Source: Chiloscyllium plagiosum
Taxonomy: Eukaryota
Length of the DNA stretch: 64,000 nt
NCBI RefSeq assembly: GCF_004010195.1
Contig: NC_057740.1
Location: 27,994,391-28,058,390, forward strand
Reading direction: 5' to 3'
The translations under genes and the position numbers were made by a program. Positions 1 to 64,000 of the stretch are shown here, piece after piece. The notes beneath the pieces are model-generated. The model saw nothing but the letters and a program-made list of their open reading frames with translations, ran no database searches and was not told where the DNA came from. Numbering within the stretch: the first letter of the stretch is position 1; the number at the start of each line of letters is the position of its first letter.

Positions 1-42
1 GTAAGTAAATTGCTATTTCTATTGCCAGAAGTTTTATTTGTT

Positions 43-252
43 CTAATGTAGATATCTGTAAGTCCAAACTATCATCAGGGTGGAGTTGTCCTTCAATATC
101 TCAGAACGTTTCCTGTTTATGCTACCAACAGTGTTTTCTTTAATTCCGTCACAGCTTTGAATAGTTGGCTTCTTTATATCTCTCTTTTCATTTGGACAGA
201 ATGGCTTTTTAATGGGCATATTGTTGTCTGTATAATAACAGAACAAGTGATG
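43..252 (-). CDS. Candidate terminal coding exon of an unidentified gene (HHLFCYYTDNN...WTYRYLH*)
   Basis: Minus-strand acceptor tcttttccctctgtag ends at 253, then 69 open codons to a TAG at 43-45, with AATAAA at 33-38. No recognisable homology. Confidence 0.2.
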   Translation of the reverse strand, partial: HHLFCYYTDNNMPIKKPFCPNEKRDIKKPTIQSCDGIKENTVGSINRKRSEILKDNSTLMIVWTYRYLH

Positions 253-611
253 CTACAGAGGGAAAAGACTCTTGAAAATGAATATACATAGTGGAAATCT
301 GCAACCCACTAGCTATTGCCTCTATGGTTGACATTGCGTATGCACCTGTTTAACGTGAGCTTTTATATTCAATGTTGAAATCCCTCTGCAAGATTGGTGA
401 AAGAAAATCAATGTAAATTCTGAGGTAATTTCTGTACAAATGGGATTGAGCATATTTTGAGCCACTTAACAGAGGGGAAAGGAAGCACAGCAAGATTTAC
501 AAGGAATTGGATAGCATGCTTGTTCACTATGCCCTCCAGAATCTCACTCTTGCTGAGTTTCAAATGCAAGGATTATGAAAACTGTCAAGTATCTTACTTT
601 TCTTTCTACAG

Positions 612-747
612 GAAGCAAGCATTAACGTTTTATTTGATCACACAGCAAATGTCTCAACATCTTGCTCTTGACTATTATCAGATACTCATAAATTGTATGA
701 AAAGGCAGGAGAATTACTGGAAAGCTTTCAGTTGTAAAAATGTTTGA
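612..747 (+). CDS. Alternative candidate terminal exon (KQALTFYLITQQ...KNV*)
   Basis: Acceptor tcttacttttctttctacag ends at 611, the window starts with GTAAGT, and AATAAA motifs lie near 1168 and 1243. No recognisable homology. Confidence 0.13.
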
Positions 748-1247
748 CTATATTCCTCAGTCTATTTCACCCAAAGAGCCAAAACTAATTGTGATACTAC
801 CCTGGCTGTAGCCAGCTAGTCAAGGCAAGTCAATATTAGTGTTTGATTTGGTTAATACCACAATGGGTATTTCTTTAAACTATTTGGCCTCTCGGGGATC
901 TTTGCAAAACACCATTAAAAGAGAAGAATTTTCAGATCGCAACTTTGGATTTTACTACTACATACATAAGCCTCTTAAAGAAAAGTATCTTGAAATTTTA
1001 TGGAGGTTTGGCCAGTGTCCTTCCAAAGCCATGCAGGCAATTCCAGGAGAACCTGTGGAAAGTTTGAGAAGAGAATCTTACTTTAATCCCCTCCCACCCT
1101 ATGAACTGTGAAGAGCATTGCTGAGTTAATCTATTTTCACCCACTGATAAAAAATTAATTATAAAAGAATAAACAGGGACTTAAAATTTTCATGTCAAAC
1201 ATCTGATTCCAAAAGTTTCCCAAGCTTCCCAAACTAGTATGGAATAA

Positions 1248-1345
1248 ATGAAAACAAAAATTGCTGGAAAAACTTAACAGATCTGGCGGCATCTGTGGAG
1301 AGAAAACAGAGTTAACATTTCAGGACCAGTGACCCATCTTCAGAA
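1248..1345 (-). mobile_element. Penelope-like element terminus with hammerhead-like core (family C)
   Basis: Minus strand reads ttCTGAAGAtgggtcactggtcctGAAAtgttaactctg...gatgccgccagatctg...ccagcaa, matching the PLE termini elsewhere in the window. Confidence 0.7.
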
Positions 1346-1392
1346 AAGACACTGTGTGCTCAAGCAGACACACCCAGCTCATAGACTGGACA

Positions 1393-1588
1393 GGACTGCC
1401 AGAGGAAGTGATGGAGGCTGGTACAATTGCAACTTTTAAAAGGCATCTGGATGGGTAAATGAATAGGAAAGGTTTGGAGGGATATGGGCCAAGTTCTGGC
1501 AAATGGGACTTGATTAGGTTAGGATATCTGGTCGGCATGGACAAGTTGGACCGAAGGGTCAGTTACTGTGCTGTACATCTCTATGACT
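1393..1588 (+). mobile_element. CR1 LINE 3' end
   Basis: ctgccagaggaagtgatggaggctggtac...ggaccgaagggtc...ctctatgact; same 3' UTR as the RT-bearing CR1 copies. Confidence 0.9.
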
Positions 1589-2254
1589 GCATCTTGCAAG
1601 TTCTTTGTTCATTGATATAAGGTTAACCATTTTGACCCTACCTGGAGGTGCAAGGAATCCTCACCTTGCATTGCTTTACCTTTGCGTATTTTACTCCCTT
1701 AGCCAGAGATACCAGGCTTATATTACTTTTGTCTTGTCTTGCCGTTTAGCTCAGACACAAAAGCAGAAACTTGACATGGTTATCTGCAGCCCTCAGTCAA
1801 GTCATGGGAGGTAGCCTTCAGTTACAGGTAGCCTTGCTGCCACAACAAACTAATTCAACCTCTGAAACAGACCATGGGCTTGGACAATAACAGTCAGCTG
1901 CTTGGGACAGTCAGAGTCAGAGTGATCTCCACAAGGGGTGAGGAGCCAAATGTCAGGCAGCCCACCACCTGTCTTCAGGCTTTCTGATCTATTGTGGGCT
2001 GTTTATGTCCTAGAATAATAGGTATTAAGGGAAATAAATGTGGAAAGCATAGCAGCTGCTTTTGATGCAGTTGGGAAAGTGTCATCAGTGAGTGAGTAAG
2101 TAGGCAGCACAGAGGGCATGCAGGGTGGGTAAGAGTGAATGAGGGATGATGTTCTAGGTAATAGGGAGGGTAGTAGAGCATGAGCCTTGTGGTGAAAGGT
2201 GGGGACGATAGTTGAGATAGATTGAATGTGAGATACTGACGAGAAGATAGTGGC

Positions 2255-2405
2255 ACTTACACTGGCAGAGTGGAGAAGATTATTCCTCGAGTGCTTGACA
2301 ATCATCCAGACAGTTGAAGCTGCTTTAACCTGGATGGCAACCTTGGATCAGGCTGGTCTGGCATTGTGGCCTCCACTCCATTGTCCTATGAGAAAAGACT
2401 TGTTC
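2255..2405 (-). mobile_element. Decayed Myb/SANT-like exon, probably from a PIF/Harbinger transposon
   Basis: Translates NARPA*SKVAIQVKAASTVWMIVKHSRNNLLHSAS followed by gtaagt; resembles the trihelix motif W..VA..V.A.S...R...QCR...N.L. Confidence 0.35.
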
Positions 2406-2409
2406 AGCA

Positions 2410-2997
2410 ATAGACTTTAGAAAAATGGGAGGGGTTCTGATTGAAACATAGGAGAAAGTGAGGTCTGCAGATGCTGGAGATCAATGGCCCAAGGCTGGCC
2501 ATTCTACCTCAGAGCTGTCCATGAAATTAAAGCAACAGAACGAGATCACGTATGAGAACTCCAGAAGCATTGAGTCCTCTCAGTGTGGATGAGTCCAAAA
2601 GCTAAAGCCATTTGGCTTTTCTGCCTTTTTGATTGAAACATATAATATTCTAATAGGGCTGGAAAGACTAGATCAAGGGAGGATGTTTTCCCTGTTTAGG
2701 GAACCTAGAATTAGGGGAACCAGTTACAGTTAGAGCATTAGGACTGAGAAGAGGAAATATTTCTTCAATCAAAGTGAAGTGAACCTGTGGAATTCTCTAT
2801 CACAGATGGTTGTGGAGGCTGACTCACTGAATATGTTCAAGAAAGAGACAGATAAGTTTCTAGATTTTAACAGCATTAAGGGATATGGGGAGGAAGTGGG
2901 AATATGGCATTGAGTTTGTGAATTCGCCGTGACCTTATTGAAAGGCTGAGCAGACTTGAATGAAATACTCCTGCTCCTAGTTTCTATGTTTCTATCC
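2410..2997 (+). mobile_element. Old CR1 3' end interrupted by a PLE-associated insertion
   Basis: tgattgaaacatataatattctaatagggct...gtggaattctctatcacag...ctcctgctcctagtttctatgtttctat tail. Confidence 0.75.
2451..2629 (-). mobile_element. 33-bp PLE 3' terminus plus captured copy of neighbouring DNA, 13-bp TSD
   Basis: TSD tgattgaaacata at 2438-2450 and 2630-2642; ggagaaagtgaggtctgcagatgctggagatca at 2451-2483; 2487-2633 matches 3234-3380. Confidence 0.85.
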
Positions 2998-3233
2998 ATG
3001 TTTGATTCTATGACCAGTAATTGCATGATACTTAACAATATGTATCAATAAATATCTGATCACAGAGATCATTTAGCTTCACATGCTTGCACATCTCTGA
3101 GTTTCAGCGATCTTGGCTGAATTTTGCTTTCATAAACCAGGAATGAAGTGGCACCCCTATTGCTGCTATGATTGGGATCAGCTTGCTGAGGATAGAATAC
3201 AAATTGCACCAGATGACCACACTGGACTGGAGA

Positions 3234-3380
3234 GCCCAAGGCTGGCCATTCTACCTCAGAGCTGTCCATGAAATTAAAGCAACAGAACGAGATCACGTAT
3301 GAGAACTCCAGAAGCATTGAGTCCTCTCAGTGTGGATGAGTCCAAAAGCTAAAGCCATTTGGCTTTTCTGCCTTTTTGAT
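3234..3380 (+). repeat. Source copy of the 147-bp local duplication
   Basis: Identical by eye to 2487-2633. Confidence 0.95.
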
Positions 3381-5149
3381 CATGTCGGAAAATGACACAG
3401 CCATGAATATTATGAGTGGCCTTTTAGCACAATATAAATTCCATAAATTCTCCACTTAAAAATCATGCCAGCATAAATGAACCCTACGTTAACAGTAGGT
3501 CAATTGGAAATAACTCAAAAGAAACAGTGCAACCAGTCAATAGGTTTTGTCTGGCAATTCTACAATCCAAACAGTTTCTCACTGCAATAAGGATGCAACT
3601 AAAGCATTTATTATTCTTCTGTGATTGTACCAGAATAAAAATTAAACATTGAGTGTACTAAGTGTACAAACACCAAACAAGAAAGGTGCACTGAGATTGA
3701 AATTCTGGCCAGAGATTTGTAGTGTTGAATGACAACAGGAAAAATCAGAATTGCAGGCATCATTATCACATTATAAAAGCTTTCTCAAATGGTAAAAGAA
3801 ACGACAAGGACAGAAACAACTTTTTGCAATGCACATGGAATTGTTTGGACCAAATGTAATTGTGTGTGTAATGTAAAGGGCATTTGACTATTTGTTGGTT
3901 TAGTAATGAAGATGTAAATAATGTATAAATTATGCTTGGTATTGACTACATCACAATTTCAAAGATTACGCCTTGTTTCCTATACATCATACTTTGCTGC
4001 ACCAACAATTTTGTTTACATGTGCTGTCTAGCTATGGTGGATTTATGCAAACAACTTCTACAAATCTAGATTTCAGAGCCTTGATAAGAATGTAAGAATG
4101 CAACATACCCAATGAATGTTTGCAGATTCTTGGTTTCCACTGTTCTTCTTGTGTTGAGTAAGAGGGATGTGACTGTGGCAATCACCATGACAACGGTAAC
4201 CAATATCACAGTGAATATAACCAGCAGGATGGGCAGTGCCAGTTATGTTTGCGTTGGGTGTAAAATGAGGTGTTTCATGATGGTTTGGTGATATTCACAA
4301 GCTGGAACGTTGGTGTGGGGGAGGGGAACAGAAGACAAAAGAAACACCTCAGGCATATGAGCAAACAAAATTGATGGTCAGGATAAGACCAGCTGGTCTG
4401 CCAAGCCTGCAGGCACTGGAACACCCTGATGGAGTAACACCCTTAGCTGTATCTATAGAATTAGTATTGCTACTGCAGGGCATGCACGAAGATCTGTTAC
4501 CTTTCAGAGATATATTTCAGGCAGAGCCTCTAACAGAAGATGCCACTTGAGAATGGAAATTAAAGTACTCTTTATCTCGAAGGCTATCAGGACATTTTTA
4601 AGCCACAGTAAATTGCTACAGAAGAAAAACCAGCAACATAATCAAGTAATTTTGAGAATCAGATGAGGCCAAATGCTTTGATGTTTGATCAATTGATTAT
4701 GTCCTAGAATTTATGTTTTTCTCTCCCATGTAATTATTTACACATGGATTTTTGTTCATTTATGCAGTGTTTGAAAACATGCCTTCGCAGTGGAAGAAAA
4801 TTGGGAGGGGTTTACGGCCAAGTGCTGGTGTTCTTGTTGGTACATACATGCTGCAGAGTGAACTTTAGTTAAGTCTCAAAATGTCCTCATTTCATGAATG
4901 ATTTGAACACTTAACCAACTACTTTGGGAGAAACATTGGATTACAGAATGAACAATAAATGACCGTTCGAGCCCATCATGTTGTGCCTTTAGAAAGGACC
5001 TAGAAATGTTTAATATTGGGGTGTTTGAGTCCTGTTTTGGGTTGTATATATCAGTGGGGCCAGAATGAAGAGTTACGAGTGTAAAGTAATCTGTAAACTG
5101 ATTGAAAGTACAGGTTAGAAGAATCAAAATTTAAATACAGGAGAGCAAT

Positions 5150-5590
5150 GTGCAAAGTAAAAGAGAGAAGATCAAGTAGAGATCTGATGTTTTCAAAATC
5201 AGGAGAGAACTGGACAGAATTGATAGTGAGAAACTAACAGAAACGGAAATTGTTGGAGAAGCTCAGGAAGTCTGGCTGCTTTTGTAGACAGAAAGCAGAA
5301 CTAACATGACCCTTCTTCCGAATACCTTCAATTTCTCCAGCAATTTCTGTTTCTGTTTCAGATTTCCCACATCAACATTTATTTGTTTTATTTTAGTGGG
5401 AAATTGTTCCTGCTTGTAAATGGATCATGAACAAGAAGGCAGAGATATCAAGTGATTTGCAAAAGTAACAAATGTAATGTGAGAGATTAACCTTTTCACA
5501 TGACAAGTGGCTCTGGTGTGGAATGCACTGCCTGAAAATGTGGTGGAGGCATTCAACTGATGTTTTCAAGAGGGCATTAGATGATTAGTG
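5150..5590 (+). mobile_element. Old CR1 3' fragment with nested PLE insertions
   Basis: agagaagatcaagtagagatctgatg...ggtgtggaatgcactgcctgaaaatgtggtggaggca; CR1 ORF2 C-terminal region. Confidence 0.65.
5236..5393. mobile_element. Fold-back PLE terminus (family C)
   Basis: aacagaaacggaaattgttggagaa ... ttctccagcaatttctgtttctgtt inverted arms; degenerate TSD tagtgagaaact/tagtgggaaatt. Confidence 0.65.
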
Positions 5591-5714
5591 GAGAAAGTGA
5601 GGTCTGCAGATGCTGGAGATCAGAGCTGAAAAAGTGTTGCTGGAAAAGCGCAGCAGGTCAGGCAGCATCCAGGGAACAGGAGAATCGATGTTTCAGGCAT
5701 AAGCCCTTCTTCAG
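5591..5714 (-). mobile_element. PLE terminus (family A) ending at the hammerhead core, 11-bp TSD
   Basis: gagaaagtgaggtctgcagatgctggag...tttcaggcataagcccttcttcag; TSD gatgattagtg at 5580-5590 and 5715-5725. Confidence 0.85.
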
Positions 5715-6029
5715 GATGATTAGTGACTAGAAGCCATAAGCTGAATCTTATTGTATTTTGACTAAATGTAAAGTTCATTGAGTTTCATTGAAGGTTTCAC
5801 TTCACAAGGCTCAGCAGGTTTTCTCGTCATATCAAACCAAGCTCACTCCTTAACCACCGACTTCACACTCGTAGATTTCTACTCAGTAGATGCTAGCCCA
5901 AATCTATCACTTGACCTACCTAGAATAATTCACCATTCATTGGATTTCTTGGGATATACTGGCATCCCTGGAGCCCATGCTAGATTTGAAAGGCTATAGC
6001 ACACCCAGACAAACACTGGCATTCTGAAG

Positions 6030-6236
6030 ATGCCATGCTTGATTCCAGACTAATTCTGAAGGATGTTGGACAAGCGAAAGTTAGTGCTATGAATCTCCAA
6101 CAGCACCTGGAGGCTATAACCTCAGACCCTGCTAACCTGGGCTGAAGTCGAGACTAGGTTCAGTGCTTTATGCACGATCCAGACGGACATGCGGCTTTGC
6201 AGGGATTACCATTCTTAATGCTGTCAGGATAAGTGC
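6030..6236 (+). mobile_element. Decayed Myb/SANT-like exon, probably from a PIF/Harbinger transposon
   Basis: Translates QTLLTWAEVETRFSALCTIQTDMRLCR, followed by a donor-like aggataagt; parallels the relic at 2255-2405. Confidence 0.3.
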
Positions 6237-6619
6237 TCCACCCTTCTCCCTGCCACCTGACACACACTATATCTGTGCTTTGGCGCACAGCTTCCAATGA
6301 TCCTCATGCTCTACCACTCTCACTGTTTTTTGCAAAATCTTTCCTCAGTCATTCTCACCCAACCTAGAAACCAGAAAGACTCACCTTGTGTGTACTCTGC
6401 CTTGCCTTCTCACCTACCTGGGCTACACCACCTTTTTTCCACCTGCATCTATACTAACAATTGTGCCACCCACTTTCATCTCACTCAATCCCTCTTCTCT
6501 CATTCCAGTAGATAACAGTACACAATAGGGCACAATAGACCTGGGTGAGTAGTAGAGCTAATAGTGCTCATAGCCCTTAGTATGGAATTTGAGAATGTCA
6601 CTTAAGCTGAACCATCAAC

Positions 6620-6841
6620 TTCTTTCTTCACCAGTACCCTAAACCCACTACTCCGAGCACCCCTCTCCCAAACTACAGCATAAATGCTGTCTCTTCCACA
6701 AGTTACTTCAGCTCTGATGAAGAATCGTCTACACTTGAAACGTTAGCTTGCTCTCTCTCCATGGATGCTGTCTGACCCGCTGTGATCCCCAGCATTTGTT
6801 GTCTGCAGTACAGATTCCAGCATCTGCAGTAAATTGTTCCC
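6620..6841 (+). mobile_element. PLE terminus (family B)
   Basis: C-rich tract, CTGATGA...GAAACGTT core, then ggatgctgtctgacccgctgtgatccccagca...ccagcatctgcagt. Confidence 0.75.
6710..6748 (+). ncRNA. Minimal type I hammerhead ribozyme motif, stem II decayed
   Basis: AGCT-CTGATGA-a-[stem II]-GAAA-CG-TT-AGCT; stem I AGCT/AGCT can pair. Confidence 0.5.
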
Positions 6842-7816
6842 CAATTGTGTTAGTACTTACCTCTGCACTGGCCACAAATGAGCCACATGGCTGATTATCA
6901 CCCACTCCTGGACAGGAGGCACGGACCCACTGATTGAGAGCACCCGGATAGGATGTCTGACCATGGTCAATCTCCTACATTGATTTTGGATGTTGCCTTG
7001 ACTTACTGTACTGGGAATCCCTGACAGACACGTCCTTTCATGGACTTCAATGAGGGCCACTTCCCTTAGAATTTGAGGCATGGCCACTTACATGCAGTAC
7101 ACACTACATAAGCTGCTGGCATGTTGTGCAAGTATAAGATTTACATAGCTCTGTGTATCTGACAAGATGTCTGCCCCATTGACTAAGGACTGTTGACCAG
7201 CACGGAAAGCCTCCTGAGTCTGTGACTGCACTAAGAGGCAAGGAAGTAACCAATTTCAAAATCCAAATTTATTGGTCTTCAGAAAGACTGGCGTCCAGGT
7301 AGAGTCAAGGTGAGTGGGTGCTAAGAGAGCAACTAAACAGCCCTGAGATGCAGCCTGGTCCAATCCATGAACTGAGTGCTTGTTCCTGCACATAAAGTGT
7401 CCTTCTAGTAGTGTATCAATGCTAGTTGCTGGTGGGCCCTAAAGTGCAGCTTTAATATGCAGATGCTTCCTGTAAATGAATCGGAAAGGTGCCATAAGGG
7501 GTGTGAGAGGCTGGCTGGTGTCAGATTCCAGTGTCTGGAGACATGGTGGCAGATGGGAGTAGTCTGGTGCCCCAGAGTGTACACTGTTACATTTTCTGGG
7601 CTGCTTTCCAAAATGACAGTCCCAGCAAGTAGTGAGCTGGCATTGTGAAGGACCCACCCTGACTAAATGTTAGGAAGTCTTGATGTCTAACTTCCTCATG
7701 GCAGGTGATGAGATTGGAAACTGCATACTCGTGAGGCAAGCTGCAGTGTTAATAAGGCTGTTAACAAGCAATGATGCTATTAATAGGCATCTTGTTGCTG
7801 CCTAGTGAGAATTATG

Positions 7817-7846
7817 CACACACACACACGCACACACACACACACG
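7817..7846. repeat. (CA)n microsatellite
   Basis: Direct read. Confidence 0.95.
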
Positions 7847-8804
7847 AAGGATAGCCTAAGCTGTCCTTCTGAAGTCCAGTAAACTTGGATTTTGAAATTG
7901 GTGAGTTGAACATCTCCAGGTTAACACAATGTTTTCTTTGGAATCAATCTTTTGGTAAGTTGACTGAGGATTTATATCTGTTCTTACGGAATCAGTAACT
8001 GCTGGGTTGATTCATGAAACACTGCCTTCTATGAATGTGGAGAGGCAGCAGAGAGGGCTGGAACATGTCAGCTTGAAGGAGAGAGAAAGAGAGGCTGTCA
8101 CGTTCAGGGCCCTTGCTCCTTAGCATCTCTTCATCTTCCTTGGCCTGGAGAAATAGTTTCCTAAACACAAAAGAGGGTTATCTGGCTTGTTCATGAAACC
8201 CCCTCTCTCCAAGTGACCAGTTACCCAAACATGGTCATGACTGGTGAATTCTAGGTCCATATTTTGTGCGTTTAGATTATGAATGGACAGTTTCCTTTCC
8301 TCAGCCAGAGTTTATTGTCTGAGATGATTACATTGAATGCTTCATCCCTCTTCAGTTGAGGACCCTGATGATTGCTTGATGTCTTGTGAATGGGTTCGGA
8401 GATGGCCCTTTCACATTCTTTCACACTGGGTATTTCAGATGGGATTTTTGAAGCAGATTGACTCAAATCCAGTGGCTTGGAAATTTGTGAGGTACAGTTA
8501 TGCAAATATTGGTTTCCTTTGAACCTATTGTTTTAAGTTACTGGAATGCTATTTCAGTCCGTTAAAACCAATCAGTGGCTTTCAGCCTAATAATAAAGTA
8601 AAATGATTTTTGCTGTAATGCATGGTCTTACAACACTGTGGGCAACAAAGTAATCACTACACATCATTTTTGGTTGGACTCCAATGAGCCCAAATATAAA
8701 TATTCTCCAAGTAAATATTAGAATCTCATTACAATCCCATTCTACTATATTGCTTTCCAATTGTGAAATACCATGAAATAATGCATAATAAAAGATTAGA
8801 AAAA

Positions 8805-9096
8805 TCTTAGGTTCCCTACAGTGAAGAAACAGACTATTAAGCCTGATAAGTCCACACCGACCCTCCAAAGAGTACATTTACCCCTTACACATCCCCGAAC
8901 ACTATGGGCAATTTAGCTTTGCCAATTCACCTAACCTACATATCTTTGGATTGTGGGAGGAAACCAGAGCGCCTGGAGGAAACCGACTCATGGGGAGAAT
9001 GTGCAAACTCCACACAGACAGTCACCCAAGGCTGGAATCTAACCCAGGTCACTGGCACTGTGAGGCAGCAATGTTAACCACTGAGCACTGTGCTGC
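8805..9096 (-). mobile_element. HE1-type V-SINE
   Basis: tRNA-like head (ctcagtggttaac...gggttagattcc), V-domain tgtctgtgtggagtttgcacattctcccc, CR1-like tail. Confidence 0.9.
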
Positions 9097-9715
9097 AATC
9101 CTCGAGTAAGTGCTATGCAGTACTTACATCTTGCTGTAATATGGAGAAATCCAACATGCATGTTTGTTTTAACATGGGTGTTGACTTTTTGACCATTTCC
9201 TGCTCATTTAATTACATCTGGGTTTTCCAGTAAATAAAGTCACTCTTTTACCATGTTATTCCAGGTACTTTAATGGAAATGACTTATATTGTGGAAGTCT
9301 GCAAGTCTAGAAAAGTTAGTCTTATAATACAACAGAGAATTCTCTGCAGCAAACGGAAACAGAGTGGTCAGAAGAAAGAAACTCAAACGCTTCAAAAGAA
9401 ACAAGGCTGAGAGTACAAAGAAAAACAGAAATGGGCAGAGAGAAAAAATAGATCACTGAAGTGGAAACTCGTTGTCAAAGATTTCATGGTCTCATCTGAA
9501 ATGTCTCATTTCCCTAGCATTTTAATTGAGCATCAGCCTCTTTATTTAAATTTTACTTTAATATAATTCCTAATTGCATCAAAAAAAATTTTCATATGAC
9601 TGACATTAAGTATTTATGTGAGAGCATCCCACAGCTGCAGAATTATGCTGTGAGAGCATTTAGTTGGGAAAGGGACAGTGAGCTTGAGCAGGAATCAAGA
9701 TTAGTTTCTTTTTTA

Positions 9716-10029
9716 TTTGATTAGATTAGATTACTTACAGTGTGGAAACAGGCCCTTCGGCCCAACAAGCCCACACCAACTCTCTGAAGAGCAACCCACC
9801 CAGACCCATTCCCCTACATTTACCCCTTCACTTAACACTACGGGCAATTTAGCATGACCAATTCACCTAACCTGCACAGTGGGAGGAAAATGGAACAGCC
9901 GGAGTAAACCCACACAGACATAGGGAGAATGTGCAAATTCCACACAGACAGTTGCCTGAGGCGGGAACAGAACCCATGTCTCTGGTGCTGTGAGGCAGCA
10001 GTGGTAACCACTGTGCCACCGTGCCTCCC
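9716..10029 (-). mobile_element. HE1-type V-SINE
   Basis: Head ggcacggtggcacagtggtt, V-domain, tail gggccgaagggcctgtttccacactgtaag(taatc)n. Confidence 0.93.
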
Positions 10030-10074
10030 ATTGTTCACAACATTCTACATTCACAGGCTGTTTCAATTTGCCAT

Positions 10075-10568
10075 GACAAGGTGGTGATGGGTCTTGAACT
10101 GCTGCAGTCATGAGCAATAGTTCTCCCACTGGTGATATTAATTAAAGTATTAAGTAAGTAAGTTTGGCATTAGGTAACAGGGATGGTGGGCCAAATGGCC
10201 TCCCTCTGTGCCATAACAATTCCCTGATTATGAAAGCCACCGAGTTTAACTCAATGACAATGAAGCAACAGTATTGTACTTGCAAATCAAAATGGGCTAA
10301 GTGCAGAGGTGATGGTGGTACCATTATCTTGAAATTCTTGGAATTGTAGAGGTTGTAGGAGAAGGAAATGTTTTTGAAGTAGGATTGGTAAGTATTTGCA
10401 ATGCATCCTATGTTGCAGTCACATGGCAAGAGGATGGATTTCCATCCACTGGCAGTAGCATCCTGAATGATATTGAGCTTTATGCCTGTTAATTACGCTC
10501 TAGCCATTTAAGCAAGTGGTGAGTATTCCATTATACTGCCGACTTGAGTCTGGTCGATGGTGAAGAGG
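10075..10568 (-). mobile_element. Highly decayed LINE relic, same family as 23641-24175
   Basis: Shared motifs gtggtgatgggtcttgaactgctgcagt and gcaagtggtgagtattccattatact. Confidence 0.4.
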
Positions 10569-10574
10569 AAGTTA

Positions 10575-12052
10575 AAGGAAGAAATTGCAGGGTTACTTGC
10601 AAAAACATTTGTATCATCCATAACTACGGGTGAGGTGCCGGAATGACTGGAGAGTGGCTAATGTTGTACCTTTGTTTAAGAAGGGATGTTAGGAGAAGCC
10701 TGGGAACTATAGATCTGTGAGTCTGAATTAGGTGGTGGATAGGTTGTTGGAAGTGATTCTGAAAGATGTGATTTACAAGCATTTGGAGAGACAAGGAATG
10801 AATAGGGATAGTTTTGTCTGGGTTTTGTCTGAGGGAAATCATATCTCACAATGTGATTGAGTTTTTTGAGGAAGTAACCAAAAAGATTGATGAGGGCCGA
10901 GCAGTAAACATTGGTTACTTGGACTTCAGTAAAGCCTTTAACAAGGTCCTGCACGGTAGGCTAATTAGTAAAGTTCAATCACATGGGGTTCAGCATGAGC
11001 TTGCCAATTGAATACAAAATTGGCTTCATGGCAGGAGACAGAGAGTGATGGTGGAGGGTTATTTTTCAGACTGGAGGACTGCTACACATAGTTTTTCAAA
11101 GTAATCTGGGCAGTGTCCACTTTTGTTTGTAATTTATATAAATTACTTAGTTGAGAATATAGAAGACATGGCTAGTAAGTTTGCAGATAACACCAAAATT
11201 GGTGGTATAATGAACAGAGAAGAAGGATATCTAAAATTACAAAGAAATCTTGATCAATTGGTCAATTGGCTGAAGAATGGCAGATGGAATGTAATTTGGA
11301 TAAATGTGAGGTATTGCATTTTGGTAAAACAAACAAGGCAGGACTTACACAGTTAAGAGTAGGGCCTTGTGTCGTGTTGTAGAACAGAGAGATCTGGGGT
11401 GCAGGTACATAACTCTTTGAAGTTTGCATCACATTTGATAGGGTGGTTAAGAAGGCATTTAGCACGCTTGCCTTCATTACTCAGATCTTTGAGTATAGGA
11501 GTTGGGACGTTATGTTGAGGTTGTACAAGTTGCGAGGCCTCCTCTGGAGTACTGTGTCCAGTTCTGGTCACCCTGTTATAGGAAGGATATTATTAAGTTG
11601 GAGAGGGTACAGAAGAAATTTATCAGGATGTTTCTGGAAATGGAGGTTTGAATTATAAGGATATGCTGGACAGGCTGGACCCTTTTCATTGGAGTGTAGG
11701 AGATTGAGAGGTTGATAAAATCATGAAGGTATAAATAAGTGAATGGTAGGTATCTTTTCCCTAGGGTGGCAACATTTCAAAGCTTGGGGACATACATTTA
11801 AGGTGAGTGGAGCAAGATTTTAAAAAGACAATTGAGGGGCAATTTTTTTGGACAGTGGGGCTCATGTCTGGAATGAATACTAGAGGAAGTGGTGGATGCG
11901 GGTACAGTTACAACATAATTACATGAGTAGGAAAGATTTGGAAGGATATGGACCAGGAGCAGGCAGGTGGGACTAGTTTGCCTTGGGATTATGATCGGCA
12001 TGGACTGGTTGGACTGATGGGCTTGTTTCCATGCTCTATGACTCTATGATTC
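10575..12052 (+). mobile_element. CR1 LINE, 5'-truncated (RT domain to 3' tail)
   Basis: ORF pieces IEFFEEVTKKIDEGRAVNIGYLDFSKAFNKV and SKFADNTKIGG; tail ctctatgactctatgattc. Confidence 0.95.
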
Positions 12053-13131
12053 GGGGGGTGGTATTAATCAACATGGAGTGCCCAGCTGCTGCTTTGATCT
12101 AAATATAAAATGCACCTAAAGTCTGCTCAATGATAAGTTAAGAATATTTGTCTGCTTGTGTGTATTTGGATGGTTTAGGGATGTTAACCATTTTTAAGTG
12201 AAGTTTTAATGGAGACAGCAATGTTTCAGGTTTGCCTTGCTAAAGTCAAATGCTTTAAACTTCATTGAGTTTTGCATTTGTGTTTGCTTTAGAATTCATC
12301 CCTGCATCACTGTGAGGAGGAACCGTTGACATATGCTACACTATTTTGGCACATGAGTCCAAGTGTGGGTTATATTTGTAATGCAATCATAATTTCATTA
12401 CCGGAGCATATCCCAGAACTGAAATAAATAGAGCAGGGTGGGCACAATTGAAGCATGACTGTGACTGGCCTGAAGTCATGCTTTCTGGTTATTGCTGTAT
12501 TCAGCAAACCAGCAGCTGCACCCAGCCACAAGTGTAATTTTTATCTGGCTCCATTTCCCTTTTTATTTTCGAGGAAGCAAGGTCTTATTGTTTTCACTCG
12601 TCGTTACTTACACACCACAGGAAATTTTGATCAGCGGACTGGCAGTCTTTGCTGGAAAGTTGAGATTGGATTTCACTGCTAAGTTTAAAAACAAGCCTTG
12701 CAGTAATTGCAAATATGGGACTTTAGAACCTTGGTTATGTTTGCTACTCCCCAGGTGTTGAGTTTAAAATCTGAGTGTGCCAGCAGGAAGGAGCCAGGGA
12801 GAACAGACCAGAAAGTGCTCAGTAGGGAGATCAAATCACCACGGGGTTGCTTAATAGCTGGCTGCATGATTCTGCCAGAGGCTCGGGACTGAGCTCCCAG
12901 CCCAGACTTGATAAAAACAAAAGAAGGGAGATGTAATTTGGTTATAACAAAGACGACAGAAGTTTTTTTTTGTTTTTCCTCCTCCTTTGCTCTTTCACTG
13001 ATTAGAAGTTAGATTCAGATAAAGAAGACCCTTGAGTTCTTCCTGACAGACCCATTCTCATAATCTTCCCATCACAACATTTAGACGTTCCTTAACTATG
13101 ACTGGTACTTGCTGGTACCTTGCTCAAGTGG

Positions 13132-13320
13132 CCAGATTTGAGTCAAGATTAGAGTGGTGCTGGGAAAGTACAGCAGGTCAGGCAGCATCCGAGGAGCAGG
13201 AAAATCGATGTTTCGGGCAAAAGGCTTCTGATGAAGGGCTTTTGCCTGAAACATCTATTTTCCTGCTTCTCGGATGCTGCCAGACCTGCTGTGCTTTTCT
13301 AGCACCACTCTAATCTTGGC
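13132..13320. mobile_element. Fold-back PLE mini-element (family A)
   Basis: Inverted arms of about 90 bp (caagattagagtggtgctgggaaag... / ...cttttctagcaccactctaatcttg) centred on CTGATGAagggcttttgcctGAAA. Confidence 0.85.
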
Positions 13321-13508
13321 CACACTAAGGTACTGGCGGAATCTTTGATCTTGGAAGACAGCAAAGTCAAATCTAATCTTCTGGCCTCTGATATTGTGAA
13401 ATGAGTATTTTCCAATAAGAGTTATTTGACAATGAACATGAACACCACTTAACCTTTTCTTAACCCAGGACCACTAAGGGGAACTGTTGCATTTCTCTGA
13501 ATCTGATC

Positions 13509-14232
13509 TAGAGTCATAGAGATCTTCAGCATGGAAACAGATCCTTCAGTCCAACATCTCCATGACAACCAGATATCCTAAATAAATCTAGTCCCATTTG
13601 CCAGCACCTGGCCCATATCCCTCTAAACCCTTCCTATTCATATACCCATCCAGTGAGTTGTAAATGCTGTAAATGTTGTAATTGTACCAGCTTCCACCAC
13701 TTCCTCTGGCAGCTCATTCCACACACGCACTCCCCTGTGCGTGAAAAGTTGCCTCTTAGATTCCTTTTAAATCTTTCCTCCCTCACCTTAAACCCAACCC
13801 CTGCAATTCTGGACTCCCCTACCCTGGACAAAAGCCCTTCTCTATTTACCCCATGCATGCCACTCATGATTTTATAAACCTCTATAAGGTCACCCCTCAG
13901 CCGTCGATGCTCCAGTGAAAATAGCCCCAGCCTATCCCTATTGCTCAAGCCCTCTAACCCCAGCAACATCCTTGTAAATCTTTTCTGAACCCTTCCAAGT
14001 TTCACAACATCCTTCCTATAGGAGGGAGACCTAAATTGGGTGCAGAATTCCAAAAGTGGCCTAACTAATGTCCTGTATAGCTGCAACATGACCTTCCAAC
14101 TCTTGTACTCAATACTCTGACCAATAAAGGTAAGGTATCAAAAACCTTCTTCACTGTCCTATGTACTTGCAGCTCCACTTTCAAGGAACTATGAGCTTGC
14201 ACTCCAAAGTCTCTTTGTTAAGCAACATTCTC
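13509..14232 (-). mobile_element. CR1 LINE 3' portion
   Basis: ORF MLQLYRTLVRPLLEFC...LFSLEHRRLRGDLIEVYKIM; tail ctctatgactcta. Confidence 0.95.
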
Positions 14233-15479
14233 TTCTGTCCTGGATGACTCAGCTAGCTCACTCCACTTCTAATAGCATTATATGGCATTCCAACAGCTCT
14301 TATAATATTAGAATCTCTGTTCAGATCTATGTATGTAAGTATATACCTCCAAAGTCTCTGCAAGGCCAATGAAAGGGATTTATAGAGTGTGAACTTGCTA
14401 TCCAGAATTGATCGTGCAATTTGTTTCTTTAATGGACTTGTTGACTGCCATTTTTATATATAAAGAAATTTCCACTGATGTTGGATTAGGGAAAGGATAA
14501 TTTGATATTAATGAGATTTTTGCTGAAAAGTGAGCATTTGTATTTGTCAATTGAAGGCAGCTTGGTGAACAGTTTAGTTGACCGTGAGTCAAATAGGATC
14601 TACTGTCTCGGCAAATATTTTCGGCTTATTTAAGTGTATGTAGCTACATTGCAAACATTTTACCCCTGTGTTGAAGCTTTCTTTGAGAAAATCATTCATG
14701 AATATTGAGATGGGTCCCTCATTCCTGTCAATCACCTGTTCAATAGCTTTCATCAGTTTTAGTTGGTAAAACCAAAGCAAAGTGTTTGTTTCAAATTCCT
14801 TTGTGGAGTTTCATTCTTGGTTAATGTTCAGGCTCGGGGCCACTCTTCTCTGATAACAAAGTATAGTCATCAAAATGGAATCGAAAGGACAATTAAATAG
14901 AAATAGGATAAAATAAATGAGAATATACAATATTTGAATGGAGAAAATAAGACATAAATTATAGGTGATTTGCAGGAATATATAAAAATTGCTTAAAAGA
15001 AAGTGAAGATGTGTAAAATGTGCCACTGTAATGGGAATATCATGCAAGTATTTAATATAAAATTAACAAAATATATGTATTACATGCAGAAGTCAAATAC
15101 AAGTCTCTTTAAATTACAGTATATTAAGTTCTATAGTGTCATTCTTGGAATAGAGAAGAAAAAAGTGATTTACGTTTATATCGTGATTTGCACATTTTCA
15201 AAATGTGCAAAATTGTTGAAGTATGGTCAATGTGGGTCTATCAGTAAATACAGCAGTCTATTTGCATATAACAGGATCCCATGAACAGCAAATGGAATAC
15301 ATGATCCGTTACATTATAGTGTTAATCATAAAGAATTAGGAATTTTAGTGAATGTATATCATGGAAGCTGCATTCACTGCTGCACTGCTGTTAGTTGTCA
15401 AGCAAAAATGCATCAGTCAGCAGCATGGTGTGATCTGGGAAGAAGATTTGAGGAAAGGTCCAGTATTTTGTGTCTAGAA

Positions 15480-15508
<29 letters not shown>
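15480..15508. repeat. (TA)n microsatellite
   Basis: Direct read. Confidence 0.95.
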
Positions 15509-15513
<5 letters not shown>

Positions 15514-15716
15514 ATTTAATTTATATGAACCACAAGACATAACATGATCTTATTGGCTTTTGTTTGAGAATTGGATATTACTCAGGATATTGCAATTCTC
15601 CGCTCTTTTTGGAAAAAGTATCATTTGATAATAGGACTGGACATTGGATTTTATCGTCAGACTGCAGAAAAGGCAGAAGAGCATGGTTTAATGGTTAATC
15701 CAAAAGCCAATGACTT

Positions 15717-16210
15717 CAACTGCAACTCCTATTTATTAAGTGCTTTTAACATAGTATGATTGTTCAAAGCACTTCTCAGGATTCATTATAAAACAAAACA
15801 TGATGCAAAGCCAAATGGAGAGACTCTGGGACAGGAGACAAAAGTCTGGTCAAAGAAGCAAGTTTAATAAGTGTCACAAGGAAGGAAAGCACAGTTGAGA
15901 GACACAGAGAGGGAATTCCAGAGGCTAGGCTCTAAGGAGTTCATTGAGGACACAGTGGATATTAGCCTAGGTTAACCATTCTCTCTAGTGAGGGAATCCA
16001 GAACAAGGAGTCATAATCTCAAGCTTTGGACATGAGGATGAGAATTTTAGAAACAAGGCATTATTGTACCAGGAGTCATGATAGATCAGCAAGCACAATT
16101 CCAGTAGGTGAATGGAACCTGGTCTAAATTAGGACATGTGAAACACAGATTTAGATTTAACCCAAATTTGCGGAAGTGGGGAAGAAGATCTGATGGAGAG
16201 GCCATGAGGA
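15717..16210 (-). mobile_element. Decayed L2-like LINE 3' end
   Basis: Reverse complement of an L2-type tail (gaagtgctttgaac...ttaaaagcacttaataaataggagttgcagttg) plus the gagggaattccagag motif. Confidence 0.55.
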
Positions 16211-18022
16211 TTTACCAAAAACAAAGGTTTGAAAGGCTAAATATATTAAGGAAATACCTCATTCAAGTATGTACAAGCATTAAAAAGTTAAATTAACAAA
16301 TAAAAGATGAAAGGATCAGTGGTTTCAAATAAAGCCAGTGAGAAAAAAAATGAAATTAAATATCAGAAAGAGTATTGTCATATGATTTACTAGGATTACA
16401 TTAAAGTTGGAGATTTTGATGGCATTAAAGATGACATTCACATTCAGGAACTAGGCTAAAAAATCAGTGTACTTGACTTAAACTACTAGTGTAGTTTAGA
16501 TGGATCAAATAGCCTTTTGATATGCTGACATTGCACCTTATTTCTATCTCTTTCTACCCTTCCTGATAGCCCAAGAAAACTGGTGCCATCAAAATACTGG
16601 ACAAGTAGATTGTTCAGCATCCATGATCAGGTCAGAATAGCAAAACCAAGAATAAATCATTGACTGTAGTTTGGGGGTGTGGTTCTAAAACATATTCAAA
16701 ATGTTTTCTTTGCATAATCCTATTAGTTGAATGGTTAATAGCGAACACATGCGAACATTACAGCTGGCCAAGTGCCAACTAGAGGTGAGCTGTGGGATGG
16801 AAACAAGTCCTCAGAGTCTACAATGCTGGTGTCAATACCTTGTAATTCCAAAACAAAAGCACATATATGTCTTGTGTACAGACAACAATATTTACACCAA
16901 GGACACATCACTAAATGTCCTACAAGAGCTTGCATTCTTCCTTGAAGTGTAGGTCAAAATTCTCCAAAAGATATTGCGTTGAGATTATAAACAACAGGCG
17001 TTGCTTACTAGGGGAGTTTGCCTCACCCGTTCCTCAGGGAAAGGAGGGTGAATCAGTCTGCAAATACATTGGACTTTGCCCATGTCAGGAAATCATTCCA
17101 TAGCCCAAGGCTCATATCATTTGCTCTTCGAACATCTTTCCATACCTGCATGTGCATGTTGCTTTGGATTAACTGCAAAGTAATGTACACATGCAGTGTA
17201 GCACATTCAGAGAAAACCCCTGGATTTTGTTGGGAAGGGGTCTGGCCCATAGTGAAGGGTTTTGTGTAGCAATGTATTGGATTACTGCAAATAGAATGCC
17301 TTAAAGGAACAAAAGACAGTGTGTGCAAAAAAAAATCAACGGTCATCAAAGGATGAGTGACAGAATACTGTGGATTATAAGTAATAAATCAATTTTTAGC
17401 ACAGGCCTCATTACTTATGATTACCGCAAATGCAAGTAATTATGCAATGTGTCAATACTGGTCCAAAATCCAACATCATATTAGTATTTTCTTTCTAAGT
17501 TACCTTCTCTGCAGCCGTCATTGCAAACAAAATCAAAGTAAATAACAGTTTGTGGTTCACTTAGCTCAATAGTTAAATATTTCTTTTTGTGGGTGCACGC
17601 TATAGAAATCTCAGTGAATAGCAGTAATGAGAGTGTATATCACCATTTTGACTGACCCTATGTAAAGGGTAAAAGCTAGAAAAATCTATTAGAAAAATAT
17701 CTGGTGAACCTGTTGGAACCATTGGGTGATCTCAGCCTTTACATCTCTCCAAAATCCTTCCAAAACTCAGGCCAGAATTATCTCAGTAGGCTAGGGCCCA
17801 ATGTTGGGACTATATGTGTATCCCAAGTATGTATGGGTGGACAGTGGGCAATCTTCCCGCCACTGGCCACCATGTCAAATAAGAATCATGGACTAGCTCT
17901 TGATGCTCCTGGCCCACTCAGAGAGGTAGCTGTTCCTGAACCTCCAAAGAGAATGAGATTCAGGGGAGACATTTAACTGTCAGGAAGGCCACTGTCTAAG
18001 ATTTTTCAGCCATAATGCATAG

Positions 18023-18137
18023 ATATTTTTAATCAACCTGTTCTGACATGTTACAACATCCCTTTGCAACAGGTGGGACTTGAACCCAGGCCTTCTGCCC
18101 ACAGTAGGGACATTAGCACTGCACCATGTGAACCCCT
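18023..18137 (-). mobile_element. Short tRNA-derived SINE (third family)
   Basis: Minus strand ggtgcagtgctaatgtccctac...gggttcaagtcccacc has A and B boxes; related copies at 32078 and 63748. Confidence 0.55.
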
Positions 18138-20024
18138 GCCCCTTTTGCACTGTATGCTTATCATCGAATGCACACAGTCAATGCCACATGTACTCCAATT
18201 GCTTTAAGACACTTAAGGTTACAACATGCTCAATGGAGAAAATTTGAATACTAACACATTTTCCATAATGTCCAACTCTTTGCATTTGGAATGTTCATTT
18301 AGATATTGTATCAATAAAATATATTTTAAAACAATTAACTCAACTAGTGAGGCCAAGCCAAGCATGCTCCAGTGTTTGGGAGGAGGAGCCTGATGTTTTC
18401 CCAAGAATTATTCACTTAACTCTGATAAAGTGACTGTGGGTTCTTACTGAGAACAGGTGTCAGAATATTTATTTGTGGAGCAATTACATATAATATGATT
18501 CTATCAGAGACATTGGTATGGTCTGAGCTCAAACTGGCTGACAAACAGACCTTGTTAATGGATTACGAAGTACAGTGTCAATGGCTGTGATGTGTAGCCA
18601 TTTCTGACAGTGCAGCTTTGCTGTCTGTCTGCTACTGCCAAAATGCAAGTGACCTGGTAGGCTGAAGCCTTCATTTGACCGTTTATTGACTAAATTAGTC
18701 ATCTGCCTGCCATTGAGATGCTGTCAATCCTGCAGCTGGGAGATTTGCCTGCTGGTGGAATCATACTTTCTTGGCATACTCGGTGGCCTTTTCCAAACTT
18801 GTCCTTGCCCCATATGCTCCCTAGCTCACCATCCAGAGGCTGGTTAATTCTTGCCCTCAGTGTCTAGACTTACATTGTGAAGAATGATTCTATAGACAAA
18901 GTGCCTGAGAGCTTCCAGCACTCTTGAGACCCTCTTTCATGACAGATCCACTACTTTCAGTGGGGAAAAGAAGTAGAAAGTTGCAAAGCAGTAAGTGTGA
19001 AGAAAAGGAGGAGTTTGAGCCTTTATGGTAGTGTTGCATAACAGCTCTATCATTTGCCAGTAAGTCTTTTAAATCAATGCAGCAAACTCCACATGCATTG
19101 TATTAAAAAGCACAAATAAAATACGCTCACAATTCTACAATGTTTCCTTTGTACATTGGACATGAAAAGTATAATTACAGATGAGGATTTCAAGTGGTTG
19201 ATGGATTATAAGTTTAATGCGATGTAAAATAAAACAAGTTGAAGCAAATCCTTAATTAAACGTTATTCTAATCGCCTTTCCTTTATGTACAATAGCACTG
19301 CAGGGTGGATGGAAAGAAAATAGTACAAATGTACTTTAATTATATGAAATGTAGAACAAAAGTGTGCCAGCTCCCACCTAGTCTTGGTATGCGGCCCCAC
19401 AGGAACAAATGAAAGTTGGCTGCTATGGGTAAAAATGTTCGGCTGGCACTTCCACATTTTGTTTTAGCCACAAACCTTTCAAGTCTGGCAAATAATATAA
19501 GGGATGAATGTTGAATTGAAAGCCACAGAACTGTTAACAGTCAAATTTTCTAGTTCTTCCTGGGTGTATTTTGTTCTATGTAATAAAGCCCAAGGAGTGC
19601 GAGGTAGATTATTATCATTTACTGTTAACAGAATTTTTGTGGTTTAAGGTGTCGCCTAACCATGACTTAGAGGGAAATGAAAACCTTAAGTATTGGGATC
19701 CTGTGGCATGCAGATGGATGAGTGGGTGGCAGATTTTTGCAACTGTTCTTGAATTTTCTCAAATGTGAGTTTGAATCCAGTTTTCCAAAAAAAAAAGCAT
19801 TAAAGGTTCTTATTTTTGTAAAATTACCTCTCTTCCTTTTCTTAAAGCAAAATGTATGTCCACAGCTGATGGGTAAAAATTTATTTTAGGTAGTTGCACA
19901 ATATGAGAGTTTGTTGCGTTTTTTTTCCTGCTAATATCTAGTTCCATTGACTTCAATAAGACTGGATTTCAAGTGGGATGTATAACAGTTGACCAATTTA
20001 ATATTGCCCATTAACCCTACTTTA

Positions 20025-20168
20025 TGGGAGCAAATTACTGCTGATCCTGGAATCTGTACTGAAAACAAAACTCTGAGGAAAAGTCATTTAGACTCAAAAT
20101 GTTAGCTTCCTTTCTGTCCATGGATGTTGCCTGACCTGCTGTGATCTCCAGCACTTTTTGTTTTCAGT
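20025..20168. mobile_element. Fold-back PLE terminus (family B)
   Basis: tactgaaaacaaaa / tttttgttttcagta arms with a decayed CTGAGGA core; degenerate 15-bp TSD at 20010-20024 and 20169-20183. Confidence 0.65.
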
Positions 20169-20401
20169 ATTAATCCTCCTTCACTGAGTCAGAATGAAGC
20201 TGATCCCAACTGACAAACTTCGGGAGGTTTTGATGCCTCAATCTGGCTGGGAACCACAAAGTATTTGTGAACGAAGAAATGTTTTCAGTCTTACTTCATC
20301 CATCTAGAATAGCCTTGGTCCCTCCAAGGCAAGGTTCTCCTGTTTTTTAAGTGATTTGAAAGCATTCGCTTACACTATCCTACCCGGATGTCTGTTCCAT
20401 T

Positions 20402-22460
20402 TAGAGTCATAGAGGTGTACAGCATGGAAACAGACCCTTCGGTCCAACCTGTCCATGCCGACCAGATATCCCAACCCAATCTAGTCCCACCTGCCAGCAC
20501 CCGGCCCATATCCCTCTAAACCCTTCCTATTCATATACCCATCCAAATGCCTCTTAAATGTTGCAATTGGACCAGCCTCCACTATTTCCTCTGGCAGCTC
20601 ATTCCATACACGTACCACCCTCTGNNNNNNNNNNNNNNNNNNNNNNNNNNNNNNNNNNNNNNNNNNNNNNNNNNNNNNNNNNNNNNNNNNNNNNNNNNNN
20701 NNNNNNNNNNNNNNNNNNNNNNNNNNNNNNNNNNNNNNNNNNNNNNNNNNNNNNNNNNNNNNNNNNNNNNNNTACCAAACGCCTTCTTCACTATCCTATC
20801 TACCTGCGACTCCACTTTCAAGGAGCTATGAACCTGCACTCCAAGGTCTCTTTGTTCAGCAACACTCCCTAGCACCTTACCATTAAGTGTATAAGTCCTG
20901 CTAAGATTTGCTTTCCCAAAATGTAGCACCTCACATTTATCTGAATTAAACTCCATCTGCTACTTCTCAGCCCATTGGCCCATCTGGTCAAGATCCCGTT
21001 GTAATCTGAGGTAATCTTCTTCACTGTCCACTACACCTCCAATTTTGGTATCATCTGCAAACTTACTAAGTATACCTCTTAGGCTCACATCCAAATCATT
21101 TATAGAAATGATAAAAAGAAGTGGACCCAGCATCGATCCTTGTGGCACTCCATTGGTCACAGGCCTCCAGTCTGAAAAACAACCCTCAACCACCACCCTC
21201 TGTCTTCTACCTTTGAGCCAGTTCTGTATCCACATGGCTAGTTCTCTCTGTATTCCATCAGATCTAGCCTTGCTAACAGTCTTCCATGAGGAACCTTGTT
21301 GAACGCCTTACTGAAGTCCATATAGACACATCTACTGCTCTGCCCTTATCAATCCTCTTTGTTACTTCTTCAAAAACCTCAATCAAGTTTGTAAGACATG
21401 ATTTCCCATGCACAAAGCCATGTTGACTATCCCTAATCAGTCCTTGCCTTTGTAAATACATGTGCATCCTGTCCCTCAGGATTCCCTCCAACAACTTGCC
21501 CGCCACTGACGTCAGACTCACTGGTCTATAGCTCCATGGTTTGTCCTTTCTTAAACAGTGGCACCACGTTAGCCAACCTCCAGTCTTCCAGCACCTCATC
21601 TGTGACTATCAATGATACAAATATTTCAGTAAGATGCCCAGCAATCACTTCCCTAGCCTCCCACAGAGTTCTAGGGTACACCTGATCAGGTCATGGGTAT
21701 TTATCCATTTTTATGCATTTCAAGACATCCAGTACTTCCTCCTCTTTAGTATGGACATTTTGCAAGATGTCATTATCTTTTTCCCTGCAGTCTATATCTT
21801 CCATGTCCTTTTCCAATAAATACTGATGCAAAATACTCACTTTGTTTCTCCCCCATTTTCTGCGGCTCCACTTAAAGGCCGCCTTGCTGACATTTGAAGG
21901 GCCCTATTCTCTCCCTAGTTACCCTTTTGTCCTTAATGTATTTGTAAAAACCCTATGGATTCTCCTTAACCCTATTTGCCAACGCTATCTCATGTCCCCT
22001 TTTTGCCCTCCTGATTTCCCTCTTCAGTGTACTCCTACTGGCTTTATACTTTTTCTCAGGATTCACTCAATCTATCCTGTCTATACCTTACATATGCTTC
22101 CTTTTTTTTCTTAACCAAACCCTCAATTTCTTTAGTCATCCAGCATTCCCGATTCCTACCAGCCTTCCCTTTCACCCTAACAGGAATATACTTTCTCTGG
22201 ACTCTCGTTAACTCATTTCTGAAGGCTTCCCATTTTCCAGCCGTCCCTTTACCTGCGTACATTTGTCCCCAGTCAGCTTTTGAAAGTTCTTGCCTAATAC
22301 CGTCAAATTGACCTTTCTCCAATTTAGAACTTCAACTTTTAGAACTGGTCGATCCTTTTCCATCACTATTCTAAAACTAACAGAATTATGGTCGCTGGCC
22401 CCAAAGTGCTCCCCCACTGACTCCTCAGTCACCTGCCCTGCCTTATTTCCCAAGAGTAGG
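20402..22460 (-). mobile_element. CR1 LINE, 5'-truncated (late endonuclease region, RT, 3' tail)
   Basis: ORFs VGEHFGASDHNSVSF, YRPVSLTSVAGKLLE, GVPQGSMLGPLLF, SKFADDTKIGG; tail ctatgactct. Confidence 0.96.
20625..20772. other. Assembly gap (N)
   Basis: Run of N. Confidence 1.
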
Positions 22461-22754
22461 GAATCTTTGTGGTAGAGTTCCCTGATAGCAGCACCTGCTT
22501 GAATTTGTGTCCATTTGTCCTTCTGAATATAATCAGGCAGTCTTAAGTTTCCATTTGTTTTCAAATCAGGAAAGGAACTGAATGCTACACTATAGAACCT
22601 GAGTCAATAAAATATTCCTTTAACACAATTCAAAGCCAGGACATTTCAGTGAAAGATTAGATTCCAATCATTAGGCGAGGTCAGAACTAAGCACACTGAT
22701 CTTGTGTATCTTGCAAAGTGCTACCAGGCACTGTAACGTAATTTAAAAAAAATG

Positions 22755-23110
22755 TTTCAATGGGATGCGGACAACGCCAGCATTTGTTGCCCATATCTGG
22801 TTGCTCTTGAACTGATTGGCTCTTTGGGCTATTTCAGATGGCATATTAAGAGTCAACCACATGATTAGATTGGCAGTCACATGTAGGCCAGACCAGGTCA
22901 GGTAATGTCATCTAACAGACATTCATGAACCAGATAATTTTTCATGACAATGGTTATATGATCCTCATTAGACTACCTTTTATTTACAGAATTTTCAAAA
23001 AATTGAATTCAAATTGCACGATCTGCCATAATAGTTTTTGAATTTATACCTCCAGAATATTCATCTTGATCTCTAGTCCATCAATATTATTGTTATGCCA
23101 TCGCCTCCCC
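22755..23110 (-). mobile_element. tRNA-derived SINE family 2 (possibly Meta-domain type)
   Basis: Head ggggaggcgatggcata, core cctggtctggcctacatgtgact...gtggttgactcttaa, tail gctggcgttgtccgcatcccattg. Confidence 0.75.
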
Positions 23111-23640
23111 ATGCAAAGTACACACTATAACATAGTACATCACTAATTTGGTAAAACATCATGCCTTGGAGGTACTAGTCAGAGATATTCAGCTAAGATC
23201 AGCTAAGCCATTGCAAAGGTTTGAGGAATTTCAGGCATAAATTACAACCATCACAAGTTGAGTTTTGTCAATTGTTTTTGCTAGTTTAAAAACAAAGATC
23301 TGGAAGCCAGGTTGACCACAAAACAGAAAGCAACCCCGATCAAATGAATGTTTCCACGATTATGGTATGTTTCTGATAACTGTAGACATTTGTGAGCTTT
23401 CAAAGTAGCAAGTTAACCATTATCTGGTGCAAAGATTCTAAAAGGAACCTTTTAAAGCAAAGTTTTTAACTCACTCGGAAATCGTACATAACTTAAACTA
23501 ATAAAGGAATCTATGGTTGCTTTTAACAATAGTTTTCAATCATCTAAATTTGGGAGACACACAGTTGGTAGACAGACATTGACTAAATTTAAAAAAAAAT
23601 CAATTTTTAATGCCTATTAAATTTCAGTGCATCAAAGAGT

Positions 23641-24175
23641 TTTTCTTTCATTCATTCAGGAGTGTGGGTTACACTGGCAACATTAGCATTTATGGTCCAT
23701 CCCTCAAGAGAACGTGGTGGTGAGCTGCCTTTTTGCATCAGTGATGAACGAAGTGAATGTTAAGGTGGTGTTAAGGTGATGAAGGTGGTGCCAGTCAAGT
23801 TGGATGCTTTGTCCTGGATCATATCAAAGCTTCTTGAGTATTGTTGAATATGCACACTTCTAGGTGAGTGGAAAATATTCCACCACACTCCTGACATGTA
23901 CATGGTGGACAGGAATAGCAGAATCAGGAGGTAAGTTATTCATCACAGTATTCCTAGCCTCCAACCTTCTTTTGTATTCCTGATATTTAGCTTCTGGCCA
24001 AGGTAACAACCAGGATATTGTTAGGATATTGTTAGTATAAGATTCACCAAGGTAATAACATCAAACATAAAAAGACAATTGTTAAAATCTCTCTTGTTGG
24101 GATACTCATTGCCTGGCACTTGCTTGGTAGGAATGTTGCCTGCTACTTATCAGACCAAGCCTGGTTGATGTCCAA
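23641..24175 (-). mobile_element. Decayed LINE 3' part sharing its tail with SINE family 2 (CR1-group, Zenon-like tail)
   Basis: Tail ggatggaccataaatgctaatgttgccagtgtaacccacactcctgaatgaatgaaag, with a LINE-like body instead of the SINE core. Confidence 0.55.
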
Positions 24176-25682
24176 TTTTTTTTTTTGTAAAATGATCTTA
24201 AATGCTGCCTGATTCTTTTCATTCAAGAAAGTTTTTATGTTCATACAAATTTGAATGTAAACTTTAATGAAAAATTCACTTTGTAAAACTAATGCAATTC
24301 TCAGTTCTACTTGCTCCCAGATTGCCAACTGCACTCAAAGAAATAGTTGGCATTAGCATAGTTAGCAATAGTTGTCCCTTAGCATACTTTTCATTGGATG
24401 CCGTCTATTTGAAGCTTGATTCAATAGGTAAACCATCAGGTAACTGGCTTAAACATATGATTGTATTTAAAAAACCCGAGAGAAATATCCGGTGACATTG
24501 CAGATGACGAAAGCGGAAATTTGCAAACAAAGTCAAGAATGTGCTATGAACACTGGTTGATATTTACACAGGTGTACACTTTGCTGATTTTTACCAGCAA
24601 AGTTATGAGTTGATATGTACTTTAAATCTTAAACTTACTATTGTAATTCATATGGCATATTGGACAGAGTAAGTCGGTGTTTGATTTTAGTAGATTAGTG
24701 TCTTGATTTTGGTATCATCCTGATTTGATCTCTCACTAAAACTGAATCAATTAAGTATGCTTAAATGCAATGCAATATGGGAACACTATCATCTTTGGGT
24801 TTCTCTTCTGTGCAACATCCTGACTTGGAGGCACATCAGTGTTCCTTTATTGTCTCTGAGTCAGAATCCTGGATATAATAACTTTGAGAGACAAAGTTAT
24901 ATATTTCAGAGCAGGAAATATGACCTTACTAGTTTTGTTTGCGACCCATGAACGAACAAATAAAATTGCGAGTTCTCTGAGTGAAGGGAAGTATAACATT
25001 TTCCCTTATTCTACTACAGAGCAGGGATGTTCTCATTTGGGTCCTCAGCACGTGATAATTAACATATTTCAATCATTTGGCTGGAGATGATTAAGCAATG
25101 GAGGTTCTAGAATTGGCTTAGGTAGGCTGGACGAGGGAATGAGAAATAATTTAAAAGCTACAGTTTGTGTATCTGTTGAAGGATGTTGTGTGAGTGTAAG
25201 GACATTGAGTAAGCATTGGATTAAATGATACCATCCTGAATCCAGAGTCATAGCCGAAATTAAATTTATTGTTTTGGTTCTTACATAAAGAGGCATCACA
25301 AAGATTTACCCATACTAGGGGCAGTATGCCCTCAGAAACATCACAGCTATAGGGTCAAGACAGAATGATGTTTAAAAACAAAGATGTTAGCAATGGAACT
25401 CAAGGCACTGTACACAAGCACATAAACTCTGAGGCAATTACAAAATAATATGGTTCCTATCATCAAAACTTGTTAAGTGTTATCACAATAGCCCAATAAT
25501 CATAACAAATCTGAAATATGAAATACCTTTCAGACAGTTCTTCAGAGATGCCAAGTATTCAGTTATGACTATTGGTCACCATTCAAACATGTTACTCAAT
25601 GCTGTTTTCCAATATTAATTACCTCCAAGGCTTTTATTTAATGTTAAAAACTAAAAGCGATTAAAATTAAATTAATTAATTA

Positions 25683-26065
25683 GAGGAGACAGTACATCAT
25701 GGTTCTGGACTAATATTCCAGAGGTCCAGACCTGCATCGTGGGAACACAGAATTAAATTCCATCACGACAACTAGTATTCAAATTCAATTAATAACCAAT
25801 CTGAAATTGGAAGCTAATTCCAGTAGCGTTGACCATGAAATTAGCATTGAGCATTATAAAATCCACCTGGTTCACTAATATCTTTTAGGGAAGGAAATCT
25901 GTCTTCCCTACCCAGTCAGGTCTGCATGCGACTCCAGATCCAGAACAATGCTGTAGACTCTTAACTTCTCCCTGAAATGTTTGAGCAAACCACTCAGTCC
26001 AGGGATAATTAATGATGGAAAAGAAATTCTGGTCTAGCCAATGTTGCCCATATCCCATGAAAGAT
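25683..26065 (+). mobile_element. tRNA-derived SINE family 2, near full length
   Basis: ctggttcactaatatcttttagggaaggaaatctg core; tail ctggtctagccaatgttgcccatatcccatga. Confidence 0.8.
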
Positions 26066-27339
26066 TTTTTAATACATTTATTATTTTAAGGTTCAATTTA
26101 AGATTGTCGCTTGATAACTGAGAATAAGCCACTTATGTTTATAACACATGATTGTGCCTTAATTTGCTGTTCATGGCTCAATGTAAGAGGAAAATGGGGA
26201 AGATGGGCAAATGGTTAAGATGGAAAGTCTATGTAGAAGCAAGATACAGGGTTGTTTGCTGTAGTAAGCTCTGGAAATTCCTATATAATCATATCTGCTC
26301 TCTCCTCTCTCTTGGTCTCTAAAATCTACCACTTTTGTATCTGTGCTAATGTTTTATGTGGTTCAGTATTAAATGTTGACTGATTATGCTATTTTGAAGC
26401 CACATAGGACATTGAAGTCATTATATGAACGCCAATTTTTTCACATAACCTTTAATTATGGCAGCAGTCAACACAGTTCTCATCCAATTAACCCGAGACC
26501 ATTAGAAGACCAACTTGCAGGAAACACCTTTAATTCTGGAAAGTGGTAAACATAAACAGTCCAATTTCTTGGATGAAAGTCAATCTCCAATGCTTCTGCT
26601 ACTGTTGCTAGGGCTAATTTTAATTGCCATTAATGGAGATAGGAAGTGGAAGAGATGTAAATCAGCTGACTCTTGGCCCTCACCCTTTTTGCACAAAGAC
26701 AAAATTACCCTAATTCGTTCTTTCTGTGTTCGGTGGCAGAATGGATAATATGGGTTTTCCCAGTCGAAACCAAGTCTTGCTATTAATGTAAGGCAAAAAA
26801 ACTACAGACATTTGCAATTGACACTCAATTGACAGCTATTTAATTCAAGAAGTGCCTGAGGCTGGCTGGAGAGGAAAACAGAAGTGTAGCAATGGCCAAA
26901 TGCAAGTTGAATGAAAGCCATCTGGTATGCTGTGAGTGACACTCCATTAAAGGGCAAATCAAATATTTTATTGCTCAGGACTGACCTTCTTTGAATTGTT
27001 CTCCAAAAAGAATTGAATCAATATCAAAATCAAAAGATGAGTTGCAGAGATTAATGGGAGGACCTCATTATAAATTACATTTGAAATTACTTCTTGGTGA
27101 AATTGTCCAGGAGACAGAACTAAAGTACCTCCCAGGAAATTTGAGTCAACTCTGAAAGTGAATTTTTCTGATCTTGTTCCAAATTTTCATTCTGCCATTG
27201 TTATTAAAAAAATCAAGTCAAAGTTCCTATTTTGGTTTCCTAATAAATCTGCTCAAAGACAGTTGAGCTTGGAGTTCCATATTTACCATTGCTCTTTGAT
27301 GGATGGACATTGCAGGTCATTTGCAAGACTGATCATTTA

Positions 27340-27635
27340 CGATTGTCCCTGGATGTCCTTGAGAGAATGATACTGGGTCATCTTCTTGAACTTTGCTGCA
27401 TTTCGTGTTGTGCTTTAAAAGATTGTTCCACAATTTTGACCCATGACAATAAATTAATGGTGATACATTTTCAAGTTGTGCAACTTGTGGGGAGGGTGGG
27501 TGGATGGGGGACACTTGAGAGAAAGTAGGATTCTGACCATTGGCCTTCCAGATGATAGAGGTTGCAGGTTTGGGAATCACAGCAGAATAGGTCTTTGGCA
27601 AGTTTCTGCAGTGCCCCTTATGGACAATGCACAAA
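27340..27635 (-). mobile_element. Decayed LINE relic (family of 23641-24175)
   Basis: ttgagagaatgatactgggtcatcttcttgaact and gatagaggttgcaggtttggg motifs. Confidence 0.4.
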
Positions 27636-27870
27636 GCGATCAAATAAAGAGACTACATTTTAAAGTCTGCAGTTGAGACTGAAAATAAGATTGTATACTA
27701 AAATAGGAATAAGTGTTCTAATGTTAATAAGAGATTTCCATTTTGCATTCCTCGCCACACCTGATTCTCCAGGTGTCTGCACATGTATGCTTTCCAACAA
27801 GGGTTATTTTAGGAATGCACACGATCTTATCATTAGTTTCAAGGCCTAACCAATTCAAAGAAGCATGCAG

Positions 27871-29434
27871 CTGAATTAAATTGAATTTATTGTCATGTGA
27901 ACTGCGGCACAGTGAAAAACTTTGTCTTGTGAACAATGCAGGCAGAGTTAAGTAGCATAGATAAAAAATATTGGGTAAACAGCAACAAAAACAAAACACA
28001 GGAATGTTAAGACTTTGTGATTCCATTCAGTATTCTAACAACAGGAGGGTAGAAACTGTTTCAAAACTGGCTGGTGCATGTGTTCAGGCTTCTGTACCTT
28101 CTCCCTGATGGTAGAGGTTATAAAAAAACGTTGCCAGGGTGGGGTAGATCTTTGAGGATCCTGGTGGCCTTTCCTTGACAGTGAGCCTGGTAGATGGATT
28201 CTATAGATGGGAGTTTGGCCTTTGTAATTGTCCGGGCCGAGTTCATCACTCTCTGTAACCATCTCCGATCTTGAATGGTACAGTTGCCATAGCAGGTAAT
28301 GATACATACAGACATAGGCCCTCGATGCCACACCTATAAAAGTTGGCAACGGTATTTGCCGTCACGCCAAATTTCCTCAGCTGCCTGAGGAAGAAGAGAT
28401 GTTGCTGGGTCTTTGTAACCAGTACATTCATATGAAGAGTCCAAGAAAGCTTGTTGTGGATGACCACTCCCAGGAGCGTGACGCAGTCCACTTGTTCCAC
28501 CTCTGTGCTGTTAATGTGTAGAGGAGCATGAGTAACATCCTGCCGAAAGTCAGTACTGAGTTCCTTGGTTTTGCCGGCATTGAGAGCTAGGTTGTTCTCA
28601 GTGCACCATTCTTCCAGGTCTTCCACCTCCCGTCTGTAGTCTGTTTCGTCGCCACCTGACATTTGACTGACTATGGTGGTGTCATCAGCGAACTTGTAAA
28701 TGGCATTAGCCTGGTATTTGGCGATGCAGTCATGGGTATACAGTAAATACAATAGGGGGCTTAAGTACACCCCTGGGGGCTCCAGTGTTGAGTGTTGGTG
28801 AGGATGAAATATTGTCCCCAACCTTCACTGGTTGTAACCTGTGGGTCAGGAAACTGAGGATCCAGTTGCAGAGAGTGGGGTTTAGTCCAAGATCAGTAAG
28901 GTTAGTAATCAGTCTCGAGGGGATAATAGTGTTGAAGGCTGAACTGTAGTCAATGAGTAGGATTCTTATGTAGCTGTTCTTGGTGTCAAGATGTTCTAAG
29001 GAGGAGTGAAGGGCAAGTGATGTGGCATCTGATGTGTGTCTGTTGGTCTGATAGGCAAATTGGAGTGGGTTAAGAGTAGTGGGGAGGCTGGAGTTGATTA
29101 ATGTCATGACCAGCCTTTCAAAGCATTTCATGACCACCAAAGTTCGGGCGACTGGGCGGTAATCATTGAGACATGCTTCATGAGCCTTCTTAGGCACAGG
29201 GATGATGTTGGCCCTCTTGAAACAGGCAGGGACAGTGGTCTGCTGCAGGGAGAGGTTGAAGATGGCCAAGAAGACGTCTGCCAGTTGATCTGCACGTGCT
29301 CTGAGTGCACGGCCTGGTACTCCGTCTGGTCCAATCACTTTCCTTGGATTCACACAAAGGAAAACTGATCTGACCTCTGATGCAGTGACTGTTGGGATAG
29401 GTTTGTCAGGACTTGTCGGAATAGGTGTTACCAC
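27871..29434 (-). mobile_element. Rex1/Babar non-LTR retrotransposon, 5'-truncated, frameshifted RT
   Basis: ORFs NPRKVIGPDGVPGRAL...CLNDYRPVA...MKCFERLV...LQFAY...IDYSSAFNTI...TGAP and LYTHDC...YKFADDTT; tail tttcactgt...catgacaataaa(ttcaa)n. Confidence 0.92.
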
Positions 29435-29648
29435 TCAGCGAATAACGACCTGACAGCTGCACCTTTTGGAAGAAGCGTTACCTTCCTGTATAGAAAATAT
29501 TTGTAAGGAAGCAATTGAATTCAGCTGAAGGGCTTGTCTGTTTATTTTTCAAGAACAGTTTCAAGGCTTTCGTGTTATTTGGATTGACCAAAACATTTTG
29601 CTGTCACTGTTTGCCTTTGTAAATGGCTGTGTGTGTGAATAAACCTAC

Positions 29649-29883
29649 TGAAATAACTTCACAGAGCTGGTATCCCATCACCAAGTCACCCTTTATTTAC
29701 ACATGGACAGTCTTTGACACAGAACCAGCTCCTTCAGAGCCAGGTCTCAGCGGGAATAGACCCTCTGACACTCCTGTTCTTATCTGTCAGCCAGGGCTCT
29801 CTCATTGGACCAAATTAACAACCCCAGTCAGGAAACTCATATTTTATGTGGTCCACCTGGCTGAGCTTGTTACAATCACTACA
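29649..29883 (-). mobile_element. Solo LTR of about 235 bp (Gypsy-like)
   Basis: TG...CA ends on the minus strand (tgtagtg...ttatttca), CCAAT, TATA-like gataagaac, AATAAA; homologous to 33268-34572. Confidence 0.7.
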
Positions 29884-30155
29884 TTTACCTGATAGTTGTG
29901 TATGTTATGAAAGTTTGTACCATGACTGATGGCAATCACCCTTTATTGTGTTGCAGAAAATTTACTGCAAATTCTGAGAAAGTATGGAAATACATTGTTC
30001 ACCGCAGACACAATATCCCATCTCCAATGTTTGATTACATTGGAAATACAGGCTTACCTACAGGACTTGGTGGTTGTTGGAGAATGACTGACTCATGTAA
30101 ATTGATATATTTCTATGGAACTAGGGAGACATTTTTTCAAGCAGGACAGGATTTT

Positions 30156-30427
30156 TTAGATTAGATTACCTACAGTGTGGAAACAGTCCCTGTGGCCCAA
30201 CACCAACCTTCCGAAGAGTAACGCACCCAGGCCCATTTCCCTCTGATTAATGCTGTGGGCAATTTTGCATGACCAATTCGTTTAACCTGCACTTGTTTGG
30301 ACTGTGGGAGGAAACCCACGCAGACACCGGGAGAATGTGCAAACTCCACATAGACAGTTGTCCGAGGCTGGAATTGAACCCAGATCCCTGGTACTGCGAG
30401 GCTGCTGTGCTAACCACTGAGTCACAC
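30156..30427 (-). mobile_element. HE1-type V-SINE
   Basis: Head, V-domain and (taatc)n tail. Confidence 0.9.
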
Positions 30428-30989
30428 CTTCATTCTACATATTTATTTGATTGTTCTTCCTCCCTCACACCAAACCATGCCAAAAAAAAGGCAGATTATG
30501 GAAACACTCCAATGGATCAGTGATCTGATGGCTAGCAGAAGCATACCGACTGGAAAGGCCATAGGTTTGATTTTGATCTGTAGTGAGATATTTCCTCTTG
30601 TCTGACCAGGATGCTATCCTTCAGCTCTGATCCTGGATTAGATGGAGGGATATTGACCCAAGCCCTGACTGCTATTCCATGATGAACGGGCCTGCTGACA
30701 CCAACCATCCAATGATAAATCCCGACTGCTCAGGCTCACCTCTGACTTTTTAAACAATTCATATGATCATTTGTATACAACTGATTCTTTTTTTTAGAAA
30801 ACTCTATTTAGCCTCTTCTCTTCACCATTTTATTTTATTTTAAGGGTTTGTTCGGTTCCCCTCATTCTTTATTTCAGTTTATTCCACTCCATAGTCTTCC
30901 CGGCGTCAGTAAATGCAGCCTTTCAATGACCCCTGTTGCATGTATATTGATGTGGATGTTGAATGGGATGAGGTCCTGATGTCCATTAT

Positions 30990-31200
30990 GTAAGAAATAG
31001 AAGCCAGAATAGATCATTCAGGTCCTGTTGACATTCAACAAAATCGGCCTTATAACTTCACCTTCACTGTGTATCATGTAATTTCCTTATTTATCCAAAA
31101 TCTATCAACTTGTAAATACACTCAGCAACTGAGTATACCTGTTTTCCGGCATAAAGAGTTCCAGAGAGCCACAGCCTTTGATTAAAAGCATTTCTCCTCA
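30990..31200 (-). mobile_element. Old CR1 3' end
   Basis: taagaaatagaagccagaatagatcattcagg tail and agagttccagagagccacagcc motif. Confidence 0.55.
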
Positions 31201-31259
31201 ATTACCCATTCCTTTGTCTATGCAAATGTTGTTCTCTCTCTCTCTCTCTCTCTCTCTCT

Positions 31260-31432
31260 ATGCTCCAACACCATCTATCTTTCACTCCTTCTCCCTCTCC
31301 CCACCCCTTCTCGAGCATATGTGCTCACCTTTTCCAACTACAATGAACACTGAAGAAGGGTCACTGGACCGAAATGTTCATTCTGCTTTCTCTTCACAGA
31401 AGCTGCCAGACCTGCTGGATTTTCCCAGCAAC
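31260..31432 (+). mobile_element. PLE terminus (family C) after a (TC)n tract
   Basis: CTGAAGAagggtcactggaccGAAAtgtt core, then gctgccagacctgctggattttcccagca. Confidence 0.7.
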
Positions 31433-31449
31433 TTAATCATTATTATAAA

Positions 31450-31738
31450 ACCCCTATAGTACAGAAAGAGGCTATCCAGCCCATCTAGTCTGCAATGACC
31501 CTCCAAAGAGCATTCCCCCCAGACCCATCCCTATACCTGTAACCCTGCATTTCCTATGGCTAATCCACCTAACCTACACATCTTTGGGCTGCAGGAGGAA
31601 ACTGGAGCACCCAGAGGAAACCTATTTTGACACAGGGAGAATGTGCAAACTACACAGACAGTTGCCTGAGGCTGGAATCGAACCCAGGTCTCTGGCGCTG
31701 GGAGGCAGCGCGCTAACCACTGAGCCACCATTGCCAAC
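31450..31738 (-). mobile_element. HE1-type V-SINE
   Basis: Head ggtggctcagtggttagcgcgctgcctcc, V-domain, tail. Confidence 0.9.
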
Positions 31739-32077
31739 CTTTTGTTTTTATTTTCATTTGTTTTTCACTTCTCCTCATCTTAGGCTGAAATGGTTGACCC
31801 CTTATTCTGAGACTAGATTCTTCAGCCAGAGAAAATATTTTCTTAGCACTGGACCTGTCAAGCTCCTTAAGGAGTTCATATATTTCTAGCAAATCAAAGT
31901 AGCATTTGTTAATGGCCATCAGCAAAGCTCATAAATAAATAATTGCCTCTTGCAGGAAGCTAAACGCAATAGAAGGATGAACAGAGTGACGAATCCATAC
32001 TGTGGAGAGGAGCTGATGTGGACAGATAAATGCATGTCTTTCATTGGCTCAGAATTCATAGCAAAGAAAAAGCTATG

Positions 32078-32180
32078 GAAGGGTCTTATGGCTCAGTGGT
32101 AGTGTTCTTACCTCTGGACTAGAAGGTCGAGGTTTAAAACCCACCGTCCCAGAGGTACGTTGTGATACGTCCACATGAAA
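32078..32180 (+). mobile_element. Short tRNA-derived SINE (third family)
   Basis: tggctcagtggtagtgttcttacctctggactagaaggtcgaggtttaaaacccacc. Confidence 0.55.
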
Positions 32181-33382
32181 ATAAGTAAAAACTGGGGAGT
32201 CAAATCCAGGTTGGCACACTATGATCTCTGCAAGGCAATTGGATCTTGATCCAATCATCTCCCAGCTGAAAGAAGAACTAAATGATTCATGACTAACAGC
32301 TGAAAGCAAAACAGGAGTAACATATTTATTTTTTAAGTAACTCTGTTTTCACAGAGCAGTGAAAGCCAGTCTAATTCACCCGAGCTTAGTGGGTATGGAT
32401 TTCTCTTCCCTGCGCTCCAGTTGTGGGCAAAGGAAAATGTAAAGTCATCAACTAAATTTGCCTTACGTGGGCATAAGCCCCATCAGTGAGGTTGGCAGGA
32501 TGTTTGTTCACGGACCTGGATTGTGCACGATCCAGCTGCTCCTTACTTAAACTTCCTACGACCTTACAACAGCTCCAGAGTCATATGAGGTTAGAGCCAA
32601 TTAACTATCTAGAAATTACCCCAGTACAAGTTTAATTTTGCACTGTTGGAATGATTAATAGACAGACACCAACACACACCTAAACATTCACGGTGTCAGA
32701 GAGATGGACAGGCCCTGAGGTAGCAGTAATTTGTATCTACATACACAGAATTAATTGGTCTGAATGAACTGCTGATTCAAATTAAGTAGTCGCTTGTAAA
32801 TACTGTGGATCAGCAGAATTCAACCTCCTTCACTCCTCTCCTTAGATGGGATCCATTCCAAATTTATGTTCAGTTTGCCATTAACCATGTAACAGGATGA
32901 CTTGAACTGCGTCTGATGACTACACTGTGAGCAGTATACTATAACAGGAATATGTAGTGACGTGGTCTATATGTACATTTATTAAATTTAGAGCTGACCT
33001 TAAGCTTTGCACTGTGTTTCCTTAACAAAGCAAAAACGAAATGTTAAAATTCACTTACCACACATGCACCTAAACCTGACTAACTGTTTATTGGAAGGTT
33101 TGGTGATTTTTTTTATTCGTTAGGTTTTGACATTGAAGCATGCAAGTTTTGTAAACAACAACGCACAGTCTCGAGCTTCCCTCGATAGCATGATGGATTG
33201 AGTGATTACAGATTATAGAACATAGAGTGTAGAACAGCACTGTCTAGGCCCTTCGGCCTCCTATGCCTGATATTATTTGCAATGATGGGAACCTGGTTGA
33301 TCTTATTGACCTTGAGATCCTTGATTGGGGTTGTTAGCCTGGGCCAATCAGGCAGCCCTGGTTGACAGATATGAACAGTGGA

Positions 33383-34360
33383 CCCTCTTCCGTGGTAATG
33401 TTAGAGCCCGGGTGTCTCTGGAGAAGGAGCACGCGGTGTCGACCAACACCCTGGAGTTGTTCAGGGAGAGGTGGGCGCCGCAGGGAGTGGAGTGTATTAT
33501 TTCCCCCTCCAACTCTATTTTGATTTAATCCCTGCCCTCCCCTTCACTGTTTGATCACACAGCACTGCCCTTTGATGTGAAGGGCAGTGTTTGTCACTGG
33601 TCACCCGGGTGTTTTCCTATCTTCCTGGTGGTGGAAATTGAATAAACATTTGTGCACTTTGTGTCTTTCACTGTGTCTCCCACCTGATGGGTGCTGGGGA
33701 TAAAATAAGCACTACCGCACTTAGGTGGTAGTGTGGGGGNNNNNNNNNNNNNNNNNNNNNNNNNNNNNNNNGCAGTGTTTGTCACTGGCCACCCGGGTGT
33801 TTGCCTAATTTGAGTGTATGTGCAAGGACTCTCCTTGAAGGCGACTATCCCTAGACCAGCTGCCCTACAGGAAAAAAAAAGAAATAAAAAGGAAGGACCC
33901 TCACTGTTTTGATCACACAGCACTGCCCTCTGATGTGAAGGGCAGTGTTTGTCACTGGCCAAAAAAAGAAAAAAAAAAAATGAACAGTGGACCCTCTTCC
34001 GTGGTAATGTTAGAGCCCGGGTGTCTCTGGAGAAGGAGCACGCGGTGTCGACCAACACCCTGGAGTTGTTCAGGGAGAGGTGGGCGCCGCAGGGAGTGGA
34101 GTGTATTATTTCCCCCTCCAACTCTATTTTGATTTAATCCCTGCCCTCCCCTTCACTGTTTGATCACACAGCATTGCCCTTTGATGTGAAGGGCATCGCC
34201 TGTCACTGGCCACTTGGATGTTTCCTTTCTTCCTGGTGGTGGAAATTGAATAAAGATTCGTACATCTTGTGTCTCTCACTGTGTCTCACATCTGCACACA
34301 CACACACCATGGGTGCTGGGGAGAAAATAAGCTCTACTGCAGTTAGGCGAGAAAAAAAAA
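33383..34360 (+). mobile_element. Tandem stack of Tx1-type (L1 clade) LINE 3' ends
   Basis: Two copies of ORF2 end LFRGNVRARVSLEKEHAVSTNTLELFRERWAPQGVECII, further 3' UTR fragments, several A-rich tails. Confidence 0.75.
33740..33771. other. Assembly gap (N)
   Basis: Run of N. Confidence 1.
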
Positions 34361-34989
34361 GAGATAAACAGGATTGTCAGAGATTTCTCTTCATTCTGAG
34401 AGCTGGCTCTGAGGGAGCTGGGAAAAAAAAAGAAAAAAAGGGAAAAAAATAAACAGTGGATTCAGAGAGTTCCCTGACTTCAGGGACTGGCTGGCCACGG
34501 CCCTGTATATTGTCCATATGTCTGCAAAGGGTGACTTGGTGACATGATACTGGCCGCTGGGCAATTATTTCATGCCCCTGGTGCACAGTACTGTATGTCA
34601 TCTAATTGTACGGCTGTAAATTTTTGTTTTAAACTGAAGATAATGCTTTTAAACTTGGACACTATGTACATTTTAGTTTGGGAGCCAGCAAACCTCATTA
34701 GCCTTGCTTTATGAAACATCTCCATATTTATCATGTCTTCATTAATTACCCTTTTTCAGATCATACAGAAAATTAAGAAAATGTATGTTATGGGAACCAG
34801 TTCAAGTGCCCAGACTAAGGGTGAAAGAACAGTTTCATTCAAGCAAATTGATTCTATAACTGCCAAAATAGTAGGCCTCATGTCAAACGTGGTCCTCAGT
34901 ACGTACGCAGTGTATCACTAGAAAATGAAACAATAACAAGCATAAGAGATAACAGATTCTAAACCTTGTTGGATGAGATAACCAAAGAC

Positions 34990-35500
34990 ATATTTTGTAT
35001 AAAACATAATTGAAGATACTTGCAAACATGAGGGACAGCTTAGGAGAGTGGAGACTTAGGGTGGAAGTTCCCACAAAGAAGAAGGAGGCGGCTGAAGAGT
35101 CTGTCATCAGCCATGCCCTAACGGAGAGCTGTACAGGGGAGCAATGTCTGAGAACTGAAGGAAAAGGGCTGAGCTGTGAGATGAAGTCAACAGAGTTTCA
35201 GAGAGTGAGTGACAGGGCAATGTGAGGCCACGTGCAAAGGACAAGCTTTTCGAATTAGGTCTGCAGTAGGGTGATATGGAAGTTGCATTTTATGCAGGGG
35301 AGGATGTGGAGTACTTTGGACAAATTGGAATTTTTCTCAAGAGAATACTAGGATAGTAGCAGGAATTACAAAAGTCAAGTATAAAGGTTAGACAAAATGG
35401 ATGAGATTTGAATGCTGCTGGAAGCAATATAGGGACAGAGGTGGCCTGCTGCGGGCTAAGGTGCTTAAAAATCATGTTGAACACTGGGCTGATGTCACAG
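34990..35500 (-). mobile_element. Decayed L2-like LINE fragment
   Basis: gaatactaggatagtagcaggaattacaaaagtcaagt corresponds to the LDFCNSCY motif seen near the end of L2 ORF2. Confidence 0.5.
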
Positions 35501-35587
35501 AGAGACAAGGCAGGTCTTCAAACTTGCCCAGCTCGCCACCTATACTGTGCTGTTGCAGCCTTGGGCCTGCCTGGGTAAGTGATAATT

Positions 35588-35937
35588 CTTTTTTCATTCA
35601 TTCATTTCATGTGGGCATTACTGGCTAGGCCACCATTCCACGCCCACCCCCCAATTAAGAGTCGACCACGTTGCTGTGGGTCTGGAGTCACATGTAGGCC
35701 AGACTGGATAAGGATGACAGATTTCCTTCCCTAAAAGGGATTAGTGAACTGGATAGGTTTTTATGACAATCAACAAATTATTACATGATTGCCATTATTT
35801 TTAAGTTCTGATTTTTTACATTTAAATTAAAACTTTACTATCTACCATTGTGAGACTTGAATCCATACCACCAGAACATTAATCTGGTGTTCTGGTTCAC
35901 TGTTCCAGCAACAGTATCACTATACCACTACCTCCCC
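35588..35937 (-). mobile_element. tRNA-derived SINE family 2
   Basis: Head ggggaggtagtggtatagtg, core agggaaggaaatctgtcatcctt...ggcctacatgtgactccagacccacagc, (tgaa)n tail. Confidence 0.85.
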
Positions 35938-36044
35938 TAAACCTAGGCCATGCCCAACCATGTCTCACAGAGAGCAAAACATGGTGAGAGTGGGCGAACA
36001 TGTCTGAGTTGGGATTGCAAAGTCAGGAAAGAGTACATCGCAGT

Positions 36045-37794
36045 TACTGAGAGAGCTTTGGCAAATAGAATGAAGGGGAATCCAAAGAGATTCTATAAGT
36101 ACATTAAGGACAAGAGAGTAACTAGGGAGAAAGTAGGGTCACTTAATGATCAATGTGGCCACCATTGGGTGGAACCACAGGAGATGAGCATACAAAATGC
36201 ATATTTTGCATCAGTAGTTATTATGGCAAAGGACATGGAAGTGAGGGAACTTAGGGAAATAAATAGTGGTGTTTTGAAAAGAGTTCATGTTGCAGACGAT
36301 GAGGTGCTGGGGATCTGAAAACACATTAAGGCAAATAAATCCTTTGGACTTGATCAGGTATTTTCCAACAATTTGTGGGAAGCTAGTGAAGACATTGCTG
36401 GACCCCTTGCTGAGATATTTGTATCACTGACAGCCACATGTGAGATGCTGGAAGACTGGAAGTTGGCAAATGTGGCGCCAATATTTAAGAAAGGCTGGAA
36501 GGAAAAGTCAGGGAACTATATGCCTGTAAGCCTTATGTCAGCGGTGGCGAAGTTGTTGGAGGAGATTCTGTGACACAGGATTTGCATTTGGAAAGGCCAG
36601 GACTGATTAGGGATAGTCAACATGGCTTTGTACATGGGAAATCGCATCTCACCAACTTAATTGAGTTTTTTTGAAGAGGTGACAAAGAAGATTGATGAAG
36701 GCAGAGTGATGGATGTCATCTTTACGGACCTCAGCAAAACAGTTGACAAAATTCCACATGGTAGACTGGTTAGAAATGTTAGATCACATGGGATGTGGGG
36801 AGCTAACCAATTGAATTCAAAACTGGTGTGAAGGTAGGAGACAGAGAGATGTTGTAGAGGGTTGCTTTTTGGACTAGAGACTGTGACCAGCGGTGTCTAA
36901 CAAGAATCAATGTTGGGTTCAATGCTTTTTATCATTTATATAAATGATTTGGATGTGAATATTGGAGGCATGGTTTGTAAGTTTGCAGATAACACCAAAA
37001 TAAGTGATGCAGTGGACAGTGAAGAAAATTATCTCTGAGTACAATGGGGCTTTGATCAGGTTGGCCAATATGCTGAAGGGTGGCAGATAGAGTTTAATTT
37101 AGATAAATATGAGGTGTTGCATTTTCAAAAGGCAAACCAGGGCAGGATTTACACAGTTAATGGTGGGGACCTGGGGTGCAGGTACATAATTCCATGAAAG
37201 CGGAGTCACAGATAGACAGTGCGGGGAGGAAGGCGTTTGGCACACTTACCTTCATTGGTCAGAACATTGAGTGTGGGAATTGGGATGTCATGTTGCAACT
37301 GTTGATGAGGCCACTGTATACTGTATAGAACACTGTATACAATTCTCATCTCCCAGCCATGGGAAAGATGTTGTTAAACTTGAGAGGGTGCAGGAAAAGT
37401 TTACAAGGATGTTGCCGGGGTTGGAGGGCTTGAGTTATAGGAAGAGGTTGAATAGGCTGGGGCTGTTTCCCTAGAGGAGCAGAGCCTGACGGATGACCTT
37501 ACAGAGGTTATAAAATCATGAGAAGCATGGATAGAGTGAGAGGGGAAAGATTTAAAAAGGACCTGAGAGGCAACTTTTTCACACAGAGGGTGGCACGTGT
37601 GTGGGCCGAGGTGACAGAGGAAGTGGTGGAGGCTGGTTTTACAACGTTTAAAAGGGATCTGGATGGATACATGAAGAGGAAGAGTTGAAAGGGATATGGC
37701 AAATGGGAGTAGGTCAGATTGGGATGTCTCGTCAGTGCAGTCAAGTTTGACCAAAGGATTTGTTTCTGTGCTATGTGTCTCCATGACTCTATGA
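36045..37794 (+). mobile_element. CR1 LINE, 5'-truncated, decayed
   Basis: ORFs MKGNPKRFYKYIKDKR, DWKLANVAPIFKKG...NYMPVSL, KLERVQEKFTRMLPGLEGLSY; tail atgactctatga. Confidence 0.95.
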
Positions 37795-37808
37795 TGAAAA
37801 GATTCACT

Positions 37809-38017
37809 AGGCGAAAGTGAGGACTGCAGATGCTGAAGATCAGAGTCGAGACTATGGTGCTGGAAAAGCACAGCAGGTCAGGCAGCATCCAAGGAACAGG
37901 AGAATTGAGTTTCGGGCATAAGCCTTCCTGATGAAGGGCTTATGCCCGAAACGTCGATTCACCTGCTCCTCGGATGCTGCCTTATCTGCTGTGCTTTTCC
38001 AGTACCACTCTCTCGAC
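37809..38017. mobile_element. Fold-back PLE mini-element (family A)
   Basis: Inverted arms gtcgagactatggtgctggaaaagcacagcag.../...ctgctgtgcttttccagtaccactctctcgac around the ribozyme core. Confidence 0.85.
37925..37957 (+). ncRNA. Minimal type I hammerhead ribozyme, best-preserved copy
   Basis: ttc-CTGATGA-A-GGGC-ttat-GCCC-GAAA-CG-TC-ga: intact core, 4-bp stem II, palindromic ACGT, GUC triplet. Confidence 0.65.
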
Positions 38018-38228
38018 ATCTCAAATCAGGTGATACATTAAAGGTGTGAGGTTAGATTCTGTCTGTATCCCAATCTTGAGTCAGATTGGTTCTATTTTCA
38101 AAGTAGGAATTTATAAAATAGTGCATGGATTGACTGCCTGCAGATTGTGTGCTTTTTGAGCAAAATAGGATGTATATGCAAGTATAATTCTGCAAATGCA
38201 AATTCATCCCTTATATGTGTGTGTGCAT

Positions 38229-38260
<32 letters not shown>

Positions 38261-38364
38261 CAGAGAGAGAGTTTGAGTGTGTGCATATGAATGTGTGCAA
38301 GTGTGCGCGAGTGTGCATGAAAGACTGTGTGTTTGCATGTGTGCATGCTTAGTAAAATGTGTGT

Positions 38365-38473
38365 GTGAATGTGAGGACTGCAGATGCTGGACATTAGTGT
38401 CAAGAGTGTGATGCTGGAAAAACACAACAGGCCAGGCAGCATTTGAAGAGCAGGAGAATCTATGTTTCATCGG
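38365..38473 (-). mobile_element. PLE family A terminus nested in family D
   Basis: gtgaggactgcagatgctgg...ggcagcat...caggagaatc; TSD aaaatgtgtgt at 38354-38364 and 38474-38484. Confidence 0.8.
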
Positions 38474-38570
38474 AAAATGTGTGTTTGAGTTTGTTCAATA
38501 TATCATTTCAGTTGCATGACACTGTAATCTTTTGCTACAAATTTTGTGTCTTATGATCCTATCCCACAGC

Positions 38571-38605
38571 TACCTGATGAAGGAGCAGTGCTACGAAAGC
38601 CAGTA
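38571..38605 (+). ncRNA. Minimal hammerhead motif (family D), cleavage triplet mutated
   Basis: TAC-CTGATGA-A-GGAGC-agt-GCTAC-GAAA-GC-CA-GTA; stem I TAC/GTA. Confidence 0.45.
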
Positions 38606-39827
38606 TTTCCAAATAAACCTGTTGGACTATAACCTTCTGTTATGTGATTTTTGACATAGTTGTAAAGTTAAGGGACTCATGCACCTTTGTTCCCTGTGTA
38701 TCTCAGGAATACAAATCAATTGTATCATTCTCACTGATGGTCCAGCCAGGATAAACAGCACAACAGGAATCTTTCTGGCTGTTCATCCCTCAGCTATTGA
38801 TTCACTAAGCAATTGATGACCATGAGCTATCAGCCCAATGACTGCAACTATACCAAGCAAATATCTGCCTTCTTCACTCTCTCAGGACACATACGACTGC
38901 TAACCATTCAGAAGTGAAAATTAGTCTGTAGAACTCTGATGCAAGGAGAAACATTGTCAGGGGTTTTACAATGAAAATTGAATGATTTATAAAAATGTAA
39001 TTGATTGCAACTAAAAATATTGGTGATAGACAAAATGAAATCTTGATTGGCAGTGAAAACCAAACCACAGGGCAATAATGAGGCAATTGGCTTTTCTTTT
39101 GGAAGATGATTTGCCATGAAAGTGGACATGCTGGGTGACCAATGATGGGAATGTGGGTATTGAGGAGAAAATCCTGTGCTGAAACTTCCTGAAATAATTT
39201 GAATTTGGGTTTTATCAGTGTCATGTCCCCAGCCGAGGGTCATTTTTAAAAGATGGACTTGTTCCTAAAATCACATTTCAGAACTGTATCGGTTTTTAAC
39301 TATTAATCCTAGGAATCAGATATCATTAATCGATTATGAACTTGAATCCTTATATATCTGCAACAACATAAAACAACATGAAATGGTGATTAAAATGAGC
39401 ATAGTCAGAATGTAAACATTCAGTTCAATGAAAGCTCTTGTGTTACAGTAATAGTGTCCCCACCTCCATGCCTGGAGGCATGTCCCAGAGGTGCGTACTA
39501 ACATCACTGAACAGAGTGATTGCAAAATATGTAGAAATTTCAGTTCAGCATTTGCACCATCCCAGCTTCAATGAATCAGGCTATTGCAGAACCAAGCATA
39601 ATATGTGCAACTTTTCAAATCCGTATTATTTGTCTGTACATGATAATGTGGCTGGCCTCACTAAATGCAGTAACTGCAGTAAAGCAAAGTCCAGGAAATG
39701 TTGCGATTGTTTAGTTCACAACAAAATTTTAAAAAGAACGCTTACAGACCCAGAAATTTCTAAACCCTTTAAATCTATATATTGTTTTTTTTTACAGTCA
39801 AATGTCCAACAATGATGGTTTCGACTG

Positions 39828-39851
39828 TCTCTCTCTCTCTCTCTCTCTCTG
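39828..39851. repeat. (TC)n microsatellite
   Basis: Direct read. Confidence 0.9.
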
Positions 39852-40404
39852 CATAATGTCAAGGCACATACAAACCCAGAGTAATATGAATGTTTAAACA
39901 AGTAACCAATCTCAGAAAAAAAACAGGGCTGTTAGATGTTCAAAGACAATACAAAACAAGTAAGATTTAAATCTTTCAGGAAGTCCTACACCCTTCTCTC
40001 TGGTTATATTTATTAAGTTGCCGTTTTGTTTATTATTATACTCTTTATTCTTGGCTCCTTTTCACACGTGCACACTGCTGCTTTAGACATTGGGAATGGT
40101 TTTCTCATGCCAAGCTATCAGCACAAAATATTACACACTGACCATCCATTTGCTGAGCTCAGGTACACAAGTCATAAAGAAGTAAGAGCAAGCATCAGAC
40201 TTCAACCCCTCAAGCCTGCCCTGCCATTCAGTAAGATCATGGCTGATCTGCCCCAGACCTCAACATTTCATCTATCTATGTCCTCTTTAAACACTTGCAG
40301 TAATCTAGCCCCTGGGTCAGAGTTTCCAGACATTCACCACCCTGTGTTAGCATACTTAAAACGCACCTTCCATTTCCCTCAAATCCCTCATCCCCTCCAT
40401 ATTA

Positions 40405-40780
40405 AGGCAGCATAGTATTTCAGTGGTTAGTATGGCTGTCTCACAGTGCCAGGGACCTGGGTTCCCTTGGTTTTGGACCCGGGTTTGATTCCAAGCTTGG
40501 CCGACTCTCTGTATGGAGTTTGCACATTCTCCCTGTGCCTGCGTGGGTTTCCACTGGTTTCCTCCCCCAATTCAAAAATGTGTAGGTTAGGTGGATTGGC
40601 CATGCTAAATTACCCTTATGTCCAGGGATGTGTAGGGGTTAGTAGATTAGCCATGGGAAATGCAGGGTTACAGGGATAAGGTAGGGGGGGGATGGGTCTG
40701 GGAGGGATGCTCTTTGGAGCACTGCTGTAGACTCGATGGGCTGAATGGTCTGCTTCCACACTGTAGGGATTTTACGATAT
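40405..40780 (+). mobile_element. HE1-type V-SINE
   Basis: cagtggttag...ggagtttgcacattctccctgtg...ggattggccatgctaaatt...cttccacactgtagggatt. Confidence 0.9.
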
Positions 40781-41432
40781 TATTTTACCTATGGCTCCTC
40801 CATGCCTGCTCATAGCCATACCTCACCATGATCTCCTCAAATGTCATGTCCCTTCCATGCACCTATATAACCTTCACATCCAATCTTCAAGCATTCTTAT
40901 TGTACAGAACCAGTGAACCTTTGACGAGTCTGTCAAGTCTTTGAAATGCTCCTGAAATTGACCTAATAAGCAAAGAAGCTTTGTAACTGCTCTTTGAAAA
41001 AAAACTGCTCACCTCAGAAACTTGTAAAAGTGTCAATCAACCATAGCCATCATAGTATCAATGACAAAAACCTTTAAACTGTTTTACACCTCCTAGTCTT
41101 ACCCAAAGAAACATAGAAAAGTCTCTTTGAAGTAATAAAGATGCCAATCATGCAAAGTTAACACTCCAATGTATAAATTGACGTTAGCTGAGCTGAGTCC
41201 ATTAAACCATTCCTGGAGTTCAGCCCAACGTAGCTAATGTGGCCGTCTGCTGATTGTACTTGTGAGGCAAAAAGGAGAACTTCACTCCTGGCCCACACAA
41301 AAATAATTCACAAACTTACCTTCACTGGCCTCCTAAACTGACCATGGAAACGATTCAATGTTCGGTTTGGACCTGAATTATGATGAGTCTGATTTACAAG
41401 TTAAAATGTACTTGGCACCAGATAAAAGGACA

Positions 41433-41602
41433 GCGTCCATGGAGAGAGAGCAGGCTAATGGTTCGAGTCTACATGACTTGATGAAGAGTCATGTGGGCTC
41501 AAAATGTTAGCTGCTCTCTCTCCACGGATGCTGTCTGACCTGCTATGATCTCCAGCATTTGTGGTTTTCAGTACAGATTCGAGCATCTGCACTAATTTGC
41601 TG
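41433..41602. mobile_element. Fold-back PLE mini-element (family B), 15-bp TSD
   Basis: Arms tccatggagagagagcaggctaa / ttagctgctctctctccacgga; TSD ccagataaaaggaca at 41418-41432 and 41603-41617. Confidence 0.85.
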
Positions 41603-43069
41603 CCAGATAAAAGGACATGCTCTGGCTGCTTGGCAGGAGCTTCCTGTCGAAATGAGCACTTTCAGTGTTCTTTAGGTCATGAATGGCCAAACCTCCCTAA
41701 TCCTGGACTTGTTGTTTGTACTGAAGAAAAAAAAATCTGCCCCAATATTTCTAATATCTCATTCTTTCGTTTGACCGAGATGTCCAATTCTGCTCATCTC
41801 CTTAGCATTTTAACTTCTAAATGAACCTTTGCATTGTGCTACATTACATAATTTGATAACTTTATTTCCTTTACAAAAAATAAAATGTAGATAAAACTGA
41901 ACATCAAATGCTAAATAAAGCACCAAGAGTTATAAGTATCAACAAAACACCTGGATAACAGCCTGTGAGGGCAAGGATAAAGAGGACGGCTTTGTTATGC
42001 CTTGATCTGTCCGTTCTAAAGATTTCACTAAAATCCATTTAAGAGGGCTTTGTGGATTCAATTGTACAGAATCTGTGCTGACCTGGATGTCTGTCTTGCC
42101 ACATTGTTGAAGAGTGATGACACACATGTGCACGGTATTAAATCATATGATGGCACACTGTCTGCAAAGAGTCATTTTAGTTCCAAATTGCTCAGACTGG
42201 TGGTGTTTCCATGGCAAATAACTTGGAGTCTTTACAAACTGCTGCAGGCTTTAAACAAAACCAAGATTGGATCTGCAACTACTGAAAGACAGCTGCAAAC
42301 AACATCAGTGACCAACAGAAGGTGGGGGGGGGGGGGGGGTGCTCCCCCCCTCCACAAAATGCTGACCACTTTCTGGAAACTTTTCCACCAGCGACACTGT
42401 GATAGTGAGTCATGACCTGATAAATTAATCCATTTAAATGGCCATTTAACAGATTAGTTAGGAAATACTGAACATCCCGTGCATAGCAGCTGATTATTAA
42501 TTTGTTGCATTTCATCCATATTTATAAAAGATTTTTTTTTAAAAAGCAGTCATTTATTTGATTGCAGCCATTAGCTTTGAAGAGATCAATAATTCTCCTT
42601 TGTTTTGGAAATATTGATGGGTGATTTACAAACATAGTAAACTCGATATTGTGGGTGTTACCCCATTTTAATTCTGTTTTCACTGCTCTCTTTTGTTTTA
42701 AGGTTATCCTAAATCCCAATTCCAATCAATATTGCCAATGAGGAGACTAATGTGGAGCTTGCAGCTTGGAGGTGAGCAAGAAAACTGTGAGATAATTCAC
42801 CCATCAATTTTCCCGTGGCCCCACTTGTGTAGAAACATCCCATCTCACATCCTGCACCTCCCTTGATTACTGGGCGGTGGCTCTTCACTCTGAACATCCT
42901 CTGACAGCTGGGCAGAAATGTGGAAACTCAGTATTTGCAAAGCATTGGGTGTGGACCCAGAGCCTACCCAGCATACAGATTGGAGACTTCAGGGTTGGAG
43001 TGAATTTTCTCTCAGCTAAGTGTCATAAGTGAGCTGTCGACACCTAGAAAACAAACTCATTTCAAGAAA

Positions 43070-43238
43070 ACAAAATGAAAGAATTGCGGATGCTGGAGAT
43101 CTGAAACAAGAACAGAAATTGCTGGCGAAACTTAGCAAGTCTGACAGCATCTGTGGGCAGAAAGCAGAGTTAATCTGTTGGGTCTTCATGAGGCACTGCC
43201 AGACCTCCTCAATCTCACCAGCAATTTCTGATTTAATG
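43070..43238. mobile_element. Fold-back PLE terminus (family C)
   Basis: cagaaattgctgg / ccagcaatttctg arms; possible TSD tcaagaaa. Confidence 0.7.
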
Positions 43239-43249
43239 TCAAGAAATGC

Positions 43250-43546
43250 TAGTGGCTCAGTGGTTAGCACAGCTGCCTCACAACACCAGGGTCCCACGTT
43301 TGATTCCAGCCTTGGGTGACTGTCTGTGTGGAGTTTGCACATTCTCCCTGTGTCTGTGTGGGCTGGCTCCGGTTTACTCCCACAGTCCAAAGATGTGCAT
43401 GGTGAATTGGCCATGCTAAATTGCCCATAGTGTTAGGTGCATTAGTCAAAGGGAAATGGGTCTGAGTGGGTTACTCTTCGGAGGGTCAGTGTGGACTGGT
43501 TGGGCCGAAGGGCCTGTTTCCATGCTGTAGGGAATCTAAATCTAAA
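43250..43546 (+). mobile_element. HE1-type V-SINE
   Basis: gtggctcagtggttagcac...V-domain...gggccgaagggcctgtttcc...gaatctaaatcta. Confidence 0.92.
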
Positions 43547-43811
43547 TTTTAAAAATCTTGTGTTAATGACCTCTCATTTCCATATATACTTAGCCAGTGG
43601 CAGGAAACATGCCAATACCAATATCGACTGACAAAAGGTTGTAATGACTCTATCCAAGGTAACCAGTAACTGGTTTCTTAAATATTGAAAACCTCCACTT
43701 TGATATTCATTCCTTGTGGAAAAAAGAATTAAAACCAGATGGGGTGCTTGCTACAGTAAATGCTGTTTGATTCCTAATGATTTTCTTTTACCGCTGCCTA
43801 ATTTATAAGAT

Positions 43812-44072
43812 GAACATAAGAACCACAAGCAGGAGTAGGCCATCTGGCCCTTCGAGCCTGCTCCGCCATTCAATAAGATCATGGCTGATCTTTTCATGGA
43901 CTCAGCTCCACTTCTCTGCCCACTCCCTGTAAATCCTTAATTCCTTTACTGACCTTTGTTTTGGAAGCATTCAACAGGGTAGCCTCAGCTGTTTCACTGG
44001 TGGACAGGTCCACAGATTCACACCCCTTTGGGTGAAGATATTCCAAAATTTGCTCCCCCTTACTTTGAGGTT
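43812..44072 (-). mobile_element. CR1 3' end running into the gap
   Basis: gaacataagaac...gcaggagtaggccatctggcccttcgagcctgctccgccattcaataagatcatggctgatc. Confidence 0.85.
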
Positions 44073-44572
44073 NNNNNNNNNNNNNNNNNNNNNNNNNNNN
44101 NNNNNNNNNNNNNNNNNNNNNNNNNNNNNNNNNNNNNNNNNNNNNNNNNNNNNNNNNNNNNNNNNNNNNNNNNNNNNNNNNNNNNNNNNNNNNNNNNNNN
44201 NNNNNNNNNNNNNNNNNNNNNNNNNNNNNNNNNNNNNNNNNNNNNNNNNNNNNNNNNNNNNNNNNNNNNNNNNNNNNNNNNNNNNNNNNNNNNNNNNNNN
44301 NNNNNNNNNNNNNNNNNNNNNNNNNNNNNNNNNNNNNNNNNNNNNNNNNNNNNNNNNNNNNNNNNNNNNNNNNNNNNNNNNNNNNNNNNNNNNNNNNNNN
44401 NNNNNNNNNNNNNNNNNNNNNNNNNNNNNNNNNNNNNNNNNNNNNNNNNNNNNNNNNNNNNNNNNNNNNNNNNNNNNNNNNNNNNNNNNNNNNNNNNNNN
44501 NNNNNNNNNNNNNNNNNNNNNNNNNNNNNNNNNNNNNNNNNNNNNNNNNNNNNNNNNNNNNNNNNNNNNNNN
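44073..44572. other. Assembly gap (500 N)
   Basis: Run of N. Confidence 1.
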
Positions 44573-44978
44573 ATTTTTGGATTGCTGCAGGGGTCGTACC
44601 TGCTTGAAGAGTATATGAGTGATGGATCCTGCATTCAGTACTGCATCATAGAGGTTTGAGAGAGTCAGGTACGCTCAAACAGGCCCCAGTAAGGGAGGGA
44701 GGTGTTTGTTATTGAGGACAGGCAGCACCATTGCTACACAGATGAATAGTGGCATGGTGTCTCATCTGGGAGTCAAAGCATTACTGAACATAGGAGCACA
44801 ATGAGCCCATTAGGAAGTTGTGAGGCATAACTAGACTATCACCCCATGAACTCTTCTGCTTCCCAGCCTGGTTAACCTGGCCCATAGTCTAGTTTCTATG
44901 TATCATGATGATACTAAATTGCATTCCTATAATCTCCCAACATAAAAAAAGTCACCAAATATTTCAAAATTCAAATTG

Positions 44979-45263
44979 AGGGTGGCATGGTAGCTCAGTG
45001 GTTAGCATTGCAGTCTCACAGTACCAGGGAGCTGGGTTCGATTCTAGCCTCGAGCGACTGTCTGTGTGGAGTTTGCACATTCTCCCCGTGTCTGCATGAG
45101 TTTCCTCCCACAGTCCAAAGATGTGCAGGTCAGATGAATTGGCCATTCTAAATTGCCCATGGTGTTAGGTGCATGAGTCAGAGGGAAATGGGTCTGGGTG
45201 GGTTATTCTTTGGAGGGTTGGTGGGGCCCAATGGCCTGTTTTCACACTGTAGGGAATCTAATC
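44979..45263 (+). mobile_element. HE1-type V-SINE
   Basis: Head, V-domain, tail gggaatctaatc. Confidence 0.92.
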
Positions 45264-45811
45264 ACTAAAAGAAAATACAGGGGAATGTATGTTGAGTCAC
45301 AATGGAATGATGAAGATATCTGACTAAAGGGCTGAGATTATAAATTCATTCAGAAAGAAGATCTATATTTTAGTCGACTGGAAATTATATGGTCCATTTT
45401 GTCCATTTGAAGCTCCATATACACATACCAACAGTAGAATGCTGCTAAGAAAAGAAAAAGGTTTGAATTTTACCAGAAACTGGCTGAGTGAGAATCTTGA
45501 TGAGTTTCATGGAGATTTTCATTGAAAGTCAAATGAAGGAAATTGAATATTGACTGTGCAGTTTCACAATGATTCTAATACTCCTGTAATATCCAGAATG
45601 ACTGGTCAGAGTTTAAGGATGTCGGAGTAGGCCATATAGGACTGAGATGAGGAGAAATGTCTTCACCCAGAGAGTGGTGAGCCTGTGGAATTCTTAGCCA
45701 CAGCAAGCGGTTGATCTCAAAACATTGAATGTTTCAAGAAGGAGTTAGATACAGTTCTTAGGGCTAAAGGGATTGCAGGGTATGGGGAGATGGTGGTGGA
45801 ATTGAGGCTCA

Positions 45812-46465
45812 TTTGCTCAGACTGCTTTTCTTTTCTTGTTTTGCTCTTTTCCCTTCTTTTTCCTTTGCTTACTTCTTGTCTCAGCTTGAACGGCATCAGC
45901 AGTGAAGAGGGATCCCAACATGGACTCTTGCCATCGGCAAGTGAGCCCAGAGTGGCCTCGAGCGAGCTCTTCCTAACTTTTCCGGGGTGAGCACAGAATT
46001 AGAATTGGCCACTGCTACGTCGGAAATAAACATCAGCATGGTAGGCCCAGTGGCAAACGATGGTGCCTGAGGATTGGCGACCTCGTCGTTGGCAATGGCA
46101 GTGGCAGAGGGCATCACAGCAGCAGTGACTGATGCAACTCTGACGTTGGTCCAGCACAGGCATGTTGGTGGCGAAGGAGAATCTGCCCAGCGGTGAGAAC
46201 TGGTGCCTGAAGAATGGTGACTTCAGTGTTGGTTGAGTCTGGGGTAGACAGCAGCGAGATGTTGGAGGACATATGACGATGTAGGCACTACTGATGATGA
46301 GCTGGCTCAGGATGGATGGACCCCTTTTATCTTTCTATTTTTTTCCCTTATTCTTAAACTATTCAAACGGTGGTGGATCATGGTGAAAGTGGAAAAGCTT
46401 TTCACTGTAATTTATGGTTTTTCTCACTGCACAATACACGTGACAATAAAATTATTCATTCATTT
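45812..46465 (+). mobile_element. Non-coding element with a Rex1-type 3' tail
   Basis: Tail aagcttttcactgt...cacgtgacaataaa...(ttca)n resembles the Rex1 tail at 27871; the body has no RT ORF. Confidence 0.45.
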
Positions 46466-46513
46466 GAAAGTTGGAACACGATAATGAATTAGATGAATAA
46501 TCATGATCATATT

Positions 46514-46910
46514 AGAGTCATAGAGATGTACAGCATGGAAACAGACCGTTTGGTCCAACTTGTCCATGCTGACCAGATATCCCAACCTAATCTAAGTCCC
46601 ACTTGCCAGCACTTGGCCCATATCCCTTAAAACCCTTCCTATTCATATACCCATCCAGATGCCTTTTAAATGGGTGCAATTGTACTAATCTCCACCACTT
46701 CCTCTGGCAGCTAAGTTCACACACGTGCCACCCTTTGTGTGAAAAGGTTGTCCCTTAGGTCCCTTTTAAATCTTTCCCCTCTCACCTTAAACTTATGCCC
46801 TTAGTTCTGGACTCCCCCGCCCCAGTGAAAAGACCTTGTCTATTTATTCTATCCATACCCCTCATGATTTTATAAACCTCTGTAAGGTCACCTCTCAGCC
46901 TCCGATGCTG
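46514..46910 (-). mobile_element. Young CR1 3' end
   Basis: QHRRLRGDLTEVYKIMRGMDRINRQGLF; tail ctctatgactct. Confidence 0.93.
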
Positions 46911-47112
46911 CATTGAACAGCAGAGGTAACTCAAAGGGATGAAAGGCCTATTCTTGCTCCTGTTTTCTATGTGTCTATTGCCCATCAGGGGAGAAGGAGG
47001 TCAATTTCGAATAGCTTCCATCTGCAGTTCCACTTGACGGCAGAACTAACACCAGGATTACACAGTCAAGAGGAACAAACCCTTCTGCTTGACATATTAC
47101 CAACCCTTTAAA

Positions 47113-47180
47113 AACACAACTTGCATTTATACAGTGCTTTTCATGTAGCAAAACATCCCAAGGTGCTTCATAGCAGTGTA
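47113..47180 (-). mobile_element. L2-type 3' tail
   Basis: Reverse complement tgaagcaccttgggatgttttgctacatgaaaagcactgtataaatgcaagttgtg. Confidence 0.6.
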
Positions 47181-49886
47181 TTATAAGTGAGATGCACAAA
47201 TCCAAAACATCGACAACAAGATCTCCAGAAAAACAAGGCCAATAATTTGCTGTCGGGTTTAACCAGTTCTGTTCAGGGAAATGAATATTGAGAATTGATT
47301 CCACCATTTGCAAAACTCCAATATGTAGTGTGTCTTAAACATTTTAGGCTGACATGTTTGCAGCAGCCAATGCCAAATGCAACAGGAATAGAGAATGTAT
47401 TGAGGCCATCCTCCCCAAATAACTTCAGAAGTAGCATTAACATATATAAAAAGCTTGAATAAATGTGCAGCAACAGTCTGCTCCTCCAGTTATTATTTGA
47501 TTCTAAGGAGAAGCTTTGCATGTACCACATGTTGAACTTTGCTTGCTGACCAACCAGTAAGGAAATTTGGGCTTCTATAGCCCATTCCAGTGATGAATGG
47601 GTAGAAGCATTCTGATGTCCTAACTGTCTAAAACTGTGTCTCTGTTAATAACAAAACCTAGTAAAATCTTGTGCACTTGTATCAAAGCTGTGAGAAGTGT
47701 TTTCTGCGAATGTGAAGATTTACTTGGATACTGACAGTTTAAAATGTTATGTTCTAGGTGTACAATAAGGCATGAAATGTCAGCAATCAATTTAATATTA
47801 TACAATTAAGGACTAGTTACTAAGGTAGATGATATCCTGCTACAATAGATTAATCCTTAACATGTTCAATATCCTTCTTACCACCATCTTTTATTGGACC
47901 TAACACAAATTGTCTTGTGCTTAAAATACCCCGATCACACCCTGCCTTGTACAAAATTACACTCATTGCTTCATTGCAATGACCACCACTCATCAAACTG
48001 ACATCAAAAGTTTTGTCCAGTTCTAAAATCTCTCCCTGTCTTCTGGCCTGAAGTTTACTCTATTACAGCTCTGCTTTTCTGACAATGAGTCATTATGCAA
48101 TCCTGCTTCCTCCAGTTGTCGTCAGTACAGCATTACAGACATCATCCATCTTCACCACACACACTCCACACTTCCTCTCTCTTTCTTTCTCTGTCTAACC
48201 CATTCCACTTTGTTTCCTCTGTTCATGTTTGCGTCAAGCCTTTTTTCTCACTCTGGCTTCAGTAACTCCCCACCAGAACTGTAAAGCACTTTAGACCATT
48301 TCACTACACTGAAGATTTTATCCAGCCAGATACTTTTTGCAAACTCACAGAGTTGTTAATGTTAATAGTGCTCGAAATTATGTCTGTGTGAGTGGTACAC
48401 AAAGCTACACATGAAGGAGGATGTTCAAATTTTCAAAAGTTGCTGTCTTATTTATGCTGTACTATCTTTAGCATCACAAAATTGATGAATATTGTGTTGT
48501 CTACCTTATCTTTGACATTTTTGAATGGAATGAAATTGCTATATTTGCACGGGGTGATGCAAACTAAACTCACTGCAGAGGCGAAGGGCTAGAGGTTAAT
48601 AGTGGAAGTATCATTAATGATATACTAGTTATTAATTATTGCCAATCAGCCTCTCTAGTACTGCAAGTTAACTATTACAAGTTTGGCATTTCATTCATTC
48701 AAGTATTAACTGTTCTTTGAAAAATGCCAAATTTGAAAAGAAATTATATTAGTTTCTTTGCCCCTTTCTTTCTCTCATGCATTTCTTCTCTGGAACTGAT
48801 TGGTCACTGAATTTAACCAGTCAAACTTGCATTTCAGTCTTTGCCTCACCTCTGTTCATTTCACTGTCCTTTAATCTGTTCGGTTGACGAGAGGCACAGT
48901 TTGGTTGCATCATTCGCTCTGACCCTGAATGTCCTGTTCCTTTCAATTTGCTGTTTGTTGCCCACTACAACAAAATCTAGGCATTGTTGAATATTAGATG
49001 AGACATTCCAGAAATCACATTAGAGGAGGCTAACACAACACTGTGAATGACTTTTGAAGTAGTGCCGAGGAAGACTGGGTTTTGATGAAGAGGACGGTAG
49101 TGAATTGTAATATATAATCATTACATGGTTTATGTCTACTTATCCACAGTGTCTTTTTGAAAATCTCTTGTGCTCAATGAAACAAAAGAGGCAGATATAT
49201 ACAGTGTGTGGGAGTGAGTTAAGACGATCAACAGGGAGGATTAAATCTCCTAATGTGTTATTTTTCTTTATAGTTGTGAAAAAAAACTATTCATTGGATC
49301 TTAACAGCATTGTCTGGCTCTTAAAATAAGCTTTGAATTTATGCTTCATTCAACTCCCAGTCTGATTCATGTAAGCTGTACGCGCTTCTACGATAGCTGT
49401 CATCTGACAGGTAATGTGGGAGCATCTGCACTAAATGTTACTTTTCTGCATCTTCACTCAAGCAGGAGTGGTTTTCCTAAATGATAGTTGGGGTCGGATG
49501 TTGTGGGTAGGGGAAAGGAAGGGTAACCACTGTATTACAGCAAAATATTGCATGCCAGATGCCTTCTTATCTGAAAACACTAGAATCAAAGGCAATCACA
49601 CCTTGTCTGTAGGCTAAGAGCATTGTGTCCTCGTACCTAGCACCCAGTAATGATGTACAGACTGCTGTTAGTGTGTTGATATGGAAATAATCCTAGGTGT
49701 CTGTTATGGAATAGTAACTCCATGCTATTGGAACATGTCATGGAAAAACACTGGTATTTAAAATTCATCTTATCACATGTCTTAAGTCTCAAATAAATGC
49801 ACACAATGAATTGTTTTATATTGATATGATTCTATCCCTGTCCTCTTCAAATCTGGTCATTCCCAAAATTAATCACTACAGCTGTT

Positions 49887-50975
49887 GAGGACTTGGTGGT
49901 GCAATGGTAAATGTATCGGACTATAAATCCTGAGAGAAAGTGAGGACTGCAGATGCTGGAGATCAGAGCTGAAAAATGTGTTGCTGGAAAAGCGCAGCAG
50001 GTCAGGCAGCATCCAAGGAGTAGGAGAATCGATGTTTCAGGCATAAGCCCTTCTTCAGGAATGGGGAAGGTGTGCCAAGCAGGCTAAGATAAAAGGTAGA
50101 GAGGAGGGACTTGAGAGAGGGGCGTTGGGAATGCGATAGATGGAAGGAGGTTAAGGTGAGGGTGATAGGCCAGAGAGGGGGTGGGGCGGAGAAGTCGGGA
50201 AGAAGATTGCAGGTCAAGAAGGCGGTGCTGAGTCCGACTGAGATAAGGTGGGGGGAGGGGAAATGAGGAAGCTGGAGAAATCTTCATTCATCCCTTGTGG
50301 TTGGAGGGTTCCTAGGCAGAAGATGAGGCACTCTTCCTCCAGGCGTCATGTTGCCATGGTCTGGCGATGGAGGAGGCCAAGGACCTGCATGTCCTTGTGG
50401 AGTGGGAGGGGGAATTAAAGTGTTCAGCCATGGGGCGGTTCGGTTGGTTGGTGCAGGTGTCCCAGAGGTGTTCTCTGAAACGTTCCACAAGTAGGCGGCC
50501 TGTCTCCCCAATGTATAGGAGGCCACATTGGGTGCAGCGGATGCAGTAAATGATGTGTGTGGAGGTGCAGGTGAATTTGTGATGGAAATATTTCCCTCCT
50601 CTCCCCTATCAGCGTTCCGGAAAGACCACTCTCTCCGCGATTCCCTCGTCAGGTCCATACCCCCCACCAACTCAACCTCCACTCCCAGCACCTTCCCATG
50701 CAAGAAATGCAAAACTTGCGCCCACACCTCCCCCCTCACTTCCCTCCAAGGCCCCAAGGGATCCTTCAATATCCGTCACAAATAGAAGTCCGTTAAGGAA
50801 AGAAATAGCTCATCCTTACCCAGTCTGCGCCATAAATGACGTCATACACAAAGCAACATGGTTGACTTTTAATTACCCACTGAAATGGCTGACCAAGACA
50901 CTCAAGTGCAACAAAGGATAGGGAACAAGTGGCAATGACAACCAGATCCCATGAATGAATAAAAATAAAAGGAAA
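49887..50975 (+). mobile_element. SINE family 2 interrupted by a Penelope insertion
   Basis: Head ggtggtgcaatggtaaatgtatcggactataaatcc at 49887-49931; core and tail resume at about 50785 and end atcccatgaatgaataaaaa. Confidence 0.7.
49932..50783 (-). mobile_element. Penelope-like element (family A) with GIY-YIG endonuclease and 5' inversion
   Basis: Minus strand HKFTCTSTHIIYCIRCTQCGLLYIGETGRLLVERFREH; plus-strand 50582-50783 encodes the preceding segment AFRKDHSLRDSLVRS...PCKKCKTC...IRHK; hammerhead core at about 50030-50060. Confidence 0.92.
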
Positions 50976-50999
50976 TTAGTGGCCATGCTATCAGACATT

Positions 51000-51192
51000 G
51001 ACCTCTGTTCTGGAGTTTGGTCTGTAAACTTCTTTCTCATCCTCCTTTAAAATGCTCAATCAAACCTGTCCCACTGACTAAGTTTTTGATCATCTCTCCA
51101 ACTATTGTCTTGTGTGTTTCAGTGGTATACCTTAGCAAGTAACACTCTTATGAACTTTGGAATGTCTCACTCCTTTTAAAGTACTATATAAT
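51000..51192 (+). mobile_element. L2-like 3' end
   Basis: ctcctttaaaatgctc...gactaagtttttgatca...tgaactttggaatgtc...ttaaagtactatataa. Confidence 0.5.
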
Positions 51193-51938
51193 GTCATGAC
51201 AATGGATCACAACCCCTCAGTACGATGGACATTGTTAAATTTTAATTCCAACCTTGCTTTTTTTTCAAAGGAATCTGCTACAGTCAATAAGTGATATAAA
51301 GTCAGTTGCTCTCTGACAAAATCTGTCTGGGATCCATGGTATGGCACAGCTGTAGAATGTCAGGGAAATTTCAGGGAGAAAAACATTACAGGAATAAATA
51401 ATGAGAAGATTATCTCCCCCCTCTCAGCAGAAAGCTACCTCTTATAGAATGTTTGTCTTCTACCCTCTAGGAACATATAAAAACAGGGTTTAAAATGACA
51501 GAAACACTCATCCATGTGTGTTAGGGGCTTGATATCCTAGTGTATGGACAAGTGGATTGAGAGGGTCATAGCTGTGAGAACAGCCATTAAAACACCCCTA
51601 CACTGCAGGTAAAAAAAAGGAGAATCTTTCGCACTGTGAGTGCTGATAAGCCAACACAACTGATAGGAATTAGGACAAAACCTTTGTTTATGCAGCATCC
51701 AATGCATAGTAATTGAAAAGAATTTTCAGGAAAACTAAGATCAGATTTTTTCCAACAATACACTTGCAGGTTTGGGTGTTCTTATACATGGAACACAGAA
51801 AGTTAGCATGCATACACAGCAACCAATTAATGGTATGCTAAGAAACAGACTGAAGCATGAACTAAATGAGTCCTACCACAATTAGGAAAGGATTTGGTGG
51901 GACTACATCTGAAATATATGCAATAGGGTTAGCCTTAG

Positions 51939-52420
51939 TAGAGTCATAGAGATATACAGCATGGAAACAGACCCTTCAATCTAACTCATCTATGCCGACC
52001 AGATATTCTAACCTGGTCCCTGGGATGGTAGAGTTGTTTGATGTTGAGAAGCTGAGTAAATTGTTCCTTTATTCTCTGGAGTTCAGAAGCACAAGAAGCA
52101 AGCTGACTGTAATATATAAATTCCTGCAAGGCATTGACTGGGCAAGCACTGAGAGTTTGCTTCTGCTGCCTGGACAATCAAAAACCCAGAGAGACAGTCT
52201 TAGACTATTAAAGGGCTGAGAAATGACTTCATTCAAAGGATTGTGATTTCTCTATCCCAGGGGAGTGGCGGATACATTGAAGGCTGAGACAGACCGATCT
52301 CTCAAGAACTTAAAGGACATGGGGATTGGGTGGAAAGGTGAAGTTGAAGGTCAGCCATGATTATCTTGAATGGTGGAGTTAACTTGATAGACCATATAAT
52401 CTACTACTCCTCTTCTTTAT
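51939..52420. mobile_element. Short young CR1 tail (minus, 51939-52012) abutting an old CR1 3' end (plus, 52013-52420)
   Basis: agagtcatagagatatacagcatggaaac; then LFLYSLEFRSTRSKLTVIYKFLQGID and ggtcagccatgattatcttgaatggtggag. Confidence 0.75.
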
Positions 52421-52832
52421 TGTGTCCTCCCAGATGCATCAATTGGTAAATATGTTAGTTGATGAGGGGTACTGAATACTGCAATCGTGAAAGGCGTGAG
52501 ATTTATTATTCATTGTGTCAAATTAGTTGCTCAGAGATAAGGTGAGAGCCAGGATCCAAAATTAGGTTCTGTATCGCAAGGCTTAATATCTAGGTATGGT
52601 GGGGCGGGAGAGGGGTGGGGTGTTGGAGGGGGGGGGTGTGGTGGGGGTTGGTGGGAAGGAGTTACGGGTAGGATTTATCCTGCCTGCAAATCAGTGGCTT
52701 CAGCTGGATGATGAATATCTGGAGGTTTTCAATGAGAACGACTTTAGTCTTGACATGACATATCTTTTTTGCTAGAAAGGAAGAAAAGGAAACACTTTTT
52801 AAAATTTTCTCCTTGGTCAAGGCTGCTGAAGT

Positions 52833-53013
52833 TTACATCAGATATTTAGTGTCAGATGGGTGAGAGCGTGGGTGGGTATTTGCTCTGCTGGCCAGCTTGC
52901 TGCTTTACCAGGATCATCACTCCCCACCCACGGGCATTTTCCACAAGCTGAAGTGAATGAGGGGCTCATACGACCATTTAAGGCCTGATATCGGAAACGG
53001 ACTGGGATTTTCT
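52833..53013 (+). repeat. 181-bp copy of 53933-54113, flanked by a 35-bp direct duplication
   Basis: One mismatch seen against the source; 35-mer attttctccttggtcaaggctgctgaagtttacat at 52804-52838 and 53007-53041. Confidence 0.95.
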
Positions 53014-53034
53014 CCTTGGTCAAGGCTGCTGAAG

Positions 53035-53289
53035 TTTACATTACATTACATTACATTACAGTGTGGAAACAGGCCCTTCGGCCCAACAAGTCCACACCGA
53101 CCCGCCGAAGCGCAACCCTATACCCCTACATTTACCCCTATACCTAACACTACGGGCAATTTAGCATGGCCAATTCACCTGACCTGCACATCTTTGGACT
53201 GTGGGAGGAAACCGGAGCACCCGGAGGAAACCCACACAGACACGAGGGAGAACGAGCAAACTCCACACAGTCAGTCGCCTGAGGCGGGT
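53035..53289 (-). mobile_element. 5'-truncated young HE1-type SINE with (TGTAA)n tail
   Basis: V-domain and tail with CpGs retained; tRNA head missing. Confidence 0.9.
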
Positions 53290-53457
53290 TAATTGCCAAG
53301 TTTCTGTTATTCCAGAATCAATCCTTTGAAATTCCTAGGAGCTCACTTGGTCATAAGACTATTCCATGAGCATTTTCATTTGGATTAGTTTCTATTTCAT
53401 TCATAGGTCCTAAGCTGAATATGGCAAACACTTTATGATTCCCTTCATCCATCAAAT

Positions 53458-53622
53458 TATAGTCGACAACTTTATTTGAAATCACAAGTATTTGGAGTGT
53501 TACCCCTTTTTCAGGTCATCAAAAGCTTATGATTTCAAATAAACCTGTTGGACTGTAACCTGGTGTCATCTGACTTCTGACCGTGTCCATCCCAGTCCAA
53601 CAGCGGCACCTCCACATCATGG
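53458..53622. mobile_element. Fold-back PLE terminus (family D), 12-bp TSD
   Basis: tttatttgaaatcacaag / cttatgatttcaaataaa arms; TSD catccatcaaat at 53446-53457 and 53623-53634. Confidence 0.8.
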
Positions 53623-53932
53623 CATCCATCAAATAGCAGTGTGGGAAGAGCGTGTTAACAGACATTTTGCGCTCAGAAATTCAGGTGTGGAGTGCAAGCT
53701 GTGAGTACAATCTCATGTGGTACACTTACAAAATTTTATTGAGAAAACTAGGCATTTGGGGATTGGCAGAGTGATGAGCTACCCAACTTCATTAAATCTC
53801 AACATGCTGCTTGCTGTGTTCCTATAAAATTGTGAAAAAGACAGAAACCCAAATAAGATGTTGAAGCTGTGTTGCCAATGCTGATTTGAGTCATATCCAT
53901 GTAACTCTAGTTAGTTTTTAAACTGTGCTTAC

Positions 53933-54113
53933 TTACATCAGATATTTAGTGTCAGATGGGTGAGAGCGTGGGTGGGTATTTGCTCTGCTGGCCAGCTTGC
54001 TGCTTTACCAGGATCATCACTCCCCACCCACGGGCATTTTCCACAAGCTGAAGTGAATGAGGGGCTCATGCGACCATTTAAGGCCTGATATCGGAAACGG
54101 ACTGGGATTTTCT
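53933..54113 (+). repeat. Source copy of the 181-bp local duplication
   Basis: Matches 52833-53013 at an offset of 1100. Confidence 0.95.
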
Positions 54114-54172
54114 GGCTGGTCTCCACTCTCCCGCTCTGAGGTGTCAAGAACTAGGCCAATTGCCTGGAGTTA

Positions 54173-54354
54173 GGAGAAAGTGAGGAGTGCAGATGCTGGA
54201 GAGTCAGAGTCGAAAAATGTGGTGGTGGAGAAAGCACAGCAGGTCAGGCAGCATCTGAGGAGCAGGAGAGTCGTCGTTTCGGGCAGTAGCCCTTATCAGG
54301 AATGATCATCAGGAATGATGAAGGGCTAATGTCTGAAACATTGACTCTCCAACA
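54173..54354. mobile_element. Fold-back PLE terminus (family A), 11-bp TSD
   Basis: TSD gcctggagtta at 54162-54172 and 54355-54365; opposed hammerhead-like cores. Confidence 0.85.
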
Positions 54355-55597
54355 GCCTGGAGTTAAAATGGAACTGCTCTGTTAATGCCAATCAGTCAAT
54401 GCACGAACACAAGTAGCAGATAAGGCTCTCAAAAGAGTGCTCCTTCAGACTTGGTACAGATCCCTGCTGACCTGAGGTAGTCCCTTCCCCCACTCTCGCT
54501 GCTCTACTCCCTCACCTAATCCCAACCTGCCTGTTATATTTGATTACATTACAAGAAATGCAGTTTGAAGGAATTCATCATGCATAAAGGTCTTTGTGAT
54601 ATTTATGAAATGTCTTTATTTCTAAAGTGAAATCTTTCTTAGTAAAACAGAGCTCAGATCCAATTCTAATGTGGTTATCTTACAACTCTGGTTAATTGGT
54701 AACAGTTTGATCCCTTTTGACTGCATTTTTCTCAGTATTGCACTTAAGTTCTATCTGCACAATTACTGTTTATACAATATTCAAATTCATCGAGGAGCAA
54801 ATGAGCTGTGCACATATTATGCAAATCATTGGAGCGCCTTCATTTACAGAGTATGTGAATGCTGCTTTTATGCAAATTAGCTAAATGACCTTATTAAGAG
54901 CTGCTTTATTGTCAGTGGTAAAGATCAGTGGGCCAGGTTCTGCTGATTAGAGGGGATATGTTGAACAAATTACCATGGGACCAAAATTGTCATGATCGGG
55001 TGCAATTGAATTGATTTGATGGAACAGACAATTACAAATAAAACGTGTGCACTGTATAGAGGCACCTGATATTCTCATGTAATTCTATTTTTATATTACA
55101 TAATACTCCTCAGAAATTAATTCCTCAGAAGTTTTATCCTACATTCATTGCAAATGATTTTACATATTTTCTAACTGCGCTTCTGTTCCATGAAAGATAG
55201 AAGATCGGTTCTCAAATCACAAATTGGATCCTGCTGACCAAATAAATGTGAAGGAAAGATGTTTGGAGGAGAATGACAGAATAGTGAATAGAATATTCCT
55301 AATATAATTATCATGACATCCCATGGACATGCGTATATTTCACTTATGAAGGGAAGATAGTCAAATGTGATTTGCTACTGGAGAGTTTGTAATGTACATG
55401 GTTTATTCAGGTGCAGATATTAGTTTGGATTCTCCACTTTGTTCAGTCTTTGCAACTCTCTCAGCCGATGTCAATAATCCATCTCAGAATGGTGCACTTC
55501 ACTATTTCTATGATACATTGATGGTGAATGTCAAAATACATTGCAAAAATTACCTATAAGTCAATTTTTTTTTAAAATTCCTGATGTTTACATTTAT

Positions 55598-55943
55598 ATG
55601 AAGCCAAGATCAGTCACAGGTCTAATTTCAAATAGCCCTGTCAATGAAGCCAGATTCAGTCTTCTTTTCCATTATCTCTTGAAGTCAGCCACTTAGGTTA
55701 AAGTCAGAAGTCAGATGACACCAGGTTACAGTCCAACAGGTTTATTTGAAATCATAAGCTTTCGGAGCACAGCCATTTTGTAAGGTGAAGTGAGATTTCG
55801 ACTTTGTCCACTCCAGTCCAACACTTGCACCTCTGCATCACTTGGGTTAGAGGAGAGTTCGGTGATTCTCAGTTCTCTTGTTTGAGCTAGGCATCATTGA
55901 CAGGGCTGTTTGAAATTAGACCTGTGACTGATCCTGGCTTCAT
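55598..55943. repeat. 54-bp inverted repeat (55598-55651 / 55890-55943)
   Basis: atgaagccaagatcagtcacaggtctaatttcaaatagccctgtcaatgaagcc against its reverse complement, 3 mismatches. Confidence 0.9.
55701..55838. mobile_element. PLE family D terminus with inversion
   Basis: caccaggttacagtccaacaggtttatttgaaatcataagctttcggagc; TSD cacttaggtta/cacttgggtta at 55690-55700 and 55839-55849. Confidence 0.75.
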
Positions 55944-57816
55944 TGGCACATCCATTTTGCAATGGTGTTAGCTCAGTACCTGAAATGGAAACTTGGCTTT
56001 GTTTGGTTTCTCTGTCCATCCAATAACTCAGAGGCCTACCAGATGACTCAACCCACTCAGCACAGAATGTGAATGAAGCTTAGGATCTTCCTGATCTGTA
56101 TGACTCACAGCACATAGATAAACCTGATGTGGAGGAACTCGTACTCATCCTGTTATTATCCCAACTGATTCCAGAGTGAAACTTGGCTTGATTAACCATA
56201 AGTTTTATTTTTTCAGTTTGCTTACCATGGTGGTCAGTCACTGAACATATTCACTCAAGACGGTCAATGTATGTCGAGCAAAAGAACATAAATTTATTAC
56301 ATGAAAGAAAGAAAAGCTACCTGTATGATAATTTGCAAAGGTCTGATCATAAACAGAAAAAGAAAGATTCAGCCATGTTTTTGAGCAATATCCTTTACAG
56401 ACACTCAACTCCAGTGAAGTATCACTTCAATTTTCTCATATAATAATATTGGATTATAAACTTCCATCACAATTCATATGATCAGAATTTGAAGGAATTG
56501 GAAATCAAGTCTCACATTTATTAAAAACATTGGTACTATTCTTGACCATAGTTTTTAACTTAACACCATCTTAGGAGGATTAGATGTCAATTTTTTAAAA
56601 ATTTGGAGATATTTGCCTATTCTCCATATTTATAAAAAACATGGAAACATAGAACAATACAATGTAGTGCAGGCCCTTTGGCCCTCAATGTTGTGCCAAC
56701 CTTTTATCCTACTCTAAGATCAGACTAACCTACATTCTCTTCATTTTACTATCATCCATGTGCCTATCCAAGAGTTGCTTAAATGTCCCTAATTTACATG
56801 ACCTTTTACCACCACTGGCAGTGCATTCTATGCACCCACCACTCTCTGTGTAAAGAGCCAACCTCTGACATCTCCCCTAAACCTTCCTCTAATCACCTTA
56901 AAATTATGTCCCCTTGTGATAGCCATTTCTGACCTGGGAAAAAGTCTCTGACTATTCACTTTATCTGTGCCTCTTATCATCTTGTACACCTCTATCATGT
57001 TGCCTCTCATCCTTCTTCGCTCCAATGAGAAAAACCTTAGCTCCCTCAACCTTTCTTCGTAAGACATGCCCTCCAGTCCAGGCAGCATCCTGGTAAATCT
57101 CTCCTGCACTCTCTCTAAATCTTCCGCATCCTTCCTATAATGAGGCAACCAGAACTAAACACCATATTTCAAGTATGATCTGACCAGAGTTTTATAGGGC
57201 TGCACCATAACCCTGAGCTCTTAAACTCAATCCCCCTGCTAATGAAAGCCAACACATCTATGCCTTTTTAACAATGCTATCAACTTGGGTGGCAACTTTA
57301 AGGAATCTATGGACATGGACCCTAAAATCCCTCTGTTCCTCAACAGTGCCAAGAATCCTGCCTTTAACCCCGTATTCTGCATTCAGATTCAACCTTCCAA
57401 AATGAATCACTTCGCACCTTTCCAAGTAGAATTCCATCTGCCAGTTATCAGCCCAGTTCTGCATCCTGTCAATGTTTCGTTGCAACCTACAACAGCCCTA
57501 CACACTATCCACCACTCCATCAACCCTTGTGTCATTGTCAAACTTAATAACCCACTGTTCCACTTCCTCATTCAAGTCATTTATAAAAATCACAAAGAGC
57601 ACAGGCCCCAGAACAGATCCCTGTGGAACACCTCTGATCACCGAGCTTCAGACTGAATACTTTTCATCTACTGCCACCCTCTGTCTTCTATGGGCCAGCT
57701 AATTCTGTATCCAGACAGCCAAATGTCCGTGTATCTCCCACCTCCTTACTTTCTGAACGCTCCTACCATGAGGAACCTTGTCAAACACCTTGCTAAAATG
57801 CATATACACCACATAA

Positions 57817-58112
57817 GGATGACATGGTGGCTCAGTGGTGAGCACTGCTGCCTCACAATGCCAGGGACTCAGGTTTGATTCCAGACACAGGTGACTGTCT
57901 GTGTGGAGTTTGCACATTCTCCCTGTGTCTGCATAGGTTTCCTCCCACAGTCTAAAGGTGTGCAGGTCAGGTGAATTGGCCATGCTAAATTGCCCATATT
58001 ATTAGGTGCATTAGTCAGAGGGAAATGGGGTCTGGGTGGGTTACTCTTTGGCAGGTTGGTGTGGACTTGTTAGGCCGAAGGGCCTGTTTCCACACTGTAG
58101 GGCATCTAATCT
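57817..58112 (+). mobile_element. HE1-type V-SINE nested in CR1
   Basis: Full head, V-domain and tail; CR1 sequence is continuous on both sides. Confidence 0.92.
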
Positions 58113-58600
58113 ACTGCTCTACCTTCATCAATGTGTTTTGTAACTTCCTCAAATATTTCAAAAAGGCTTGTGAGACATGACCTACCCCTCACAAAGCCAT
58201 GCTGTCTATCTCTAGTCAAGCTATGGTTTTCCAAGTAATCATAAATCCTGTCTTGCCAATACTTTGTCCACCACTGATGTAGACTGACTGGTCTATAATT
58301 CCCAGGGTTATCCCTATTCCCATTCTTGAACAAGGGAATAACTTTTACCAGCCTCCAATCATCTGGCACTACTTCAATGGACAGAGAGGATGCAAAGATC
58401 ATTGCCAAAGGTGCAGCAATCTCTTCCCTTGCTTCCTGTAGTAACATTGGGAACCTTGGGTATATCCTGTCTGGCCCAGGGGACTTATCTATCCATACAT
58501 TTTTCAAAATTTTCAGCACATCCTCCTTCTTAACATCGACCTGTCTGAGCATATCAACCTGTTTCATGCTGCCTTCACAAGCCACAAGGTCCCCCTCAAT

Positions 58601-58910
58601 GTGTGGCATTGTGGCTCAGTGGTTAGCACTGCTGCTTCACAGTGCCAGGGACCCCGGTTTGATTCCTACCTTGGGCGACTGTCTGTGTGAGGTTTGCACA
58701 CTCTCCCTGTGTCTGCATGGGTTTCCTCACACAATCCAAAGATGTGCAGGTCAGGTGAATTGGCCATGCTAAATTGCCTATAGTGTTAGATGCATTAGTC
58801 AGGGGTAAATATAGGGTAGGGGAAAGGGTCTGGGTGGGTTACTCTTCAGAGGATCAGTGTGGACTTGTTGGGCCAAAGGGCCTGTTTCCATAGTGTAGGG
58901 AATCTAATCA
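58601..58910 (+). mobile_element. HE1-type V-SINE nested in CR1
   Basis: Full head, V-domain and tail gggaatctaatc. Confidence 0.92.
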
Positions 58911-59563
58911 AAAAATAGTAGTGAATACTGAAGCAAAGTATTCATTAAGAACATCCCTTACCTCCTCTGATTCCAGAGACAAGTTCCCTCCACTCCCTGA
59001 TTGGCCCTACACTCACTGTGGCCATCCCCTTGTTCCTTATGTAAGTGTAGAATGCCTTACTGTTTTCCTTAATCCTACCCGCTAAAGCTTTTTCATGCCC
59101 CCTTCCACCTCTCCTAAGACAATTCTTTAGTTCCTTCCTGGCTATCTTCTAAGCCTCTAGAGCCCTGTCTGATCCTTGCCTCCTCAACCTTAAAAAAGCT
59201 TCCTTCTTCCTCATAGCTAGATGTTCTACATTCCTTATCACCCAAGGTTTCTTCACCCTACCATCCCTTCCTTGCCTCAGTGAGCCAAACTTGTCCAGCA
59301 CTATCACTATCCCCAAACAGCCTCCGTATTTCTGTTGTGCATTTTCCTGAGAACATCTGTTCCCAATTTAGGTGGTGCATTTGCCTGCCTGATGGCATTG
59401 TAATTCCCCCTCACCCAATTAATATTTTCCCATACAGTCTGCTCCTATCTCTCCATGACTATTGTAAAGGTCAGGGATTGTAATCACTATCACTGAAATG
59501 CTCTAGCACTGAGCGATTTGATACCTGGCCTGATTCGTTGCAAAGCACCAAATCTAATATGAC

Positions 59564-60040
59564 AGTGTGGTGCTGGAAAAGCACAGCAAGTCAGGCAGCA
59601 TGTCAGGAAGGTGAACAGGTAATGCAGGTCATGAAGGTGGTGCTGAGTTGGAAAGTTGGAACTGGAATAAGGTGGGGAGAGGGGAAATGAGAAATCTGGT
59701 GAAACTGGTGGAAGGTTCCAACCTTCCAACTCAGTACTGTCCCCGTGACCTGTCCTATATGTCCATCTTCCTTCCCACCTATCCGCTCCACCCTCCTCTC
59801 TGACCTATTACCATTACCCCCACCTCCCTCTACCTATTGCACTCTCAGATCCTTCCCCCCCAATCCATCCCCCTCCCATTTATCTCACCACCCCCTTGGC
59901 TCACAACCCTCATTCCTGATGAAAGGCTTTTGCCTGAAACATTGATTCTACAGCACCTCGGATGCTGCTTGACCTGCTGTGCTTTACCAGCACCACACTC
60001 TCAACTCTAATCTCCAGCATCTACAGTCCTCACTTTCGCT
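59564..60040 (+). mobile_element. PLE family A terminus with inverted 5' part, nested in CR1, 18-bp TSD
   Basis: TSD caccaaatctaatatgac (59546-59563) / caccatatctaatatgac (60041-60058); core ttcCTGATGAaaggcttttgcctGAAAc. Confidence 0.87.
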
Positions 60041-62289
60041 CACCATATCTAATATGACCTCCCCTCTAATCGACCTATCTACATATTCAGTCAGGAATCC
60101 ATCTGGACACAGCTGACAAAAACTGCTCCAACTAAACTATTTGCATTAAGCCACTCATGACAACAATGCTGTTACTTCAACACCTTTCCAAAATCTGCCT
60201 CCCAATCTGCTCCTCCATGTCTCTGTTGCTATTGGGGTTTCTGTCGAAAATTCCCAATAAAGTGACTGTTCCTTTCCTGTTTCTGACTTGCACCCATACT
60301 GACTGTGAAGACAAAACCTCCTCCATGACCTCCCTTTCTGCAGCTGTGATATAATCCCTGATTAGTAATGCTACTTCCCCACCTCTTTTACATCCTCCCC
60401 CCGACCAATTCCTTTTGTAACATCTAAACCCTGGAACATCCAATAAACATTCCTGCCCCTATGATATCCAAGTCTCTATGATGGCCACAACGTCATAGTT
60501 CCAAGTACTGATCCATGTTCTAACTTCATCAACCTTATTTCTGACACTTCTTGTGTTAAAATAGACACACTTCAACCCATCACACTGACAGCATCTTTGC
60601 CCTATCAACTGTCTACCCCATCTCACATCTATCCTCAGATCCAAAGCCAAAGCTAAAATGAGGTTGAGATGGTAACAATTTTTTTTTGTGTTTGTGAGAG
60701 TGAGCAACTTCAGTTGAAACAAGTGGAGTGCTACAATACTTTTAGTTTCCCTAAATTATTGAGGGAATAGATAATCCAGCCAAGACTCCTGCTCTAAGCC
60801 TTTGTCCAATGGGACTTGATGGAAAGTCAGTGGGCAACAGCTTCATCTTGGACAGTTGTGCAAAACAGGTGACAATGAATCATCACCTTCTTTTCCATCT
60901 GTCTGACTGCTGTTGAAATATTTTACTCTGAATGCGTTGATTTGAGTGGCCAGTGAGTGAACCCCTGCAAGAAATACCAGCTGGACAGGTTCATTTGAAA
61001 CTTGCATCAGCATCTTCATTAAAGGAGAAGAGGAAACCTCTGTTCAGAATGAAATTGACATTGAAATGAATACGTTTTGCTAAAAGTATTCTCTCTAGCA
61101 TGGGAGAAAGAAGTAATCAATTGCTGCAGAATGTCTTCTGTTAGTAATTGGAGGTAGATTGCTTTTCTTTAGCTTTCACATTAAGGATGCTTCCATGGTT
61201 AGTGTCAAGAATTACGAATTTTTGATCTCCTGTGGGGCAGAGAGTCACAATTGGGTCATGAACAAGTAAACATTGTAAATGGATGTCCTGTGTTTGGACT
61301 ACTAAATAAATTGCTGCTAAGCTTGTAATGTTTTATTAAATGTTTTGCTGATGAAATTAATTTTATATTGCAGCACTTGTTTGCATTTGTAGGAAAGTTG
61401 TGAGGAACTTTAATTGTAATATTTAAATCGTACATATCGAAGCTTAAATACGTGCACTTGGTGCAATTGAAATGCTTACTTCAAAAACCACATAGGTCAT
61501 GATTCAGAATGCAACCTTGTGTCATTTTGACTGAAAACATGGTTGGACGTGTGACAGTTCTGTTCAGTACCAGGAATTAACAAACTCTGTGCAAACAGAA
61601 AATACCTTTGGGTTTCTGATTTCTGTCCTCTTAGCAGAAATATTTGACAGGTATTTAGTGAAGCAGATGATGAGAATTTTCAGTATCTACAGATGCTTGA
61701 CACAGACAATTCAGAGCTATAAGATTGAAACCTTTGTGTCCAGTATCTTATAATGACTAGGGAATACATGTTGCACACATTCAGCACCTTCTGCCTTACT
61801 GCCACTTGTCCACTTGTGAAAACACATGGTAACATATTACTGAGAACAACAACAAAGGCTTGTTTACTGCCAAAGCTGCAACATCTTCATGCCCAATGAC
61901 TTTAACTGAATATTACATTTTGGGATGGTGTTAAGCAACTGCTTTTGTTGTCTTCCCAAAATTGACAATGGTCTACTTAAATACCTATCCAGCCCTGCAT
62001 CAAAGTTGTTAACACTTAATTTCAGTTATGAGATAGTCAGTTCTATGTAGGTAGGGCTGCAATCTGGTTTGAGTGATTTGTTACTGAAGTGCTTTTAAAA
62101 TGGCTGCTTGCAGTGTGTGCTCCTAATGGCAGAATCCACATGACTGCGGCAGAACATTGATTCGTCATTGCATTTCAATTCATATCCATCGTCGTATATT
62201 AAAAAAATGCATTATTTTGTTACCCAATATGCACACAACTATTCTCATGCATTAGCAGTATATTATTCTTGTTAGTTTCTGGTATGCAG

Positions 62290-62603
62290 TGAGCATAAAA
62301 GCACCCTGAAAACAGTAATGCAAGTGAGTAAGGTGGTAAAGGAGCATATGGCATGCTTGCATTAAGTATAAAAATTGACAAGTCATGTTGCAGCTGTATA
62401 AGACTTTAGTTTGGCCAGATCTGGAGTACTATGTGCAATTCTGGTGGTCTCATTAGAAAGATGATGTAAAAGCTTTGGGGAGGGTGCAAATTTAGTTTAC
62501 CAGGATGCTACAATATATCATTTCAGTTGTATGACACTGTAATATTTTGCTATAAATTCTGTGTCTTATGATCCTGTCCCACAGCTACCTGATGAAGGAG
62601 CAG
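62290..62603 (+). mobile_element. CR1 fragment (62290-62510) joined to a PLE family D fragment (62511-62603)
   Basis: catgttgcagctgtataagactttagtttggcc...tttaccaggatgct, then caatatatcatttcagttg...ctacctgatgaaggagcag matching 38496-38588. Confidence 0.75.
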
Positions 62604-63747
62604 GATGAAGGATCAAAAATCAAAAGTATAACGTAGAAATTGACCATAAGGCCTTCGAAAGATAGCTGACATCCAACTCAGGTTTTAATATGTTGTGGAG
62701 CAAGCTGCTGAGAGGTGAGGTAAACCAAACATTCGGGACCTGAGTAAACAGAGCAAAGAATCATGGTTTTCCTCAGATTGAAAGATTATGAAATGAACTG
62801 TGCAAGTACTGAGAGGAAAATGTGAATTTGGAATTAATGAATTTAGTGTCAAATCAAGCACAGAAAAAGAAATAGAAGGAAGGAAAGAAAAATGGGACTG
62901 AGAGCAAAAGAAAACAAAGAAAAGTTTAGATCAAGTTTGAAATTTTACATTTTTTAGAAAACCTCAAACACTTTTAAAACCTGAGGGAAGAAGGCTCCTT
63001 AGTTGTAAAAGTTTTCTTTGAGTATCAGAGAGCTTGTTTGACATTAGTTAACAATAATCACATCATGAAAGGTCTGAAAAGGATAAGCCTTCTATTTCTG
63101 TGCCAAGTTTAGTTTGGTATCTTCCTTGCAAATATTGCAACTTCACACTACTTAATGCATTTCAATGGTGAGACTTATAGTGACATTTGATTTTCACAAA
63201 GCTATTGGCAGAAGATTTCATTTTTTGCTATTGCTAGATTAGCAAACTATGGATTTTGTATGTTTTCTTCTGAATCTGTCCCTTTGCTGGAAATTTCTGC
63301 CTTATTTGCATAGAAGTAATGGTGTACACCATTAACCTCCTCATTATCTTGACAACAAATACTGTCCCTTAACAAACCAATTTTATTCAGATTGTCATCA
63401 CCAATCTTCTCTTCTTCTGTCCCTTCATCTTGTGAAGTTGCTGGCTCACACTGGGGAAACATTCTCCTGCAAATTGGTGTTGTAACCAAACTTGACAGCT
63501 AGCGTTTGAGTGATATTTCATTACCGGAGGTATTTCAGCCGATCTTCATCTTGTTCTTACCCAATGTCCACGCATCCGCTTTTTCATACAGAATTCACAG
63601 GAAAGCAATCAGAAGATAACACCCCATTTAATTTATTTTTACGTTGAGTTTGCTGAGGTTTCTGATGCCCTTAGATCTCTCAAATAAGAATTGATCAGAA
63701 ATCAAACTGGAGAGATTTCAGTTTCTGTGGATTAGTACCACACTGGG

Positions 63748-63860
63748 TGGAGATCTTGTGGTTGAATGGCCCTGCCTCTGAGATAGCAGCTCCAAGTTCG
63801 AATCCCACCTTAGAACTTAATGAACATGAAAGGTACATTCATAACATGGCCAAGTAGATC
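63748..63860 (+). mobile_element. Short tRNA-derived SINE-like element
   Basis: B-box agttcgaatcccacc followed by cataacatggccaa, similar to the copies at 18023 and 32078. Confidence 0.4.
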
Positions 63861-64000
63861 CAAGCTGCAAATCCTTCCAATATACACAGTAATGGCAGAC
63901 AATAAAGGATGGGACAGATTCCTGATTGATGATATGATGGTAAAACAGAGTCTGTATCATCACTTGCTATTGTTCCAGGCCCCAATATACATGTAAATGT

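Follow-up and report, generated by a model that had tools for sequence, protein, structure and literature searches.

A LINE closely related to the Tx1L element of Xenopus inserts in the genome of Chiloscyllium plagiosum according to an upstream rule that is statistically firm and also valid outside the LTR family that receives most of its copies: a CCAAT box begins 26–27 bp before the insertion site. The case came to light in the window, a stretch of 64,000 nucleotides that forms part of a 3.56-Gb vertebrate assembly. By sequence inspection, a solo LTR of 227 bp (33268–33370 plus 34449–34572) was recognized there, with TG at 33268–33269, CA at 34571–34572 and the 4-bp duplication tgcc on both flanks (33264–33267 and 34573–34576). 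Its left half is a diverged relative of a 235-bp LTR family, matching in 64 of 115 letters the empty copy at 29649–29883 (minus strand), which served as position ruler. The left half contains an inverted CCAAT box (33324–33328, minus strand) 47 bp upstream of the cut and a CCAAT box on the plus strand (33344–33348), the proposed targeting determinant; the opening in the LTR, where the target-site duplication starts, lies 27 bp beyond the first C of the latter.

The array that fills this opening lies on the plus strand throughout, as do both LTR halves. It begins with the first copy of a 12-bp target-site duplication (33371–33382), followed by the 5′-truncated LINE unit 1 (33383–33739), in which the last 47 codons of ORF2 (33385–33525) and the stop codon (33526–33528) precede the 3′ UTR. 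After an assembly gap of 32 N (33740–33771) come the head (5′ end) of this LINE family, in which part of the family's own 3′ UTR is repeated (head proper 33772–33871, with its A-tail up to 33890), and a short fragment of the 3′ UTR hairpin region with an A-tail (33898–33961), preceded by a target-like word unlike the local one. Matches to the head piece were obtained at the beginning of the 5′ UTR in L222, L159, L138, L096 and L199, and also in A-tailed pieces of L139, L125, L112, L141 and L148. A second copy of the duplication, identical to the first (33980–33991), leads into unit 2 with its A-tail (33992–34361), whose 5′ junction and truncation point are the same as in unit 1; the two units show no differences in their first 183 nt and 20 in the next 155. 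A 60-bp piece (34362–34421), the final A-tail (34422–34448) and a third copy of the duplication with one mismatch (34449–34460), which opens the right half of the LTR (34449–34572), complete the array. A 410-nt contig from another sample and another study spans 34402–34750 with one letter different, and the right junction is thus independently supported. The TG..CA ends, the tgcc flanks, the CCAAT box and the imperfect 12-bp duplication had all been described in the initial annotation of this DNA and were all found where it had placed them, and the observation at the locus is confirmed as real. No tRNA was detected in the window.

The same annotation had interpreted the 60-bp piece as a 3′ transduction from a donor element residing in a different LTR copy, and this interpretation holds. 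The piece does lie between two A-tails, and it matches the local right half at 35 of 60 positions, the copy at 29649–29883 at 50 and other LTR copies at up to 54. It belongs to a class of 22 LTR fragments, 25–67 nt long, each starting at the target site and bounded by an A-tail at either end; of the 11 that could be tested, not one reaches a 95% match to its local right half, and 10 stay under 85%. Such alignments demonstrate transduction from donor LTRs for the class as a whole, and read-through transcripts would take 25–67 nt of LTR from the donor along to new sites. One fragment, in L185, lies at a non-LTR site and ends within a base of the end of the window piece. The alternative that the piece is a fixed part of the 3′ UTR was ruled out, the fragments ending at many different places. 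A 40-letter search of the assembly for the donor, allowing up to two mismatches, matched only the window.

The LINE has a poly(A) tail, 5′ truncations and target-site duplications, the last being 10–20 bp long at the 119 sites where they were called and mostly 13–16 bp at those outside the LTR. The end of ORF2 in the window is identical to the C-terminus of Xenopus Tx1 ORF2 at 19 of 42 positions (45%). A first search among longer proteins found no homologs of this C-terminal part, and a protein-atlas search returned only unnamed zf-RVT clusters. A near-full-length natural copy, L222, has a 5′ UTR and a putative ORF1, together with a fragment of the endonuclease and an open frame of 947 aa that matches RVT_1 (E 4.5e-33). 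The best named full-length relative of this frame is Xenopus Tx1 ORF2 (51% identical along all 947 aa of the query, E 5e-292), and fish Tx1 proteins, with 35–38%, lie well below it. At the N-terminal place, Exo_endo_phos was matched in a broken copy's fragment with E 0.0013 and 19 bits, below the curated cut-off of 24.5, and at the C-terminal place zf-RVT with E 8e-5 and 23.7 bits, below its cut-off of 27.5. Nominal open frames of 1,300–1,440 aa are given for several copies (among them G000:C9:9365228, C17:58552869 and C15:56543815); in the case of L222, this nominal length is inflated by a run of N, and the copy is broken. In L222, L117 and L136, the 5′ UTR and ORF2 are separated by an ORF in the ORF1 position, for which no Pfam match was obtained. 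The element is a target-preferring relative of Tx1L, a sort of LINE that was known before. An exact 31-letter word of its 3′ end has 1,207 matches in the genome, against none for a control word, and a variant of the 3′-end word has 169. Sequencing runs of two further organisms, B and C, contain 26–32% of the words at 33780–34700 of the window, and the family is therefore probably present in related species.

At its head, the full-length LINE repeats about 100–120 nt of the element's own 3′ UTR including a hairpin (L222:863-1070, L136, L138, L095, L096 and L199), and the head of L222 begins at the local junction of its array. Such terminal redundancy of head and 3′ UTR would help cDNA ends to pair with resident copies. 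For the shared hairpin in L001, L136 and L138, Rfam gave no match near a gathering score, and on this ground a ribozyme or snRNA was rejected.

The 235-bp repeat that hosts these arrays yielded 4,435 candidates at first look, and 40 scored copies are 83–87% alike to the window copy, that copy itself excepted. It is assigned to the LTRs by its TG..CA ends, by the PBS-like word that follows 11 ends, with an internal sequence behind it that is 67–80% alike between loci, and by a purine tract preceding four starts. Among 13 short internal frames there was one match to RT_RNaseH_2 (E 4e-8), which would be compatible with a Gypsy element. Flank duplications in 30 LTR copies measured 5 bp in four and 4 bp in two, and none was found in 24. 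The ORFs at 28246–29434 of the window, next to the empty LTR copy, were considered as the LTR element's internal region and rejected; they belong to an unrelated, broken LINE on the minus strand with RVT_1 and ALKBH8_N matches, which we take to be Rex/L2-like. In L053, the LTR is followed 135 bp on by a second right half that starts at the target-site region, a local duplication.

Insertions were sampled in four sets. Set A, ordered by position, was drawn from the first 100 of the 1,207 matches in listed order, which comprise every match on C1 and C2 and the first on C3; it contains 80 regions with 81 sites. Set B, not ordered by position, combines the 30 best BLAST loci with 20 longer regions, from which eight duplicates were dropped; set C contains 28 of the first 30 of the 169 variant-word matches, five of them unparsed, and set D consists of 20 short regions around the matches that come next in the list. 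Gaps or region edges hid the left ends of 7, 7, 1 and 5 clusters in sets A to D, respectively. Duplications were called by program at 119 sites, and 32 of the 151 clusters with a resolved left end were omitted because no duplication was called, because an A-tail formed the left end or because only the right half of the LTR was present.

The left half of the LTR forms the junction at 48 of the 74 resolved sites of set A, always in the orientation of the LINE, and both halves are present at 29. This far exceeds the threshold applied in the available text of PMC4494074, where a Tx1 family counts as target-specific if one sequence type occurs in over 20% of its flanks. These counts bear out the initial annotation, which had suspected repeated site-specific insertion at one LTR position. 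With 3′ ends collected by word and by BLAST, the latter as it had advised, the insertions did not prove to lie mostly in unrelated DNA, the LTR site accounting for about two thirds. LTR sites hold a median of five pieces and other sites one. Genome-wide, the exact site word occurs 713 times in LTR context (empty) and 214 times preceded by an A-run. The ratio of filled to empty sites is rough, being inflated by transduced copies and deflated by impure tails; judged by these exact sites, a considerable fraction of the copies in one LTR family have had their promoter disrupted by the LINE.

It is very improbable that the association is secondary, in the sense that a single LINE insertion was amplified together with the LTR element or that the stacks are assembly errors. 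There is, to be sure, a gap inside the window array, its two units are identical over 183 nt, and the inner junctions are without short-read confirmation, the three 2026 runs being too shallow for these junctions and for an empty allele alike. Among the read matches listed from these runs, none bridged the site with the whole insertion missing. Nevertheless, hitch-hiking with the LTR is rejected because duplication word and truncation point vary from locus to locus and because the LINE is younger than its host: LTR copies are only 83–87% alike, whereas unrelated LINE units differ by a median of 5.9%. Of 260 pairs of same-junction units, just 6% differ by 1% or less, and the right junction in the window is the one bridged by the independent contig.

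A second, different poly(A) element has 19 3′ ends in the sampled loci, and by eye most of them are succeeded by the same site word or the right half of the LTR (L148, L142, L152, L116, L140, L159, L160, L121, L147, L184, L186, L088 and L126). This second family may share the LTR target, in a set of loci biased by having been chosen for the first.

The CCAAT box was first noticed upstream of the non-LTR sites of set A and then tested on the program-called duplications. Its start lies 25–29 bp upstream of the duplication at 55 of the 76 LTR sites, most often at exactly 27 bp (37 sites), and at 13 of the 43 non-LTR sites (seven at 26 bp, three at 27 bp), compared with a background of 0.75% per 5-wide control window (P 7e-18 for 13/43). 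Among all 5-mers and windows tried, CCAAT was the top word. With one mismatch allowed, 20 of the 43 non-LTR sites carry the box against a background of 9.5%; the reverse word occurs 25–29 bp upstream at none of the 43, and no peak is seen downstream. The non-LTR boxes are spread over sets A to D (6/20, 4/15, 2/4 and 1/4), which leaves 7/23 outside the discovery set. With homologous flanks merged the count becomes 9/34, and with unique contexts only, both repeat groups being dropped, 8/33 (P 1e-10). Between box and cut, the majority base of the LTR is found in at most 6 of the 13 non-LTR box sites at any position, and these sites are therefore not decayed LTR copies. Insertion is thus tied in position and direction to CCAAT both inside and outside the LTR. 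A comparison of intact boxes in hit and empty LTRs (63/76 versus 20/30) is weak, the two groups having been sampled differently, and was not used.

The initial annotation had named the TATA-like site of the LTR as the target. The repeated use of one LTR position stands, but the landmark is best taken to be the CCAAT box; 10 of the 13 non-LTR box sites have no TATA word. One could still suppose that the Tx1 endonuclease is specific for the TATA-like word and that CCAAT is merely paired with it in LTR promoters: two thirds of the sites are at this word, CCAAT–TATA pairs of this spacing are enriched genome-wide (1,236 versus 565 in the control), and the Tx1L endonuclease is specific on its own according to the available text of PMC1950540. 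We regard this explanation as unlikely. The TATA word is also missing at 37 of 63 LTR box sites, and TATA without a box occurs at only three non-LTR and four LTR sites; conversely, 10 of 37 TATA-less non-LTR sites have the box. Non-LTR duplications share little beyond T|A-A/T-x-A, the cut site itself showing a T|A-rich bias only, and just 41 of 6,293 A-rich cut-like sites in the window have the box. The best reading of the target is a CCAAT box and, some 27 bp further, an A-rich cut site. For human NF-Y peaks, TATA is placed at +50 (PMC3730095, available text), and the word at +27 need therefore not be a working TATA box. Taken together, this suggests that the LINE steers by the CCAAT signal or its bound host protein, and not by the LTR or TATA as such.

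There are limits to the rule. Even with one mismatch allowed, the box is absent at 23 of the 43 non-LTR sites, and four reverse-strand insertions in LTR-related DNA lack the spacing (L113, L116, L152 and L205). The idea that L116 follows the inverted box of the LTR was dropped, the spacing being 18 and the box mismatched. A perfect box followed at the same spacing by a TATA word is also found in a second repeat family, which by eye accounts for most of the first 100 of the 1,236 matches; among the 119 called sites, three lie at that position in this repeat and two behind another box. Because this repeat is so rarely hit, the box is not sufficient: it positions the cut, and the frequency of insertion is set by something more, be it occupancy, the inverted box at −47 or further sequence. 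The second repeat is abundant and old and has at least two CCAAT boxes, and the LINE was seen behind either of them (L087, L155, L217, L106 and L139).

As to what reads the box, the host factor NF-Y is one candidate. Its recognition sequence has YRR before CCAAT. The 3′ part of the full consensus, YRR-CCAAT-SR, is given in the available text of PMC4982600. The flanks fit this consensus at four of five places in 10 of the 13 non-LTR boxes (7/10 when merged) against 19% of 187 CCAATs in the window, by a score that was defined after the boxes had been seen. NF-Y binds boxes in LTRs, selectively and also in unmarked chromatin (PMC3730095), and TRE5-A provides a precedent for a factor-guided APE-type LINE (PMC5911963), as far as the available texts go. 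Granted the box rule, we put reading through bound NF-Y just short of an even chance. Alternatively, ORF2p might itself read the box of the same two-part target, as R2Bm does, and a host factor would be unneeded. This, too, is a realistic possibility, although we lean against it. R2Bm, with its readout of RUM and RASIN, offers a precedent, reading a motif at −34 to −22 in addition to the cut site (PMC10499050, available text); the spacing of 26–27 bp is tight, the non-LTR sites are CpG-poor and not promoter-like, and the isolated Tx1L endonuclease is sequence-specific in vitro (PMC1950540, available text). Against direct reading, the non-LTR boxes have flanks of the NF-Y type and not the LTR's own bases, which occur in only 2/13 at −3 and 1/13 at −1. 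The rarity of hits in the abundant second repeat with its perfect box suits occupancy better than bare sequence, and the ORF2 pieces scanned yielded no DNA-binding domain of the R2 kind.

Growth of the arrays follows a pattern of its own. Among clusters with at least two pieces, the first junction recurs within its own cluster in 49 of 79 at LTR sites, but in only 4 of 30 elsewhere. Units with the same junction differ by 3.1% in their first 60 nt and by about 7% beyond 150 nt, whereas unrelated units differ by 6–7.6% along their whole length. That each insertion regenerates the target site, and that tandem insertions occur around the duplication, is known from other elements (PMC4494074; bioRxiv 10.1101/158386; available texts). 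Here, too, each insertion would duplicate the cut site and so leave the locus open to further insertion. A new cDNA, begun on another RNA, would switch onto the homologous resident unit, copy it through its 5′ junction and then anneal to the identical duplication. Stacked units would share a truncation point and differ in their 3′ parts because the cDNA finishes on the resident unit, as the divergence gradient indicates. Such template switching onto a resident copy appears to be the best reading of the same-junction stacks; alternatives are re-insertion of a transcript of the locus itself followed by conversion and, for block repeats, unequal exchange. Higher-order repeats were seen in the arrays L122, L134 and L150, where blocks of two or three units with linkers recur several times. 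A count of junctions shared across loci was discarded, as the junction words lay inside the LINE; a single cross-locus case, L125/L168, was seen by eye.

Overall, the LINE would integrate by target-primed reverse transcription at a sense-strand CCAAT with a loose T|A-rich cut 26–27 bp after its first C, the box being read through bound NF-Y or directly by ORF2p. One old, abundant LTR family would supply most such sites and about two thirds of the insertions. This whole explanation, consisting of a two-part target with the LTR as main supplier, stacking by template switch and read-through transduction, we consider probable. A narrower joint reading is put forward tentatively and is rather doubtful in all its parts together: the LINE would be tethered to DNA-bound NF-Y and nick downstream of CCAAT at a distance of some two and a half helical turns, old LTR promoters would be its main safe harbour, and the arrays would be self-growing by template switching onto resident copies.

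The closest known system is Tx1L of Xenopus laevis (YTX2, with an ORF2 of 149 kDa), to which the element is linked by the 51% ORF2 identity and putatively by an ORF2 of the APE-RT-zinc finger type, the APE and zinc finger matches here being below cut-off. Tx1L inserts site-specifically into another mobile element, the DNA transposon Tx1D. In C. plagiosum, by contrast, the targets are an LTR and other CCAAT sites, with about a third of the insertions off the main target, and the constant feature lies 22–27 bp upstream of the cut; the available text of PMC1950540 reports no upstream box for Tx1L. The initial annotation knew of no Tx1 element that targets an LTR promoter. LTR-preferring Tx1 families have in fact been described, namely the crocodilian Tx1-8_Crp and Tx1-4_AMi (Kojima 2015; PMC4494074), but the available text of that source gives neither the position of the insertions within those LTR elements nor a promoter-box rule. 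Tandem insertions sandwiching a duplication are found in the same source, including SINEU-3 in Mariner-N4_AMi. The head-to-tail units with a target duplication between them resemble tandem dimers by double insertion and R1 arrays (bioRxiv 10.1101/158386, available text); in those dimers, however, distinct truncations mark independent events, whereas here the truncation is shared and the 3′ parts differ.

Insertion at a fixed distance and in a fixed orientation to a factor-binding box is also found in elements of the type of Dictyostelium TRE5-A and yeast Ty3, which are placed in this way relative to promoters (PMC5911963; PMC6101501; available texts). TRE5-A is an APE-type LINE whose ORF1 protein binds TFIIIB (PMC5911963). 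Whereas these elements rely at tRNA genes on factors of RNA polymerase III, the present LINE lands relative to a promoter box of polymerase II, and the protein contact is putative. With R2Bm the LINE has in common a two-part target, made up of an upstream motif (−34 to −22) and a short motif at the cut site (PMC10499050, available text). R2 differs in its restriction-like endonuclease, its N-terminal zinc finger and Myb domains and its 28S rDNA target, the present element being putatively APE-type. In the literature searched, which covered few subscription papers and Repbase Reports and is weak evidence of absence, nothing relevant was found on a LINE tied to CCAAT or NF-Y or on Tx1 in sharks.

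How APE-type LINEs choose their sites beyond the bases contacted by the endonuclease is poorly known, and the off-target insertions of this family reveal an upstream landmark. For an element so near to the classic Tx1L, they yield a sharp rule of box, spacing and orientation. Such a CCAAT rule could also explain how Tx1 lineages move between very different target repeats. If NF-Y is the tether, factor-guided integration, known from polymerase III genes, would also embrace a promoter element of polymerase II.
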